From assembly GCF_009914755.1 (NCBI RefSeq), contig NC_060935.1: 64,000 bases of DNA, one strand, 5' to 3'. The position numbers and the translations under genes are program-made. The stretch's first letter is position 1. Each line of letters opens with the position of its first letter. The DNA is from the human T2T-CHM13v2.0 reference genome, Homo sapiens. Below, piece after piece: positions 1 to 64,000 of the stretch. The notes under the pieces are model-generated. The model had not been told where the DNA came from, made no database searches, and saw nothing but the letters and a program-made list of their open reading frames with translations.

Positions 1-939
1 AATAAAGGACATGTTGAATTAGCTCAATTTTTAATCAAGCACGCTCTAGGAGCTACCCAGGCCAACTCACTCTCTGGTCAGAGCTTGGGGAGGGGAGTGG
101 TAAGGGTTGGTGAAGGAGAAGACTATTTCTTCAGGGTCCACTTCACTCTACGCCTCCTCTTCTAGTCAATTTCTGTAAAGTAGAACCCCTGATAATTATC
201 ACCTAAAGAAGCAGCTTCAGGATGTATATAGACAGGGAACTATAATTTCCTACTCTTTCTGTCTCCACATTACCAATCACTTTGAAGCAATGAAAATTTC
301 AGAGTCAAATACTCAGCTCGTCTGTGTGTCTAATCTTTTAAAAAGAGAAAATAGGATTTGGATAAACATCTATGCCCCTCTTTCCCTCCAACAAAAATCT
401 AGGAGAAACTTCAGCTCACAAAATCTGATTTTAAAACACACTAAGAAAATAAAAACATGTCCTTTACATTTGATCTCTTATCTAGGGAAGCCAGGTTCCC
501 TCAGAGGGACTCTCAAGGCTGTGAGTCCCCAGTGTTTATTGTGTTTAGTGGGCCACATTGTTTCGTGTTCAGCTGTGAAATGCATTGAAGTACTACTGAG
601 TGGTCATGCTGTCTCTCTGGGACCCCACTGTCCCCTGTCTGTCAAAGTTGAGGGTAATAATAATAATCAAACATCAGACATCAGACCAATATTTAATCAG
701 ACAAGTATTTATGCAGCATCTTTTCTCTCTAGAAGTTAGAAGCACTTGACCAAACATATCTCAGTTCTCCAAAGACTGTCCTTAAGCACTAGTGCACTAG
801 CATTAGGGATATCATGTATACCTTCTCATTCAACTATCTCCTCATGCTTCACCCCACTCCTACCAGCCCCATTAAGAAATATACCTAAAACCTTTATGTC
901 AAATGTAATTGGCATTGGTGCAGCTTGACTTCTAGCAAG

Positions 940-982
<43 letters not shown>

Positions 983-1032
983 TCCTTCTTTCTTCTTTCT
1001 TTCTTTCTTCTTTCTCTCTCTCTCTTTTTTTT
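940..1032 (+). repeat. (TTTC)n / pyrimidine-rich microsatellite
   Basis: Visible tandem TTTC units. Confidence 0.95.
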
Positions 1033-2064
1033 AAATTAAGGTCAGAAAGAAAGGAAGAGGAAAAAGATAATGGCATCTATGCTCTGGTTAACGTTGTTCT
1101 CTATTAACCTCAGTGGCTACAGTATGTTTTGTATTTCTGTGGCACTTTTCTCAAAGGTGTCCCAAAGGATTTGGGGTTTTTTCCAACTAACACAATCATC
1201 TTCCACCTCAAAGTCTCAATGGGTGGACCAGTTGTCCCACTTATGCAATTATGTTTTGGATCCTTTAAAGTGGCTGATTCATTTCCCATCAAACTGTAAT
1301 GTCATGCTTTTTCTACAAGGAGTCCCAAACTTTATGCTTTCTTTTAATTCTGTTCTCTTTCCTCCTTTTCAGGGTTGAGTAAGGCCAGATTGATAAAGAA
1401 AAGATAGCAATCTTTGCAAATCTTTGCCTTCTCATCAATAGCAAAGTGATATTACTCAGGTCCTTTTCACTCCTTTCTCCCCAGGACACACGAATGAATG
1501 ACTGATTCCATCAGAAAAAGCATTCCACTCTTAAGAATCATACTGAAATTATTGCAAAGGATTAATTCCATAGTTTTTAAACAGGAGCAGCAATGGAGAA
1601 TATTTCCCAATAACCTGAAAAAATATATAACCATAGATGAAACTAGCAATGTGCTCCTTAGAATTATGTAATTTTAAGCTAGAATAGGCCTCAGAGATTA
1701 TGTAATAAAATATAATAAATTAATTGATGTTTATGAAGAGACAAACTTGAGAAGAAAAATTTGCTAAGGGAGTTGGAGGGATGAAAATACAGTACATAAA
1801 ACTTTGGTCTTAGAACTCCTCTTTGCTTTAATGCATAATCTTATTTGTCCTCCAATAACCTGACCTCTGCATCCTCAATCCTAGGGCACATTACATATGC
1901 TTGATTTATGAATGGGAGGAGGGTAAATCTGTTTGCTTGTGGGAGAACTTTTCTGCTATACCGGTATGAATGGCAGATCCCTCGCCCCAGCAGCCCCTCT
2001 TTTGCCCCTCCTGCTACCCATCCAAGGATTTTCTTCTACACCTGGGATATGTATGAGTGTGCCT

Positions 2065-2112
2065 CTTTCTCTCTCTCTCTCTCTCTCTCTCTGCCTGTGT
2101 GTGTGTGTGTGT
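2065..2112 (+). repeat. (CT)n(GT)n compound microsatellite
   Basis: Visible in sequence. Confidence 0.9.
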
Positions 2113-2706
2113 TGGTACATGATGGGAATCGAAGGTCACACACATCCTGGAATCCAAAGCGACCCCTGTCTGATCATTCTTTCCATGGTCCTTGCTCTAG
2201 TTACTGCCTCTATTTCCTGAACTTATCTCGCTCACTAGATTTCCCACCCCTTCTCTCTCCCTGAAATGCCCGGGAGCTCAATCTAGGTTTGCAGCCTGTC
2301 AAGGGCTACAAGAGGATGCAGATAATGAGAGATAAGGAGGGTGACTCCCTGTTGGCTACCCTTTAAAATCTGAAATTGCTTGTTTGAAGCACAGGAAGTG
2401 GCTTTCTTCCTTCACCATCATTAAAAGCAAAAAGAATAGAAAATCCACAAAGGAGGCAGAAACTCAGGGTGGTTTTGGATTTTATGTGGAGTGAAAAGAA
2501 CCATAAAGACAGGAGCACTGCTTTGCTTTATACACAAAGCCACACATGGCAAAGCAAAACAAACAAAACAAAACACATTGTGGGTTCATAATAGATACTG
2601 ATCATCAGAGTAGGTTCTAGAAGGGTTGAGTGAAACGAGTCACCATTGTTTATTCCCTTTTACTTACTTGGAGAAACCAAATCATGGCAAAATATTATTC
2701 CACAGT

Positions 2707-3098
2707 TGTATTGGTTTACTAGAGCTGCCATACAGAGTACCATAGATTTCGTGGCTGGAGCATCAGAAATTGATTTCCTCGAAGTTCTGGAGGCTGAAAG
2801 TCCATGATCAAGTTATCAGCAAGTTGATGTCTTCTGAGGTCTCCCTTCTTGGCTAGTCGGTGGCTGCTTTTGCACTGTGTGCTCACACGGGCTTTCCTCT
2901 GTAATCGCACATGTCTGTGACCTAATCTCCTCTTCTTATAAGGACACCAGTCATAGTGGATAATGGCCCACCCTATGATCTCATTTTACCTTGTTCACCC
3001 TTTCTAAGGCCCTGTATCCCATCAGCGTCACATTCTGAAGTATTGGAGCTTAGGGCTTCAACTTGTGAATTTGGAAGTGATAAAATTCAGCCCATAGT
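2707..3098 (-). mobile_element. MLT1-family MaLR solo LTR
   Basis: Typical MLT1 segments: gttctggaggctgaaagtcc, tcttataaggacaccagtca, cacattctgaagtattgg, attcagcccata. Confidence 0.8.
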
Positions 3099-3995
3099 GC
3101 CCGTCATCAGGAGCACAACCAAGACTGGAACCCAAAGTTCCTAATCCTAGAACATTAATTTGCCTTATGTTCATATCCTTTCCCCGGGCTAAATAATCTT
3201 ACAGAAGTATAGCATGTTCAAATTTGAAAGTATTTCATGATGATATAATGTAGCCCTCTCATTTGCCAAAGAAGGAAGCTAAGTCCTAATTGTCTTGCTC
3301 AGAATGATGGAGTGCATGGATGATTCAGAGGGGCACTGCCCAGATATCTTCTCCTGCTCTCCTACTGGAGTGCCCTTCTTGGATTCCAATCTCTTGCTGC
3401 TGTAACCTCCACACGAGAGTCTCTTTCTACCCAGGCTCTGCATTGCAAATCTATGGCCCAGGGAAGCAGCTTGGTATAGGCTGGCGAGGGAGCATAACTG
3501 TGGGGCAAGAACCCCCTCCCCACCCCATTCTCCCTTTTGAGGGGTAAGTTGGCTTTAATGAGTCCTCCCTGCCCCCAGCTGCCTCTCTCTTGCTCCTGTT
3601 TCATGGCAGCTGTTGCCAATTTCAGCAATTTTCTTCCGGTGAATTGAAGGCTCCAGGTGACAAAGGGAGTTGGCCATATCCTCCTGGAAAATAAGATAGC
3701 CTGGGTTCCACTCTCACCCCACCCCTGACCCTGGACTGGGTGGCTAGGGCTCACTTTCCCAGTGAGCATGTCACAACCCTTCCCATCACCACCCCCCACC
3801 ACATACACACACACAGCAGGCTTCCAGGTGTATGTCCATTTCTTAAACCCTGTTTGAAAGGAACTTCAGATTCTTCCTCAGTTCATTCTCAGCTCATCTG
3901 TTTTCCTAAGACCACCAAGATTTTGATCATTTGCCTAACCCTTGGAATGAGCACCCATTCTGGCTTCTAAAATCACAGGAAGAATGGGAAATAGG

Positions 3996-4031
3996 ACACA
4001 CACACACACATACACACACACACACACACAC
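3996..4031 (+). repeat. (CA)n microsatellite
   Basis: Visible in sequence. Confidence 0.95.
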
Positions 4032-4319
4032 ATGAGTTTCGTACAAAGCCTAGGACACTGGCCTCTCCATCTGTGACCATCTCCCAGGGTGCTTGGAAGG
4101 GGCATGATCTCTCTAGTTAAACCATTTATGCACAAATGAAGCAGACCCATGAGCACTGATTTTATGTAACCCTCCCTGCAAAGCAGAAAATGAATCAGTA
4201 TCACTCAGGTAAAACTTTCCTGTCAGTTTTTCCTTAATAACAATGTGACACTTTTGTTTTGTTTGTTTTATATTTCTGTTATGAGTTATTGGTTAGACAG
4301 AAGGGAGGTAGCTTAATAG

Positions 4320-4510
4320 TTGTTCCACTTCTCTGCCTAAGGATATCAGTGTGGACGTTGGGTGTCTAGCTGTGAACAAAACAAGCTCAACTTTTGCTTT
4401 CAGGGAGCTTACAAGGTATTGGAAGGAGACAAACATTAAACAGATACATCTACAAATAAGGATGCAATAACAACTGTGAAAATGTGAAGAAGGAAGAGCT
4501 TCAAATCTAG
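4320..4510. mobile_element. L2 fragment
   Basis: gctgtgaacaaaac...ggagcttaca...ggagacaaacattaaaca pattern of the L2 3' region. Confidence 0.55.
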
Positions 4511-4547
4511 AAGGATGTACCCAAGTGATCTCTTAGAAATCTCTCTC

Positions 4548-4645
4548 AGGAAAAGAAGGAAGGAAGGAAGGAAAGAAGGAGGGAAGGAGGGAAGGAGGGA
4601 AGAAGAAAAGGAGGGAGGGAGGGAGGGAGGGAAGAAGGGGAAAAA
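4548..4645 (+). repeat. GGAA/GGGA purine microsatellite
   Basis: (GGAA)4 at 4558-4573 followed by GGAGGGAA and GGGA units. Confidence 0.92.
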
Positions 4646-6399
4646 CTGAGGATGGTGAGATATTCGACAATTTGTTTAGTCCTCACTTTCTCTAATACAG
4701 CTGAAGCCTTCATTTTCAAGTCTCCAGGTTTCCTAAAGATAATCTATCTTCAAAATGCATGACATCAGGGTAGGATGCATTATCTGATATAGGAGCATCT
4801 ACTGTTTTATTTGCAGTTGTTTGGAATAGCATGCTTGTTCCTTTGGGAGGGAAGATGATCTCCCCAAGAATCCCAAGAACAAAAATCCGGGGCAGTGGCT
4901 CTAGTCCTTCAGGCCCCCCCCCTCCCCAGGCCCCCTGTCTTGTTTTCCTAAGCAATGGTCAGGAATGTGGGGCGGGGGGCAGCCCAGCCCTCTGTGCCCA
5001 GCCCAGGCAGCCCCAGTCACAGTCCCAGGCTGGCCTTTCACCTCATTGCTCTCCCGGCTGCTCTTATTAAGCAGCAAAATGTTTCAATATGTGGAACTCT
5101 GGGGGAGGGATGGGAGAGAAAAATCGGGATATTGTTGAGAAGGAAATAACGAATAACCCTGCCGCCAGCCCTCATACCCCCCACGTGGGGAGATCTGGAT
5201 GATAGGTGTGTTTTCTCCTGAAATGGAATCCTACTAATTGCCTTTTGGTCAGAAATGTCCAGAGCCAATTGGGGAAGGGGGTAGGGGGAGCAGGTACTAA
5301 ATAAATTTTCTCGAAGGTTCCAGAGCAAAGCAGTCAGGGATCTGGGTACCCAAGAAGGAAGGAAGAGAACGCTTGAGAAACAGAAGCCAACTCAGAGTGG
5401 TGCAGGAAGCTGTGGGGTTTGCTTTTGCTAACTGACATACTCCCATCTCCATCCTTACCTGTCACCTCTCCCCTGCCACCCTGCCCCCCCCCCCCCCCAC
5501 ACCCAGGTTAGAAACAACTGTGAACAACTCCCTGTTGCCAGAGATCCACAGAGGAGAGTGAGGGGTGGGGTGCCGCCCACCCCAAAGCACAACCAACTCA
5601 GCAATGCAGATTCTATTTTGTGGGTAATGGCCCTGGGATTGGGCAGTGGAAAGGGCCCATATGAGCATTGACTCAGAAATCTGAGCCCCATTCGAGTGAA
5701 AGAATGAGCAACGTTCCAAATTTTAAGAAAACACAAATTTGACAACCCAGAAACAACTCCTTAACAAGAATGCTTTTAAATGTTTGAGGTTTTTTAAATT
5801 AAAACCTCATAATATGGCTATTTCTATGGCATTTGCAATCCACTTTGCTCTTATAGATACTGCCTAGAAAAAGTGGATCAAGAAGAGGTGTATTCTCGGT
5901 GGTGGTTGGGAGGGCGGGCGCAATAGGACTCAATAAGGGGAAGGAGTAACCCTTACGAAAGAAAAACATAAGGGCTCAAAAAGTAAAAGATAACTTCACC
6001 GATATCAAGTTTGAGGAATGATTACTTGCATATCGATAATTTGGAACTTTCAAAGAATAAATAATCAGCTCAAAGAAGCCTGGGTCTGCATGTCTTCTTT
6101 TGGCTTCGCTTAGTTGTATGTCTTTATTTATGATATGCGTTCATGATTTCTAGCGTTCTTTAAAGTTTCCTAGTAACACCGAGTGGTTTCTAGAAAAGCA
6201 GCTGGGGGCAAACTGGTGGCTGTCCTGTAAGAATAATTCATCAGACAGCAGTTGGAATATTGATAAGAAAGCGGAAATCAAATTACAAGAAAGGGAAAGA
6301 GAAAGGAAGAGGGAGTGGGACCCAGAGAGCTGGCGGGAGGCAGCGAAGGGGAAAGCTTCAGTGCACGCATAGCTCCTGCACAGCGGCTCCTGCAGCCCC

Positions 6400-6600
6400 C
6401 CAGGATGCGCCTGAGCTGAGGCTGCTTGTGGGCAGGCCCTAGAGAGAGGCAAACTTTGACTCCAGGCACGCAGCAGGTTTAACTCCTCACTGGCTGGGTT
6501 CTGGGAGCTCTGGGCACACAGGATAGGCACCAAGAACTAACACATCCTGGAGCTGCCCGGAGTTCCGCTCCTGCGGGCTTAGCAGGAAAGGGTGCCTAAG
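6400..6600 (+). other. FLI1: Putative distal non-coding first exon of FLI1 (start approximate)
   Basis: Perfect donor AAG|gtgagt at 6600/6601 at the edge of a CpG-rich region. It is the natural partner for the acceptor at 7852, with GATA/ETS motifs upstream at 6249-6277. Confidence 0.55.
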
Positions 6601-7890
6601 GTGAGTGCCCACTTGCGTCCGATCCTCTGGGGGCGATGCAGGGTCGGGGCGCCTCAGTGTGTCTCGCTGCTTGTTCTGGTTGCAGTCGGGAAATGTGGGA
6701 CTTTGGGGTCTCCTCCTTTCTCCGGCTTTCTTTTTTCTCCTTCTTTCCTCTCTGTTTTCTTGTAAATTACACTTCGACTTTCAAAAAAAAAAATGTAGGG
6801 GACCGGTGGGGTCGCTGGGGTTGGGGGAGAGACTGAAGAAAGTGCGCCTGGGCGGAGGCGGCGAAGGGAATCTCTGGGCCCGAGGAATATACCTTGTCCC
6901 TGCACTAGTGTGTGTTCTCTTGTGGCTTCAGGAGCCAAAAAAAAAAAAAAAAAAAAAAAAAAGCTGGAATTTGTTAGTGGGGAGAAAAGTGCTTTATCAG
7001 AAACACATTGGCTGCCAGAGAAGCTGTGAGCCGCCACGTTAAAGATGGTTAAGAGAAGGAAGGAAAGGAAGAGGAGAGATACGGCCGCCAGACTGGGCTA
7101 AGTCAGGGAGAGACCCACTCACGCAGAGGCACCTGGCAACCTAGGGTGGCTTTTGCGCCTTCCAGCCCAAATTATCAGACCTAAGTAAGACTCTCCTGCC
7201 ACTAAAAATGAGGACCTGACAGTCATTGTAGCAGTCTCTTCCCAAAAACCTATTTTCTAAGGGGCCTCCACAGACCTCCCTAACCTTGCGTTAGTCTTCC
7301 TCCGTCCCCGGGCCACCAGCAGGGAAGAGCAGCGCAGCTGGATGCTGGCAGAGAAAGGGTGGTGAGGAAGTCAAGCAGGTCTGTGCACTGAGGGGCGAGT
7401 GTTGGCAGCTCTGTAAGCTTCTGCTCCTCAGCCTGCAAGAAAGGGGAGTCCTACCTCTGTCCTGGTCGCGTTCTCTCCTCAACACGCACCAAGAACTAGA
7501 ACATCCTGGTTTCCAGAACAAGCTGCGGGCATCCCCAGTTCGAAACTGCCCAGGCCCTGGGGGAGGCGGCAGTCTGATTTCGGGCAGGGGAGAGTAAAAG
7601 GACTGTAGGGAGGAGACCCAATGGTGTGAGGTGGCTCTCAGTTCTCACCGTCCCCTGGCCTGAAGCCCGGGGACGGGACTGAGGCGTAGGGAGAGTGCTC
7701 AACACCCAACCACTCGGACCCTCCCTCGCCGGACTAGGCGGATCTGAGCTTCCCAAACCCCTACAGTCTCTCCATCTGCATCCCCACTTCATCACCATCC
7801 CACCGTCTCTCCCTCGCTCCACTCGCGGGTAACCGAGGCTTCTCCCTCCCAGGCTGGTTCTTGGGCGTTCCCGACCCTTAGCTACCCACG

Positions 7891-7929
7891 ATGTTTCAGA
7901 CAGTCCCCGACACGTCGTCTTACATCAAG
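7891..7929 (+). CDS. FLI1: Putative alternative first coding segment of FLI1 (MFQTVPDTSSYIK), paralogous to ERG MIQTVPDPAAHIK; exon 7853-7929
   Basis: Acceptor cttctccctcccag ends at 7852. In-frame TAG at 7879-7881, then cccacgATG with A at -3, 13 codons, and donor AAG|gtaaga in phase 0. 8/13 identity to the recalled ERG N-terminal peptide. Confidence 0.75.
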
Positions 7930-10039
7930 GTAAGACATGGCAGCGTCTTTAAACAGGTGATGACCCCCAGCTTCTACCCCACCCGGGCCTATGGTCCCTT
8001 TTCCCTTTCCCCGGGAAAAAGGGGTAGGGGTGGAAGTGGGCCCTACTCTCGGCTCGTGGATCTCAAGCTAGGGCGCTCCTGGCCAGATGAGAGTGGCACA
8101 GACCCTCGGGAATCCTAGGTTGAGAAGCAACGCTCCTGGCGGCTAGTGTTTGGGAAACTTGGAGCAGGAGAGCCTGGCGAAGCCTGTGCAGGAAGACCGA
8201 GCAGCTCGCCGCGTCAGGTCCCAACGGGTGGGGTGCTCTGAGCGGCTGGCGCACAGCGTGTTCCCTGCATTAAGCGCGTGCGCGCGCTTGTGTGTGAGCG
8301 CGTCTGTGCATGTGTGCATGCGTGCGCCTGTTTGCATGTGGGCGTGTGTATGTGGGGTTGTGTGCGGGTATGCGGGCGCCACGCGCTTCTCCTACAGGTG
8401 AGACACGCGCTCAGTCCTCGAGCCCACCTTCTTTGGCCCCGCCCGCCCTTCGGAAGCGCAGATTGCTATATTTGACAGCACATCGAAGGGTTTTGGTTTT
8501 TTTTTTTCTTTTCCACAACAGTTTCCAAGAATGTAAACAAACTGAAGCTGGGACACCTGGGTTACAAGTTAAATGAAAATCCGCTGGCTGGGTGGGGCGG
8601 GGAGTGCGCACCAGGAGGCCCTGCTCATGGGAGGGGCGGTGACTGGGTCCCCTCACGCCATGCAGCCGCGACCTGACGCCCTCCGAGTAGGGACCCAAAG
8701 CTTAGGACCATCTGAGTCAGTCCGAGAGCGGAGGAGGAAGGACTCTCCGCAGTGCTGCAAACACCCGCATACTTTTCCCAGATCTCTGCCCCGCCCTCCC
8801 CATCCTGAAGCCCCGCCTCCAAGTGCTCCCCAGACCGGTCAGTGAGGCCCAGCTGAGCTCCCTCGAGTGTCGGGCAAATGCCAGGGCAGTCCCTGGCCCT
8901 GTGTGATGGGATGCAGACTCTCGGGTCCTGTCCAAGGATTGCCAATTATGCGTCCAACCCTCCTCAGATCTCTCTAAAGGAAAACTTGTCACACGGACGC
9001 ATCTTCCCGTGTGAAGCAGTCACTCGTCATTTCAGGAAGGGAAGGCCTAATCCTAGAGGCTTGGCCCAAAAAGGGGTGTTTCATTGACAATGCCTGAGTG
9101 AGTGAATGAATGAATGAAATACAGTGTAATTCATGTAGCAATAACCAGTGAATGGATGGATAGCAAAATGACTCCCAGGAGGTTACAGAGCATACTTTAA
9201 GGTTAGACTAAGGCGCGCACGGATTCGCTGTCCCCAGTTTTCCTGAGAAGTTTAGGAAGAGTACTCGGGTACTCCCACCACTCGGAGTACCCGAGCCCGG
9301 CAAGAGGAGCTCTCACTTCTAGCTCTGCACTGAGGATTGTAAATGGCCCCGGGGAGGGGAGCTGCAGTCTCTCTCCCACTCATAGGAACCCTCGAGTCCA
9401 TACACACCCCGGGACCCAGGACCTCAGGGATGAGGAGCCCTAGAGGGGCACGTGGGAGCCCCGGAACCCGACTCAGGCCACGGGTCAGGGACAAAGCGGA
9501 GGCGAGGAGACGGCAGTCTGGGAGCTGTGGGCCGCCAGAGAAGCTGCTCGCTGCAGGAGCTCTTTTCAAGGTGGAAAAATGGATTTTTCAGCAGCCACAA
9601 AGTTTGTATTGTTGCACAAAGGGGTGCATTGATGGCGGCGAAAGGTCTGCGTGGCAGGGACAATCTTGAGTCTGTTCCACCGGCTCCCTCCATCGAACAT
9701 TTGCCAGAGGGGCACAAACAGTTGCAGGCTGCCAAGCCCCTGCCGTTGTCCGGCAGGCACCCGGCTCAGGAGTTGTTGACAAACACCGCAGGCCCAGGCG
9801 CCCAGGCCCCATGAGGGAGGAGCCCAGCCTGGCCCCTAGGGGCCAAGGGTGCCGGCTCCACCGGGGTCACGATCTGAACAGTGGTCTGGGCTCTGAGGGG
9901 TCCCACAGAGAGGTAAAGGAGGTAATTGCCCACATAAGAGCGCTTTAGGTAGGAAAGGGGCAGGGAAGAACAAGGGAAAGGGAGAGAGGGAAGAGGGTGA
10001 CACTTGGAGACACTGACATGCAGTAGTTGATGGATAACC

Positions 10040-10420
10040 GCAACGACATTCATAGCTACCTCTCAGATCTTACCTTCGCCAGCCGCTGCTCTAAGCGTTG
10101 TGTCTGTATTAGCTCATTTAATATTAACAACAATCTTAGGAGGTAGTCCATTCTGCAGGCGAGAAACTGAGGCATTGTGAGGTTAATGTGATGTGAGGGG
10201 CAGAGCCAAGATACATAGAGTAATGACAAAGTTGTGCTGGCTGCCAGGCAAGTTCTAAAGGCTTATTTCGTCTTTACAACAGCCCTTTGAGATAAGTCCT
10301 ATTATAACCCCATTGTACAGATGAGGACAGTGAGGCACAGGGAGGTTAAGTAACTTGTTCAAGCCCTCAGAGCTAGTAAGTGTAGAGCTAGAATTCAAAC
10401 CTAGGTGCGCTAGTCCTCAA
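10040..10420. mobile_element. Two adjacent MIR fragments
   Basis: Core motifs gagaaactgaggca and cagatgaggacagtgaggcacagggaggttaagtaacttg...aattcaaacctagg. Confidence 0.8.
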
Positions 10421-13400
10421 ACTGGAACTTCCGCTCCTGATATTTTGTTTAAGGATGGAGGCGTGGAGGGACCAGGAGACCCAGTGGAGTAACCCTGACC
10501 CGCACCTGCACGATGCCCGCGGAGTGCAAAGCACTTTCTCCTAGCGCGCAGAGCATATATCTGAAAGCTTCTCGCCCGTCCTCCGCCCAACACCCCCGCA
10601 GGACTGGCAGGGTCCTCCTTTTTTTCTCCTTGTGTACCCCCCAGGTTCCTTGCTCTAACTCCTTCACTTATCAGCCTGAGGATTGGGCCCAGGCTGCATT
10701 CTGAGGGAGATGCCGTCTTCCGCCTGTCCCCCGGACGAAAGGAGGTTGCTAGCCCCAGAATGTTCACAGTGACCCACCCCTAAGGTGGTCTTGCCGGCGG
10801 GTCTCGAAGCTGAGTTTCAAGACCACGGATCTGTTCTTAGAATGAATGCTGTTTGGGGCGGCTGGGAGGAGGGGGTGTGATGGAGATTGGAGAAGCTGAA
10901 CCCACCTTGGCCCCATCCCAACGGCCCCATCTTGGATCCGCCACTGGGCGAGGGTCTGGACACCTGGCTGGTCTCCACCTCTTGTCAGCCTGCTCTCTCT
11001 GGTCAGGATTGGACTCCCTCGGGGTTTCCTCAGCGACGCCGCGTGGTCTGGGGGCTCGGAGACCCTCCTCCTCCCCAACCCGCCGGCCCCCGGCCCTCCC
11101 GCCGCCGCGGCCTCCCACGTAGCGTTCTGAACCCGCTCAGCGCTAAGGCAAGAACCAGCGTGGGGAGCGGGCCAGGCGAGCAGAGGCTCTAAATCTTCCT
11201 TCACTCTGTGAGTAGATGAAGTCTGAGAAACAAATTCAAAGCAGGCGCGCCTGCAGAGCCTTCCTGCAGAAATATTCCCCGGCATTCAAGCGCATCCAGG
11301 GGCGGCTTGAGCTGCCTTGTTTGGCTAAGGTCAGACGAGACTCGAGTTCTCCAATAAAAATAAATCTCAAATTAATTATGGCCTCGAGCGAGAGGCCAGA
11401 CACTTGAAGCTGCATTTGTGCAGTCTGGAGTTTTGGCGCTTGCCCGCCCACCCCTCCGGTTTTCTCCCGCCCTCTCCTCCTCCCCCTTTGCCAGCTCGGA
11501 TACCCGCTGCGGCCTCGCTGGACCAGAGGGGCATGGGAGGGGAGGACGAAGGACGGAGGGAGAGGAGCGGCCCGAGACATTCTGCCAGGCCTGGCATCCT
11601 GCGGAGTTCCAAGTGACGGAGCCACCCCTGGGTCTGTTACCCCAGGGACCAGGCTCAGATCGTCAGGTCCGCCCACCCCAAACCCAGTCTGGGGCCGAAG
11701 AAGCCCGGGAAGCCCGTGTCTGGAAAGTCTTGACCGGGTCAAAAGGGCTGACATTGAGCGAGCCAAGACACGTTTCGACCCGCCGCTCCCCTCCCGGGGG
11801 AAGCAGGACTTCCGCATCTTTGAAAATACTGTCAAGTGCGAATGGTGCGAGGCAAGTCGTCTCACCAGCGTTCCAAATGAAAATGCTCCAAATCCAAATA
11901 TTTCCTGAGTATTCACGCCCATGTGCACGGTTTCTGTAAGTGACCCCAGACTTGGAAACATGTGGTGGGCTGTTTTGTTGTTGGGACATTTTTTTCTCCA
12001 GTTGGTAGCTTTTGTTTTAAATACTGGGAAGAGCTTCCTTGGCTGTGAGCTGCCTCTGACTTGAAAACCAGCCCCGAGCTGCTGGAAAGTGAGCTGTCGC
12101 CGATGGCACTCATACCAGCTCCTGTTCAGCAGCTCTGCCCAGTCTGGGAAAGGGCGAGGCCATTGGAGCCATGGTAAGCCAGGAAAGAGGGTGTGCACAA
12201 GTGTGTGGGCAGGGGCAGCCTTCCCCAAGCTGGGCCCAGAGACTAAGGAAAGAGGAAGGAGAGAAGAGAGGAGGGAGAGGAGAGGGAAGGGGAGGTCTGC
12301 CCCACTAACACAAGACAGTTTTCATTTGTAGGCCCTCACCGCAGGCTCTCTATCAATTTGTCTCAATGCAAACATTCAAAATATCCCCTTTGGCTGCTCG
12401 TGAAAACAATGTGAGCTGCCAGGATCAAACCATCTTTCCAGATGTCTGGTGGTAACCACATTAAACAGGGTAGACTTGTTTACTATTGTGCTTGGTTAGG
12501 GCGCTTCCCCCATCCCCTTTCAGGATTTAAAAAAGCAGCAGTAGCAGTGGAGTTGACCATCAAACCCTGAGTTACATAAAAGTGGGGCAAACTGACCTAC
12601 GGGCATGCCAACACTGGATGGAGGAAATCCGAGATTCCCGCAGGCATCTAGTCAGAGTTAGGTGGGGTCTTCTTTCTGGGTGGAGACCTCTGTGAATGGA
12701 CAGGAGCTTCTCCCAGGGGGCTGAAAATCGCCAACAACAGTGGCACCAGTGCCAGTCTGTGAGTCCCAAAGGGCCGGGGTGCCTGTGTCTATGCATCTAG
12801 TGGTGCCTGTGCCAGGCTCTCCACTACCCCCCGCCCATCTCCAAAACCATGAAATTGCCGTAGCTTTGGAGAAACAGAAAGTGCGATGGAGTTCCACAGT
12901 TAAAAACTAAAGGGCAAGTCTTCAATTTAATCTAGTTCCATATTGAATAATTCCAGTGGGGGAGGCAGCTGGTGCTGAAAGGAATTGGGGGACAGTATAG
13001 GAATGTTCGGGTGACTACTGATTAATGTAGTGAAGATGATCTGTCACTTGCCAGACCAACAGGAGTTGGAAAGAGAAACCTAGCCATGGTGTCTGCCACA
13101 GAGGGACCCTCTAAAGTGCTAGGAGGAGGGTGGGGGGCAGTCGCCACCTGTGGGATGCCATGAACAGCCTCTGCAACTGGCCAGCACCAGGAAGGGGGGC
13201 CTCCTGGTGGTGGAGTTGGAGTCCTTTCTGGCTGAATGAGGAGCAATGTGGCTGGGGTGTGCGGGTTTCTGGTGAGGTCCGGGTGGGAAGCCGTCTCTCC
13301 GCATTCTCCTGAAAGCTCTGTTGTAGTTTGAAGGTCGGTAGAGCCTGGGCTGAAAAGGAAACAATTTGGGGTTTGAAAGGATGTAATTCATTCTTCCTTT

Positions 13401-13699
13401 CCCGTTAACCTCTTTCCTCTCTGGAAAGCATGTGGAAACGCTGAAGGGAGGAGTGAGAGGGCAGGCAGCCTGCCGCGGGGAGGAAAGGGTTAAGCCTGAT
13501 TTCTTTTAATTGAACTCCAGAACTGGTGGCCCCAGGCAAAGGGGGGGACTGACCCCGCTAGCGGTAACCAGATGTGGCGGTCCCAGGGGAGCCCCGGAGC
13601 AGACCCCTGGATTGAGAAGCAGACAGGAGCGGGGGGAGTCAGCCCGGCCCCCATCCCACCATCCACCCCACCCCCACCCCCAACACGCACACCAAGTCT

Positions 13700-14028
13700 C
13701 AATTGCTGGCAGGCTGCACCCGCCACTCCAGGTCTGGTCACGTTCAGACCCGTGTCTGTATTCGAACCCAAAATTGGAGCCGAATTGATGAGACTAATTT
13801 CTAGAGAGGGAGGGGGAGGGAGGGAGACGAGTGAGCTCTCGGGCTCAATTGCTCCTGAAGAAATAAAGAATTAATAAGTCACCTTTTTTCGCCTCTGTGG
13901 ACACCCTTTTGAAATTTTTTCTTCCAATTGACTTGGATCTCCTCTGGATTTTTTTTCCCTCTTTCCCCCGTCGGACTCTTAAATAAAAGTGAGCAAGTCC
14001 AAAGCGTGGTCCGGAGAGCGTGGACAAG
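13700..14028 (+). other. FLI1: Putative alternative non-coding first exon of FLI1 (exon 1b-type; would give the N-terminally shorter isoform); start approximate
   Basis: Donor AAG|gtaacc at 14028/14029. In-frame TGA at 13990-13992 with no ATG between it and the donor. Position fits a recalled alternative FLI1 first exon about 1.5 kb upstream of the ATG. Confidence 0.55.
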
Positions 14029-15166
14029 GTAACCTGTTTTGGATGTCCGGGAGAAGGGAGTCCGGCCGAAAGGGCCCAGCCCCTCGAGGCTGCTCCAACT
14101 GGGGCGCGCGGCGGCCCAGGAGGGAGGCGGGGAGGTCTCCGGGTTGGGCCGGGGAACGCCGGCCTCCAGGCTGGGTAGGGAGGACGGTCCAGAGCGCGGG
14201 CCTCCGGGTCTCACCCCGGGAAAAGTCTGGGTCTGCTCTGCGCTGTTGCGTGCTGCGCTCCTGGGACCTGCTGACTGTCCTAGAGGGAACGTCCCGCGGT
14301 AGTGTCAGTTCCCTGGGGACCAGGAAGGGCGACTCTTGCCTGGGAGTCAGTGCTTGGGCCGTCGGGTCCGGGTAAGCGCTGGGGGTTTGGCTCGAGAAGA
14401 TGCGGATAGGTGGCCTAGGGCGCCGCGGATCTCCGCCCTCTGCGGGCACCGGGAGCCCAGGGTCGAGGCGCGCCGCCCCGAGGGGCCCCTTCTCCTAACA
14501 ATGCGCCCGGAATGGAGTCCGCGCCCTGACAGCGCGGGTCAGCCCGAAACCGCCCAGAATCCGCTTCGATGAGTGGGTGAGCCGCTCTGGGAGTCTGCCG
14601 CGTCTCGGCAGCGGAGGGCCTGAGTGGAAAAATTCTTATTGGATGCACTTTTTAATGGTTGGTTTGCCTCGGTTTTCGTCCGAGTCTTCCCCGGCAGTAG
14701 GCGCTGGGTTACCCGCAGCCCTAGCCAACTCTCCCTCCATACCCCCCCTACCCCACCCCCAAAAAGTTTGTCTCCGGCTGGAAAAAGCATTAATGAACGT
14801 ATCTGTGGGAAGAAACGGAAAGTGAATGAGTCAGGAGGGCCACCTTCGGCCAACCGCCTCAGGAAAAGCAAAGAAGCCAAAGGTCTTTGGCTTTGGATTT
14901 TGGGGGAAGGTGATGGGGGGAGGTTCAGACTTCGGGAATCAGGGCGCGGACGCTGGGCGTGGACCCCGTCATTGTTCCCGGCTAGCTCTTATCTCCCAGG
15001 AGCAAGTATCCTGTGTGCGCAGCGCATGAATGTGTCTGGGCATCTCCGCGTATATTTATATAGTGTGTGATGCGAAAAGCAGGACCAGCAGGGGAGGAAG
15101 AGGGGGTGTGGGGGGGAGGGAAGACGAGGGAGAGCAGAGGGGAGAGAAGAGAGAGGAGAGCTCGAG

Positions 15167-15168
<2 letters not shown>

Positions 15169-15202
<34 letters not shown>
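15169..15202 (+). repeat. (GA)17 promoter microsatellite
   Basis: Counted directly; the FLI1 promoter GA repeat is a known length polymorphism. Confidence 0.95.
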
Positions 15203-15205
<3 letters not shown>

Positions 15206-15272
15206 GACTTCCTCCCCGATTCGCAAAGTGAAGTCACTTCCCAAAATTAGCTGAAAAAAAAGTTTCATCCGG
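15200..15272. promoter_or_regulatory. GATA/ETS cluster of the FLI1 proximal promoter
   Basis: AGATAG 15200-15205, ACTTCCT 15207-15213, CACTTCCC 15235-15242, CATCCGG 15266-15272; about -270 to -200 from the ATG. Confidence 0.8.
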
Positions 15273-15426
15273 TTAACTGTCTCTTTCGCTCCGCTACAAC
15301 AACAAACGTGCACAGGGGAGTGAGGGCAGGGCGCTCGCAGGGGGCACGCAGGGAGGGCCCAGGGCGCCAGGGAGGCCGCGCCGGGCTAATCCGAAGGGGC
15401 TGCGAGGTCAGGCTGTAACCGGGTCA

Positions 15427-15485
15427 ATGTGTGGAATATTGGGGGGCTCGGCTGCAGACTTGGCCAAATGGACGGGACTATTAAG
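15427..15485 (+). other. Overlapping uORFs of FLI1 mRNA (AUG -41 running into exon 2; GUG -37 ending at UAA +15)
   Basis: ATG at 15427-15429 and GTG at 15431-15433, both out of frame with 15468. The GTG frame closes at TAA 15482-15484. Matches the known conserved Fli-1 uORF arrangement. Confidence 0.85.
15468..15485 (+). CDS. FLI1: FLI1 canonical first coding exon portion (MDGTIK), phase-0 splice into exon 2 outside the window
   Basis: ATG GAC GGG ACT ATT AAG followed by the consensus donor gtaagc at 15486. Matches the recalled FLI1 N-terminus MDGTIK|EALSVVSDDQ. Lies in a CpG island downstream of the GA repeat typical of the FLI1 promoter. Confidence 0.96.
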
Positions 15486-18400
15486 GTAAGCGGCGGGGCA
15501 ACGGACGCGGGCGGCGGGGACCGGCCGGGGAGGCGAAGCGGCGGGCGGGTAGGTGCGGGGCCCGCGTCCCGGAAGACGTGGCCTCTCTCCCTTCCCTCCG
15601 CGCCCCGGCTTCGCGCCGGCTCCTCCGGCGCTCGGGTGGCGAGTCCTACTCGCGGGCCAGCCGGCCAGGCGCCGCATTGAGGGCGACCTCCCCCGAAATC
15701 CCAGCCCCAAAGTGGAGCCCGGCCCCCTCCCACCTCGCTGCCCGCCGGGCTGCAGGAGGGGACGGCGGGAAACCGGGGGACCCCGGGTGCGGACCGGAGT
15801 CAAGGGCGAGAGACCTCGGGGTCCACCACTCCCACCGACACCCGGGGCTCCCTGGCCCCAGCGCTAGGCACTGGGCTTCCTCTCCGCAGAGGCGGAACAC
15901 GGCGGGGGCGGGGGCTGCAGTCGCCCGGGCTCGGGTCCCTGCCTGGTGGGCCCTGGGGTGGGTAAGTGGCCTCGTTGCACGAGGGTAGGGGTGCAAGTGA
16001 GTGTGTCGGGGGATCTATCTGAGCGGGCTCCTACAGATGGAAGCCCCTGTTTACATGTCAGCGCTTTCCCTTCCTCTCGGCACTCAGTCGCCCGGCTCTC
16101 GGCGCTGGAGAGCCGCCGGCTCCGCGGGACTCCTGGGCCGGCCTCGCCGCCTCTCCGGCGGGGAACCTTCCCCAGCCCCCGTCCGCACAGATCCCTAGCG
16201 CCCCGAGCCCCCGCCCTTCGCGCCTAGGCGTGCGCCGGCTCCAGGACCAGGGCTCCTGGAGCTGTCGCCTCCGAAAGGGTCCTGCGTCCTTCGGAGCCGC
16301 CCCCGTTGCAGGGGCCGGCTGTGAGCCCGCGCCCCGCGCCCGCCCGGCCATTCCCACCCCAGCCGCCGCCGCCAAGCCTGGGTCTAGGTTGCAAAGTGCA
16401 ACCCAGGCGGAAAGGTGAGGGTTTGGGTTCGCGTCTCACTTCAGAAAAGTTGACTGCTGTCTCTGAAAGGGTTCGCCAAGTAGGGCCAGGAGCAGAGAGG
16501 AGGGACACCCCCTAACGTGACGGGCCTTAGAGGACCTAGGGGAATGAATGGGACCAGGGGTTAGCTTCGAGGCTGCCGCGCAACACCAAGCGGGAGTCTG
16601 TCTGGAAAAACTATTAGGCTGGCGAGGTGGGGACTGGCAGAGCCCGCCATTCCCCAGAACCCGAAAGAATCGACTCCCTGCTCAGGGCTCAGCAAGAGAA
16701 GGCTAAGATGTTGGGCTCAGAGAATTCAAGAGATTTTTATCTTCTGGGTGGGGTCGTGGTTTTTATTTTCTAAGTTTTTTTTATGAAAGTTTGAAATATG
16801 CTGACTTAGGTAAAAGACACCAACCGAAGGAACTTGCAAATCTGGAGATGAGATAACTGACTGTGATGGGTTAAAGGGAGCTATAAGAGCCTATAAGAGC
16901 CTGGGTTCCTCAAACCCAAAGTGAGTAGGTGAGAAGTAGGTGAGAGGGGATTCCTGCAAAGACCCGAGAGTGGGGGTCATTGGGCCATTTTATGCCTGTT
17001 TCTCTGCTTCCTGTTGATGTGTTCATGCAAGTGTCTCTGTATTTCTGGGTTTAGTAATGAGATGCTCCCCTCTAGAAAACTCCCTCGCCCCAATCAGGAC
17101 AGTTACCACTTACTCTGAAGGCCTCTTCTGATCCAGAAGGGTGGTAAGATGGCCTCAGGGTCTTGATGTGGACACCCTAAGGAAAAGTGAAGAAATATCT
17201 CCACACTGCTTAAACTCTACGCACAGGCCCTGAGCAAAAGGAGGAAGCTGTGGTCTGTGTACCCAGGATGTGCTAACCTCTTTAGATACACACAGGGATT
17301 GGCATGGCAGGCCTCGAGAACAGGCTTAGAGCAGGAACCTGACACTTCAGGCCAAGGATGGGAGTGAAAGTCCTTCCTTTTTTTGTGGGTGGTAGGAGCC
17401 ATGAGCTCCTCCAAACCCTCCCTGTGAGCAACCTGTCATTCACCTAAGTTACCTGGCTAGGCTGAGTCCCCACAGAGCTACCTTCAGTCTCCAAGCATTC
17501 TGCAAGATTGAGCCTTTAGTGTGTGTGTTGGTGTTTAAGTTGTGTGAAAGCCACAGTTTTCTGTTCGCATGTGACCTCTGGATCTTGGGGTTTCCAGATC
17601 CTGTTCCCACAATAGTTCAAATACTGTGCTTGGAGAGGACAGTGGACCAGGAGAGAGGCCAGCATTCTTCTGCTCTCTTGGTGAGAATGAACCGTCCATT
17701 AAGCCTGTTTGAGATTCATAGTCATCACAAAAATGAAACAGTGGAACTAGGTTACCTCTACAGTAGTATCTAACCAATCTTCTCAGTGCCTAAAATGTGC
17801 TCATATGTGTTTACAAGAACACTTGCCTGTATGTGCACTAAATCCAGCCCTACACTGATCGAGGTTGACGACACTCTAGAGAGAATCTAATTTGTGTACA
17901 CAAATCCAGGGTGTCCATTTCCAGTTTGAACTGCCTGGAAAAATCAGGTTTGAGTGATTCTAGGATGTGATTTTATGCACCTGCATAGTTCTTCCTCAAA
18001 TATAAGTCATGTCTATATTTCAAAATACCTGTGGGTCTTGGCACTTAGGTGGTATTTGGTGCAGGAAGCCAGGGAAGTCTGGATTTCTTCACAGAAGCCC
18101 TTTATTTTGTGCATAATTTGCACAACTCTATGTGATTACAAAATCCCAATCTTGTTGCCCTCCTTATAAGTCCCTCCATATTATATTCTCTTCTCTTTTC
18201 CAAGAACGGCTCCTGGAAAGGCTCTGACCGTCACATTGGGAGAAGCAATATTTGCTGGAGCCACGCTACTCTTTTGTCACAGACAGGTTAACTTGCAGTA
18301 TTAAACAACACCCGACCCACGCCCCTGCTTCCCACACTGATATTATCAGTGTTAAAAAGCACATGATACTGTTTGCTGCTTTAAGAAATGACCTGGTTTC

Positions 18401-18605
18401 AAAAACTGCATCTTAATTTTAGGCTGGCTTCAGTTGAATCCAGTTAATTTTATCTATGAATGCCTGACTCAGTGCACGTGGTGTCATTACAGATGGGGAG
18501 ACAGAGAAGACAGACATGGTGAATGAAGGTGGGAAATAGAGAATGAACAGTGGATTTGGAGTCAGAAAGCCCGGGTTCATTCTCAGCTCTGCTACCTAGT
18601 AGCTG

Positions 18606-18878
18606 TGTGCCTTATAGCAAGGCACTTCTTGTATCTGTTTCCTTATCTAGAAAATGGGGCCAAAGCACCTCCTTGCCACAAGCCATAGGAAGAATTTTTA
18701 AAGTCTGCTACCTTAGCTGGATACACATTAAATTAACTTCATGTGCCTTATAGCAAGGCACCTCTTGAATCTGTTTCCTTATCTAGAAAATGGGGCCAAA
18801 GCACCTCCTTGCCACAAGTCACAGGAATAATGTTTTAAAGCCTGCCACCTTAGCTGGATACACATTAATTGAACTTTG
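18606..18878 (+). repeat. Tandem duplication, 2 x ~136 bp, partly MIR-derived
   Basis: Unit tgtgccttatagcaaggcac...gctggatacacatta..aactt starts at 18606 and again at 18742, with few mismatches. Confidence 0.92.
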
Positions 18879-18949
18879 CTTTTGGGAATGGGCATACCAG
18901 GACAGATTGGTCAGAAAATTAGAACACAGGTCCAAATTTACCATCATGC

Positions 18950-19210
18950 ATATTTCATTAATTCAACAAATGTTTATGATGCATCTATTATGTTGCAAGG
19001 CTCTGCACTGTGTATTGAGGATAAAACAGGGGTCAAAACCCTCCAGGAATGTAGACGCTAGTGGAGGGAGCTGACACATACAGAGAACAATCTCAGTTGA
19101 GTGGTGATATATCTTCTGAAGAACAATAACGCAGGTTAGGGAATGGAAAGTAATGACGCTATATAGCCAGGATGGTGAGGAGAAGCGTGTCTAACAAAGT
19201 CACAGTCGGG
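18950..19210. mobile_element. L2 fragment
   Basis: attcaacaaatgtttat...ctattatgttgcaaggctctg, the L2 3'-end pattern. Confidence 0.6.
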
Positions 19211-19893
19211 CAGAGGCACTCTCTCGTCATTAACTCAGAAGAGTACAGCACCAACCACACAGCCAGTCAACAATGGACAAGCACAGCCCGAAAGAAGGGC
19301 CAGGGTTATGGCTGGCTCTGCAAGGCTCTGGAGGGCAGGTTGTCACTGGCAGGGCAGGGAAACATCTGGACAAGGTTTGGAAGAAGCAGCAGAGTGAGGA
19401 ATACTTGGGAACAGAGGCTTGACTTCTGTCCTCAAGAAGGTGTTGCTGCCTCCCTCTACCACACACACCTTGTAATCTCCATGTCACCTGGATTCACAAG
19501 AACTCCAGACAAGATGGCCTCTGTCTATTGATCTGTCCCCGTGACCACACAGAATTGCTCCCCTCAGGTGGTTACCAAGTGGAATCCTGTTTTGTGTGTG
19601 AATAATTTCCACCAAAAGGCTTCCTTCCAGTTCCACTGCCATCCAAATTTAAGTTTATAGGTTGGCAACTTTAAAGCTTTAGAGAGTGTTTAGCTTGAAT
19701 TTCTCACTTTATGGGTGGGGAAACTGAGGTCTAGGTTGTTAAATGAATTGTCCAAGATCATACAGCTAACTACCAACAGAGTCATAGTGAAAGCTCAGGG
19801 CTCTGCACCCTTAGGCCAGTGTTCTTTCCACTATACCATGAAAATATCATTTGCTTTTGTTACATTTTTATGAATTATAGAATCGTGGAGGCA

Positions 19894-19908
19894 GTGTGTG
19901 TATGTGTT

Positions 19909-19968
<60 letters not shown>
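19894..19968 (+). repeat. (TG)n(GA)n compound microsatellite
   Basis: Visible in sequence. Confidence 0.95.
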
Positions 19969-19969
<1 letters not shown>

Positions 19970-21805
19970 AGTCTTTAAAAGAAAAATCATAAAGAATTTG
20001 GCACTTTACACTAAAGACACCTCTGGTATTTAATGAAAAATAAATAAAATTGTATCACTACCATCTTGAATTATTTTTATCCTTAAAGAAAAGAAGAAAT
20101 TCCAAATTTTTGGATAGAATTTTTATACAACTGTTTTCCAAAATAAATCCTTCTTTTCCAGCAGACAAAGTAAACAGTCTCCATTACAAGGAGACAACCA
20201 AAAATATAGTAGTTTACTGAAATACCCAGGCCCTTCTACAGATCATGGGCAGGTAGACAGATGGAATTCTTATTTCAGCTCCTTTAATAATGGAATATTG
20301 GACTATTTAAATAAAATCTATTAGAAGGCATCTTATGGATCCATCAGACTGTGTCATAAGTAGGTCTTGAATAACAATTGCATTAAAAAAGATTTGGGAT
20401 TTTCATGTCTCTTTCTGTTTGGGGTTAAACAGTTAACTTGGCATTTGTTTAAAAAACAGTTGATTTAAACCAAGCCTCTTTCTAGGTATATAGCATTAGT
20501 CTAATGCCAGTACTAAGTTACCCCCAGCCAAAAAAATAGAAAGAAAGAAAAGAGTTGGGAAAATTTTTATATTGATAGTTTTTTTGTTCTGTACTTAAAA
20601 CATTCCTTTTAAGTCTATATTTTGCTTGTTGTTTTGTAACGAATTAAGTAGGCTAAGGGACATTGTCTGTTACGTACACACAAACACACACCTACACACA
20701 CAATCTCATAAAACCTTCAACCAGCCACAATAGCTTTTTTCGTAATCTCAGAGTTATACAGGTGTCTTTTCCCCTGCAGAAGACTACACCCTGTTTCAAT
20801 TTCTGTTGCTTTAATGATTTCATATCTATAGCGTTCTTCCCATTATGTATTAATTGATCCATGGGATGATATCATTAAGTGATGTCATTCTTTGTGTATT
20901 ACAGTTCTGCCACTGACCTGATAGACCCACCATCAGTTGCCTGTGCACTGAGATGTTTCCCCAGAGGCTATGGATAGGGTTATATGTCCCCACACTATCT
21001 GCAGGGCCAATATAGTGCAAATCTGACAAAATTTAGGTAATCTATGGAATAAACCTTTCCTGTGCAAAGCTAGCTGGCCTTATGGGAATTGGTGGTACCT
21101 CAGTCTCAGGGGCATCATAAACTGACCAACCATATGAAGGTGATTGCATGTCTGTTAGGCAGGGACTAAACTATGTTCTGTGAAGATAGAACCCCAATGG
21201 CAAAAGGGCTCTGCCAGGAGATCTAGCGAGAAGATAAGCCACATATGTGTGCCCTGCAGAGCACAGCAAGTGTTACCATAGCCCTGAGAAAAGAAAGGAT
21301 GATTTGAACTGGAGAGACAGACAAAGACCTCATGATAATAGTTGTTTATGTAGTCCCTTTCATAAATCTCTTCACAGATCATACAGTCCCTCCACAGATC
21401 ACTGGCCCACACACTCTTGCATCCCATTCTCACAGTAGCCCTATGGGAGATAATACCATGATGTCTCTACTTCATATGGAAGAAGTTAAAGTTCAGAGGA
21501 GTGAGGTAACTTGCCCAAGAGTATAACTAACAGGGGACAGATCTGGGTTTCAAGCCCAGTGTTTCTCATTCCTGATTCCTGCTTTTACTACACACACTGG
21601 CCACACTGCCTCTTGGCACAGGTGGATCTAAGCCTGGCCTTGAAAGATAGGTAGGTCTTGCATAGGAAACTATGGTAAAGGGCTTTCTAGGAGAGTGGAG
21701 GGTACTTTGGGGAGGAAAGTGTACAGGTGATGGAGAGGATGGGAGTGGAAAGACTGAATTGAACTAGACTACAGAGGACCTTACATACTATAACAAAGAA
21801 TTTGG

Positions 21806-22099
21806 GGGTGAGTATGGTGGCTCATGCCTGTAATCCCAGTTCTTTGGGAGACGGAAATGGGTGGATCACTTGAGCCCAGGAATTCAAGACCAGACTGGGC
21901 AACATGGAGAAACCTAGTCTCTACAAAAACTACAAAAATTAGCCGGGCATGGTGGCACTCACCTGTAGTCCCAGCTGCTCAGGGAGCTGAGGTGGGAGGA
22001 TCACCTGAGCCAAGGGAGGTCAAGGCTACAATCAGCCATGAGCGCCACTGTATTCCACCCTAGATGACAAAGTGAATACCTGCCTCAAAATAATAATAA
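21806..22099 (+). mobile_element. Alu (AluJ-like)
   Basis: Full dimer with AluJ-type ttgagcccaggaattcaagaccag; diverged. Confidence 0.93.
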
Positions 22100-23779
22100 C
22101 TTGGGTCTTGTAACATGTATAGAAAGGAGGAATGAAAACTTGTGACTAGAGGGATGATCTACATAGCTGTACAAGTCTCTTAGAAACAAATCCTTCGTAC
22201 TCTCTTCTCCTTAGGAAATGAAGATGGAAGTGGCTCCATCACTTATCAGAGGCCACACAAGAAATGAGCAGCAGTCAGGATTAGACAACCAGAGATAGAT
22301 TCAGGCAACCAGCAGTGCTGTCTTCTGTCTTCAAAGACACCTGTTGATTAAATATGGCATTGGGGGAGGGAGGAGAAACTCTATTTCACCAGATGACACA
22401 AAACTGTGATTATCCTTCTCATCCCTTCCTTCCCAGGGGATTTCACCATGAGCAATCTTTTCAATTGGGCCTTCTATCCTGGGCTACAATTTTAGTTCCT
22501 TTTGAGAATGAGTCAGCAGATAGTGCTTGAGAGGAGAAAAAAGAAAAAAAAAGTCTCTCTAAAACTCAAATCAAGTTTCTGTGGGCCTTCAGACAAGTCT
22601 GACATTCTTCCATGAGTTGGCTGGGCCGCTGGTCTCAGTTAGGAATACTGACACTTCACCCCAGCAAACCAAAAACGCAGAGACTCATCACCGTCATTCC
22701 AAGTAGGATCAGAGATGGAGTGTTCAGACGCATTTTCAGATAATTCAGATCAACTTTACAGTACCTTCAAAATTGCTCATCCCTACAAAAATGAAGCAAA
22801 CACTAATGTATTTAAGAGATTTGCCATCTTTGGGAAACAATGTGTCTGCCATTTAGTTTAAGATCAAAATCTCAGAGTATGAGAATTTTTCAAATCACCT
22901 CAAAGGGAAGGCAGACTTGAACACTGAAATGCTTTCCCAAGAGCAAGCCCCATTTACCCAGCCAGTGCTATGTGTCCAAGGCAATGAAAGATCTTATGTC
23001 ACATCTCAGTGCACACATGCAAGAGGCCGGAATTACAGGTGCCATGGGAGCTTTAACCTCGAATTTCTAGACATTGTGTGGGTTTCACATGTCTACTGGA
23101 ATCTAACACTCCAGTAGCAGAATTGTTAGGTCTGAATATATGGGTATTCATTGATGTTATGGGAAAGGAATCGGAGAGTGAGCAATTCTGCAGTACCATT
23201 CATGTAGCAAAAGTGTGAAAACAAACAGGTTAATATTAGAAAATTACTCTGCTCATGAGTTGTTTTAAGTTACTGCTGTTACAGTCTATGGAAAAGCGTA
23301 TGTTTCAATTGAAATTCTCATGTCTACAGAGTCATTTTGTCTTTAGACATTTATGACTGAATTCATACTCATTCATGTATTCAATACTCATTCATGTATT
23401 CATTCACCCAAATGTTGAATAATATTACCAGGCACCAATCTCAATAGAGCATTCATGTAAATGAACAAGAATAAGGTTTCTATGCTATTTCTTCCAGGCT
23501 TTGAGAGAGTAGACATTTCTCTTCTTTCTGATTTTTAGCTCTGAGTATTGGAAATTCCAAAAGAAGCAATACTCATTGGAGAAATCTTTATTTGTGGCTT
23601 ATAATCATAAGGATGGTTAGACACATTTTCTTAAAGGTAACAACCAGTTTATATTCTCCATTGCCCCTTCACCCTTGGTGATATAATTTACTGTAAGGAT
23701 ATTTTTGGAAGGCTAGGTCTTCAGCCAAGGATATTTCTTCTTCTGATTCTCCCTTTCTCAGCTTTAGTTCCTCTATTTA

Positions 23780-24770
<991 letters not shown>

Positions 24771-24775
24771 TATTG

Positions 24776-25081
<306 letters not shown>

Positions 25082-26919
25082 TTAAGAGAGACACAGAAAC
25101 AGACTTGTAAAAAGGTGAATGGGCACCAAGATTTTATCCTGAATGTGCTGGTCCCGGTGACTTTAAGATTCGAAATTGAGGTAAATGCAGGGAGAAATTG
25201 GCTGGCCTAGGATCCGGAGACCTGAGTTCCAGCCCCAGCTCTATCCCAAACTAGCTATGGGATGTTAGGCAAGTCACTTCACTTCCTCATCATTCATGTT
25301 AAAGGTCTTCTCATATATAAAATGAAGGTATGATTTCAAAATTTGCTTTCAGCTCTCATGTTCATTTGACTCTGATCCTAGACAGGCTTTAAAACATTTC
25401 TTATTTGGGGGTGTGGATGATAGAACCTCACGTAGATGTTCTATCTGATCCTGTGTGGCTCTTCTCCCATAATCTCAGGGCTACATTTTGTACTGTGGAG
25501 TGACCCTCAAGGCCAGGTGAAGGCAGGGGCTCTCAGCAGGTGCTTGGTGAGTTTCTCCGAGCTGGTTGTTTTTATTGCCAAGTGACACTAGAACTGTGCT
25601 AATCCCTTTCCGTTAATGCAAACTAAGAATAGGGCCTGACGCCACTCTGGGGTCTTAGATTCTTTTCCGAAATTTGGTCTCATTTAAAACCCAAAACACT
25701 CTTTGGCTCCAAGCGTCTTTCCCGTGGCCTTTAAAAAAATCCTGTTTAATTGAAAGGAAATTGAATTTGTCTGGTTTTGATTCATTTACACTTAACTCTT
25801 CTAAAAACAATAATTTGATGTCCAAGGAGAATTTTGAGTCTCTTAATGGGTTTTCTGGAAGGCTTTGTTTCTTCTTGTTAAAACAGGAAGTGGTGTTCTA
25901 TGGGCAAACACAGTCAACCCCAGAAGGCCCCAATTCAGTTTGAAACTGTATCACCCACCATTTTGCATGGGTCCTCATGACCCCAAGCTAAGGCCTTTCT
26001 TTCCCTAGTACTCACCTAAGAGAAAGAGATGCTCATCTTTCATCAGAGGGGGAATAAAAATGAGGAAGAACAATCATAGTTATAAAGAGAATAAGTTATC
26101 TATCCAGCTCAAGGTGACAATATCTATTCAAACCTTTAAGACATGCACTTGATCCCTGTAACAACCCTGTGATGTATGTAATATTTCCATTTTGAAGAGA
26201 TTGGGTAAGTTACTCATGGTCATACAGGTAGAAAATAGAAAAGCAATTATTGGAACCTAATCCTGCTTACTTCCAAATTCCATAAAGCTTAGCCACTGTG
26301 ATACATCACCAGATTGATACATACATCTCCATATAGTTTAGGCTACGAGCCCATCTATGGGGACCATGTAGGTTTTGTTACTATTTGTTTTATCTCTTTG
26401 TCTAAGTGACCACTATCCACAGTCTGCACCGGTCAGATTCATGAAACTGCTCAATTCTTCACAACTCTTTATTCAAGAAGGCCTATTTCCCAGGTAAGAA
26501 AGCCTGCCTGGCTTTGTTAGCAGGTGCACTGGTGTGAAACTGACAGGTTCTCTTTTTACATAATGATCCAATGAGTTGATTTTTAAATGTTTTATAGCTC
26601 AATAGAGAACGGCATATTCTTTGACCTGCCAAGGCTTCCTCCTCTACCCTTGTACCTTCGTTCTTTCTTCCTTTCCTCCTCGAAATCTTGCTCTCTTCTT
26701 CATTCTATTCCACTCATATACACACAAAACTATACACAATTTTTTTTAAAAAACATAACAGATTCAGGAGGTTATATAAAACACAAAGAAGGGAATGTTT
26801 TGCGAGGTTAAAAGGAAATCATTGAGTAGGGCTGACTTCAGGCTCCAGTTTCTCTTGAATAGCCTTTCTTGTTATTTCAAGGCTGATTGACTTATAACTG
26901 CATCCAAAGCTGCCTCACA

Positions 26920-27045
26920 CCAGTTCCTTTTATCAGACCAAGTGAGACTTCCTGTGGACTGGCCCAGCTTCCTGATATATTTCCTTTTTCCTTTGGCAGA
27001 ACAAAGAAAACCATAGCTCCAAGGATCCTTGGGAGCAAACACAAT
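26920..27045. promoter_or_regulatory. Candidate haematopoietic/endothelial enhancer (possible orthologue of mouse Fli1 +12)
   Basis: TTATCA 26930-26935, E-box CAAGTG 26939-26944, ACTTCCTGT 26947-26955, CTTCCTG 26968-26974; about 11.5-12 kb downstream of exon 1. Confidence 0.55.
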
Positions 27046-30000
27046 TTAGCCCTGAAGAACCTATTATTTTAAATTTTTCATTCTCAATGCGTAGGGCCAA
27101 GCGCCTGCCTTTGCTTTTTTTTTCCCCACAGCATTCTGTGTAATGTCCCGATGAACCCTATGTGCAATTACCAGGGGTCGATGAGCTACTTGAATTCATC
27201 CTAGTTGTAGTTTGATTTTATTCAAAGTAGGAAAATTAAGCCATTTTCAGTGCACAAGCACCCCCACCTCATACACGCATACACCTTCAAGAGGGACGTG
27301 GAACACCTCTCTACATAGGGTTTAACCTTTTGTTACCTGAGCTCAACACAACAGGTGTGCAAGGAAACCCTCTTGTCTAGAGATTTCAACCTATCTGTTT
27401 TTGCAGTTCTGACTCTAGAAACATGCGTATAGGAGAAGAAGCTTCAAGGTGTATCCAAAGGATCATCAAAGTCAGTTGAAGAAGAAATTCCAGAAATTGA
27501 GTTGAGATCGCTGCTTTTCTCTTTTGCCTGGAGTGTCTCCCACATCACTCCATACAACGTGGCCTCACTATTCACTCTACACATTACTACTGAAAGACCT
27601 TTAGGCATGACCCAGGGTAACAAGGGAGCACTGTTAAGAAAGTTGCTTGTTTCTCTGTCATATCTCCCAAAGTACCTATCACACATTGCCAACTTAGGAT
27701 AGCCCCCTCCCCAGTAGTCTCAAAAAGAAAGAGGCCATTGACGGAGAGACAACTGAGGCTTCAAGATGTAGTGTGTCAAAAGATGGGAACCAGGCAAGAG
27801 CCCCTGGAAGCAGAACTCAAGTATTCATGCCCCCAAACACCACGCTCTACAATGAGGGTGTTTTCTGGAGCAAAGATATCAAGGCTCATTTAACCCACAG
27901 GGACTCCTGCTTCTTTGTTCATTGGTCCTATTTTCTGACCATTGTCATAATATTTCTGGGTGATTGAAGAGGGCACTTTCCATAGGAACCACATGGGTAA
28001 GTGAGTAATCATGTAGCCACCCAAATTTTACTAAAGTAGATTTTTCTCTTTAAAAGGATTGCTGATTTGGAAGAGGGTAAACAACAAAACAAATGTAGCT
28101 CTTCTGGCAAGAGGCATTTCTTAGGGCTAATTCAACATGGTTAATTCATAATGATTTTTCCTAACCCAGTTCTCATTGTTATCATGTCTAGTTGAAAATG
28201 GATTTAAAGAATATTCACAAAGAAGAAAATAACTCAGAAACTATGTGGCATGAGGAGACTGTGAGGGGGTTATGGGCACGGTTGGTGTGCTCTGCTTTGT
28301 ATAACCTGCTTGGGCGATAGCAAAGGCAAGGGGTTAAAATGACTGCCCCACACTATGAGCTTAGGATCTTTCTTTTCCCAGCACGATACTCTGTCAATAG
28401 CCCTGTACCCAAGTTCATGAACAGTCAGGAATCCTGAAGAAAAGATTCATACATTATCTTAAGCAACTTCCCCCGCCCTGATAACACTGCCTGTAGAGAA
28501 CCATGCTAACCTGCCCTTCGACTTCTCCATAATAAGAACACATTGGTCGAAGGGCACAAGTCCTCTTTCTCAAATACGGTCTTTGGTGCAACATAGGACT
28601 TCCCTAGAGGTGAGGGACTTGAAGGGCACCTGTACTTTTTGCACTTTTCTAGAAAGGAGAGGGAGAAAGAGCAGGTGACTTTTCTAGAAACGTCATTTCA
28701 GGAAACCAGCATGTGGAGACTTCCCAGGGTGCCTTGGGGAAGGCATCCAGCCCTGTGGCTGTGCTGCTCTGGGCTTCTAAGCCATTCGTTTTGGAGACTG
28801 TGGGTCTCTATAAACATACTGAGTCTGAAGTGTGGTAAAGGAATTACCATGGCTCCCCCTCCCTGCCTTCTTGGAGTTTGCCCCCTGAGTTTTGTAGACA
28901 AGCCATGACAGGGCAGTAGGACTGGGTTTAGAGCTCATCAGAATTATTTATTTCTTCCTATCAGTTTGGACAGGGTATGACCCAGACTCTTCTCTGCCCA
29001 GAGCACCCTTTTAAAAAATTTAAAACCCTGTGTGTATTTCATGGGAAATTTCACATGCCTGTTTCTGATTCACTTCCAATTAAAGGCTCAAAACACTGGT
29101 TTTGTAAGAGCTCTTTGATGATTCAGATTCTTGTTGGTTCATCTTTTTTTCTCTCCTAAATGTCCATAGAAGCTTAATAAATGTTGTTCAGACATTTGCA
29201 TGCTTAACTGTTGAAAATAATTGGAAACAGGAAAGAATGTTTTGTTAGTGTGCACAGTACAAGCACACTTACAAGGGAAGGAGAGACACAGCCTCAGTGA
29301 AGGGAAACTCCTGGGAAAACAGGGGTATCCCTGAAGGTGGGTGCCTTGGTTTCCCCATTGCCGGGCATGGGGGAGGAAGCTTTCAGCTCAGAGCTACCAA
29401 AAAGGGAGAGGAGCGTTACATGAGACACAAGAATCCTTCTTACTGTGGTCAGTTACCATCGACAAGCAGTCAGCTGAGTGGTCAGTCTCATCCAAGATGG
29501 AACAGGTGGATTGGCATTTTCCATATGCTAACACTACTTTTAACTCCCTTCTGATTGGAAGGAGTTGGTTGTCTGCTATTAGAGCAAGCCTCGTTCTCCA
29601 CCTCCTTTAAAAACTTTGCTGGTGAAGCTGTCTAGGTGCACCTGTGCCTAGCTCCCCTGAGAGAGTTTTATATATCGGTCCCTCTAAAGTGCTAATGTGG
29701 GCACCGGCTTGGGTAGTCTGAGTTCTGTACCTGGTTTTGCCTTAGGCTGGCTTCGTGACATTGGACAAGTTACTCTCCCCTTCTCAGTGGGTCCATTTAC
29801 CCAAAAGGATTAAGGCTTCTTGATGATCCTCTTCTTCCATGGATTTGGTAAAAAACTGGAGTAGTGAGTTGCTTTGAGTTTCTTCAAGAAAAGCGTGAAT
29901 TAATTACTACACTTTGACTAACTACTGGGTGGCTCATTGGATGGCTTTCTTGTTGCCAATGTAACAAGATTGCTGTAAATCATGCGGCATTTCAGATTCC

Positions 30001-32214
30001 GAGCCTTATTTGGACTTTTTACTAAAGAAAGAGCACCCGCCCCGTCTTTTTATTTGTCAGGCAAAGTTCAGTCAGCCAATATTCAGTTAGCCAAAGTTAC
30101 CAAATGTGACTTCATGCCCACACAATGTAAATATAATGTGTCAATGCTGTGTGCTGTAAGGTGCTTCTTGCCTAAAAAAGGTGAGACAAAACCTTAGGAA
30201 GGCTGGCAGTAAACCTCTGGAGTATTTTGCCAGATTACTGTGACAGTGGCAGAATGATTTTGTGAAAGCCACATGCAGTCTGAAGTTTGGAAATCTAGGT
30301 TCAGACCCACTTATTAATTGTGTGGTCTTCGGTCAGATAATAACTTCTCCAATCTCCTTTCCTACCTGTAAAATAATAGTAGTACTGGTAGTAATAATGC
30401 ATAACGTTAATTTTTCTACCAACCTTACTAATAATAAGAATCAAAAGTAGTATGGAAGTAAAAGCACTTTGTAATTGTAAAGTGCTGTGCAACTGCTAGT
30501 TGTTATTATCTTAGTTATTATTCTCATTCAAGTCGATGCATGAATATAACAGATAATAAATGTAACTTAAATCTGTTGGGTTGCTTTTTTCTGGCCTTAG
30601 TGATTTCAAAGACTTGCTTGCATGTGGTTAAATTCACCAGTTAGTGACTTATTCATATCTCTTTGCCCATGTAGACACCATCCCCTACAAATGCACAAGT
30701 ACAGATCAAACATCCCATATTCCTCCTTTCCCTCCCACGTATCCGGCCATTGTTCTACTTGTGAAACTCCCATCCCAATCAATGGGGGGTTTACGTAAAA
30801 ACCGATGGCAGGATATGAGTGTGGCTTCAGGAATTCCAGGCTTGTGCTGCTGATAAAGAGAGTTGTGTCAAACAGAAAACACCAGAGAAACAAATTCTCT
30901 TGTCCAACCTATGCTACAGCACTCCCTTGTGAATAGTTTTAAAACATCCGTCTGGCTGACCAAATACCTATGGCTGCCTCCACCCATACATCTACGCCAC
31001 CTCTTCTATTATCTTCCCCATGTCCTTGTGGTAATACAGTACAGAACCAGGCTAGAAGTAGGTTAATTCAGAGGGAGATACCAGTAGAACTGAGCTCCCT
31101 GATTAAGGGATGTGAATTTAATTGGGTTGTGACAGTCTGTATTAAGTGTAAATGCTACTAATAGGTTTAACTGACTTTGGTGTGAGTGAAGGGACAACAG
31201 AACAAAAGAAGTAATTTGCCTTGAAGATGATCCTCTTTTAGTGTTGAAGTCACAAGTGATGGAGGCCCTTCTTTCACTTAACGAGGCCAGGAAAGCTGGG
31301 TTGGTCTTTATTCTCATCATGCATCATCAATATTTTAGGAAAGGTCATATTGCTGTCTTTCACGGTACACTGCACAACCAAGTATGATTATGTGACCAGA
31401 AGTGAAGGGAAGGAGAACATTTGCCCATATTCTACCCACACTGAAGTAGCTCAAAAATGAAGAGATGAAGAAAGGAAAATGGAGTTGACCATTTCCATTT
31501 AAGTGCTCATTCAGACATTTAGTATTAAAATGATGAACTTCTTTTGCAATCTTTTTATTGAACGCATTGAACTAGGTATTAGGGTGTTATCCTTGGCCAA
31601 CAGAATTGGGATTTCAAAGTTCATGAGGCCGAACATTGAACTGCTCAAACACTAGTCTGTAGTTCCTAGGGACCACAATCTAGCTAAGATCAGCCCTACT
31701 GCTTTTTCTCCATGACAACAAATCACCACCAAGACCGAGATGCTGTATTGAAAGAGCATGCTGTGTTTTTCCACACTAACACCACAGAGTGAAGGTAAAG
31801 AGATTAGAGAGCATCTCAAATTTATATTTCAAATTATGAAGAACATCTGACACAATGAAAGCAAATGCAGCCTTGCAGAAAATTTATTTGTCTATCTTTG
31901 TGATGTTGGATTGTATAAAGGGTTTGGACATACTCATTGTCCTACCACCTTAACTACATAAAAAAATATAATCTCTTCAGCTACTAAGTTTCTGATTTTG
32001 CATTTGATATGGGAGCAATAGTATTTTATTGGGCTACACAAGGTTCCAAAATCTCTCTTTTGAAGATATTCATGTGTAGGAAACTCTGTAACAGATATAG
32101 CTCTTGCACAATTTTTAGGAGAAGAGATTTGGGAAACTTTATCAGTTTTTCTCAACCTTTTTAACTCTATCTTAAAGTCCAAGGAAAGTGAAAGATTAAG
32201 AAAACTTTCCTTAT

Positions 32215-32443
32215 CAGGGCTGTCCAACAGAACTTTCTACAAACATGGAAATGTCCTGTTCTGCACTGTTCACTATGGTAGCCACTGTACTCTCTATTTG
32301 AGTGGCTATTGAGTATTTGAAATATGGCTAGAGAAAGGAAATGTAAAATTGTGTTCTTTTTTCATTAAGTCAATTAAGTTTAATTAGTTGATTAATCTAA
32401 TTAATTAAATATGGTTAGAAGCTACCATAGTGGGCAGTACAAG
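32215..32443. mobile_element. MER3-like hAT-Charlie DNA transposon
   Basis: gctgtccaacagaactttct...atggtagccact...gtggctattgagtatttgaaatatggctag. Confidence 0.75.
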
Positions 32444-33224
32444 ACTGCATCATTCAAGTTAAAAACATCATCTTGAAATCTGAATTCAGTCAGAGGGGCA
32501 TATTTACACGGATTATTTTGATCTGAGTCAGCAATGTGTTGTCCACATGGAGACTAACACTTCCATTTATTCTTATGACTAACATTAAAGCAAAGCAAAA
32601 TGAAAAGTGAATGTTCAGCATTATCATGTTGGCCTGGGGCTGGAGCTAAGTTTTCTATCCCGTCTCCTGGCTTCATCATCAATTCTCTGCTGACCTTTAA
32701 GAATGTAATACTTTATTTCCCTTTTATCAAATGAGGGCATTTGGAATTTATCAAAAGGATAGTCACGAATCATGATCGAATGTTTATTGGGCTTATCAAA
32801 GAAAGGTATGGGCTTTGCCCTATACCTTTTCATTGAAAAATAATCTTGGCCAAAAGGAATCCCTATTATACATAATGGCGATTTCAGTTTCTCCATTTGC
32901 AAAATACTGGCATTGTACTTGCTTATTTTTAAGGTCATTTTTAGCTCTAATGCTTTATGCCACCATGAAAATATGATTTCCTATTAGGTAGAGCTCCATA
33001 CTATTAACAGATGGTTTGCTTTTCTAGTTCCCAGATCCCTATAACCGTTTGTAATATTTCTTCTTAAGTATAAATGTGAACAAAGCACTTTAATTTAGCA
33101 AATAACCAGCTAAAGTGGTAGTCTTTGTCTTTTTTTAAAAAAATTTTATTTTAAAACTTACTAGTTAGACTGGTAGTCCTTGAAAGCCAATTTCTCTCCA
33201 ATGAGTATTCCCTAGGTTTGTATT

Positions 33225-33651
33225 CAACACAGTTTGGTCGTTTGTCCTCTCCAAATCTCATGTTGAAGTATGATTCGCAGTGTTGGAGGTGGGGCCTGGT
33301 GGGAGGTGATTAGATCATGGGGGGCAGATCCCTGGTGAAGGAATTAGTGTCATCTCTGGGCGAGAAGTGAGTTCTGGCTCAGTTAGCTCGCCTGAGATCT
33401 GGTTGTTAAAAGAGTCTGGGACCTCCTCCTTCTCTCTCTTGCTCCTGCTCTTGCTATGTGACACGCTGGCTCCCCATTCACTTTCCACCACAATTGTATG
33501 CTTTCTGAGGCCTCATCAGAAGCAGATGCTGGCACCATGCTTTCTGTACAGCCTGCAGAACCATGAGCACCATGAGCCAAATAAACCTCTTTTCTTTATA
33601 AATTACCTAGCCTCAGATATTCCGTTATAGCTACAGAAAATGGATTAAGCT
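33225..33651 (+). mobile_element. MST-family MaLR solo LTR
   Basis: ccaaatctcatgttgaa...gttggaggtggggcctggtgggaggtg...gcctgcagaaccatgag...aataaacctcttttctttataaattacc. Confidence 0.88.
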
Positions 33652-33671
33652 AGTGCTGTTCTATGGTACAC

Positions 33672-34012
33672 TGTATTAGTCTGTTTTCACATTGCTGGTA
33701 AAGATATACCCGAGATGGGGCAATTTATAAAAGAAAGAAAGAGGTTTATTGGACTTACAGTTCCACATGGCTAGGGAGGCTTCACAATCATGGCGGAAGG
33801 CAAGGAGGAGAAAGTCACACCTTACACGGATGGCAGCAGGCAAAAAGAGAGCTTGTTTAAAAACCATCAGATGCCATGAAACCCATTCACTATCATGAGA
33901 ACAGCACAGGAAAGACCCACCCCCAGAATTCAATCATCTCCCACCAGGTCCCTCCCGCAACATGTGGGAGTTATGGGAGCTTTGGGTGGGGACACAGAGC
34001 CAAAACATATCA
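33672..34012 (-). mobile_element. THE1-family solo LTR
   Basis: TG...CA termini, 5-bp TSD tacac (33667-33671, 34013-34017), THE1 consensus motifs on the reverse strand. Confidence 0.92.
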
Positions 34013-34729
34013 TACACTTTCCAAAGATCTATATCCTTGATATCCTGAGACATGAAGCAATTTCTCTCTACCCTTCATACTTCTCACCCATGGATAATAG
34101 AAATATATTGCCTGCTACACCTCCTGTGGTTTTAGAATCACTGTGAGGAATAAATACCCCAGGCTTTCTCATGGGGAGATCTGACTTCATTACTGAGGTC
34201 TCGCTAATGAGCAGACCTATAGCAGCTTTTTCTTTGGAAGTCTTCAGGTACACATCATTGTGAAGGTCAATCCTGTGTCCATCACTGAATGGCATAAATT
34301 TGTGAGGTGAACTGTTTAAAACAAAGATGGGCAGACTCCTCTCAGAAAATGAGGCCATGTTCCTAGAGGTCCAACTCTATGTAATGGTCTTAGGGGTGAT
34401 GAAGCACTGTAGTCCTGCTTCTCACTCATACCTGCCCTCCAGAAAGGATAAAATTATAAATGTCCAATTAGAGTCTTTATTAGTCTCTTCCTATGTAGAA
34501 TTTATCAATAGTTTGACAGTTCTGCAGCTCATGCATTTTCAGAAAAATCCTTCTTCAGTTTAAAACATTCCACCATTGTTTTTTGTTGTTGTTTTTTCAA
34601 ATTGCATTGGGAAGAAGGTAAGGAGTATGTATAGAATACAATTCTGTGAACAAAGTGAGTGAGTTACTTGCTCCTTGAGGGCAGAAACTCTGGCCATTTG
34701 TCCTCAAGTCCTCAGTGCCTGACACATAT

Positions 34730-34990
34730 CCATGTATTAATTGAGCTGCTTCTATGTGCCAGGTGCTGGAGTACAGCAGTAAAGCAGACAGGTATAGTTC
34801 CTCCTTGGACAGAGGTAATAGTCAAGGCAAAAAAAAAAAACAGTTATTGAGCTTGTTGTTATAAGTGCAAAGGGTTCTATGAAAGGGGAAGTATGGGGTG
34901 CCTCGGGAGGGCACAACGTGGGGACCTAACCTAGTCTCAGAGGTCAAAGGCTTCCTTAAGGAAGTGACATTTAGGCCGAACCCTGAAAGA
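34730..34990. mobile_element. L2 fragment
   Basis: tattaattgagctgcttctatgtgccaggtgctgg...ggcttccttaaggaagtgacatttagg. Confidence 0.65.
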
Positions 34991-35916
34991 TAAGCCTCGG
35001 AGTCAGTATGAAAGAGAACAGGCCTTCCAATAAGTCTTTACTGGATGAGTGAATGAATGAAATGGCCACCCGGGGCATTGCTAAATTAAGTACCTTGAGC
35101 TTAGTCATCCTAACCATAGTCCCCCCAGGCATTATCTGTGTGGCCATAAGCCATTTTCTTAGCCACTCTCTTCTTCAGTAAAGGCAAGTAGAGTGTAATG
35201 AAGAATACTGTGAGAGGACAATTACCTTAGAAGGCATTATCAGACTAATGTTTTACTGAGTGCATAGAGTACATATCTATAGGTTAATATGCCTTTACTA
35301 TGCAATGCATCCAGAAATTTCAAAGTCAAGAAGATTCTAGGAGGCTGAATTCCACCTTTAGAAATCTCAGCTATGAAAGCTCTGGGTTTCAACTTGATAT
35401 AACTCTTCACTGGCCAGAAAAAAAAAAAAAAAAAAAAACGGCAACTCTTTGGCAAATAGAGCTCTGGAAGATGCGCTGGCTGGCGCCGACATAAACTGCT
35501 ATCCTGATCTCCATCAAAGATGTGGGCCTTCTCATGCTGCAGTTTCCTCAACTGCAGAACAGGGAGATTCTTCCAATGATAATTTTACCTCGAAGTGATG
35601 TTGTAATAAAGATGGTGGTAAAAGCATTTTGCAAGATCAAAAAAAGAAACACCTACTAAACAGGCATGCTGTCTATATCTGGTGTTTGTTAGAATTTCTG
35701 AGGAAACCCTCTGGTCTAAGATTCTAGAGAGTCTACAGAGGTTGATAACTGGGATTGGCTTTTAAGATCTTTTCTGGAATGGCTGTTCCCTTTACCTCAT
35801 TATTACTTTAAACAACTTTGGCAGGAGATATCAGTAATGCCAATAACAATAATGATGATGATGATGATGGTTACTGAGTAGTTACTGATGAGCCCAGCAC
35901 TGTGCTAAACACTTGA

Positions 35917-36360
<444 letters not shown>

Positions 36361-39300
36361 TGATACCAAAGACTTTACTCACTGCATATGTGAAATATTT
36401 TGAGATTTTCAGAATAAGAGCTCAGGGTTGCTAAGTGATTAAACATATACAATTAATTATTCCTGCCCTGGAAGACAAGAGTGTTACCATTAGCAGAAGT
36501 TTATTTTTGCAATTCCTCTGGCCTTCTGGTGTTCCCACATGCCTCCACCCCTTTTCCTAACGTATTGCTTGCCTGTTGTTTAAAGAAAACAAAAATTTAT
36601 TCTCAAACTTGTCCAAATAGAAATGAATTGCATTAAAAATAGTGAAAGCCATGGTGAAGGACTGAAAAAGTTGAGGAGTCAATGACATTTGCAGAGCCCC
36701 TGCTGTGCAACTTCCATGGGACTACCAGGACCGAGGCTATATTTTATTAATAAGATCTCAATTTGTAAGGGTCATTTTATTATCTCCGTATCCCCCATCC
36801 CACCTCATTTAGTTGGATGATCTAGAGAGAAAACAGCATTTCTACCTTCTTGCAATGGAAACAATAGGCTTTGCTTGTGCCACTTTTATTTTCCCACTGG
36901 GGAATCTGAGAGATGACCTGATTGAATTCCACCCGTAAAGGTCATGCTTTGAATTCAAGGCAGAGGAAAAAAAATGAAGAAAACATTTTGCAATGATACC
37001 CCACGAGTCCTGAGCATGCTGGGGCCTCTCCTGGTTGCATTGTGGTCTGCTGATAAGGATAACATTAATGACAAGTGGAACATTTCCAGGACAAAGGAAA
37101 TTCCCTGTTGTATTGTTTAAAGGAAGCCACCATCCACTAAGGAGAGCAAGGTTTGTGATGTAGGCACAGATTTCCCTGCAGGAGAGGCAGGGAGAGCTGC
37201 CAAGCTGCCTGTGAGTATGCCTGTCCTTAATTTCATCTGGGGAAGCATTTGCATGGTTAGAAGTCAATAAGGGGTCATGGCAGTTTATGGCATTGGTAGG
37301 GTTAGGAGCCAGACTGTTAGAAATGGAGGCACATTGGCTGGGGGAGTAAAAAGCCTGATTCATACAATGCAGCCCATTTAGGAATCATAGCAAAAGCACC
37401 AGGAGATTTAGAGAAGTTGATCTGGTTTTGAGTTTAAATTCTGGACCTCCTTCTCTCCCCACCCCCTCCAAGACAAAATGTCAGAAAAGGGCCTGGTTTC
37501 CCTTTATGGAGTGCAAAATAAACAGATCCTCAGCAGCAGGAGAGGGGCCCAGTTCCCCAGCCCATAATGCCAGAGCTGGCGGTGGGGGTGCTGTGGGGAA
37601 AAGCAGTTATTCTTCTGTCTGGTTAGTATTTGGCATTGACTTTCATTTTCTCCAACCTCTGTTTTCTAGAAGCCTGCCTGTACGGGAAGTACAGGAATAA
37701 AGAGAAGCTGATCGTGGGGGTTTTCTTGCCAGACTTCAAAGGAGGTGGATTTTTGATTTTTGATAGTTTGGAGAGCTAGTTCCAAAAGTAAAAGCTGCTT
37801 TGGGGACTTGAACCTAGACACTGGGATCTTAGCCGTGTGCCCATCAGAGCCGCTGCTCTGCTCCTGATGGAATGGAGTGCTCTGGGCTTCCCACTCTCCT
37901 CTCCCAGTCCAGGAGGGCTGGAGCTCTGGGCATCTCAGGGTCAGCTGCGGTGAGCCTGGCCACAGGGCTCTGCATTCCTTCTGGGCTTTGCTTGGTTTGA
38001 GTGGGTGTGACCGCCAGTTTACTCTGGAGAAAACTGAGACAAAGAGTCTAAATTGGGCAGGATCTTGAATCTAATGACTTGTTTACAGACCCTGTACTTT
38101 TTCCAGTGCAGGGAGGAGGAAGAAGGCAGGGCATGCTCGTCACTGTGGGCATGGGCACATTGCTGTTTTCATCCTAAGGAGGTAGGACAGCTTCAGAAAG
38201 CAGCAGGGCATCTGCCTGGCAGCCAGCAGGCAAAGTGGCATGCTGTGTAATTTTCCAAGGTAGGGAGGAAGCAGTGGCGGCTTCTGCTTGGTCCTACCGG
38301 CTTGGCTTCCGGGGCACACGCTGCTCTGGGGAGAATGCCTGACCCTGCCACATGAAAGGCCTTGCTTCCTCCCACTTCAGCTTCAAGCGATGGGGAGATT
38401 ACCCTCCTCACCCCTGCTCCAAGTGCATCACAACCCAGAGCACCCAGCCAAGAATGCACACCTGTGATGGGGCTAAGGAGGCCTCACTGGACCTGTGTAA
38501 GGAGAGAGGAGATTCCCAGGAGGACCTCACTAATAGAAAAGCACACGCATGATGGTTTTGCTATCGTGTGACATTTATTTCATACTTGCTACCTGTAAGA
38601 AATTCCTTGAAAACGAAATAGTATATGGCAAGATTTAAGGACTTGCTCTTCCAGATTCTGGAGGTCCTTCTGGAGCCCAGGGATGCTGTTTCTAAGGCAT
38701 GTAGGTGCTGAGGGTCTACCCCAAAGGGTAGTTTGGGACTGCAGGGCAGGCAGGAAGTGCCTTTGTTTGTGTGCATGCCAGGCGGTTTATAAACATCCCC
38801 TTTACTTCCCTTGCCAACCCAGGAGTATATATTGCAATTACCACATTCTGATGAGGAAACTGAGGCTCAGAGAAGTTAAATCATTCACTCCAGGCCATAC
38901 ATCTGCTAAATGTGTCATGCTACATCCACTTTGCACCTAGTTTGAACAGGTTTACAAAGCAAGTCAGTAACCCCTGCATGCCTGGGTGCCTGAAGTTGAA
39001 AAGGGGTGGCTCTAAGATGTGGTCTACTACCTCTCCTGGACTGTTGCAGTTGGGTGTGGCTGATTTGAAATTGTGCTTCAAAAGAATGAGTTCTAGTCCC
39101 TGAATAGAGGAGCTCACACCACAGTGCACTGTAGATCTTTGTGATCCAGAAGTCCTCCAGATGTTCCCAAAAGGATCTCTAAGGTGTTGCTGGGGATGTT
39201 GTGTGTATAGGGAGTGTTCCCTTGGGGGCCTCTGAGCCCTCCTGGCAGAGAAGCCTCATAGATAATGGCATCCCCAGAAAACTCTACACTTGGAATGGGA

Positions 39301-40570
39301 CCCAAATTAAATACAGCACCAGCAAGACTAACTGAGCCACTACCTGGAATATGTCAAGATACAGCAACTAACACTTACTTTATGTTTGTCATTTGCAAAC
39401 CCTATCATGTCCGTTAATCCATTCAAATGCTGAGAGGTAGGCAGGGCAGCTATTATGATTCAAAAAAGAGGCCACATCTTTGTGGATTTGGGTTCTAATC
39501 CCAGCTCCTGCCGTCACTAGATGTGTGTGGTCTGAGCAAATCCTTCCACTTCTCCTAACCTTAGTTTCCTCATCTGCAACATGAGAAACTTGCTTTCCAA
39601 AGTGCCTCAAGCTATGGGAGTGGGGATACGGGAATGAGTCTCCCCAACATTCAGAGGCTCCCCCAGAGCTGGCAGCCCAAGGCACACCACTAAGTGCCAC
39701 TGCCTTCTCCTCCCCTCTGCTGGCCGGATACTGACCAATGGAGAAACCAGGACTGGGGCGGGAAGGAGTAGGTGGTAAGATTCTTTTTCACTTGTTTCCT
39801 GCACCTGGAGACAACAGCAAGACCATTATTTGGATGAGTTATTGTTTAGAGTTTTGTTTGTTTTGGTTTGGGTTTTTTTAGCTTTATGAAAAGAAATGCC
39901 TATTTTTCAAATTTCAATTGTTCCTTTCTACTGCCTGTCCAAGCTCACTACTTTTCAAGAGGCCAATCCCTGGGTAAATCTTAGTGAATAGCAGTCGACT
40001 GTGTTATTTATCTGTGCCCCATGCTGGAGGTGCAGACTCGGTGAGACCAGCAGAGCAGCTGAGGTTAGACTCAGTGGAAAATCCAGAAGTGCAGATGTGG
40101 ATCCAAATTGGGCTGAAAAAATCTCATGAGATCAGGCTTTCTTGGACTTCCTGCTTTTAGCCTAAGCACTATGTTCAACATAAACGAACTTTCGGTATTT
40201 TGAAACTTCCGTTTCTGATCTCAGAACCTGGAAGTAAAGAGCTGTTGTGAACATTTCCACAAATTTTGTCATGGTTATTCTGGAGGCAGAGTTGAACCCT
40301 GTAATTACGGAGCTTTGGGACTCACTACACCCACAGTGGCCTGCCTGGATTGCAGTATGGGAGAGGGGAAGGCATTTTGGTGGAGAGTCCAGGCTTTGGA
40401 GACAGGCAGGACCCTGTTCAAATTCTAGCTCTGCCATTTCCGGCCATGTGACTGGACCTGTCAGAGTCTCAGTTTCCTCATCAGTTAGATTAAAAAAAAA
40501 AAAAAACAGTTCGTAATGTTGTGAGGACAAAATGGTCTGCGTGTGTGTGTACTCTTTCTCCCCTTTTCCC

Positions 40571-40598
<28 letters not shown>
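40571..40598 (+). repeat. (GT)n microsatellite
   Basis: Visible in sequence. Confidence 0.95.
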
Positions 40599-40603
<5 letters not shown>

Positions 40604-43600
40604 CTGTAATATTTATTTACTTATAGCTTGAATAAGTTCCCCTGGGAGTCTCAGGCTGCCTGCCTCTGATAGATGTGACATTGTGAAGTTGCTGAAATCC
40701 ACCTAATTAGCTGTCAAAGAGTGCATTATACAAAGACAGCGAGGGCTCTGCATTCAGTCTAAGCTCTAAGGACTGGCATGATCTCTGGTGGACTTGAAGG
40801 GCAACGGAGACTTACTGCAAATTTTGGGAGCTGAATTACATTCATCCCGTCTACTCATGTTTCTGGGGCCTCATTTGCTTTCCTGGGACAAGCAAGGGCA
40901 AGGCGCTGGGCAGGTCAGTGCTGTGAGAAAGCAAGGTGCTCCAGCAGCATGGAGTCACCGGCTGAAATGGACAAGAGCTATGCAGGGCAAGGAAAAAGGG
41001 AGGAGAGGGAGTCAGGGCCATGGGAGACAAGGGACATGGAAAACCCACCCAAGGCTGCTGAGAAACAGGACTAAGTTAGTAAGCCCATCCTGCAGGTGCT
41101 ACTACTTCTTCTCTGTTTCTTGGCTTACTTTTTTTTAAAACTCATTACGTGCATCGTTTAAGTTCTTTAAAATAATGATTGCAGAAGTGTCACTTCATCC
41201 TTGTATAAAATTTAAAACGTATAGAAAATTTCAAAATAAGAATGTAAAAGCACCCATAGTCTCACAATACAGAAAGCAGCCGATTCATATTTTGGTGCCC
41301 TTCCTTCCGGTCTTTATAATGCAAATATATAGACATATATGTATTATTTTATCTAGCCAGAATCATATTGCTTTGTAACCTCCTTTTATTCTCTTTATAT
41401 TAAATTACGGCCATGTTCCTGTATCATTAAATATTACACTATATCACTACTTCTGATGGAAGTACAGCAAACCACTAAACACGGAAGTCAAGTCCTGGGC
41501 TCTGGAATAGTATATATTATTTTAGTTATGCCCAGCTTCTGGACCTGGGATGGCATTTTGTAACAGACGCAGCCTTATCTCTTTTGTATTTTCATAAAAT
41601 CTTCAGTATAGGCTCTAAAAAGGAGCCCACGTGAAATGCTGAAAAGACGATGTTTAAAAAGTCACAAAGTCCCCCTAGAGTCATAAAACCAGAAACACTG
41701 GGGGGTGGGGAGGCCAAGCCGGGCCTTCGCTCACCTCCTTGTGCCTCTTAATGCAGCCCAGATGGAAGCCCGTCCAAGACCGGATTGCAGGCAAGCCCAG
41801 GGCCCGATCTGATAGCACAAAGACACCCACAACTCTGAATTTCCTGCTACCAGGAGGCCTCTTTTTGCATAGGCTGTCTGATTTACACATACGTGGAAAG
41901 CAGCCACTAATAATAGAAGGGTTGCCTCTTTTCTTCCGTTGTCAGACTCCGCGGGCCCTGCTCAGTGACTCCCGCGTCTCCAAGCAGCTGCCTGCCTCTC
42001 TTTCTGCCCCTCACAGCAACAGGGTCAGCCGGGCTCCTTGTAAGAAAGAGGCCAGGCCCTCTGCGCCTTCTCTGTGTGTGGCGGAGGTGGGGAAGGTGCT
42101 TTCTGAGGGCTCTTTGTCTGGCGAGCAAGCCGGACCTCTGTGCAACAGAAGCCGCCTCTGGCCACCCCCGGCCCTTCCCCCTCCACCCAGTCAAGTTCTG
42201 CACAGCCAGTGTTTTCTCCTCCAGCCCCAGCTAACCTGAGCTCTCTCAACTAATCCAGAGAAGCTTCTGGAGAATCTGTCCTTGCCAACTAGGGGCTGGC
42301 AAGTTCGTGAGAGAGAATTAATTCTCTGTGAGCCCCTTAAGACTAGTAACTATGTGGAGCTCACCCCTGTAGGATGCACCACAGACAGCTGGAATGGTCA
42401 AGCCCTTCAGGGATGCCTTCTTCTGCTGCCTTGATTCACATGGTGCCATCCACTCAATCATTCATTCATTCCGCCAGCCTGTACTTGGCACCTCCTATTC
42501 TCAGCACGGTGTAGAATATAGGGATGGAAGAATGGAGGCGAAGACAGACGAGGTCCCTGCTGTCACAGAAGAAACAAAGAATAAAAAGAGAAGAAACTAG
42601 AATTGAAGAGTCTGTGGTGGGGATTGCAGGGGAGATGCCTGTCAAGTTATAAAAGGCCCTAATACATTTTTGCTTTATGTTTGAAATTGTGACCCTGTCC
42701 TTAGCCTATTCCCAACCAGCCTCAAGCATGGTTCAGTCTCACAGTCCAGCTGCTGAGCTGTAGAGAGACCATCTCTTTATACAAGATCAATTATGGGTGC
42801 AAGAGCATGCCTGGCTCAAGCACACAGACCCACAGACCCTTGTGGTCAGGGAGTTCCTACATGAACCCAAACCTTTGGGGGCTGGGATGTTTACTCTTGG
42901 CACGCTGGGATTTCCTGTTTCTAAGAAAATGGGCCTAGATGCTCAGCTACATTAACCAAACAACATGTTGACACAAATGAATCTGAAGCTTGCCCGCTCC
43001 AGGCTCTCTAGAAGGTCAGGTTTGGGAATGAAGGCATTTGGGTGACTTTCCAAACTCTGAATCCCAAGCCCAGTGACTCAGGCCAGGTATTAATTTGAGG
43101 GATCTGCTTCCCTCCTCTTCCTGCCTAAGAAGGCCCCACTAAGTGGCTAGAGTCAGAGGCTCCCTGGTCATCTTGAGTAGTGGGAATGCTTCTCCTGTCT
43201 GTCTGCAGCTGGTCTTAGAGGGAGGCAGCCCAGGTAGTATGGTAGGATGCTCCAAAAGACCCACCCCGCAGAAACCTCCATCACGTTTCTGTCTGCCTGA
43301 AATCCTTGCCATGGGTTCACTCCTTTGAACGTCCAGGAGGTTCATGTAAAAATGTAAAAGTTACCCCCTGACGTGACTTAACCATATGACATTTGACACA
43401 CGACTATATGACATTTACTATATGGCTGAGCCTAGCAAGGTCCTGGGAATATGGAAAACCTGAAACATTTTGACAGGGTATGGAGGAGAGGAAGGGGAGA
43501 AAGCAGAGGAAAAGCTGACAAGGTCAAGGGATGCTTCTCGGAGAAGGGAGAAGGGCAGGAGGAGGATGTTCAGGCAAGGAGCAGAGCAGCCTGGAGATGC

Positions 43601-44081
43601 CAGTTTGGTGATTATGGACACCTTGGCTGCTTAGCCAGAGGTGGCCCTCACAATGCCATTCCTGCTGTGCCCACTGCCCAGAGTGCCAGCAAACACTGCA
43701 GGATTTGCTTGCTCAGACTTCAGGCAATGCAGCTTTGTCTGCTGGGGAGAATCTTACCATTTTTAACCTGTATTTGAACCAAGAGATTTGCGTGACCTCC
43801 ACAGGAAAGTGCAACTATCTTCCAAAAATGTATAAATTATCAAAGATGTATTCTATAACAAAAATGACAGTCCTTGAGATGTGGTGGATTAATATTGCTA
43901 GATCAGGAGCTACTCAGATGAGGTAAAGTCCCTTTGGGAAAGCGCAGAGCCTGGGGAATGAGGGATGGAGGCCAGTGTGCAGAAAAGCCGTGCGGAAACA
44001 CCTCGTGCAGTCATTCTCCTATCGAGCTCTGGGAACCGCGGGGTGGGGGAGAATCCAAACAATCGGGAGGAAAAATATCCC

Positions 44082-44422
44082 TGTTCTAGCTGTTCAGGCT
44101 GCTGTAATGGAGTCCCATAACTGGGTGGCTCATCAACAGTGAATGCTTATCTCTCACAGTTCTGGAGGCCAGGAGTCTGAGATCAGAGTGCCAGCATGAT
44201 CGGGTTCTAGTGAGGGCTGTCTTCCTCACTGTGTATCTGCGTGGTAGAAAGAGGGCAAGCTAGCTCTCTTGGGTCCTCTTTATTAGGGTACTAATCCCGC
44301 TCTGAAGGCTCCACCTCCACGATCAAATCACCCCCTGAAGATCCCACCTCCTATACCATCACATTGTCCGTTAGGATTTAATGTATGAGTCTGGGGAGGG
44401 ACACAAACACTCACTCCATAAC
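44082..44422 (-). mobile_element. MLT1A-like MaLR solo LTR
   Basis: ctcacagttctggaggccaggagtctgagatc...gggacacaaacactcactccataaca. Confidence 0.82.
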
Positions 44423-45132
44423 AACATGACAGCTGGCACCATGGCACAATTAAAGAGAAGAGAGGAGCAAGTGGGGGCTCAGGCAGTGTAGGCGGGATGG
44501 AAGCTCCCTGTGGGCTTGGACTCATGTAGGAGGGCTTCATGGAGGAGGTACATTGTGGTGCAGGAAGGCCCATCTCCATGGGTGTCTACGTCTCCAGGTG
44601 ATGAGTCAATGTCTTTGCAAACATCAGAAACCCAAGAAGCATGGTGAGCAGGAACACTATGGGTAATCTTAGGAAATTTGTGCACAAGGATGGAGACATT
44701 CCAGAAAAAGAAATAAAAGAGGTGCATTCCTGCTGCCATATATGTGCTGAGCCCCATGAAGCAGTGACATATGGGAAAGAAAGGGGAAGAAGGAGGATAA
44801 GTATAGAAAAACCCTGCTTGAGATTCCAAAAGTAGATCAATGCAACCCATTTGTTCTTTCATTAATGTAATCATCCTTTATTGAATACCTACTATCCTGG
44901 GCAGTGTGCCAAATTGAGAATGCAATTATGCATAAGACATGGTCCCTGTCTTTGATGAATTTAAGATCCTCTGAAGGAAAGAGGTGTAAATGAACACTCA
45001 CACTAAAAACAAGTGCTTTCATGGTGCTAGGTGCAAAACATCACAAAAACCCAACCACAGGAGCAACCAGCTCTACTGGAAAGACCCAACAGAGTCAGGA
45101 ACAGATTTATAGAGGAGGAGGAACAATGGAGT

Positions 45133-45524
<392 letters not shown>

Positions 45525-46834
45525 TGAACATGGGATGGTGCCAGGCCAGTGAGAGTGCCACGGATATGGGGCAGCAGGTGAGGAGGCAGGACACAGGTGA
45601 GGCCTGACCCCAGAAAGCCTATTGTGCCAGGCTATAGGGAATTTGGGTTTTCTGTTGTCAATGATGGGAAAATCAGTGCAGGTTTCCAGAAGAGGATGTG
45701 ACAACTCACATTTTGTTCAATTGAGTTAAATAAGCACTTATAGAGTGTCTACCACATGCAGAACACTCACTGAATCGAGTATGGATGATACAAAGAAAAA
45801 TCTATCCCAAGCCCTCCTGCCTACACTGCCTGAGCCTCATGGGACCCTAAATAAGTTTGGTAAGGAATGAGTGGTGAGAAAGGGTGAGGAGAAACAAGAG
45901 CACACATCGTCTTGATACGGGATCTAAATGGGTGCATGGTTCTAGGAGAGGCACAAGGGTTTATGGAGGTAGAGATTCCCAGTGTCCCAGATTTGTTTCT
46001 TCACTCTCAGGTCAAAGCAGGCCTTATTTAGGAGGCCCAGTCATTCCTCATTTCCCTTCCTTGGTAATATCACTACGATTCTCTCTCCTCCCACTGGCCA
46101 AAGTGTTTGATTAAGCCTGCAGAGAATGATGGGGTTCAGTAAGAATGCCAGCAAAGAGATGGCATAAAAGCCACCCAGAATGGGGCTGACAGCGTGGCCT
46201 CTTGATAGTCCCCCATGCTCTGTCCAGGGGGAGGATGCTAGGCTGAGACTCTAGGTGTTCTCGTAGTTTCGATAAAAACTATAATTGACCACCACAAGTA
46301 CCAGTGGATGTGTGAGGGTGAGGGGAGAGCTGAAGATGAGTAGTTTGTTCTGATTTCAGTTTATTTTGGGCTCTTCTAGCCTCAAGTCTGTGTTCAGCTA
46401 AAGATATATGGCTGCATAGGCAAAGGGACCTGTTAGGTGAGCCTGAAGGTGATTCTTGCATAATTCTCAGAAACTCAATCAAGGTCTTCCTGTATCTCCC
46501 GCTTCCTCCCCTTTCTCCTGCCTCCAACCTGCACATGTCAGTGCATCCACATGCACACACATTCAAGCAGGACATAAGGCGGCCGGCCGGTCCACTTCAG
46601 ATCATAACCAAAAGTCTTGGCCCCTCACCACTCACCTGTCAGCCTCAGGCAGCCAGGGACCCAGCATGGGAGGCACACCTCATGAGAACTACCCCAATGC
46701 TCAAGTGCCCGCAAATGCCCACAAACCCTTAAATGTGTCTAGGAACCTTTCACCAACTGAAGCCTGACTGCAAGATGAAGGAAGGACCTTTGGAATGTAA
46801 TAAATGATTTCTAAAAAGACATCTCATCATCCTT

Positions 46835-46842
<8 letters not shown>

Positions 46843-46894
<52 letters not shown>
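46843..46894 (+). repeat. (CT)n(GT)n compound microsatellite
   Basis: Visible in sequence. Confidence 0.92.
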
Positions 46895-46895
<1 letters not shown>

Positions 46896-48319
46896 CTGAG
46901 TTGCCTCAGGGCTGGTGGTTTCAAAACTAGCAGCTGCAAACTTATGAAGGGAAAAAAAAACCCAAACCACAAAACCCCGTCTTGTGAAAACTGTGTGCCA
47001 GTCTAAAAGTGGCAGTCCGTGCAGGAGAAAAAGCCTGTCAACGTTCAGGGCAGAAGCAGGCAGTGTGAGATCACAGCTGGCTCTTGACAGTGAGGAGGAA
47101 TTCAAATGTGTCCTGGGCATGGGGACAGTAGGGGACAAGGACAAGGCAGAAGAGAAGCCGGAGGGGACTGAGGAGTCCAGATCCTGGCTGGCCAGGGGAG
47201 GCCTCTCTGGAATGGCTCCGTGCTTCAGCTGAGCCCTCTGAAAAATTCAGCTTCCCAGATGCAAATCAGACCAGCTGCTACTATCACATTACTGAGTCTT
47301 CTTCCAGAACCCCCGAGGTCCGGTCTCCCCTCTCCATCCACTCAGAAGCTTCTGAAGCATGACTGGCAGACATAAATCTCCCCCAACCGCTGGCTCAGCC
47401 CCCCTGCCCTCCCCTGAAGCTGACACCCACCCATGCTCCCCTGTGTAGGCTCACCTTTCAGAACACTCCCGATTACACATTAAGACGCTGCCCCAACCCA
47501 GCCCCAGACTCCTACTCTATGGCTAGTTTCAACCTACAACTCAATCCAGGGGTGCAGGGGGCTGGGGGTGCAACCGGGAAGCCCAAGGGAAGATCCACTT
47601 GGAGAGAATGAGGGTCCTGCCTGGCCCCAAGGCTGGACAGAGGAAATCCTCAGGTGTCATCAAAGATGAAGACTGGAGAAGGAGAGTTCCTGGAGGGACA
47701 CTAACCAGCCTGGCTATTTCTCCTGCCACCCTCCCACCCCCCTACCCCCACCCCCGCCTAAGCTCCATACCAATGGCCTCTGGCCAGAACAAAGTGGATA
47801 CTTGAGTCACTTGGCTAGATAGTTGGGCGGTGCCCTCTTTTGTATAGGAAAGGCAGGCCATCCATAGGCCCACAGACAGAGACAGAGGAGGCCAAGCCCC
47901 AGAGACCACAGTGGAACAAGTGTCTTGGGGTGCTTTGCCCATAGGTGCAGCTTAATGAAGGACAGCCAGAGGACACGGTTGTAAAAACAGGGCAGCAGAA
48001 ATCTATGTGAATATTATAAGTATTTGAGGAGAAGCAAAGTTAGTGAAGTGATCAAAACGGAATGGGGTTAATGACAGAACGCTTCAAGGAGGAAGTTAAG
48101 TTCTGAAGGAGGGGAGGGACAACGGCTGGGGCAGAGGGGGGAAGAGGAAGTGTGTTCTGCAGGGGAGGGTGCTGTGTCTTTGGGAAGGGCAATACTGATT
48201 GCATGGTGGCCCTGGGAGCTGTGCCACTCTTGAAGGTCCTGCCTGGCGTTAATATTTGGATATATTTTCAAAGAGGGAGAATCCTCTTCTGTATTAGTAA
48301 TAGGCATGTCCGTAGTTGA

Positions 48320-48540
48320 TAGAATGTAGATTTTGGAAGGAGCACACTTCGGAATCAGATCTGAGTTGAGATCTTAGCTCTGCCACTTATAAGCTGGGTA
48401 ACCTCCCAAGCCTCACCTTCCTGAACTATAAAATGAGGAAATTATTTCATAAGGCTATGGTGAGAATGAAACGAGATAACTTACGCAAAGTCCTTAGTTC
48501 CATACCTGGCAAACAGTAGCTCCTAAATCAATAATGGCTA
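48320..48540. mobile_element. MIR
   Basis: ggaatcagatctgagttgagatcttagctctgccacttataagctg...tataaaatgagg...gtgagaatgaaacgagataa. Representative of many MIR fragments (also about 19690, 21400, 25200, 30280, 38800, 39480, 40380, 51400, 59350, 59740). Confidence 0.8.
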
Positions 48541-51500
48541 GTATTATGTATATACTTTATAGCTTATGGATTAGAAAACCAGCGATAGCAAGCCACTTTA
48601 AGTCCTCAAGAGGAAGAGTGTAAGGAGTTGGGTGGTCTAGATGCTGATCTCAGCAAGTCAGGCCCTGTTTCAACCTTTCCGTGAGATGCAGGCAGCCAGG
48701 ACCTGGACAGAGCCCAAGGGCCAGGTCTAGAGTAGTGGTTGCGGAAAGGGCTGATGTATCAGCTTCAAAGGCTGACTTGCTGCAGCCCAAGACCTTGGTA
48801 CATAGATTTAAGTCCCATCTGATTGAGAAGGAGGTGCATTCAGCCACATGTGTTCATAAACACTTAACAACTGGCTCTCCAGGTTTGTGTAATTTGCACT
48901 TATTTCATGATGCCCAGCTTCAAGCTCCCACTGGGCATGCAGTTGAGAAGAGATGCGTGCAACTGGCTCTCAGGAACCTCATGAGCCAGTTCCAGCACAC
49001 CACTGCATCCAGCCACCCTGTCCCACAACCACAGCCCATCTCAGAGCAAAAGAGGCACCTGTCCTCTATGTCTGACCTAGCTTTGTCTAAGTGGAGAGGT
49101 AAGGAGTTAAAGCGGGGAGAAGAGCAGGCATTCCTGCTCTCTTCTCTGTCCCACACCGGCCAGAAGTAAAGCTTCCCTCCCTGACCCACTTCCCCTCAGG
49201 CCAGTTCCATACTGACTAGCAAGTTCATTTTCCTCACAAGCTGAAACAAAACAAAACACAAAACGTGGCCCTCTCCCTTGGGCCTTCAGCAGAGTAGCTC
49301 CGCTTTAAGAGGAATCACAGGGTGCAGCCCCAAATGCCATGGAGTCTGATAGTGCAGCAGGCCGGGGGCTAACGCTGTCTCCACCCAGCTCACCACGCAG
49401 GTGGAGCGGCCAGGACATGGGCATGCCTTGGCCTAGGCAGTGCACTTCCGGATTCCCTTTGGGAGGCAGCAGGGAGGGTCTGGCCTCATCCTTAATGAAC
49501 TATCTGGCAGAGGCTGTCACAGAACCATGGGACGCCAGAGCCAAAAAGAGCTTAGTAATCACCTGTGTGTCCCTTTGCTGCGCAATGAGGGTGCTGCGGC
49601 AGAGGCCGCACCTCTTAGCTGTGTCACCTCTGGAGCTGGACCGCCCTCTCTGGCCTGCTGCTGGTGGTGCTCCTGCGTGTTGACGCTTGGACACTTTTTG
49701 AACAACATTTCTTCCATAACTGCAGTGGCCCCTGTGAGTAAAATCTCCCTGAGGCAGGTTCTATGCCTTCTCTTGTCCATTCCCCTTGGGCACCCAGTAT
49801 GCCCTGAGTGTCCTTGTGACCAGAGCCACTCCTGTTTTGCAGTAAGGGAAGCCAAACAAGGAGCAGAGTCAAGGCAAACGTTCCAGTGCGTTCTGTATTG
49901 GGATTCTTCCCTTCAGGCACAGAAATTCTCATTTGCACTCCCCATTTGCCCTGGTGGGCATCCCAGCTGTACCTGAGTATCAGGTAAACCTGCCTTGGCT
50001 ACATCAAGTCCAGGGATATGATGAACCATCTAGAACTAACCACATTCAATTAGTCCCCTAGCCAAGGGTGGGGTGAAGGAAATGAGAGGAACCTACAACT
50101 TTTTGCAACCTCTACTCCAACCGCCAGAGACACACCCTTCTGCCTGATGTTCTTTGACTCAAGGAGTTGAGAACCACTTTGGGTCTACACAGATATGACA
50201 CAGCTACCCGTGTCTGCCTCGGTTTAGAAAGAGCTGGCTGAGCTCCTGCGTGAATCCTAAAGACAGGACGGTCATTTGAGTTTCAGCTGCAGGGATTCTT
50301 CTGCTAGGCACCTCTGCTTTGTAATCGGATGTGTACGAGGGCAACACAAAGGACTCCCAGCCCGGCTCTGCCAAGAGACTTTGTTGTGCTCCATGGTTCA
50401 AAGAAAAAAGGTAGGGGGAGAGATTAATGGAGCGAGAGGAGGCAAGCTTATTATATTTATCAACCATGTTCGCATTTCAAGTGCCCTGATTTATCTCACA
50501 GGTGGGAGGGAAGAACTGCTGGCAACCCTTCTCTCAGGGCTGTGAGTTTTGGAACAGGATTTCCTCTGCAAGTTGTCAAAGATCAGATAAAAGTCTTAAT
50601 CTCAGGCACACACAGCCACAGGCTTTGGCCTCTGCCACTGTGTGTTCAGCTTTCAGTGATGAGACTGAACAATGGTTGGCGATGCTTTGCATTTAAAGAG
50701 GTGGGAAAAGAAAAGGATCAGAGTGGAGGTATGTGAGGCATATGGCACTGCCCGGGGGAAACACGAGTGCACCAAGCAGGCTCCAGAATGAACTCAGGAC
50801 TCAGGACAACTGAGGTCCCCTTTTGCTCCCTTTGGTGTCCTTTTACCAGTCGTCATGTACACTAAATCAATGCACATACCTGTCACCCCTTTTTAAAAGG
50901 ATGGCAACCAGATCATTCACCTCTCCTTCCCCATTCCAAGAGCCCGGTTCTTGAGAACCAGGCTGGAAGAGCATGTCCCAGGTACTGGCTGGTGGGACTG
51001 TGGAGATGGGAAGCATTTTGACCTTGTTCTCCAGAATGATTTTTGCTAAAGAGATGCTTATTTTTTCAAAATGCAATTCTATAACTTTAATGCCTTTTCA
51101 GAACAGAAGAACTGCACCTTTTAGGCACCATGTTGATTAAGTGGCCCTGTGTTAGGGAGTGCTCTGAGGAAACTATGTTGATCTGGCATTTGACCTTGAA
51201 ACATTTCTAATATCAGAACACAAAGTTCATTCATGTTGCCAGAGCTAGCCAACTGAGTTAGCAAGGGAAGTTTCAGGAAACAGAAAAGTCGAAAATCTTG
51301 AAATCTGGATTCTTTCTGTTCTCAAGTCCCACTCTGATTTGTATATTATCACCACCTTGACTATGCCTACCTTGTATTGTGCATTTGTTAAGTGTGTACT
51401 GTGTTAAAAACTTTACTTATATCCTCTCATTCCATCCTCACAACCCTATTTTACAGATGAAAACTGGAATCTCAAAGAGGTTTCCTAATTGGCTGAGGTC

Positions 51501-52924
51501 ACCCAGACTGTGGGTGTAGGCCACACGTTTACGCTCACCTTTGTGGGTCAGCCTCTCAGTAGCTGCGCTGCTCATCCTATTCATTTCTGTGCTTACTCAA
51601 TAGGGAGAAGAGCTGGGTAAGGAGCAAATCGGTGCTACTAAAGTCAGGCTCAGTATCAAGAACATGCATTCTATTCTAGAATGCTGATAAATACACTGGC
51701 AGTCCCAGAAAGTCACTTCCAAAGCAGTAAAGAAGGGCTCTGGAACAGACACATGTTTTCATTTCTTTTTGAAGGCTTCCCTTTGAGAACAAAGGTGGTC
51801 TGTGGTGCTGGGCCCTTCAAGCCCTGACACCCACTCCTTTTGTCTCTGCCTCTTGGGATCTTGGGAGAGCTACACCAAGGGCTGCGTGATGGATACACCA
51901 CGAAGGGGTGTATTTATTTATTTGCCAGGGAAATGTATTAGGGAGAAGCAAAGACTAATTAATGATTTTCAAGGGAAACTCAATCTATGGAATGAATGGT
52001 TTTCCCAATGGGCTGTATTTAGAGGCTCACAGAAATCCTGCATGCTTCCATTGCTGTTTCCCATCCTTTCTTAGCCTTTGCTGAATGTGTCCGGAAATCT
52101 TTTGCAAAAGAAAAGGCACCAGTCTGTTTGCCTTGAAAATGAAGAAACCAAAAGGTGTAACATCCTTCTTCCTTCTCAGGTGGAGTAGTTAATTTTACAA
52201 GTGCTTCGAGAGGTCCTGAGGAAAAGGCACATGCCATCATGTCCTCTCCCCGTGAAAGAAGTTCATAATAATCTGTGCAAAACAGCACCTTTGGATAAGT
52301 TCAATGTGGCTATATATAGACGCTTGGCCGTTTCCTGTTGCTCTTGCAGCTTGCACAGGTTTGAAGGTAGGGTGAGGCTGTGACCATAAGCCACACGGTG
52401 ACATGTACATTAGCCATGCCCTCTGCTTCCTGTGCTGCTTATGACCTGGGCTGGACTAACCCCAGCACTGCTCAGGGGCAGGGAGCCCTTAGGACCTAAA
52501 TGTGGGGGGGTTGGTGAGTTTGCTCTCATCTTCTCTGAGCACAGGTTGCCTGGCTGCAGATAGATGGTGCAAAACACACCAGCGAGCCAGTGTGCTTGTC
52601 TAACGGTCTGCTCGTGTAACTTTTGCACCACAAAACAAGAGGTCAAGTATGAAAGGGTGGTTAACAAATTGAGCAGCCCTTTTTTTTTTTCTGTTAAAGG
52701 GGCCGTGTCAGAAAAAACAAACAAAAAACAAAAACAAAACAAAAAACAAAAATAAAACAAAAAACAAACAAAAAAACCCTTCCTGAGTGAACTTGCATGA
52801 AAAATCATTTGGCAAAACCCAAAGTTCATAGCCATGTGCTGAAAAGCCATCATGCTAGAAACGGTCATCGTGATTTGACCTCAGAACCGTCTCCTATTTT
52901 AAGATTTCAAAATGCTTAAGTAGA

Positions 52925-53244
<320 letters not shown>

Positions 53245-53609
53245 TTAACTAGACATGTCATGCAATTTTGGAGAAGAGATGAGTGGTAAATGTGACTCCA
53301 GCTTTACTAAACAGTGAAATAAATTAAGGCACCAAAGCATGCTGAGCCTTGTCTAAAATCCTATAGCAGAAGAGGCCAGAAAAAAATTCACTGGTTCCCT
53401 TCTTTCTCCATCCATTCAGCCAATCAGTACCAGATTATTCTCCAGCTATCTTCCCCCCTTCTCATCTAGGACATCTAAGGTAGAACCGTGCATCTTAAAA
53501 AAGCTTTTCAGGAAATTCTGATGGGCAGACAGAACCAACGTGAGTCTATGTCATTTTGACTCTCATGTTCTATATGGGCTGCTAAATAAAAACTTTGAAA
53601 GTCTTTCAT

Positions 53610-53865
53610 GTGACAAATAGTTTTGGAGTGCATACTCTGCCAGGCATTGTGCTAAGTCCTTGGGGACACAGGTGAACAAAACAGAGGAAGACCCTGCCTC
53701 CATTGAGTGTAGTCCAATGGGAGAGCGACACAAATCACACTTTTGCATAGGTGAATATCTAATTATACATGTGGTAGGTATTATGAAGAAAAACTAGAGT
53801 GCTCTGAGAAAGACGTTAAGGCCGGATAGATACAAGCCTGGGATTGGAGAAGTCAAGGAAAGCCC
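53610..53865. mobile_element. L2 fragment
   Basis: tactctgccaggcattgtgctaagtccttggggacacaggtgaacaaaacag...ccctgcctcc. Confidence 0.7.
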
Positions 53866-54404
53866 CACTTTTTTACATGACATTTACACAAAAATGATTA
53901 AGATGAGAGGAATATGCTTCGTTGCTTCCAACACATAACCAAAGCAAGTTATGATTCTAAAAAACCAACTAGTTACCAAAAAAGAAAGAAAAAAGTAAAT
54001 GATCTCTTGGGCTTGACATGCCCTTGTTTTGCCCAGAGAAGCACACTTCCTTTTACAATTGTTTGGGAGGTTTGTGGCAGAGAAAGAGAGGAAAAATCAG
54101 ATCTAGAGAAGTAGAGTCCTTCAGCGACTTGCAATAGTGGCTCTTACTAAAGCATCTCATTGCTTCTCAAATGTGTCCAAGGGATGCTCAAAGCTGCTTT
54201 CTCAAAACAGGATTCTGTGTTCAACTGAGTGTGGGAAATTCAAAGGAACTTAAACAAGTCTCTTTGCATCAGGACTTATCAGAGCCTTGAATATACTAAT
54301 GGAGATCCTGAAGCTCCAAGGGAAAGGGCCGCACAATGCAGTCTGCAGCGTTTTCCAATCAAATTTGATTGCAAGAGGTTTTTTTTTTCACTGAGTACCT
54401 AACT

Positions 54405-54591
54405 CAGTGGCTCTGAAACTTACATCTGCACAAAATTCCCTTGGGGAGTGTAAAGAATGCTGATTCCTCGGCTCCAGCTCCAGAGATTCTAATTCACTGG
54501 ATCTGGAATGGTCCCGGGAATCTTCATTTTTAACAACACTTCAAGTGATTTTGAGGCAGCAAGTCCAGGATCCACACTAGGAGAAAAACTA
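54405..54591. mobile_element. MER5-like hAT-Charlie DNA transposon
   Basis: cagtggctctgaaactt...atgctgattcct...ccagagattctaattca...atttttaacaa...gtgattttga. Confidence 0.75.
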
Positions 54592-55474
54592 GTAGGATTA
54601 GTGTCCTGCTGGTGTCCCGGAAGCATCTCAGTAGCTCTACACACTCCGCCATTCAAGCTTTCTCAGCTTCCCCTCACTCTTTAGAACCTGGCTGATGCTG
54701 AGTGAACACGGTCAAGTTAGTGGGCCAGAGTAGATAAAAATAATGGAAACATGCAAAGTGAGTCACAGACAGCAAATCCAACCATTGCCTAGAATTTGTT
54801 GGGTGTCACAGGTCAAGCTACAAAGATCACATTCGCCATTTGGACTCAGTTGGCAGGAATGTTATGCATGTGTGATATAAGATGCTGTGCGCTGAAAGTC
54901 CCTGAAGCTGTGCAAATACTGGATCCAGCAGAAGTTTTCTCTGTTGTGCCCATCTGCCTTTGTCTAATTAGCCAAGGGTCACTTTGGCTGCCTCCCTTCC
55001 TTTCACATGGAGCAAAGGTACCCAGAGAGGCACATGTTGATGCATTCATATGCAAAGAAGTTCTTGTCTTTCTCTCTCTCAAGTCATTGTTCAGTGAGGA
55101 GTCAGCTCCCACATGCTCCTCCTATCTGGGCTGCAATCAGCACAGTGAGGAGAGGAGCGACAGAGCACATGATTATGACCGGGGCTTGCTGCTGAGCTGC
55201 AGGGGTTCAGAGTACTGCTACCTGTGCAATGGCAGCTTCCCCAGAGCGCCCAGGGGCTCCGAGGCCACAGACAGAAAATATCTTTGCTACCACGTGCTGA
55301 AAAATATCCCCAAAATCATTTGCCAAAGATTTGACTTGGTTAAAAGCGAGGTGGAGAGGGGTGGTTAAACAGGGGAAGCTATAGAAAGGAAAATGCGAGA
55401 AAAAGATGTTTTGCATATTAAACAGCCCTGCTTTGTCCTCCAATTCAGCCAAAACGTTTGGAGGAGGCTGCGCT

Positions 55475-55554
55475 GTCCATGTCCACAGTGCTCTGAACGT
55501 GCCTCATCTGATCTTGGAAGCTAAGCAGGATCGAGCTTAGTACTCAGATGGAAG
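55475..55554 (+). pseudogene. Degenerate 3'-truncated 5S rRNA pseudogene
   Basis: gtccatgtccac...ctgaacgtgcc..tctgatcttggaagctaagcagg.tcg...ttagtactcagatggaaga aligns by eye with 5S rRNA (CTGAACGCGCC...TCTGATCTCGGAAGCTAAGCAGGGTCGGGCC...TTAGTACTTGGATGGGAGA), with small deletions. Confidence 0.85.
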
Positions 55555-58500
55555 AAGGCTATTCTCGTGCGTGTGCAGAGACCAAGATCATAGGGAAAAG
55601 CATGTCTAAGGTTGGGTTTTGTGTACAAATATTGTATAGGAACATAATTCAACCTGTTTAAAACAGGAGGATGATTGTGGCTGAAACCACGGTGGGAGGA
55701 AGGAACATGTTACATTTCTTCAAAGATAACTGCAGATCGAATGCCTTCATCCTTGTGACCCGCGCTGCCTGCACTGTGGTGTGTTTTGCTTGGTTTGCAC
55801 CAATGCCCTGGCTGGCGGTCACTTGCTCTTGGTGGCCAGTTTCATTTCCTGGTTTTGAGAAAATGTCAGGGAGGCCTGTTGCTTGGGCATACTGTCACTG
55901 AGGGAAGTGTGCAGTTTTAAAATGTCAAAGCCAGCAGGCTCATGTCCAGTGCATGCCATCAATCAGCAAATGTCCCTGGACCCCTAATGAGCCCACTGAA
56001 AGTTCAAACGGTAAATAACGAACAGATAAAGATCTTGCCCTAAAATCGCCTACCATCTAACCAAAGGGGCAAGATCAAAAGGGAAAGAAAAATAGTATCA
56101 ATATGGAAAAATAAATGTACTAATTGCTGTAGTGTTTGTGGGCAAAGAATGCAGCTGAGAAAGTGCAGCCTCGTGGAAAGGGCCCCACGGAAGGGAGTCC
56201 AGAGGGTTGGCCTCACACTCTTCCCCTTCCCGCTTTATGACCACGAACGTAGTCCTTCAGAACCTTTGTTTCTTCATCAGCAAAGTGGGGGAGGGGAATA
56301 ATCCTGCCTTCTTCTCCAGTTTATTAGAGTAATTAAATAAGATTATAGATGTGGGAAGGCTCCTATTAAGATCAATGTCTTAAACTATAAAATAATCTAC
56401 AATTTTCCTTGTCATTATTATTACTGATAACAACAAAATGAGGGGAAATAAGTCTAGAAAATGCATCATCTGCCTGTTCCATTAAAAAGAGACAGAGGCA
56501 GAGACGGAGCTGGACACAAGAATTCAACCAGCCTAGGACTTTGTTCTGGCACCTCAGTGTATATTTAAAGTCCTGTATAATAACATAGAAGTAATCATGG
56601 TTATCGCTTATTTGTATTGATGGATTTAAGGTGGGCTTTTTATTTCTAAGGTTTGGATACATCTAAGAAAATAGCATACTTCCTAAGATACCATTTGATT
56701 TTAATTTTCAGAGAGCTGATCACCAATTTGGGAGAACTTTGTGACTGTATGTTTGGTATAATTCCTTTAGAGATCAATTTGATGATGGAGAAATAATCCT
56801 CACATTATCCACATTATCAGATGTCTAGATAAGATAGGAAAGGTAACTTTATCACAGCTGTGTGACCCATGATGGCCTAGGTAGCTGAGTGAACCAGAAG
56901 TCTGAACTTGGAAACTAAGTTGTAAAGTTCTTATGAACTTCCTAGGGCTTCCTGAGCCTCCCCCCACCTTTAGATGCCAAGTCTCTTTGCAAATTCATAT
57001 CATTCCTGCAAACAGAAAATAGTATTTAGAATAATAAGATGTTTTTCAAATTTTCCTTCAAGGGTCCTATGAGCTGGCCTGATAAATTGTTTAACTTTGA
57101 AGGGAATTTTGAACAAATAGGACAAGACAATCGAAACACGTATCTAGAATTAGGACATGGTTGATCCCGAAGTTCTTAAATACTGAAACCTCCTTGTGGT
57201 ATGCAGAGGCCAAATTGATCATCTTTAGGCAGAGATTCCTTAGACATGATCGATGAGGCTATCCATCTAGCGTAACACTGAGACTTTCTTGTGTAAACCC
57301 CTCACACCCACTAAACAGGAAATGCAAGCTACTAGAGCTGAACATTCAACCACCCCCTAAGTCCCCACCCTCCACCCCCGCCCAGCATAAGAACATTATT
57401 CTTTGCTTTCCTTTCCGAAGAGCTGTAGGCATTCATTCATATATGCAGAGCAATCAGACATCATTAGACAAAGAACACCTGATAATAATTCTCACATTTT
57501 GGAATCTTAAGAAACTTCCAATGAAAGGGGTGATACGAGTTGGTAAGCCACAGCTTTTGGCGGTAGCATGAGCCCTCTGGCTTCTGAAACCCTAGAGGCC
57601 ACAGATAAGATACACTCTTGTAGCAGGCTTGTCATACTTGAAATTCTAACTGGTAGCTTGATATCCTGAGTTGCTTTCTCACTTGAGCAACTTTGGTTGA
57701 GAATGTAGGAACCTGGAAAGATTTCTTGAGACATGCTCATTTTAGACACACCCAGAAACATGCCAGGTACAGATGACAATTTCCACTATAGGTAAAACAT
57801 CTCAAAACAGAAGTCTAAGCTGACAGTGGACCAATAACTGCATTGTTTATTGGTTTCCCAAGGCAAATGTTCAGCAAATTCTGTATATATAATCAACAGA
57901 AAATTTTGTTCAGATTCTAGAAAAGATAGCTGCTGTTTTGTATATGTGTGTACTTTCTGCTATAGTAGTATTTGCATAAGTTAAATATTTTCAGTGCAAT
58001 TTTTATTAGTTTTCAAAATGCACTTTTGTGGGTATCTGTGTGTATGCAGGTGTGTGGGGAGAACCATGAACAAGACAAAGACCCCTTGTCACTGAGGGCA
58101 GAGCCTGACTCAGCATCCCAATACAGCCCCTGGTTTGCATTCTTCCCAAAGGAGGCACATTCTAACAAACAAACAACCATGCCAAGCCTCCGACCACAAA
58201 CCCAACCAAACATTTTCAAAAAGATGTATATATTTCTGTGAAAGAATATGGATATCTTTCAGTGCTCAAGAGGCAGTATTCTGCAGTAGATCTAACTCAA
58301 GTGGATAGGGACTTCGGAAAGCCCTTTTTCAAACTGAGTTTGTTGAATCCAGCTAGCTACATGGAAGGGATGGCAGGGCTCAGTGGGAGCAGGACACAGT
58401 AGGGGAGGCCAGGGTGCAAGCTCATCCACTCCCTCATCTGTAAAATGGGTTAGTTCCCTGACCACCTCACCACACTATTGTCAGGCCTCCTTCACTGGGA

Positions 58501-61500
58501 GCTGAAAAAGACAAACGCTGAAGCAGAAAGGAGGGTTTTTACAAACAAGGCTTGAATGATAGACACATATGGGGCATGCGTCTCCCATCACAGCCCCCAC
58601 CACACCGGAACACGAGCTCTGTTCAACATGGTCCTCCTCTCTAATGTCTATGAGTTCTAGAACTTGAACAAATCTTTGTCAAGAATGTAGTCCAGCTCTG
58701 TCTCCAAACCATGAACTCATCTGTGAACAAGACATTTCTATTTTCCTTTATCTTTAAAAATTTATTTTAAATGAAATAAATGATGCATGAATGTATTCTG
58801 TAGAAAATTTAAATAGAGATCGAGGAAAAGCCCTCTTGCCTCAGGGTACCCCATAATCTCACTTCCCATCCTAGAAATGGCCATCCAGGGCTTATTGAGG
58901 TACCTAAGATAGCTCATGTGAATGATGTCACTTTTAGCCTTAGGAAATGTTCTTTTGGGCTCAGTTCCAGTTACTTTTGTTGTGAGGTTCTTGTGGAAGG
59001 TTCACTTTCTATCTACCTGCAGACAAATGCTCGGAGCTTATGATATATAACATCAAGGGCTTGCTTGGCTGTCAGAAGTAGGATTGCTTAATCAAAACCT
59101 GTGTGGAAATAGCCTGTTATCTCTATGGACTTAAATGGTCATCAGCAGTTCCCCAAATTCAAGACTCCCATGACAATACCATTGAGTTCTGAAGCTGGAA
59201 GGGATCAACAAGACGAGGTTCTACCATTGTTTGAGCCTTAACAAGTCATGGCAAGGTTTTACCTTAATATTGTCATTATTACAGTATAATTTTAGAAGAA
59301 TGAGTTTATAGGGGAGCAAACATTCTCCATGCTCCCCTTAACGTCACCCTGCTCTCCTGACTTAAGTGCCATCCGCCTTATTTTATAGAAGAAAATACTG
59401 AAACTCAAGACCCGCTACCTGGGCAGGGGAGGAGCAGAGACCAGAACCCTGGACCTCTGGCTCCATGCTGTTTCTACTCTACACTCCATCTTCCACATCT
59501 GCTTTTTGCTAATATCCCATAGCTAAGAAATAAGATATAAACAATGCCTTGAAATACAAGACAACCAAGGCCTCACCTTTCTCTCATTACTCAAATGATG
59601 CAAAGCCCGAAGCCCTCTCCACCTGACTTCATCCACTACCGCCTGAGCTCTCCAAATGCTTCCAGGTGGGACACCCAAGTTCAAGGCCCCTTTGATTCCT
59701 GGTTATCTTCTAGCTGCTGAGCCTCTGCATTGTATAGCGTGAACAGAGCCCAGCTTTGCAGCCAGAAAGATCTGGCTTTTACTCCTGGCACCCCACTTCA
59801 AGCTGTGTGACATTGGACAAATCACATATCCTAGCTCAGGCGCAGTTTCTTTACCTGTGAACCGTCTGTCCCACCTACCTTAAAGAGTTGCCATGAGGGC
59901 CAGACAATGCAATGACTAAGAGCGCTTTGGAAAGGAGAATGCTGGATGCAGGTGTCGTCGTTATTAGTGTCCAGCCCATCCTTTTTATGTGCAGCTCTGT
60001 GAAGACATCTTCCCTTGATGTCAGAACCAAAAAACCCAAGCAAAGCAAAGACCCAGGGCTACATTTCTGCTCTGGAGTCTCTTGTATGACAGTATCTATG
60101 TTGGGCTTTTCAGTGTGTAAACCGAAACAAAACAAAACAAAAAAGAAGAAAAATCAGCAGCAAATACTGCTTGGTTTTGCATTTTCCCTTCTGTTTTCTG
60201 ATTAGAGTCTCTATGGCTTATGAGTGCAGAGAGAACCTCAAAAGATCATGTTTGCTGCGGATAAGCACCAAACTCGATGTTTATCAGCACTTATCTCCTG
60301 CAAACTCACTCTCTGGAGGCTTCAAAGGCTGAGGGAGATCTCTTAGCCTTGCTCTGAGGAGACAGGCAGGCACTCCTCCCCGGGGCTTCAGCTGCAGGTG
60401 TGGCCCAATAGCACTTGCTCCATTCTTAGGAACGTGGTTCTCTTGCTCTTCCCCATGCAAAAAAAGGAAGCAGCAGGTTTACTGAAGGTATGGGGATGAG
60501 CTGTGGGGTAGAGGGAGCAGGAGAAGAAAACAAGTATTTTAAAACAAGCCCGGAAAGGCTGAGAAAGTAGGTAGAGAGGGAAAGGGAAAGGCACACTCCT
60601 TACGCTCCTGCTGCCCCCACCCCTCAACCCCCCTGCCCCACCCATCTCAGTCTTTAATCTGCCAAACAAGCCCGTGAGCCTTCAAAAGGCATTTTAATTC
60701 ACTTCATCTGCTCCCAGCTCACCTTCCCTACCTCCTTTGGGTCTGCCCACTACTCTCCATTCCCAAGGATTGTTGGCTGAGAGTGGGACAGTGGGAGGGA
60801 GGGAGGCAGTCGTGTGGGCAGGGGGAGCCAGCATTTTATTAGGCTGTTGAATTTGATTTATTAGGGGGGAAAAATCCTTCGCTTGCTTGCCACACAGGTT
60901 ATTCTCAAAGTGAAAACTCTATTTTACTTCGAAAAAAAAATGGTGAAAGTGCCTACAGTTATGAATGGAGCTCTTTGTTACCTTCCAGATCGACAAGACA
61001 GACTGTTTGGTTCATGTCTGTGCACCAGCAAAGGAGTGTGGGGGCCTGGGAGACAGATGTGGCCTTAATTGCATGGAAATATTAGAAGATCGTTAAGGCA
61101 TTTTGACAGGATTTTCCTCTAGCTGTGGGAGCAAAGGGCCACGTCTGAGCCGCATCAGGCCTGGCCAGAGCCACTGGCAAGGTCTCTCATCCCCACGTGT
61201 GAGGGACACATGGGCCTTGGTTCACGTGCCCTAATATTGGTAGGGAATAGATGTCTCCTTGTCACCAACTTCCACCCCACATCTCTGCCCCATAAGCGCA
61301 GAAAGCAATCTCCCAAGAAACCCTAAGGCCTGTAGCGGGAGTTGGAAGAGAAGCTACCTAGTGAAATAAATATTTGGGAATGTATACGCACAAGTACATG
61401 GACAGAGAGAGATCAGACCATCTCCAACCTGAAAGGTGCACTCCATAAGGCTCTCCAGGGACCCACACGGGCCTGAAAGAGGAAATGTTGTCACGACAAA

Positions 61501-62269
61501 TTATGGTGTCTAAAGACAAAACCTTTTCTATCTATTCACTTCTTCCCTTTCAAAGTAACATTTGGTTATAGAAGTCATGACCCATGAGAGTCCTGTAATT
61601 AAGTCAGAGAAATCCTTAAACACTGTTGGCTCGCCAAAGAACGAGACCCCATAAATATGGTTAACCTTGTTTCTCCTAGGCTGGCCTAATCATGGTTCCA
61701 ACATACTTTTAGCTCCCCACTTTTTCCCCCACTTGCCCTGGTTCATTTTCTGCATGCTCAGAGAATGCAAATATTTTCACATTAGCTTAAATTAAAAATA
61801 AGTAGGAGGGTTAGTCTGCTGGGAGGGAGGGAGAAGCCCCGCCCAAACTACAGTTCAGTAATCCCTTTGGGTTATGACAGCAATGTTTTAGATCAGCTCT
61901 TCCTCACTTAGATCAGACAATGTTGGCAGTCAGACCAGGAGTAGATTAGTATTATAGGGTCCTCCCTTCAGAGGGGTACACCCCTACAGCTCAGAGGCCA
62001 CTTCTTAGAGTTGGGGTGGTAGGTGGTTGCTTAGATGATGTTTGGGCCTCAGCCTGGTGCTAATGGGGATGGGGACTAGGTGAACAGAAAGGAAGGCTGG
62101 TGGAGAGATGAGGAAGGAGAGAAGGTGCAGCCACAGAGATCCCGTTCTCATGCCAACGTTGTTGTTAACCCAGAGGGAAAAAGGGAAGAGCTCCCAGGCA
62201 CGTTGGCACGCCAGCATCCCCAGGCTGGGTTTGACATTTAAGGAGCACCAGCAATGAGTTAAGGGGCTA

Positions 62270-62650
<381 letters not shown>

Positions 62651-63705
62651 TCAGGCCAGAGCCCCCAGCCAGTCCGGATGCAGGGGCAACTTACTGTGGA
62701 CTCTCTCTCCCGCCTTTCCAGAGGACTCCAGATCTAATGGGTGTTTCAGGACCCTGCAGTGAGAGCCACAACAATGGAGAAAGTGCCACAGTCAAGCCTT
62801 TGTGTCCCCTTCTCCTTCTTGCTATGTGATCTGCAGAGGAGGGGATAAAAGGCTCATCTGAGGTCCTGGCTGGCTCTCTGTGACCAGAAAGTCCCTGAGC
62901 CAATGAAGTGTTAATGCCTTTGCCCCTCCCCCCCATTCCTGCTCAGTTCACGGCTTTCCTGTCCTCTGAAATCCCTTCCTTGGTAGCCAGTTGCACCACC
63001 TCTTTACTTCAAGTTCTGCCACCTTCTCCTGAGGCAATGGCTCCCTTGCTTGGTTGGTTTCTGGGATGCTGAGTGGGGGAGGCTGGGGAAGCTTGTGCCT
63101 GGACTGTCTCGGGAGCTCCCAGTGACGGTGACAATGCACTGCTTCCATTTGTAAATGCCATGTGCTTTCCAGAATGCTTTTGAGGACCTTATTGTTATTT
63201 CATCTAAGCTTCAAACATAGCATCGTTCCTACCATATTTAATTCAGACTCTTTTCTCCTTTCCTGTCGTCACTTCCCCATCTGTGTGCACAGCCTGTGTT
63301 TACACAGCAGGTTTGCCGCAGCTACTCACTTGTCCAGGGTTACCATGCATATTCCCATAATAATCTGCGTTTCACCCATTTAGCTCACTGTAGAAACTTA
63401 GCCAGTTCCATGGAGGAAAAGTCCCACAATTCTCCTAATCTCATAGTCATCAACAACGCCATTAAAATGATGGCATCATTTTTCCATAGACATATTCCTG
63501 GCTTTTATCAACAGTGCCCAGCACATAGAAGATATCCAATAAATATTTGCTAAATGAATGAATGCATCAGTGAATGAGTGTTCTTTTGTGTGACAAATCT
63601 GTTTTATGGCCCCATTGTGAGACAAGACATGTTAAAGAAATATCCAGAGTGACCTTTGCATGTTTCGAGGAGCACATAGTCTGGTCACCAAACACAAGTG
63701 TCCAC

Positions 63706-63912
63706 AGCCTGTGCTCTCCAAGATGGTAACCACTCATAACATGTGGCTTTTTAAATTCAAATGAACTAAAGTTGACTAAAATTAAAAATTCAGTTCCTCA
63801 GTCACACCAGACACATTTCAAGTCCTCAATAGCCTCACAAGGCGAGTTGCTTCTGCATTGCATGGTGCAGATTTTAGAACAGTGCCAGCGTCACAGTCAT
63901 CTCCCCTGGACC
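63706..63912. mobile_element. MER3/MER33-like DNA transposon
   Basis: atggtaaccact...acatgtggct...taaaattaaaaattcagttcctcagtcacac...cacatttcaagtcctcaatagcc. Confidence 0.75.
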
Positions 63913-64000
63913 AAATCAGAGAATTCAACTTCTTTCTATGGAAATGAATAAGAAGTTTAGGTAAAGGTTTTTGTTTCTTGATCCTGATTTTATTTTAAGA

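What the first reader, a model, noticed from the sequence alone, without database searches (positions are those of the whole stretch)
7853..7935. Hidden ERG-like coding first exon: FLI1 may encode an alternative N-terminus MFQTVPDTSSYIK
Seen: a 77-nt exon with a polypyrimidine/AG acceptor (7852) and an in-frame TAG 12 nt before an ATG with A at -3. It has 13 codons and a strong AAG|gtaaga donor in phase 0, the same phase as canonical MDGTIK|gtaagc. Known (recalled): the paralogue ERG has two mutually exclusive N-termini, MIQTVPDPAAHIK (upstream exon) and MASTIK (downstream exon), both spliced to the EALSVV exon; FLI1 is normally credited only with MDGTIK. The peptide here has the same length, 8/13 identity, the same splice phase and the same genomic order as the ERG one. 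Inference: this exon predates the FLI1/ERG duplication and is still under coding constraint. It would give a ~459-aa FLI1 isoform (452-6+13) from a separate promoter. I know of no characterisation of it, but it may appear in predicted gene models or be annotated as 5'UTR.
Basis: partly seen in the sequence, partly recalled or inferred. Interest (0 to 1): 0.9.

Follow-up and report, generated by a model that had tools for sequence, protein, structure and literature searches.

The report
Ancient alternative FLI1 coding first exon
About 7.6 kb upstream of the usual FLI1 start lies a real, very old alternative first coding exon that swaps the first 6 residues for an ERG-like 13, but public annotation already holds this exon, so it is little studied rather than undiscovered.

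Summary
ATG 7891 opens 13 codons (MFQTVPDTSSYIK) that end at a phase-0 donor, AAG|gtaaga (7929/7930). An in-frame TAG sits 12 nt upstream and A is at -3.

It is not hidden. RefSeq already lists an exon 7763-7929 with this donor (hub table), and 7891 is its only ATG. FLI1 exon 2 has a phase-0 acceptor.

A degenerate pattern for the shared residues hits the human genome twice, here and at ERG exon 3. ERG has the same exon order.

Among 120 listed FLI1 relatives, 41 carry MFQTVPDT(S/A)SYVK joined to EALSVV, from sharks to xenarthran mammals. Tunicate Erg starts MTQTVPDTSAYVK. So the N-terminus predates the FLI1/ERG split and is under coding constraint.

A second in-frame donor 27 nt downstream (7956/7957, adding VRHGSVFKQ) is also conserved in models of other vertebrates.

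Not shown here: human junction reads, translation from this ATG, or any function. In ERG the equivalent ATG was bypassed in transfected HeLa cells.

Verdict: real biology, already in databases, modest interest.

The parts
7763..7929 (+). Alternative FLI1 first exon as annotated by RefSeq in non-selected transcripts (167 nt): a 128-nt leader plus 13 codons
   Evidence: Hub annotation table. 7763 is preceded by 'ct', not AG, so it is a start-site-type exon. The only ATG in it is 7891.
7851..7852 (+). Candidate internal 3' splice site (AG after the pyrimidine run cttctccctccc). Its use is untested.
   Evidence: It aligns with the acceptor region of ERG exon 3. In some sharks and teleosts, predicted models extend the reading frame upstream of the MFQTVPD methionine (P0125, P0126, P0141, P0153, P0154).
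7879..7881 (+). In-frame TAG that closes the frame 12 nt upstream of the ATG
7891..7929 (+). Coding part: MFQTVPDTSSYIK, ending on a complete codon (phase 0)
   Evidence: It is 12 of 13 identical to the commonest vertebrate FLI1 form, 8 of 13 to human ERG and 10 of 13 to Ciona Erg.
7930..7935 (+). Proximal 5' splice site, AAG|gtaaga
   Evidence: It is the 3' end of the RefSeq exon (hub table). It matches 8 of 9 positions of the MAG|GTRAGT consensus (consensus recalled).
7930..7956 (+). 27-nt in-frame extension (VRHGSVFKQ) that would be included if the distal donor is used
   Evidence: 24 of 75 MFQTVPD-type representatives carry a 9-residue insert at this place (VRHDSIFKQ, VRHDSVFKQ, VRHHRLFDQ and others). 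Human is 8 of 9 identical to armadillo P0057.
7957..7962 (+). Distal candidate 5' splice site, CAG|gtgatg, phase 0
   Evidence: It is weaker than the proximal site (7 of 9 consensus positions). It is not in the human RefSeq rows of the hub table.
6360..6600 (+). Further upstream alternative FLI1 first exon with donor AAG|gtgagt. It is a possible splice partner of 7853 and has one 4-codon uORF (ATG 6405).
   Evidence: Hub table.
15468..15485 (+). Canonical first coding segment MDGTIK|gtaagc, the mutually exclusive alternative, 7577 nt downstream
   Evidence: hub table (coding 15468-15485).

Best explanation
7763-7929 is an ancient alternative first exon of FLI1 with its own promoter. A further start site lies at 6360. 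Its only AUG (7891) opens 13 codons that end in phase 0 and splice to the phase-0 acceptor of exon 2 (EALSVV..., 71 kb downstream, outside the window). The result is a 459-residue FLI1 in which MDGTIK is replaced by MFQTVPDTSSYIK.

It is the orthologue of the exon that gives ERG its MIQTVPDPAAHIK N-terminus, and of the N-terminus of tunicate Erg. It is therefore probably the ancestral N-terminus of the Erg subfamily, and FLI1 has kept it closer to the tunicate sequence than ERG has. A second in-frame donor 27 nt downstream can add 9 residues.

Shown: the sequence anatomy, frame compatibility, paralogy, exon order and protein-level conservation. Inferred: that human cells make the 7929-to-exon-2 junction, that ribosomes start at 7891, and that the peptide has a function of its own beyond letting a second promoter drive FLI1.
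For: Anatomy
- ATG, 13 codons and the phase-0 donor are in place.
- 7891 is the only ATG in the annotated exon.
- Exon 2 begins cag|GAGGCTCTG (E A L S) in phase 0 and is 212 nt long.
- RefSeq lists exon 7763-7929 (hub table).

Paralogy with ERG
- The shared-residue pattern has 2 genome-wide matches, this site and chr21 ERG.
- ERG exon 3 is 86 nt with donor AAG|gtaagt.
- The ERG MASTIK exon gives a unique pattern hit 77.8 kb downstream of it.
- ERG exon 4 (EALSVV, 218 nt) lies further downstream.
- FLI1 and ERG coding parts share 29 of 39 nt. Of the 13 codons, 6 are the same, 2 differ synonymously and 5 non-synonymously.

Orthologues
- The exon-2 query found 189 proteins at E<=0.001 among 217 candidates.
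- Of the best 120 listed, 23 read MFQTVPDT(S/A)SYVK|EALSVV, 18 have 9 extra residues, 24 read MDGTIK, 24 are partial, 27 are other and 4 start inside exon 2.
- With the second search (114 proteins at E<=0.001 among 116 candidates), 75 of 156 distinct representatives carry the peptide. 71 are exactly MFQTVPDTSSYVK and 4 have A at position 9.
- These include sharks, rays, bichir, sturgeon, gar, teleosts, coelacanth, lungfish, a caecilian, lizards, turtles, birds, sloth and armadillo (names).

Outgroup
- Clavelina and Ciona Erg begin MTQTVPDTSAYVKEALSLV.
- Two unnamed representatives carry NVVPDPSVY(A/P)QE.
Against: - No human RNA junction, ribosome-profiling or mass-spectrometry evidence could be reached with these tools.
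- No human protein record with this N-terminus was seen. Clustering at 90% hides it if it exists, because the large mammalian cluster is represented by P0005, which has a different N-terminus.
- The hub table does not say whether RefSeq annotates 7891 as a start codon.
- Most orthologue rows are automatic gene models, which can be seeded by homology. They do still require an intact ATG, frame and donor in each genome.
- The second search was seeded with the motif, so 75 of 156 is not a frequency.
- In ERG, the equivalent exon-3 ATG was not used when native ERG-1a/1b cDNAs were expressed in HeLa cells. Translation began at the first exon-4 ATG because of a weak context and uORFs (PMC3589450, passages read).
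- FLI1's ATG also lacks G at +4.
- Human has I at position 12, whereas all 75 representatives have V.
Confidence: 0.85

Rival explanations
1. The exon is transcribed and spliced, but in human cells it acts mainly as an alternative promoter and leader. Ribosomes largely skip AUG 7891 and start at the in-frame methionine in exon 2 (KADMTASGS), as reported for native ERG-1a/1b mRNAs, so little or no 459-residue protein is made.
For: ERG exon-3 ATG was not used in HeLa transfections. It was used only after the leader was replaced by an optimal Kozak context (PMC3589450, passages). FLI1's ATG has A at -3 but T at +4. Exon 2 carries an in-frame ATG.
Against: Thirteen residues kept identical in 71 of 75 representatives, and 10-11 of 13 kept against tunicates, are hard to explain unless the peptide is translated somewhere. 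The leader from 7763 has no upstream ATG, and the one from 6360 has only a 4-codon uORF. ERG exon 3 carries an overlapping out-of-frame ATG 22 nt before its start, and Zammarchi reports three uORFs in the ERG-1b leader.
Confidence: 0.1
2. The exon is a functional coding exon in other vertebrates but a decaying relic in humans, transcribed only as noise or as part of the antisense lncRNA LOC101929538.
For: Human differs from all 75 representatives at position 12 (I for V), and from armadillo in the extension (G for D). The lncRNA exon 7455-8150 on the minus strand covers it (hub table).
Against: ATG, frame, both donors and the stop-free extension are intact in human. V to I is a conservative one-base change, and ERG also has I there. 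RefSeq annotates plus-strand FLI1 transcripts that use the 7929 donor (hub table).
Confidence: 0.04
3. It is a chance open frame in a conserved non-coding element (promoter or enhancer), and the resemblance to ERG is coincidental.
For: RefSeq functional-element rows flank it: enhancer 7316-7455 and silencer 8213-8412 (hub table).
Against: The pattern is unique genome-wide to the two paralogous positions. Phase and exon order are the same in both genes. There are synonymous differences at conserved residues. The peptide is conserved at the protein level as far as tunicates.
Confidence: 0.01

Closest known systems
ERG exon 3 N-terminus (MIQTVPDPAAHIK; ERG-1a/1b transcripts, UniProt ERG 'isoform 2' as named in PMC8345871)
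   Same: Both have 13 codons, a QTVPD core and a terminal IK, with 8 of 13 residues identical. Both have a phase-0 donor, are joined to the EALSVV exon, lie upstream of the short alternative first coding exon (MASTIK / MDGTIK), and are driven by separate upstream promoter(s).
   Different: ERG's exon is internal (86 nt, preceded by exons 1a/1b and 2, per PMC3589450). It carries an out-of-frame upstream ATG. FLI1's is annotated as a first exon of 167 nt with no upstream ATG. The distance to the short exon is 77.8 kb in ERG and 7.6 kb in FLI1. ERG has no in-frame second donor 27 nt downstream. ERG's peptide is further from the tunicate form (8 of 13, against 10 of 13 for human FLI1).
Tunicate Erg N-terminus (Ciona intestinalis P0306, Clavelina lepadiformis P0177)
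   Same: The protein begins MTQTVPDTSAYVK, followed directly by EALSLV...SLFD. That is 11 of 13 identical to the common vertebrate FLI1 peptide.
   Different: It comes from a single pre-duplication gene. Its exon structure was not examined because no tunicate genome was at hand. The residue after Met is T rather than F.
Predicted FLI1 'isoform X' models of other vertebrates in NCBI/UniProt
   Same: They have the same N-terminus joined to the same exon, for example P0049 (sloth), P0022 (softshell turtle), P0026 (coelacanth) and P0124 (shark).
   Different: They have V rather than I at position 12. They are mostly automatic models, and no human record was seen.
'Fli-1b', a human FLI1 transcript from an alternative exon 1b and promoter (Dhulipala et al., Oncogene 1998; recalled from memory, paper not held)
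   Same: If my recollection is right, it describes an alternative 5' exon and promoter of human FLI1 spliced to exon 2.
   Different: I could not read it, so I cannot say whether its exon 1b is this exon or one of the others (6360-6600, 13711-14028, 14290-14371).

Membership tests
ERG-exon-3-type alternative coding exon of Erg-subfamily ETS genes | ATG followed by 12 codons with the xQTVPDxxxx(I/V)K signature | tested here: met
   MFQTVPDTSSYIK against MIQTVPDPAAHIK, 8 of 13 identical. The pattern is unique to the two loci in the genome.
ERG-exon-3-type alternative coding exon of Erg-subfamily ETS genes | Phase-0 GT donor directly after the K codon, compatible with the phase-0 acceptor of the EALSVV exon | tested here: met
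   AAG|gtaaga. FLI1 exon 2 acceptor is cag|GAG GCT CTG.
ERG-exon-3-type alternative coding exon of Erg-subfamily ETS genes | Lies upstream of the short alternative first coding exon (M..TIK), which lies upstream of the EALSVV exon | tested here: met
   FLI1: 7891, then 15468, then window-equivalent 79297. ERG, minus strand: 36959475, then 36881690, then 36829063.
ERG-exon-3-type alternative coding exon of Erg-subfamily ETS genes | Conserved as coding sequence in orthologues | tested here: met
   75 of 156 FLI1 representatives carry it, 71 with an identical 13-mer. This was tested at the protein level only; no DNA of other species was available for dN/dS.
ERG-exon-3-type alternative coding exon of Erg-subfamily ETS genes | The exon-to-exon-2 junction is present in human mRNA | not testable with these tools
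   No RNA data were available. The hub table shows only that RefSeq transcripts use the 7929 donor.
ERG-exon-3-type alternative coding exon of Erg-subfamily ETS genes | Translation starts at this ATG | not testable with these tools
   No Ribo-seq or mass-spectrometry data were available. The ERG precedent is negative in HeLa cells.
Tandem alternative 5' splice sites (in-frame micro-extension) | Two GT donors in the same phase, a multiple of 3 apart, with no stop codon between them | tested here: met
   7929|gtaaga and 7956|gtgatg are 27 nt apart and read VRHGSVFKQ.
Tandem alternative 5' splice sites (in-frame micro-extension) | Both donors are used | tested here: inconclusive
   Both forms occur among models of other species (51 proximal, 24 distal), sometimes in one genus: Mauremys P0014 against P0016 and P0027. 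The human RefSeq rows list only 7929.

The most novel reading that the evidence does not exclude
The MFQTVPDTSSY(V/I)K peptide is the ancestral N-terminus of the whole Erg subfamily, present in tunicate Erg, and the textbook MDGTIK start is a later vertebrate addition.

The peptide is a functional short motif in its own right. This could work through its conserved T-S-S-Y patch, or through a change in N-terminal processing class (Met-Phe against Met-Asp; classes recalled). Either would give the upstream-promoter isoform different stability or partners.

A conserved second donor 27 nt downstream toggles a 9-residue insert (VRHxSxFxQ) next to the motif. Neither the peptide nor the insert has been tested functionally.
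Probability: 0.3. Interest if true: 0.5.

Novelty: already known. Interest (0 to 1): 0.28.

Why it matters
FLI1 is a master regulator of endothelial, megakaryocyte and lymphoid programmes. It is also a disease gene for platelet disorders, lupus risk and leukaemia.

If the upstream exon is coding, variants about 7.6 kb upstream of the reference start can be start-loss, missense or splice variants of a real isoform rather than 'promoter-distal non-coding' changes.

Expression constructs, antibodies and knock-outs designed around MDGTIK and exon 1 may miss, or fail to disable, the isoform from the upstream promoter.

The evolutionary point is that FLI1 keeps the tunicate-like N-terminus almost unchanged while ERG has drifted. 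This suggests the 13 residues do something, and it gives a clean, testable handle.

None of this overturns current understanding. The same arrangement has long been described for ERG, and the exon is already in public annotation.

Tried and rejected
- The 13-residue peptide cannot be used as a protein query: it is below the 40-residue minimum (after an E-value slip). I used the exon-2 translation instead.
A 35-place version worked.

Literature (all 10 searches used)
- No paper holds 'MFQTVPD' or 'FQTVPDTSSYIK'.
- 'Fli-1b' occurs in 1 paper, and only as the name of a gel-shift band.
- 'Dhulipala' + 'Fli-1' found only an unrelated author.
- 'usage of differential splicing' gave 0 papers.
- Fli-1 + differential splicing + alternative promoter + Oncogene gave 0 papers.
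- FLI1 + 'exon 1b' gave 8 papers and FLI1 + 'alternative first exon' gave 16. From the listings none concerns FLI1's own 5' exons. I read passages of two.
- The first search was too broad to be useful.
- NM_001271010 is listed with an 'exon 1' amplicon 187 bp from its start, at hg19 coordinates close to where I recall (not checked here) the canonical exon 1 to lie (PMC5558660 table passage). It may therefore not be the transcript that carries this exon.
- The supplement of PMC12059137 lists 9-mers from ENST00000281428, but none from this peptide. This is uninformative, because only predicted HLA binders absent from the reference proteome are listed.
- Papers not held: Dhulipala 1998, a 2015 Fli-1 review and Sarrazin 2000.

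Other limits
- Cross-species DNA (PhyloCSF, dN/dS) could not be done. Only the human genome is held for this window.
- The promoter at 7763 is not a clear CpG island: GC is 0.57-0.61 and CpG observed/expected is 0.43-0.80 in 7400-7999.
- ORF listing on both strands found a 100-aa minus-strand ORF (7496-7798) and a 64-aa one (8143-8337), with no support sought. It also found the unspliced read-through of the exon's own frame (75 aa, 7891-8118).
Full report
**1. The observation**

- A pyrimidine run ends in AG at 7851-7852.
- TAG at 7879-7881 lies in frame with, and 12 nt before, the ATG at 7891.
- A is at -3 (7888).
- Thirteen codons read MFQTVPDTSSYIK. One search gives *LPTMFQTVPDTSSYIK.
- The donor AAG|gtaaga follows at 7929/7930, after a complete codon.

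The canonical start MDGTIK|gtaagc is at 15468-15485, also phase 0. The +4 base is T, so the start context is good at -3 only.

**2. Annotation**

The hub table lists, among exons of non-selected RefSeq FLI1 transcripts, 7763-7929.
- The starts of the other listed exons (6360, 13711, 14290) are also not preceded by AG.
- Each of those exons ends at a GT donor: 6600|gtgagt, 14028|gtaacc, 14371|gtaagc.
- 7891 is the only ATG in 7763-7929. Exon 6360-6600 has one ATG (6405), opening a 4-codon uORF.

Whether 7853 is also used as an acceptor, and whether RefSeq marks 7891 as the start, cannot be read from the table.

**3. Frame compatibility**

The window's genome is held. I fetched the 70 kb beyond the window and found FLI1 exon 2 at L005:5297-5508, window-equivalent 79297-79508.
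- The acceptor is ctgcag|GAG GCT CTG TCG GTG GTG (E A L S V V), phase 0.
- The exon is 212 nt long.

Joining either first exon keeps the frame. The upstream one gives 452-6+13 = 459 residues. The 452-residue MDGTIK forms are P0007 and P0045.

**4. Paralogy with ERG**

A 35-place degenerate pattern for the residues shared with the published ERG peptide (QTVPD, four free codons, IK, GT) has exactly two matches in 3.1 Gb: this site and chr21 minus strand. The backwards control has 0 and 1 matches.
- The chr21 site is ERG exon 3: tag|ccgtcagg...ATGATTCAGACTGTCCCGGACCCAGCAGCTCATATCAAG|gtaagt, 86 nt.
- The peptide MIQTVPDPAAHIK-EALS is quoted in PMC7493922, and MIQTVPDPAAH against MAST in PMC8345871 (passages).
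- A pattern for MASTIK plus a donor has a single genome match, 77.8 kb downstream in gene direction. Its control has 0 and 0.
- ERG exon 4 (EALSVVSED..., 218 nt, as stated in PMC7493922) lies 52.6 kb further on.

The order is therefore the same in both genes: long-peptide exon, short-peptide exon, EALSVV exon.

The coding parts share 29 of 39 nt. Six codons are identical, two differ synonymously (ACA/ACT, CCC/CCG) and five differ non-synonymously. The flanks align only loosely.

**5. Orthologues**

The 13-residue peptide is too short for the protein search, so I queried with exon 2 (70 aa, longer proteins). That gave 189 proteins at E<=0.001 among 217 candidates, of which the best 120 were listed.

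| N-terminus before EALSVV | Representatives |
|---|---|
| MFQTVPDT(S/A)SYVK directly | 23 |
| The same plus 9 residues | 18 |
| MDGTIK | 24 |
| Partial (2 or fewer residues) | 24 |
| Other | 27 |
| Starts inside exon 2 | 4 |

A second search used residues 1-40 of turtle P0022 and is therefore biased towards the motif. It gave 114 proteins at E<=0.001 among 116 candidates. Of its 36 new representatives, 34 carry the peptide.

In the union of 156 representatives, 75 carry the peptide: 71 as MFQTVPDTSSYVK and 4 with A at position 9. Named sources include:
- sharks, rays, bichir, sturgeon, gar and many teleosts;
- coelacanth, lungfish and a caecilian;
- lizards, turtles and birds;
- two mammals, sloth P0049 and armadillo P0057.

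Human differs by V12I.

Caveats:
- Most rows are automatic models.
- Clustering at 90% collapses most mammalian FLI1 proteins into a cluster whose representative (P0005) has another N-terminus. I saw no human record, and the absence of other mammals means nothing.

**6. Outgroup**

A full HMMER scan with P0022 gave 6095 hits at E<=0.001, of which the best 150 were listed. A motif scan of the 147 newly stored proteins found QTVPD in two of them.
- One is a FLI1 fragment (P0169).
- The other is P0177, which begins MTQTVPDTSAYVKEALSLV.

The last protein search named P0177 as ERG-like of the tunicate Clavelina lepadiformis. It also found Ciona intestinalis P0306 with the same 13 residues. That search gave 2 proteins at E<=0.01 among 170 candidates.

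Identities:

| Comparison | Identical of 13 |
|---|---|
| Common vertebrate FLI1 vs Ciona | 11 |
| Human FLI1 vs Ciona | 10 |
| ERG vs Ciona | 8 |

Two further unnamed representatives (P0184, P0182) carry NVVPDPSVY(A/P)QE after a longer N-terminal stretch. In P0184 this is followed by ALS.

Tunicates branch outside the vertebrate FLI1/ERG split (established knowledge). So the peptide predates the duplication, and FLI1 keeps the older form. Conservation at this depth is not what non-coding sequence shows, so this argues for coding constraint.

**7. A second donor**

Reading through the proximal donor gives VRHGSVFKQ, followed by gtgatg at 7957. That is 27 nt, in frame.

Twenty-four of the 75 representatives carry a 9-residue insert at exactly this place:
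- VRHDSIFKQ in turtles, kiwi and anole;
- VRHDSVFKQ in armadillo, 8 of 9 identical to human;
- VRHHRLFDQ, VRQHRHYEQ and others in teleosts.

Its first two codons are the proximal donor itself. Its last codon is the CAG before the distal donor. ERG has nothing comparable. The human RefSeq rows list only 7929.

**8. Mechanism and its limits**

The best reading is an alternative promoter and first exon whose own AUG gives FLI1 a different, ancestral N-terminus.

The main caution comes from ERG. Zammarchi et al. (PMC3589450, passages) found that the exon-3 ATG of native ERG-1a/1b cDNAs was not used in HeLa cells. Translation began at the first exon-4 ATG unless the leader was replaced by an optimal context, and they blamed a weak context and uORFs.

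The FLI1 leader from 7763 has no upstream ATG, which is more favourable. Its +4 base is not G. FLI1 exon 2 also has an in-frame ATG (KADMTASGS).

Deep conservation of the residues implies translation in at least some settings. Human use is nonetheless inferred, not shown. Any specific role for the peptide is hypothesis. Candidates are the T-S-S-Y patch, or Met-Phe against Met-Asp N-terminal processing classes (recalled).

**9. Novelty**

The exon is in RefSeq. The isoform is in NCBI and UniProt models of many species. ERG's equivalent is well described.

I recall, but could not read, an Oncogene paper of 1998 on 'Fli-1b' from an alternative exon and promoter. In the searchable library, no paper contains the peptide and none of the FLI1 5'-exon searches found a description. 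So the functional literature appears thin. Subscription journals are mostly not covered.

I rate it already known as a feature and modest in interest. The small additions are the tunicate link and the conserved 27-nt second donor.

Noticed in passing
window 7930-7962: A second in-frame donor (CAG|gtgatg) lies 27 nt after the first and would add VRHGSVFKQ. A 9-residue insert at this place is present in 24 of 75 FLI1 representatives, from teleosts to armadillo. ERG lacks it.
   Followed up: partly
P0068, P0080, P0081, P0089: Frog FLI1 representatives (Xenopus tropicalis, Pyxicephalus, Ranitomeya, Discoglossus) carry a different 11-residue N-terminus, MHLKKLVEHRK, before EALSVV. No frog representative with MFQTVPD was listed.
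   Followed up: no
P0005: The representative of the largest mammalian FLI1 cluster (1008 members, named after a Canis model, 460 aa) starts MTFQVLNYKPGDSGQ before EALSVV. This is yet another alternative first exon in some mammals.
   Followed up: no
window 6360-6600: The furthest upstream FLI1 first exon has a consensus donor AAG|gtgagt and a 4-codon uORF (ATG 6405, ATG CGC CTG AGC TGA).
   Followed up: partly
L003 1561-1563 (minus strand; ERG exon 3): ERG exon 3 holds an out-of-frame ATG 22 nt before its MIQTVPD start. This fits the uORF-based suppression reported for ERG-1b. The FLI1 exon has no counterpart.
   Followed up: partly
window 7455-8150 minus strand: The first exon of lncRNA LOC101929538 (hub table) runs antisense across the whole FLI1 exon. 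There are minus-strand ORFs of 100 aa (7496-7798) and 64 aa (8143-8337) with no support sought.
   Followed up: no
window 15468-15485 vs 7891-7929; alignment: MDGTIK and MASTIK align with the last residues of the 13-mer (...S-Y-V/I-K), both ending (I/V)K before EALSVV. The short exon might be a truncated duplicate of the long one.
   Followed up: no
window 7891-8118: If the intron is retained, the frame stays open for 75 codons from the same ATG.
   Followed up: no
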